A stretch of 13,431 nt of DNA from Tubiluchus corallicola (GCA_030141605.1 JAQGDQ010002141.1:1-13431); one strand, 5' to 3'; shown: positions 1 to 13,431, counted from the first letter of the stretch. Notes: a model not told the origin generated them from the sequence alone. A program made the numbers and translations.

Positions 1-7
1 GATAATG

Positions 8-104
<97 letters not shown>
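1..104. repeat. (GATAAT)n grading into (TAA)n microsatellite
   Basis: Directly visible; produces the poly-Ile ORF 5..253. Confidence 0.98.
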
Positions 105-105
<1 letters not shown>

Positions 106-134
106 TAGCCAAACCCCACAAAAAGAATTTTGTG
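105..134 (-). mobile_element. Helitron-type 3' terminus (hairpin + CTAG)
   Basis: Minus strand reads CACAAAA-ttct-TTTTGTG (134-117), then GGGTTTGG-CTAG|T (CTAG at 105-108). It aligns with the CTAGCAAAGGCCCCGCAAAAGATTTTGCG ends at 1848, 2661 and 3482. Confidence 0.75.
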
Positions 135-142
135 CACAAGTC

Positions 143-915
143 AACACACAACCCACACCACACCACTCCACCTCATCACACCACACTGCACCACACCATA
201 CCACTCCACCTCATCGCACCACACCGCACCACACCATACCACCTACACCATAACACTCCACCACATCACACCGCACAGCACCACACCATAACACCACACT
301 GCACCACACCACCCACCCACCTACACACCACACCACCCACACCACCCACACCATACGACTCCACCACATCACACCACACTGCACCACACCATACCACTCC
401 ACCACATCACACCACACTGCACCACACCATACCACTGCACCACTCACGCACCACACCACACCACCCACACCATAATACTCCACCACATCACACCGCACAG
501 CACCACACCATAACACCACACTGCACCACACCACCCACCCACCTACACACCACACCACCCACACCATACCACTCCACCACATCACACCACACCGCACCAC
601 ACCATACCACTGCAGCACACCGCACCACCCACACACCACACCACATCACCCACACCATACGACTCCACCACATCACACCATACCACTGCACCACACCACA
701 CTGCACCACCCACACACCACACCACACCACCCACACCATAATACTCCACCACATCACACCGCACTGCACCACAACACCCACCCACCCACACACCACGCCA
801 CCCACTCCATACCACACTACCCACACCACACCCCACACACCCTATCACCCCACCACACCATCCATAGCACAACACACAAAGCACACCACCACCACACCAC
901 ATCAAACCCACCACC
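143..915. repeat. CACCA-based minisatellite (about 38-bp unit, about 222-bp higher-order repeat)
   Basis: The unit CACCATACCACTCCACCACATCACACCACACTGCACCA recurs; CTCCACCACATCACACCGCACAGC occurs at 256 and 478. Confidence 0.92.
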
Positions 916-1061
916 TCACGTGGTGATCATGATGTTGATGATGATGATGATGGTGGCAACGATGACGACACCTATAGCACAAGCACCAACAGCACAGCAT
1001 TGCAACAAAACCATTCCAAACATTTTTCACAAAGTTGAAACTATGTGCTATAATATAATAA

Positions 1062-1816
1062 ATAGCAAAGGCCCGGGGAAGAGTTTGTATAAAAAACCAC
1101 GTGTAATCAATAAAACGCGAACGTCCTACACAGTCCTCATTTATAACACAACGCCCGTAACATCCTGCATACCGTTTGTTTAACTAACGCAAACCCGTAG
1201 CAGGCAGCTTTTTGCTGAATTAAAGCTATAAGATTATAGCAGAGTACAATGGATGACGTCACAACAATGCCTTTGCGTCAACTCGCCAATACTCCTCTCG
1301 GTGGACCTGCCCTAACATATAGCCCACACCATCGTGTAGCCCCGTTCTTCCTCTTTGTAAAGAGCCCCATATCTCCTTCCGAGAGTCCCACCGGGCGACG
1401 CTAGAACGTTTTTTCCGCAGGCTGTTTGGTCAAAATTTCGAAAAAATCGCGAGTTGGGTCCGGGAAAACGCCCGTTGCGGGACCCCGTGGTCCTCTCGCG
1501 AATTCTAAATAGGCCTATGACACCCACCGCTGAACGGGCTATCTATTCATACCCAGTACCCCCCTCGGCCCGCTCCCGTTCTCTACATCTCAGCCGTATA
1601 ACTTTTTGCAAAAAACGGCCGAAAAAGGGCCATTTTTGGAGGTTTTTCGCCCCCCCTTCCTTCCGGTGGGCCCGATTCGAAAAATAAACCATCAATGGCA
1701 CGACACTAGATCGAGACCTTTCGTTTGATGTATAGATCGCCGCAAATGGTGCCCTCGTCGAAGCTGTAGCCTCGAATCTTATATATATATATATATACCA
1801 AGAATATTAATATAAG

Positions 1817-1817
<1 letters not shown>
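1062..1817 (-). mobile_element. Non-autonomous Helitron copy 1 (decayed 3' end)
   Basis: Homologous to copies 2-4. The 5' end is A|TCTTATATT at 1817. The 3' end is CTAT instead of CTAG and the hairpin is disrupted (GGGGAAGAGTTTGTA on +). No TSD, no transposase ORF. Confidence 0.8.

Positions 1818-1847
<30 letters not shown>
1818..1847. repeat. (TAA)10 microsatellite between Helitron copies 1 and 2
   Basis: Directly visible. Confidence 0.97.
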
Positions 1848-1848
<1 letters not shown>

Positions 1849-2659
1849 TAGCAAAGGCCCCGCAAAAGATTTTGCGTAAAAAACCACGTATAATCAATAA
1901 CACGCGAACATCCTACACAGTCCTCATGTATAACGCAAAGCCCGTAACATCCTGCCTACTTACCTAACGCAAAACCTGTACTCGTGCCTACTTTATGTTT
2001 AACTAACGCAAAGCAGCTTTTTGCTGAATTAAAGCTATAAGCAATAATGGATGACGTCAGCACAATGGAATTCGTCACAACAGTTTTCTAAGCGAAAATC
2101 GCCGAAAATAGAACAGCTAATTAACTCGTCGGTACTCCTCTCGGTGGACCTGCCCTAAAATATAGCCCACATCATCGTGTAGCCCTGTCCTTCCTGTTTG
2201 TAAAGAGCTATAAATCTCCTCCCGAGAGTCCCACCGGGCGCCGCTAGAACGTTTTTCCCGCAGGCTGTTTGGTCAAAATTTCGAAAAAATCGCGAGTTGG
2301 GTCCGGGAAAACGCCCGTTGCGGGACGCCGTGGCCCTCTCGGGAATTCTAAATATGCCTACTACACCTACCGCTGAACGGGCTATCTATCCATACCCAGC
2401 ACCCCCCTCGGCCCGTTCCCGTTCTCTACATCTCAGCCGTATAACTTTTGCAAAAAACGGCCGAAAAATGGCCATTTTTGGAGGTTTTTCGCCCCCCGTT
2501 CCTCCCGGTGGGCCCGATTCGAAAAATAAACCCCCAATGAGACGACACTAGATCGAGACCTTTCGTTTGATGTATAGATCGCCGCAAATGGTGCCCTCGT
2601 CGGAGCTGTAGCCTCGAATCTTATATATATATATATATACCAAGAATATTAATATATGA
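1848..2659 (-). mobile_element. Non-autonomous Helitron copy 2
   Basis: 5' TC followed by a TA-rich tract; perfect hairpin CGCAAAA-ga-TTTTGCG (1861-1876) 9 nt from the terminal CTAG|T; no TSD. Confidence 0.85.
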
Positions 2660-2660
2660 A

Positions 2661-3480
2661 CTAGCAAAGGCCCCGCAAAAGATTTTGCGTAAAAAACCAC
2701 GTATAATCAATAACACGCGAACATCCTACACAGTCCTCATGTATAACGCAAAGCCCGTAACATCCTGCCTACTTACCTAACGCAAAACCTGTACTCGTGC
2801 CTACTGTACGTTTAACTAACGCAAAGCAGCTTTTTGCTGAATTAAAGCTATAAGCAATAATGGATGACGTCAGCACAATGGAATTCGTCACAACAGTTTT
2901 CTAGGCGAAAATCGCCGAAAATAGAACAGTTAATTAACTCGTCGGTACTCCTCTCGGTGGACCTGCCCTAAAATATAACCCACATCATCGGTAGCCCTGT
3001 CCTTCCTCTTTGTAAAGAGCTATAAATCTCCTCCCGAGAGTCCCACCGGGCGCCGCTAGAACGTTTTTCCCGCAGGCTGTTTGGTCAAAATTTCGAAAAA
3101 ATCGCGAGTTGGGTCCGGGAAAACGCCCGTTGCGGGACGCCGTGGCCCTCTCGGGAATTCTAAATATGCCTACTACACCTACCGCTGAACGGGCTATCTA
3201 TCCATACCCAGCACCCCCCTCGGCCCGTTCCCGTTCTCTACATCTCAGCCGTATAACTTTTGCAATTTTTTGCAAAAAACGGCCGAAAAATGGCCATTTT
3301 GGGGGGGTTTTCGCCCCCCGTTCCTCGCGGTGGGCCCCATTCGAAAAATAAACCCCCAATGAGACGACACTAGATCGAGACCTTTCGTTTGATATATAGA
3401 TCGCCGCAAATGGTGCCGTCGTCTGGGCTGTAGCCTCGAATCTATATATATATATATATACCAAGAATATTAATATATGA
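2661..3480 (-). mobile_element. Non-autonomous Helitron copy 3
   Basis: Same termini as copy 2; head-to-tail junction CTAG-T-TC; period about 813-821 bp. Confidence 0.85.
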
Positions 3481-3481
3481 A

Positions 3482-4277
3482 CTAGCAAAGGCCCCGCAAA
3501 AGATTTTGCGTAAAAAACAACGTATAATCAATAACACGCGAACATCCTACACAGTCCTCATGTATAACGCAAAGCCCGTAACATCCTGCCTACTTACCTA
3601 ACGCAAAACCTGTACTCGTGCCTACTGTACGTTTAACTAACGCAAAGCAGCTTTTTGCTGAATTAAAGCTATAAGCAATAATGGATGACGTCAGCACAAT
3701 GGAATTCGTCACAACAGTTTTCTAAGCGAAAATCGCCGAAAATAGAACAGCTAATTAACTCGTCGGTACTCCTCTCGGTGGACCTGCCCTAAAATATAAC
3801 CCACATCATCGTGTAGCCCTGTCCTTCCTCTTTGTAAAGAGCTATAAATCTCCTCCCGAGAGTCCCACCGGGCGCCGCTAGAACGTTTTTCCCGCAGGCT
3901 GTTTGGTCAAAATTTCGAAAAAATCGCGAGTTGGGTCCGGGAAAACGCCCGTTGCGGGACGCCGTGGCCCTCTCGGGAATTCTAAATATGCCTACTACAC
4001 CTACCGCTGAACGGGCTATCTATCCATACCCAGCACCCCCCTCGGCCCGTTCCCGTTCTCTACATCTCAGCCGTATAACTTTTGCAATTTTTTGCAAAAA
4101 ACGGCCGAAAAACGGCCATTTTGGGAGGTTTTTCGCCCTCGGTTCCTCCCGGTGGGCCCGATTCGAAAAATAAACCATCAATGGCACGACACTAGATCGA
4201 GACCTTTCGTTTGATATATATATCGCCGCAAATGGTGCCCTCGTCCGGGCTGTAACCTCGAATCTTATATATTAAGA
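3482..4277 (-). mobile_element. Non-autonomous Helitron copy 4
   Basis: Same 3' hairpin and CTAG; the 5' end reads A|TCTTAATATATAAGATTCG at 4277, followed on + by a rearranged 33-bp hairpin (4278-4310). Confidence 0.82.
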
Positions 4278-4308
4278 TACCAAGAATCTCTTATATTAAT
4301 ATTCTTGG

Positions 4309-4520
<212 letters not shown>

Positions 4521-5037
4521 AAACTCTTCACAAATAAAGCCTAAAAATTCTTCTTCAAATTTTATATCACTCACATGCTGTCAGTAGCACACATGCATTC
4601 GTATTACACGTTTTATCATTCTCTAAGGAAAAGTATTAATTACTCTATATTTAAGAATTTTCATTTTCACTTACATAAGTCTTTCAAACACTTAAGTGTA
4701 ATGTTGGTAATGCTGAAAAAAAATTGAAAAGTTTTTTGCGATATACTTCAAAATTTCCTTTGTTTCTCTTTAACCCTTTCATTTTCAGGCATTTATGAAG
4801 CTAAAAAATCATACTTACTGGGACACCTTCCTATGTACACCATTTTTCCAAGATTCGGAGGAGGAGGAGGTCTCTCTTGTCCTTATTTCATTTTCATCAA
4901 TTGTAGATAAATTGACGGCGAATCAATAAAAAAATATCGATAATTAGCTGGTTGGTTAAACAGAACGCTATTATTCTGTGTTTGCAAAGCCTTCTTATAA
5001 ATAAAAAAACATTTATTTTTATAAGACAAATTTCTAT

Positions 5038-5047
5038 TCAACGATAC
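5038..5047 (-). CDS. Candidate terminal coding exon of a small gene (R-Y-R-stop)
   Basis: Acceptor TTTTGGACCTACAG|G, CTGAC branch-point consensus at 5070-5066, TGA at 5040-5038 and AATAAA at 5017-5012. Confidence 0.35.
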
Positions 5048-5193
5048 CTGTAGGTCCAAAATAATGTCAGACGTATATAAACTACTAGACAAAATTTCAT
5101 TGCATATTAATAATATACATTGCTAGCATAAGAGGTATTGTCTTTTGAGCTATGTTAAGATAATTACTCCTAAAATTAAAACTCTCTTTCCCC

Positions 5194-5292
5194 CTTTCTT
5201 TCTCCTGTTTCTCTTTCTTCACTTCCTGTCTTTTCCTCTTTCTTTCTCCTGTTTCTCTTTCTTCACTTCCTGTCTTTTCCTCTTTCTTTCTC
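5194..5292. repeat. 44-bp pyrimidine-rich tandem repeat, about 2.25 perfect copies
   Basis: CTTTCTTTCTCCTGTTTCTCTTTCTTCACTTCCTGTCTTTTCCT at 5194 and 5238, partial at 5282. Confidence 0.95.
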
Positions 5293-5417
5293 TTGCACAT
5301 ATTATGTAGTTGAATTAGGAGTGAAGGACTGTGTAAAACTCTGCCGATTTTATAATCTTACCACAAGTTAAGCTTAATTTTATTAATTAAGATCATTTTA
5401 GTAACCAAGACCATTAC

Positions 5418-5457
5418 CTATTATAAAAATACAATGCAATACATGATAAACCCCAGA
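5418..5457 (-). CDS. Candidate internal 40-nt exon (VWGLSCIALYFYN)
   Basis: Acceptor TTCTTACAG|, donor TAG|GTAATG, and open in the phase left by the upstream exon. Alternative splice models exist. Confidence 0.35.
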
Positions 5458-5646
5458 CTGTAAGAATTCTAGAGACTAATTTAAAAGAAAACGAAGTAAT
5501 TACGAATTAAATGCCTTATCATGAAAATTATATTTAACTCAAAATTCGAGGAAATACCAAGAATACATTAAGTCACAGCAATGACTTGCAAAAACAATTA
5601 TAATAAATAATCATGGCATGACAACTATGCTTATTAGATTACCTAC

Positions 5647-5707
5647 CTGCTGCTTCGATTCCAAGAACGATGACAATTATAGCAAGTGCGATGATAACTT
5701 TGTTCAT
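5647..5707 (-). CDS. First coding exon with signal peptide/signal anchor MNKVIIALAIIVIVLGIEAA (exon 5730-5647)
   Basis: Acceptor TCTTCTTTGTGCAG| before 5730; ATG with A at -3 (CACAATGA); basic n-region, hydrophobic core and small-residue end; phase-1 donor CAG|GTAGGT. Confidence 0.6.
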
Positions 5708-5828
5708 TGTGATGCCAGAATGTTTGTAACCTGCACAAAGAAGATTTTCATTGAGTATAGACCTGAATGAAAAACAATTACTGCATACACGTATTAATGG
5801 AGTATAGTTAGCTTATATAGAGTCGTAG

Positions 5829-6350
5829 TGTAACTACGGCCATATCACGTTGAAAACACCGGTTCTCGTCTGATCACCGAAGTTACGCAACGTAGAGCCT
5901 CGTTAGTACTTGGATGCGTGACCGCCTAGGAATACCAGGTGCTGTAGGCTTGCGGGATGCCTATGCTGGAGCTGCACAAGCAACCAACGGCTAGAGGGCG
6001 GAGGTCAAGTGACCCAACGGCCATGCGTAGAGGAGTAAACCTTCCAAATCAGGAGTGGAGCCCCGAAGGCCGACCAGTGCAGCATGCTCACTGACTCCAG
6101 CAGCTCCTGCAGCCAACCTGGTGCCAAACGTATCGATCCGCTTTGCTTTGGACTACACCAGGGAGGAAGGGAGGGGGTTCCTGCAGTCTGGGCAACTCAG
6201 GATCTCCATACACCTTACCCAGGCGTGCGCCCTGGAGACGTTCAAGGATCACACTGCTCAGCCACAGTCGACGCTGCAGCTCCATCAATGTGATCAATGA
6301 CTCTCTTGGCGCACACTCCATTGTCTTCGGAGACAGAAGGATGCCAACAC
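5829..6350 (+). mobile_element. 5S rRNA-headed SINE with RTE-like body, copy A
   Basis: TSD AGAGTCGTAG at 5819-5828 and 6351-6360. Structure is TGT + 120-nt 5S head with no oligo-T terminator + about 400-bp body shared with copy B. The 3' part translates RSRITLLSHSRRC and ends in the stem-loop CCATTGTCTTCGGAGACAGAAGGATGCCAAC. Confidence 0.88.
5832..5951 (+). rRNA. 5S rRNA-derived sequence (SINE head; probably not a functional 5S gene)
   Basis: AACTACGGCCATATCACGTTGAAAACACCGGTTCTCGTCTGATCACCGAAGTTACGC...TAGTACTTGGATGCGTGACCGCCTAGGAATACCAGGTGCTGTAGGCTT matches the metazoan 5S consensus over its full length, with substitutions in box A and box C. Confidence 0.92.
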
Positions 6351-6532
6351 AGAGTCGTAGACGTTCCATGTAACAGTGGTCGAAATGTTGGAAACCTCTT
6401 CTCACCCGCCACTCGAGACAATTCTGTAAGTTTTCGGTGCTTCTGAATGTTCCGCCCACGCAAAGCTACCCACCCGCAGGCCAACATTATTGCACATTCC
6501 TTCAACAAATTATACTAGCCCTCTCTGCCAGT

Positions 6533-6711
6533 CTGCCAAGAATTCGTAGAGTGCCAAGGCGCTAAGAACGCCAAGTGGCCAAGACCGCCGAGCTGCCAAG
6601 AATGTCAAGTTGCCAAGAAAACCAAGCTTCCAAGATTGTCACACTGTCAGTAATGTCAAGTTGTTAAGAAAACAAAGTTGCCAAAGAAGCCAAGCAGCTA
6701 AGGAAGCAAAG
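6533..6711. repeat. Degenerate 17-bp minisatellite (consensus near YTGCCAAGAATGCCAAG)
   Basis: Nine in-register 17-mers from 6559 to 6711, each made of two 8-9 bp GCCAAG subunits. Confidence 0.8.
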
Positions 6712-7379
6712 TTTTCACAATCATAAGCGAAAAATTGCCATCTCAATTACAAACCGTTTGTACGTTTAGGATACGGCCTGTACTATTAATGAAACTAAGG
6801 TGGCACGAAATGTGAGTTTGTGAGGTAGTTAACGCAAGTTTAAGCTAAATTTGAACTAGCGATGGATGTACTGCCTAGTACAACATCAGAGGAAGCTGTG
6901 AAAATATTTTAACGTAAACTTACTTGTACGGAAATGAATGAGCTTTCAATCCCCGAGTAGCTACAGAACTCTGCGTACGTTCTAATCTAAAATTAAATGG
7001 TTACAGAATTTAATGGTCCTAAACCTTTTACAAATGCTGCTGAATAAAAAACGCAAAACCTGAATTCACGATCGATTGTGCCACGCCCATGCAAGTCATG
7101 GAATATTAATTATGGGCAACCCTGGATTACTAGGTTCCAAGGTGTTCAGGGAATCAAGAGGCCAATAATAGATGTCACCTTCAAAATTAAAATGGAATAA
7201 ATTATCATGGAGGTCCTGCTCCTCTTCCAGCCAGGTTTGCATTTGAATTTTATTGCTTTGGTTGTAAATCTTCAACATCAGTAGATGACAGGGATATATT
7301 TAAATGCACAAAGATAATGGGATATCGAGTTTGTTCACAATGCTTTACAAACACTCAACACTTTTTTAATTGATTTTTT

Positions 7380-7899
7380 AGACACAGTGTGTTGCTTTAC
7401 AGTCATGGTTGGCATCCTTCTGTCTCGGAAGACAATGGAGTGTGCGCCAAGAGAGACACGGTGTGTTGCTTTACAGTCATGGTTGGCTTCCTTCTGTCTC
7501 GGAAGACAATGGAGTGTGCGCCAAGAGAGACACGGTGTGTTGCTTTACAGTCATGGTTGGCATCCTTCTGTCTCGGAAGACAATGGAGTGTGCGCCAAGA
7601 GAGACACGGTGTGTTGCTTTACAGTCATGGTTGGCTTCCTTCTGTCTCGGATGACAATGGAGTGTGCGCCAAGAGAGGCACGGTGTGTTGCTTTACAGTC
7701 ATGGTTGGCTTCCTTCTGTCTCGGATGACAATGGAGTGTGCGCCAAGAGAGGCACGGTGTGTTGCTTTACAGCCATGGTTGGCTTCCTTCTGTCTCGGAA
7801 GATAATGGAGTGTGCGCAAAGAGAGACACGGTGTGTTGCTTTACAGTCATGGTTGGCATCCTTCTGTCTCGGAAGAAAATGGAGTGTGCGCCAAGAGAG
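7380..7899. repeat. 74-bp tandem array, 7 copies, spanning the 3' junction of SINE copy B
   Basis: Units start at 7387, 7461, 7535, 7609, 7683, 7757 and 7831; each contains flank, the TSD and about 49 bp of SINE tail. Confidence 0.97.
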
Positions 7900-8397
7900 T
7901 CAGTTATTGATCACATTGATGAAGCTGCAGCGTCGACTGTGGCTGAGCAGTCCGATCTTTGAACGTCTCCAGGGCGCACGCCTGGGCAAGGTGTATGGAG
8001 ATCCTGAGTTGCCTAGACAACAGCAACCCCCTCTCTTCCTCTCTGGTGTAGTCCAAAGGAAAGCGGAGTGATACGTTTGACACCAGGTTGGCTGCAGGAG
8101 CTGCTGGAGTCAGTGAGCATGCTGCACTGGTCCGCCTTCGGGGCTCTACTCCTCATTTGGATGGTTTACTCCTCTACACATGACCGTTGGGTCACTTGAC
8201 CTCCTCCGGCCTCTAGCCGTTGGCTGCTTGTACAGCTCCTCGGCCTAGTGTCGAGATACAGTGTGTGCACCTCGAAGCCTACAGCACCTGGTATTCCTAG
8301 GCTGTCACCCATCCAAGTACTAACCAGGCTCTACGTTGCTTAACTTCGGTGATCAGACGAAAACCGGTGTTTTCAACGTGATTTGGCCGTAGTCACA
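7851..8397 (-). mobile_element. 5S rRNA-headed SINE with RTE-like body, copy B
   Basis: TSD TTTACAGTCAT at 7840-7850 and 8398-8408; starts with TGT + 5S; body homologous to copy A; minus strand 7965-7927 translates RSKIGLLSHSRRC. Confidence 0.88.
8275..8394 (-). rRNA. 5S rRNA-derived sequence (SINE head)
   Basis: Reverse complement GACTACGGCCAAATCACGTTGAAAACACCGG...AGTTAAGC...GGATGGGTGAC...GCTGTAGGCTT, 120 nt, with no T-run terminator. Confidence 0.92.
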
Positions 8398-9223
8398 TTT
8401 ACAGTCATAGTTTCAAATCAATTATAAAATAGGTTACGCATAACAAAGTGTGAATTCAGAACGACTATGCTGTGTTTCTCTATGCTATATGTACCTACTA
8501 GAATTCATACGCTAGCTAACTCTGTGGTTATGAAAATTGTTATATTAGAACTTGAACTTACAGCCTGCAATTATAATCACGAGAGAAACGTTAATCTGAT
8601 CACATCTTGACTTAGCAATAATCAATAACTCGTTTTTAAAGCTTCTAATCACAAAAGAATGAAGCCACCGCTAAACGCTTTCTATAGAGGCAAAAGCAGA
8701 AACCAGACAATCGTTCCCAGCTTTTAAATCGCGAGTGAAGAGCATACTCAACCAGGCATATTCAGATGAAATCTTCAGCGATGACAATGTGTTTTGCCGC
8801 TTAGCCGATTTATTCATTGACTGTCTGGGGGAGACAAAAACATAAAAAAGTTTGCAACAACTTACAACGAACGAAGTCTGAAACCATAAAATCGCAATTA
8901 TATACTAAAAACACTAATTATAAAAACATGAACTTACAATTTACAAAATTAAGAAAATAAACTAGTTAAAATACTTACACAAATTACATAGATTAAAAGT
9001 ACGTTAAAGTTCTATTCTATTGGCTAAAATTTTTAAGCATGAAAAACATCACTACTGTAAATTGCTTGTTTTAGGAAACCATTAGAAGAATTTAAAACAC
9101 GACACGACTTCTAAAATTATGTACATTTAGGCTAAATAACTTTAAAATGAGTAATATCATTTTCGACATTATATGAGTACTTTTGGTGCTCCTGGATATT
9201 CGACCAAGCTAAACACTCTTTAA

Positions 9224-9683
9224 CCCTTTTAGTCCCAAATTATTTTTTTAATAAGAAAAAAAAATTTGGCTTGGTACTTTTGTTCAGTATGTACATCTTG
9301 TTTACACATAATAATTATTTTTTTCTACCTGTGCCCGCGTGCTAAATATAGCCTGTATCCCACGGGATACATTGGCATTCAATGGAAGCATAAAATATGC
9401 TTCATTTTGCAACTACTGATAATTTTTTAAAGTATTTAAGACATTTAGTATGCACGCTATGCTGATCTGTACAAAGTCATCTCTAAAGTACTGTACCTTG
9501 CGCAGTTTTTTATGCTATGTAGATTTTCTAGTTTGCCATTTTATCGCCATTTTTAGTCTATTGTCATTGGTTTAAATCAAAATAACTATTAACAGATCAA
9601 ATAACTGTCAGTTTTAAAATTTTATTAATTTTAAAGGCAGAAAATATTCTCGTATCCCACGGGATACAACGGGTATGAAAGGG
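9224..9683. mobile_element. piggyBac-like non-autonomous element (MITE), 460 bp
   Basis: TTAA at 9220-9223 and 9684-9687; termini CCCTTT...AAAGGG (13-bp TIR, 10/13 match); palindrome GTATCCC-AC-GGGATAC at 9355 and 9652. Confidence 0.8.
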
Positions 9684-10113
9684 TTAATACCTTAACACTA
9701 ACCACCAACCTAAGTAATAAAATTCTTTGCTGCGATTTTTAAAATGAAATAATTTAAATCGCAAGAAATGCTTTTTTAATTCGAGGCACTTAAGATGAAC
9801 ATTTAATAACAACGTCTTTGCTGCAGGCCTGCATTAAAATCATTCCATTAAAAATCAGTAAGCGTTTTACAACAACACATAGCACATTAAAAATCTATTT
9901 TAGACAAGTTGATAAACCTGTATACGTTACTGTCATTACGGACAACTGCAAGGACACCAGTAGCAGTCTAAGGTACTTGATAAGTAATTAAGTTTGAATC
10001 TCAACTGTTGCCAAAATTACGTTATTAAAGCAAAATCGGACACAAACTTAAACTTAGATGACGCCAGAATGCGACTAAGTCTTAGAAATTTTGTTCAATT
10101 AGGACTCTTCCTC

Positions 10114-10190
10114 GTCACCACTTGTGTCTAGTGTTCATGGTACTGAACTTGTAATCTAAAAGTTCCTGGTTCAATTCTAATGCTTGCCCA
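10114..10190 (+). pseudogene. tRNA-derived sequence (TGT anticodon, Thr-like), degenerate
   Basis: A-box-like TGTCTAGTGTT, anticodon loop CTTGTAA and B-box-like GGTTCAATTC at tRNA spacing; stems are broken. Confidence 0.55.
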
Positions 10191-10356
10191 TTTGTTATTT
10201 TCAGGCATGTTTTGTTGAAAAATCAATTATTGTAGGTCATATCATTTTCAGTCTTGTTAATACAAAAGCTATCCGTAGATAGCGCTAGCATGCGAGTAAG
10301 TCATAGAAATTTTGTCTTGGTGATTGAACGAATAAAGTTCAATAAAGACTCTTCCT

Positions 10357-10434
10357 GGTCACCACTTGTGCCTAGTGTTCAAGGTACTGAACTTGTAATC
10401 TAAAGGTTCCTGGTTCAATTTTAATGCTTGCACA
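10357..10434 (+). pseudogene. tRNA-derived sequence, second copy
   Basis: D-arm GTGCCT/AGGTAC pairs, CTTGTAA loop and GGTTCAATT box are present; T-stem and acceptor stem are broken. Confidence 0.55.
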
Positions 10435-10705
10435 TTTGTTATTTTCAGGTATTTTTATGTTTAAAAATCAATAATTATAGGTCATATCATGTTCAGTCTT
10501 TTTAATACAAAAGCTGTCCGTAGATGGCGCTAGCATGCGACAAAGTCTTGGTGGTATAGGATCTTCATTATTTTTTTTATTTTATTTTTTACAACTTTAT
10601 TCTTTCTTCTTTTTTTAATCTCCAGAAATGAAAAAATGTTCATATTATTGTTAAACGATGTTTCAAATTATTATAATATTAATAAAGCCAATATGACTGT
10701 GAGCT

Positions 10706-13424
10706 ATGGCGATGTTACAATGTAAGACATGTAATAATCGTTACGGCTTGCTAAATTTTGTCCAACAACTTTAAAAATTTGATTCTTCTGATTTTTTAAA
10801 TCCATAGGTCATTTTCGAACATCGCGTAATCAATTATTTGACTAAATAATGGAAACGTATAATTCCATAATTCATTTCTATTTGTCGAGAAGTTTCTGAA
10901 ACTTAACGAAATTTTTTGAATACAATAACTTCTCATTCAACTTAATGTTAACCTTGCTATTGGTTTTACTGCTTCATATTAGCCTGTATTATTCTGGTTT
11001 TGCACAGCTGTTAAGTACTATACTATAAAATAAAATTCTGACCTTGTACTTCGTCATTTCCTTGCTATCAGTGCTCTTAACCACCTGTCTATTAATATCT
11101 TGTAAATTGCTAAAATCTCGTGGAAATCATGATTTTTTTTCTCTTACTGTGTTTGTATTAAACTTAATAGTTTTGGTTGTGCAGTAGAAGTGAATGAATT
11201 TGTCGTTATTATTGTGGTCGCCACATTTTACATGATTTTTGAGTTGTTTGGTAATGAATATTTTTTATGTTCATGATTAAGTACTGCAGAACAGAAAGAC
11301 AGACAAATGCAATTATAATAAAAACACTAAAATGTAAGAGTTATGCATATTTTACAAACAGAATACAAAGCTCTTTTAATTACAGCAGTTCTTACTAAAT
11401 AATGTAATATGGTCATTTAGTTTTTCATTTGATCAAATTAACATTCATTTTTTCTGTCTGGGCGTTAAAATTAAAACGAAATTGAAGTTTTCGATACCAT
11501 CCATCGTATGAAAAGTTTAATCTGTGGGCAAAATACTTGACTTCATTAACAACTGGTGATAAGGTCATCGTTATTTGAATAAATATATACATTAAACAAT
11601 TATATACAGTTAACAAAGGCAAAAAAATGACAAAAATATCAAATTCCGTTTTCGAAGAACAGGTGTGCGCTCGGGTTGTACATTGCCCTCCATTTTGCCA
11701 GTCTGTAACACAATTTGAAACACAACATTGATGGTGTTGTACATATTAATGCATATGTTGTTAATATTATGCATTGTAATAAATTATTATGATAAAAATT
11801 TTAAATGAAACGTACATATACTTTTCATCCTTTAGATCTTGGAACACGTACTTGTATATTGCTCGATCGTCAAGCCAAAAGTTTTGCTTCTTTGGCCGTC
11901 CATGCACAGCACTTAGAGTCTCAATAGCTTTGTTTAAAATGAAAAGAAAAAAACTATTCACGAAGATGTGTATGAACCTATCTTAACACAATAATTTATT
12001 TAATTACTCATTCGTTTATTCACTGCCACACACATCAAACACAAACGCAAAAAAGAGGTTGCAATTACACAAGAACATCATAAAACCATACAAGACAGTA
12101 TTTTTGACGGACATGTATAAGATGTGTGTGGCAGTGAATAAACGAATGAGTAATTAAATAAATTATTGTGTTAAGATAGGTTCATACACATCTTCGTGAA
12201 TAGTTTTTTTCTTTTCATTTTAAACAAAGCTATTGAGACTCTAAGTGCTGTGCATGGACGGCCAAAGAAGCAAAACTTTTGGCTTGACGATCGAGCAATA
12301 TACAAGTACGTGTTCCAAGATCTGAAGGATGAAAAGTATATGTACGTTTCATTTAAAATTTTTATCATAATAATTTATTACAATGCATAATATTAACAAC
12401 ATATGCATTAATATGTACAACACCATCAATGTTGTGTTTCAAATTGTGTTACAGACTGGCAAAATGGAGGGCAATGTACAACCCGAGCGCACACCTGTTC
12501 TTCGAAAACGGAATTTGATATTTTTTGTCATTTTTTTGCCTTTGTTAACTGTATATAATTTGTTAATGTATATATTTATTCAAATAACAATGACATTATT
12601 ACCAGTTAATCAAGTCAAGTATTTTGTCCAGATATTGCACTTTTCGTACGATGGATGATATCGAAAACTTTAATTTCGTTTTAATTTTAACCAGACAGAA
12701 AAAATGAATGTTAATTTGACCATATTACATTATTTAGTAACAACTGCTGTAATTAAAAGAGCTTTGTATTCTGTTTGTAAAATATGCATAACTCTTACAT
12801 TTTAGTGTTTTGATTATAATTGCATTTGTCTGTCTTTCTGTTCTGCAGTACTTAATCATGAACATAAAAAATATTCATTACCAAACAACTCAAAAATCAT
12901 GTAAAATGTGGCCACCACAATAATAACGACAAATTCATTCACTTCTACTGCACAACCAAAACTATTAAGTTTAATACAAACACAGTAAGAGAAAAAATCA
13001 TGATTTCCACGAGATTTTAGCAATTTACAAGATATTAATAGACAGGTGGTTAAGAGCACTGATAGCAAGGAAATGACCAAGTACAAGGTCAGAATTTTAT
13101 TTTATAGTATAGTACTTAACAGCTGTGCAAAACCAGAATAATACAGGCTAATATGAAGCAGTAAAACCAATAGCAAGGTTAACATTAAGTTGAATGAGAA
13201 GTTATTGTATTCAAAAAATTTCGTTAAGTTTCAGAAACTTCTCGACAAATAGAAATGAATTATGGAATTATACGTTTTCATTATTTAGTCAAATAATTGA
13301 ATACGCGATGTTCGGAAATGACCTATGGATTTAAAAAATTAGAAGAATCAAATTTTTAAAGTTGTTGGACAAAATTTAGCAAGCCGTAACGATTATTACA
13401 TGTCTTACATTGTAACATCGCCAT
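10706..13424. repeat. Long inverted repeat / foldback: arms 10706-12036 and 12121-13424, 84-bp spacer
   Basis: The arms are reverse complements, shown by mirrored identical ORFs (11767-11961/12196-12390 and 11789-11986/12171-12368). There are a few indels, the largest being 20 bp missing from the right arm. Confidence 0.97.
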
Positions 13425-13431
13425 GCGCTCT

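What the first reader, a model, noticed from the sequence alone, without database searches (positions are those of the whole stretch)
5829..8397. 5S rRNA-headed SINE family with a two-part RTE-like body
Seen: two copies with the same layout (TGT + full 5S + about 290-bp GC-rich segment + about 110-bp tail), each with its own TSD (10 and 11 bp). Both heads carry CCTAGGAAT where 5S normally has CCTGGGAAT, pointing to a common master copy. Known: 5S carries an internal type-1 Pol III promoter; from recall, RTE-clade ORFs end in an SRIGLxSHxRxC-like motif followed by a short stem-loop tail, and some SINEs join the 5' UTR and 3' end of an RTE LINE. Inference: the join near 6238/6239 (CCCTGGAGA|CGTTCAAGG) fuses an RTE 5' UTR to its 3' end. 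5S-headed SINEs are uncommon, so this may be an undescribed invertebrate family mobilised by an RTE partner.
Basis: partly seen in the sequence, partly recalled or inferred. Interest (0 to 1): 0.8.

Follow-up and report, generated by a model that had tools for sequence, protein, structure and literature searches.

The report
5S-headed SINE with both RTE ends
This is a short repeat, dispersed at high copy number in an animal genome, made of a whole 5S ribosomal RNA gene fused to the front and back pieces of a retrotransposon whose enzyme likely copies it; the design is already known from coelacanth, python and moth, and this family likely arose separately.

Summary
Confirmed. Two 93%-identical copies (5829-6350 +, 7851-8397 -) each carry a complete 5S head (Rfam 92 and 101 bits) and their own 10/11-bp target-site duplication. 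Segment 6012-6238 is 72-74% identical to the 5' UTR of an RTE-type LINE (L002/L005). Segment 6239-6300 encodes the last residues of such an ORF (best hit in the last 30 aa of 74 of 77 full-length relatives), followed by a short 3' UTR. In three public runs the element lies about 1000-fold or more deeper than its flanks, with mixed flanks (dispersed, not an rDNA array) and CpG decay. A subfamily keeps 13 more 5'-UTR bases at the join, and one contig continues from the join into LINE ORF. Both target sites fit the RTE Tn-TA signature. Not shown: Pol III transcription, a full-length partner, the host, that the head's A97 is diagnostic, or that TGT is family-wide. The 5S + RTE-5' + RTE-3' design is published (CoeSINE5, SINE-1_Pmo, HaSE3); those sequences look unrelated, so this is probably an independent new member. 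Dfam/Repbase could not be searched. The scan noted two other 5S-headed LINE-end SINEs in other genomes.

The parts
5819..5828 (+). Copy 1, left target-site duplication (10 bp; starts with A after T)
5829..5831 (+). Copy 1, TGT leader before 5S +1 (shared by both window copies, not shown family-wide)
5832..5950 (+). Copy 1, full-length 5S rRNA head. It carries changes in box A (5886), IE (5901) and box C (5917), where the population majority has the copy-2 letter
   Evidence: Rfam RF00001 92 bits
5951..6011 (+). Copy 1, unassigned linker (about 20 bp shorter than in copy 2 and many other copies); possibly more LINE 5' UTR, no match found
6012..6238 (+). Copy 1, internal fragment of an RTE-type LINE 5' UTR
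   Evidence: 160/221 and 163/220 identical to L005/L002, 0 of 200 shuffles reach the score; still so without the search pattern
6239..6300 (+). Copy 1, last codons of the LINE ORF (reads RSRITLLSHSRRC; a 4-bp loss puts the stop out of frame)
6301..6350 (+). Copy 1, LINE-type 3' UTR with predicted stem-loop and a very short CAA/CA tail
   Evidence: fold -13 kcal/mol but z only -1.35; population tail begins ACAACAA
6351..6360 (+). Copy 1, right target-site duplication
8398..8408 (-). Copy 2, 5' target-site duplication (11 bp; starts with A after T)
8395..8397 (-). Copy 2, TGT leader
8276..8394 (-). Copy 2, full-length 5S head with the majority letters at the three box A/IE/C sites that differ in copy 1; its own changes include a C-box change (+92) and a T4 run at 8363
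   Evidence: Rfam 101.1 bits
8193..8275 (-). Copy 2, unassigned linker
7966..8192 (-). Copy 2, RTE-type 5' UTR fragment
   Evidence: 160/223 and 163/222 identical to L005/L002
7900..7965 (-). Copy 2, LINE ORF end with in-frame stop (reads RSKIGLLSHSRRCSFINVINN*)
7851..7899 (-). Copy 2, 3' UTR and tail
7840..7850 (-). Copy 2, 3' target-site duplication
7380..7899 (-). 74-bp x7 minisatellite made of the last 47 bases of copy 2 + its TSD + 16 bases of flank; formed after insertion (inferred)
   Evidence: TRF 96% matches, score 956; unit dissection

Best explanation
The two copies belong to a dispersed, high-copy 5S-headed SINE (SINE3 type) whose body is an internally deleted RTE-type LINE (a 5' UTR fragment joined to the ORF end and 3' UTR), likely transcribed by RNA polymerase III from the 5S internal promoter and likely reverse-transcribed into new sites by the protein of an autonomous RTE partner. 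Shown: the head, the two LINE-derived parts and their join, the TSDs, dispersal and abundance, CpG decay. Inferred: an RTE LINE first lost its middle; a template switch or recombination then put a 5S RNA in front; source copies are read by Pol III through the body, which has no T4 run in copy 1, to a T run in the flank; the RTE protein binds the 3' stem-loop/CAA tail (perhaps also the 5' UTR piece), nicks at T|A about one helical turn from a T run and primes reverse transcription, which leaves 10-11 bp TSDs. Neither window copy is likely a source copy: copy 1 has changes in boxes A, IE and C; copy 2 has two internal T4 runs.
For: Full 5S heads. Separate perfect TSDs. 5' UTR homology, 0 of 200 shuffles reaching the score, also without the 21-base search pattern; the matched piece ends 313 bases before an APE endonuclease start in L002/L005. 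Relatives of that ORF are single APE+RT ORFs of about 1000-1400 aa (77 of 120 listed are 1000 aa or more). The SINE peptide's best local hit falls in their last 30 aa in 74 of 77, against 0 and 5 of 77 for the other two frames. Summed contig depth over the element is 0.6-2.2 million against about 500-1150 on the flanks in X1, and 43,000-222,000 against 22-49 in X2; loose ends at 5833 and 6349 agree only 0.41-0.48. At the join, 29/12/12 contigs (X1/X2/X4) carry 13 more bases, 10 of which equal L005's next 5'-UTR bases, and one X4 contig runs on upstream in a frame that reads CATCSRNCR before the SINE's peptide (my hand translation). Both TSDs begin T|A with TT or TTT 7-11 bases upstream, the Tn-TA signature of RTE/Bov-B elements (PMC13295347 section 3.2); joint background chance about 0.002-0.01. 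9 of 11 minority transitions lie at CpG, which are 12 of 74 C/G sites.
Against: No transcript or Pol III evidence was obtained. No full-length partner LINE from this host was recovered: a C-terminal protein search gave 6 hits among 8 candidates, none ending like the SINE. The 5'-UTR evidence rests on one LINE family from another organism (L002 and L005 are 1324/1369 identical); 4 of the 6 pattern hits (L001, L003, L004, L006) matched only the pattern. The ORF-side continuation is a single contig in X4, a different sample. The 3' stem-loop is not more stable than shuffles (z -1.35 and -0.39), and no LINE 3' UTR DNA was available to compare. RTE clade membership was judged from ORF layout and recalled hallmarks, not from an RT tree with named references. 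Summed contig depth is no copy number. 5951-6011 is unassigned.
Confidence: 0.9

Rival explanations
1. A bipartite non-autonomous RTE element driven by Pol II (from the retained 5' UTR piece or by read-through), with the 5S head as a passenger rather than the promoter.
For: About 230 bp of LINE 5' UTR is kept, more than the 50-90 bp in CoeSINE5 or HaSE3 (Table 1 of PMC5786205). 5S promoters are said to depend on upstream signals that a retroposed copy loses (passage in PMC8010984).
Against: The population majority keeps the copy-2 letters in boxes A, IE and C. The 5S terminator is replaced and copy 1 has no T4 until 6431. The piece starts 325 bases into L005, so the LINE's more 5' UTR is absent. 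Depth over the head is about as high as over the body.
Confidence: 0.06
2. One-off chimeric retrocopies, each made by an RTE reverse transcriptase switching from its own RNA to 5S rRNA, not a self-propagating family.
For: The family has several junction variants (13 extra bases; a 48-bp internal deletion; 3'-end duplications) and a ragged 5' start.
Against: Both window copies and the bulk of contigs share the same two joins, with depth continuous across them. Independent switches would not hit the same bases repeatedly.
Confidence: 0.02
3. Dispersed or tandem functional 5S rRNA genes, with the body as spacer.
For: The head is complete and copy 2 folds like 5S (z -2.0).
Against: No T-run terminator after the head; unique TSDs; flanks differ between copies (loose-end agreement 0.41-0.48); the body is LINE-derived; copies decay at CpG and are mostly 90-99% alike rather than homogenised.
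Confidence: 0.01

Closest known systems
CoeSINE5 (coelacanth; Kojima 2018, PMC5786205, text and supplement passages read)
   Same: Labelled 5S - RTE5' - RTE3'; ends in CAA repeats.
   Different: 225 bp, with a head matching only 5S positions 18-89 and RTE pieces of about 50 bp; by eye no sequence likeness in the body. Here a complete 119-base head, about 230 bp of 5' UTR and the ORF's last 21 codons.
SINE-1_Pmo (python; PMC5786205)
   Same: SINE3 with RTE 5' and 3' UTR pieces.
   Different: Bov-B/BovA2-related body, T-rich tail, 241 bp; unrelated sequence by eye.
HaSE3 (moth Helicoverpa; PMC5786205) and lepidopteran SINE3s (PMC8010984, PMC10886601 passages)
   Same: Invertebrate 5S-headed SINE with RTE 5' and 3' pieces, at thousands of copies for PxSE4/5.
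   Different: Heads are degraded (about 63% to 5S for PxSE4/5; conserved mainly in the promoter boxes), and there is an extra body of unknown origin; unrelated sequence by eye.
Ped-1 (springhare; named as bipartite in PMC5786205; its 5S head and Bov-B partner are recalled, Gogolevsky 2008 not read)
   Same: 5S head on a bipartite RTE-clade body.
   Different: Mammalian, Bov-B lineage; sequence not compared.
RTE-type LINE family in L002/L005 and relatives P0001-P0120
   Same: 5' UTR 72-74% identical over about 225 bp; the same C-terminal CxxC...SRIGLxSHxRxC-type motif (a looser form in 73 of 77).
   Different: From another organism; it is a relative of the partner, not the partner.

Membership tests
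SINE3 (5S rRNA-derived SINE) | 5' head derived from 5S rRNA | tested here: met
   Rfam RF00001, 92 and 101 bits, positions 1-120
SINE3 (5S rRNA-derived SINE) | Type-1 promoter boxes A (+50-64), IE (+67-72), C (+80-97) retained | tested here: met
   Positions from a PMC6204057 passage; boxes read; the population majority has the copy-2 letter at all three box changes of copy 1
SINE3 (5S rRNA-derived SINE) | Dispersed, multi-copy, flanked by TSDs, non-coding, under about 600 bp | tested here: met
   TSDs; depth step and mixed flanks in 3 of 4 runs laid
SINE3 (5S rRNA-derived SINE) | Transcribed by RNA polymerase III | not testable with these tools
   No RNA holder listed; only the absence of internal T4 in copy 1
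Bipartite RTE-derived SINE (Kojima 2018) | Middle part homologous to an RTE 5' UTR, often an internal piece | tested here: met
   6012-6238 against L002/L005; 13-base extension in a subfamily
Bipartite RTE-derived SINE (Kojima 2018) | 3' part homologous to the extreme 3' end of an RTE | tested here: met
   ORF end met at protein level, 74 of 77, plus one contig continuing into ORF; the 3' UTR DNA itself could not be compared
Bipartite RTE-derived SINE (Kojima 2018) | Both parts match one full-length LINE in the same genome | tested here: inconclusive
   No host assembly held; only 28 letters of the host ORF seen in X4; C-terminal search did not recover the partner
RTE clade (partner) | Single ORF with APE endonuclease and RT | tested here: met
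   PF03372/PF14529 on L005; relatives carry PF00078 with APE
RTE clade (partner) | RT-domain phylogeny groups with named RTE elements | not tested
   No named RTE reference was available; PDB hits were only L1, R2 and a group II intron RT
RTE clade (partner) | Tn-TA insertion signature with (CAA)n tail | tested here: met
   2 of 2 window copies against PMC13295347; n is small
An already named family (Repbase/Dfam/SINEBase) | Sequence identity to a library consensus | not testable with these tools
   No such library here. In two supplements, eight body motifs were absent from Kojima 2018 and three head or body motifs from Kojima 2024; line breaks can hide short words
5S rDNA array | Tandem units with T-run terminator and uniform spacer | tested here: not met

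The most novel reading that the evidence does not exclude
An undescribed, independently born SINE3 in a non-insect invertebrate that keeps a complete, foldable 5S RNA because the fold is used: bound by TFIIIA/L5 as a 5S RNP, it would be carried to ribosomes and capture nascent RTE protein, as Alu does through SRP9/14, while its unusually long RTE 5' UTR piece serves as a second binding site for that protein.
Probability: 0.12. Interest if true: 0.7.

Novelty: new member of a known kind. Interest (0 to 1): 0.36.

Why it matters
It adds a probably independent origin of the 5S + bipartite-RTE design, this time apparently young: full head, copies mostly 90-99% alike to copy 1, and junction subfamilies still visible. 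That makes it a usable system for an open question raised by Kojima 2018, namely why RTE-dependent SINEs keep an internal piece of the 5' UTR, and for how 5S promoters work without their upstream flank. It also matters for annotation: a large number of such heads will be miscalled as 5S genes in this genome, and the copies are ready presence/absence markers. It does not reveal a new kind of element.

Tried and rejected
No whole genome is held. Pattern scans of viral contigs for the 5'-UTR end and for the tail: 0 hits each. Related-locus scan with alignment A2: 0 of 43 candidate stretches confirmed in viral contigs; 16 of 37 in genome contigs, none giving a 3' UTR like the tail (the 3' ends of 7 of the 16 were read, all 16 were BLASTed). 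Of 6 metagenome hits, L004 was read and has no LINE ORF after the match; L001, L003 and L006 matched only the pattern by BLAST and were dropped. The lenient local alignment ran past 6238 into the tail; tested alone, 6239-6350 does not match L002/L005 (135-170 of 200 shuffles as good), so that extension is noise. 5951-6011 gave no match. Rfam found nothing, no ribozyme either, in L002/L005. No RNA holder was listed, and run X6 laid nothing: no evidence either way on expression. A C-terminal protein search did not find the host's partner; cluster look-ups gave only 'uncharacterized' or 'hypothetical' names. Host taxon not established: a text search for a head motif found 0 papers, the Donax 5S supplement was unreadable, and one 5S survey paper is not held. 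My impression that the head is mollusc- or annelid-like is recall only. The search for SRIGL returned only irrelevant papers. Nine paper searches showed no description of this family, but Repbase Reports, Dfam, SINEBase and most subscription papers are outside the library, and bioRxiv supplements are closed. The scan's own index had no look-alike sequence.

Full report
Observation. The window holds two copies of one element in convergent orientation, 5829-6350 (+) and 8397-7851 (-), 482 of 519 aligned bases identical. Each begins with TGT and a complete 5S rRNA (Rfam RF00001: 92.0 and 101.1 bits, model 1-120; the only other Rfam hit in the window had E 0.52). Each has its own perfect TSD: 10 bp at 5819-5828/6351-6360 and 11 bp at 8398-8408/7840-7850. 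A 10-base match between comparable random windows arose in 71 of 20000 draws. The element is 51-59% GC in a 31-32% GC background. No genome is held for this window.

The middle part. A 21-base pattern from the end of the middle segment gave 6 metagenome loci. Two of them, L002 and L005, matched well beyond the pattern; the other four matched only the pattern and were dropped. L002 and L005 are one LINE family (1324 of 1369 identical). Window 6012-6238 aligns to them at 163/220 and 160/221, scores 126 and 118 against shuffle maxima of 39-41, 0 of 200. Leaving out the pattern gives 143/198 and 139/197, still 0 of 200. The matched piece ends 313 bases before a reading frame for an APE endonuclease (PF03372, PF14529), and begins 325 bases into L005, so it is an internal piece of the 5' UTR. 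The first 61 bases after the head (5951-6011; 83 in copy 2) match nothing in these loci.

The 3' part. From the join, copy 2 reads RSKIGLLSHSRRCSFINVINN* and copy 1 RSRITLLSHSRRC, with a 4-bp loss that shifts the stop. The L005 ORF found 1687 longer relatives; 120 were listed, and 77 of these are 1000 aa or more, with APE and RT domains. In 74 of the 77 the best local hit of the 15-residue SINE peptide lies in the last 30 residues; for the other two frames the counts are 0 and 5 of 77. So the SINE keeps the end of a zinc-finger-like C-terminal motif, the stop and a 3' UTR of about 50 bases. That UTR folds into a stem-loop with an inner hairpin, but not more stably than shuffles (z -1.35 and -0.39). 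No LINE 3' UTR DNA was found to compare. That this ORF type is the RTE clade rests on the single APE+RT ORF layout, the 'craniofacial development protein 2-like' labels (CFDP2's endonuclease is Bov-B-derived, recalled) and the recalled C-terminal motif; no RT tree with named references was made (one search gave only L1, R2 and a group II intron RT).

The family in public runs. Six runs were listed, four holding part of the stretch, from 2 studies; the best may be the window's own sample. On 5700-6500, 13931, 8849 and 1381 contigs were laid from X1, X2 and X4, and none from X6. Summed depth steps from about 500-1150 to 0.6-2.2 million in X1, from 22-49 to 43,000-222,000 in X2, and from 0-30 to 22,000-152,000 in X4, across 5835-6347. 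The tool warns that this is no copy number; thousands of copies is my rough reading. Loose ends at 5833/5834 and 6349 are long (median 228-255 letters) with agreement 0.41-0.48, so the flanks are many and different; the X2 3' consensus begins ACAACAA. This excludes a tandem rDNA array. Most X1 contigs are 90-99% alike to copy 1 (10827 of 13931). In the junction lay, 9 of 11 minority transitions fall on CpG, which make up 12 of 74 C/G sites: the decay pattern of methylated, independently ageing copies. Some contigs end at the left TSD (5828) or begin at the right one (6351) without SINE sequence, as empty sites or paralogous flanks would; this is a hint only (table 8).

The join. Laying contigs on 7900-8035 showed loose ends exactly at 7964/7966. 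In 29, 12 and 12 contigs (X1, X2, X4) thirteen more bases stand between the two parts; 10 of the 13 equal the next bases of the L005 5' UTR (compared by hand). One X4 contig leaves at 7962; its 28 loose letters, reverse-complemented and translated by hand, read CATCSRNCR in the frame that continues into the SINE's peptide. That completes the CxxC..C motif seen in 73 of 77 relatives and is likely the partner LINE or a close relative. It is one contig from a different sample. A protein search on the C-terminus of P0120 did not recover the partner (6 hits of 8 candidates). Other variants exist: a 48-bp deletion in the ORF piece, and several 3'-end duplications.

Promoter and targets. With box positions from a passage of PMC6204057, copy 1 has changes in box A, IE and box C (5886, 5901, 5917), and at all three more than 97% of laid depth has the copy-2 letter. 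The 5S terminator is gone; copy 1 has no T4 until 6431, copy 2 has two (8363, 7879). The source lineage therefore looks Pol III-competent, while both window copies look inactive. A97 is shared by both heads and no G variant is among the 40 rows shown (19 hidden). The host's 5S gene was not seen, so A97 is not shown to be diagnostic. Both TSDs start with A after T and have TT or TTT 7-11 bases upstream, matching the Tn-TA signature of Bov-B/RTE elements with (CAA)n tails (PMC13295347, passages and section 3.2); joint background chance is about 0.002-0.01. TSDs of 10-12 bp are reported for the RTE element SR3 (PMC1291365 passages).

Mechanism. Shown: anatomy, TSDs, dispersal, LINE origin of both parts. 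Inferred, following the model in Kojima 2018 (PMC5786205; parts 1-4 of 5 read): internal deletion of an RTE, capture of a 5S head by template switch, Pol III transcription, then target-primed reverse transcription by the RTE protein. Kojima suggests that such SINEs lack the extreme 5' end because a ribozyme there would cut off the head; the piece kept here is internal, which fits, though Rfam found no ribozyme in L002/L005. The 74-bp array at 7380-7899 is the tail's last 47 bases, the TSD and 16 flank bases. Because it contains flank, it arose after insertion, likely by slippage on a short TCT homology; an assembly artefact was not excluded.

Comparison with what is known. Kojima 2018 lists CoeSINE5 and SINE-1_Pmo as 5S - RTE5' - RTE3' and HaSE3 as 5S - unknown - RTE5' - RTE3'. 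Kojima 2020 says some bipartite RTE SINEs carry 5S heads (PMC7245038 passages), and Kojima 2024 that SINE3 arose repeatedly (PMC10886601 passages). Their printed sequences look unrelated to this body by eye, and motif searches of two supplements were blank for the element's words. What differs here is a complete head (CoeSINE5 matches 5S 18-89; PxSE4/5 are about 63% alike), a longer 5'-UTR piece and retained ORF codons. Passages from three mollusc surveys described no such family (PMC4758252, PMC11203168, PMC11481361). Nine searches found no description (listed under Tried and rejected), but Repbase and Dfam could not be searched, so 'undescribed' is about 60% in my judgement. The host is unidentified. 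The scan's notes hold two analogous elements in other genomes and no sequence look-alike; I did not test them.

Verdict. Real, correctly read by the first stage, a new member of a known kind; interest 0.36.

Noticed in passing
window 5647-5730 (- strand): Candidate exon bounded by a pyrimidine-rich AG and GTAGGT, encoding a 20-residue signal-peptide-like start (MNKVIIALAIIVIVLGIEAA). If real, both SINE copies lie upstream of it, copy 1 about 100 bases from the acceptor, possibly in a 5'-UTR intron.
   Followed up: partly
window 5829-6350 and 7851-8397: The two copies are inverted and 1.5 kb apart, so a transcript across them could form a duplex of about 500 bp at 93% identity (a possible editing or siRNA substrate; speculation).
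   Followed up: no
window 1067-4303: Four tandem units of about 820 bp, 85-100% alike, with (TA)n at one end and, on the - strand, a short hairpin followed by CTAG-T at the other; looks like a non-autonomous Helitron array (recalled resemblance).
   Followed up: partly
window 10706-13424: A large inverted repeat with arms of about 1.3 kb, 90-99% complementary, 70 bases apart at the centre: a foldback element, a recent inverted duplication or an assembly artefact.
   Followed up: no
window 6351-6500 and 6553-6641: The 3' flank of copy 1 is itself covered by several contigs about 90% alike and holds a 17-bp GCCAAG-rich repeat; copy 1 may have inserted into another repeat.
   Followed up: partly
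window 10093-10547; 145-914; 2-104 and 4310-4520: A 244-bp tandem duplication, a degenerate CACAC minisatellite, and (ATA)n/(ATG)n microsatellites.
   Followed up: no
runs X1/X2, joints 6346-6349 back to 6253 and 6328 back to 6267: Other copies also show duplicated 3' ends, so tail duplication recurs in this family.
   Followed up: no
L007-L022: Sixteen contigs in prokaryote genome assemblies encode LINE-like RT/APE proteins (L007 and L008 at 75-85% to P0120), likely eukaryotic contamination.
   Followed up: partly
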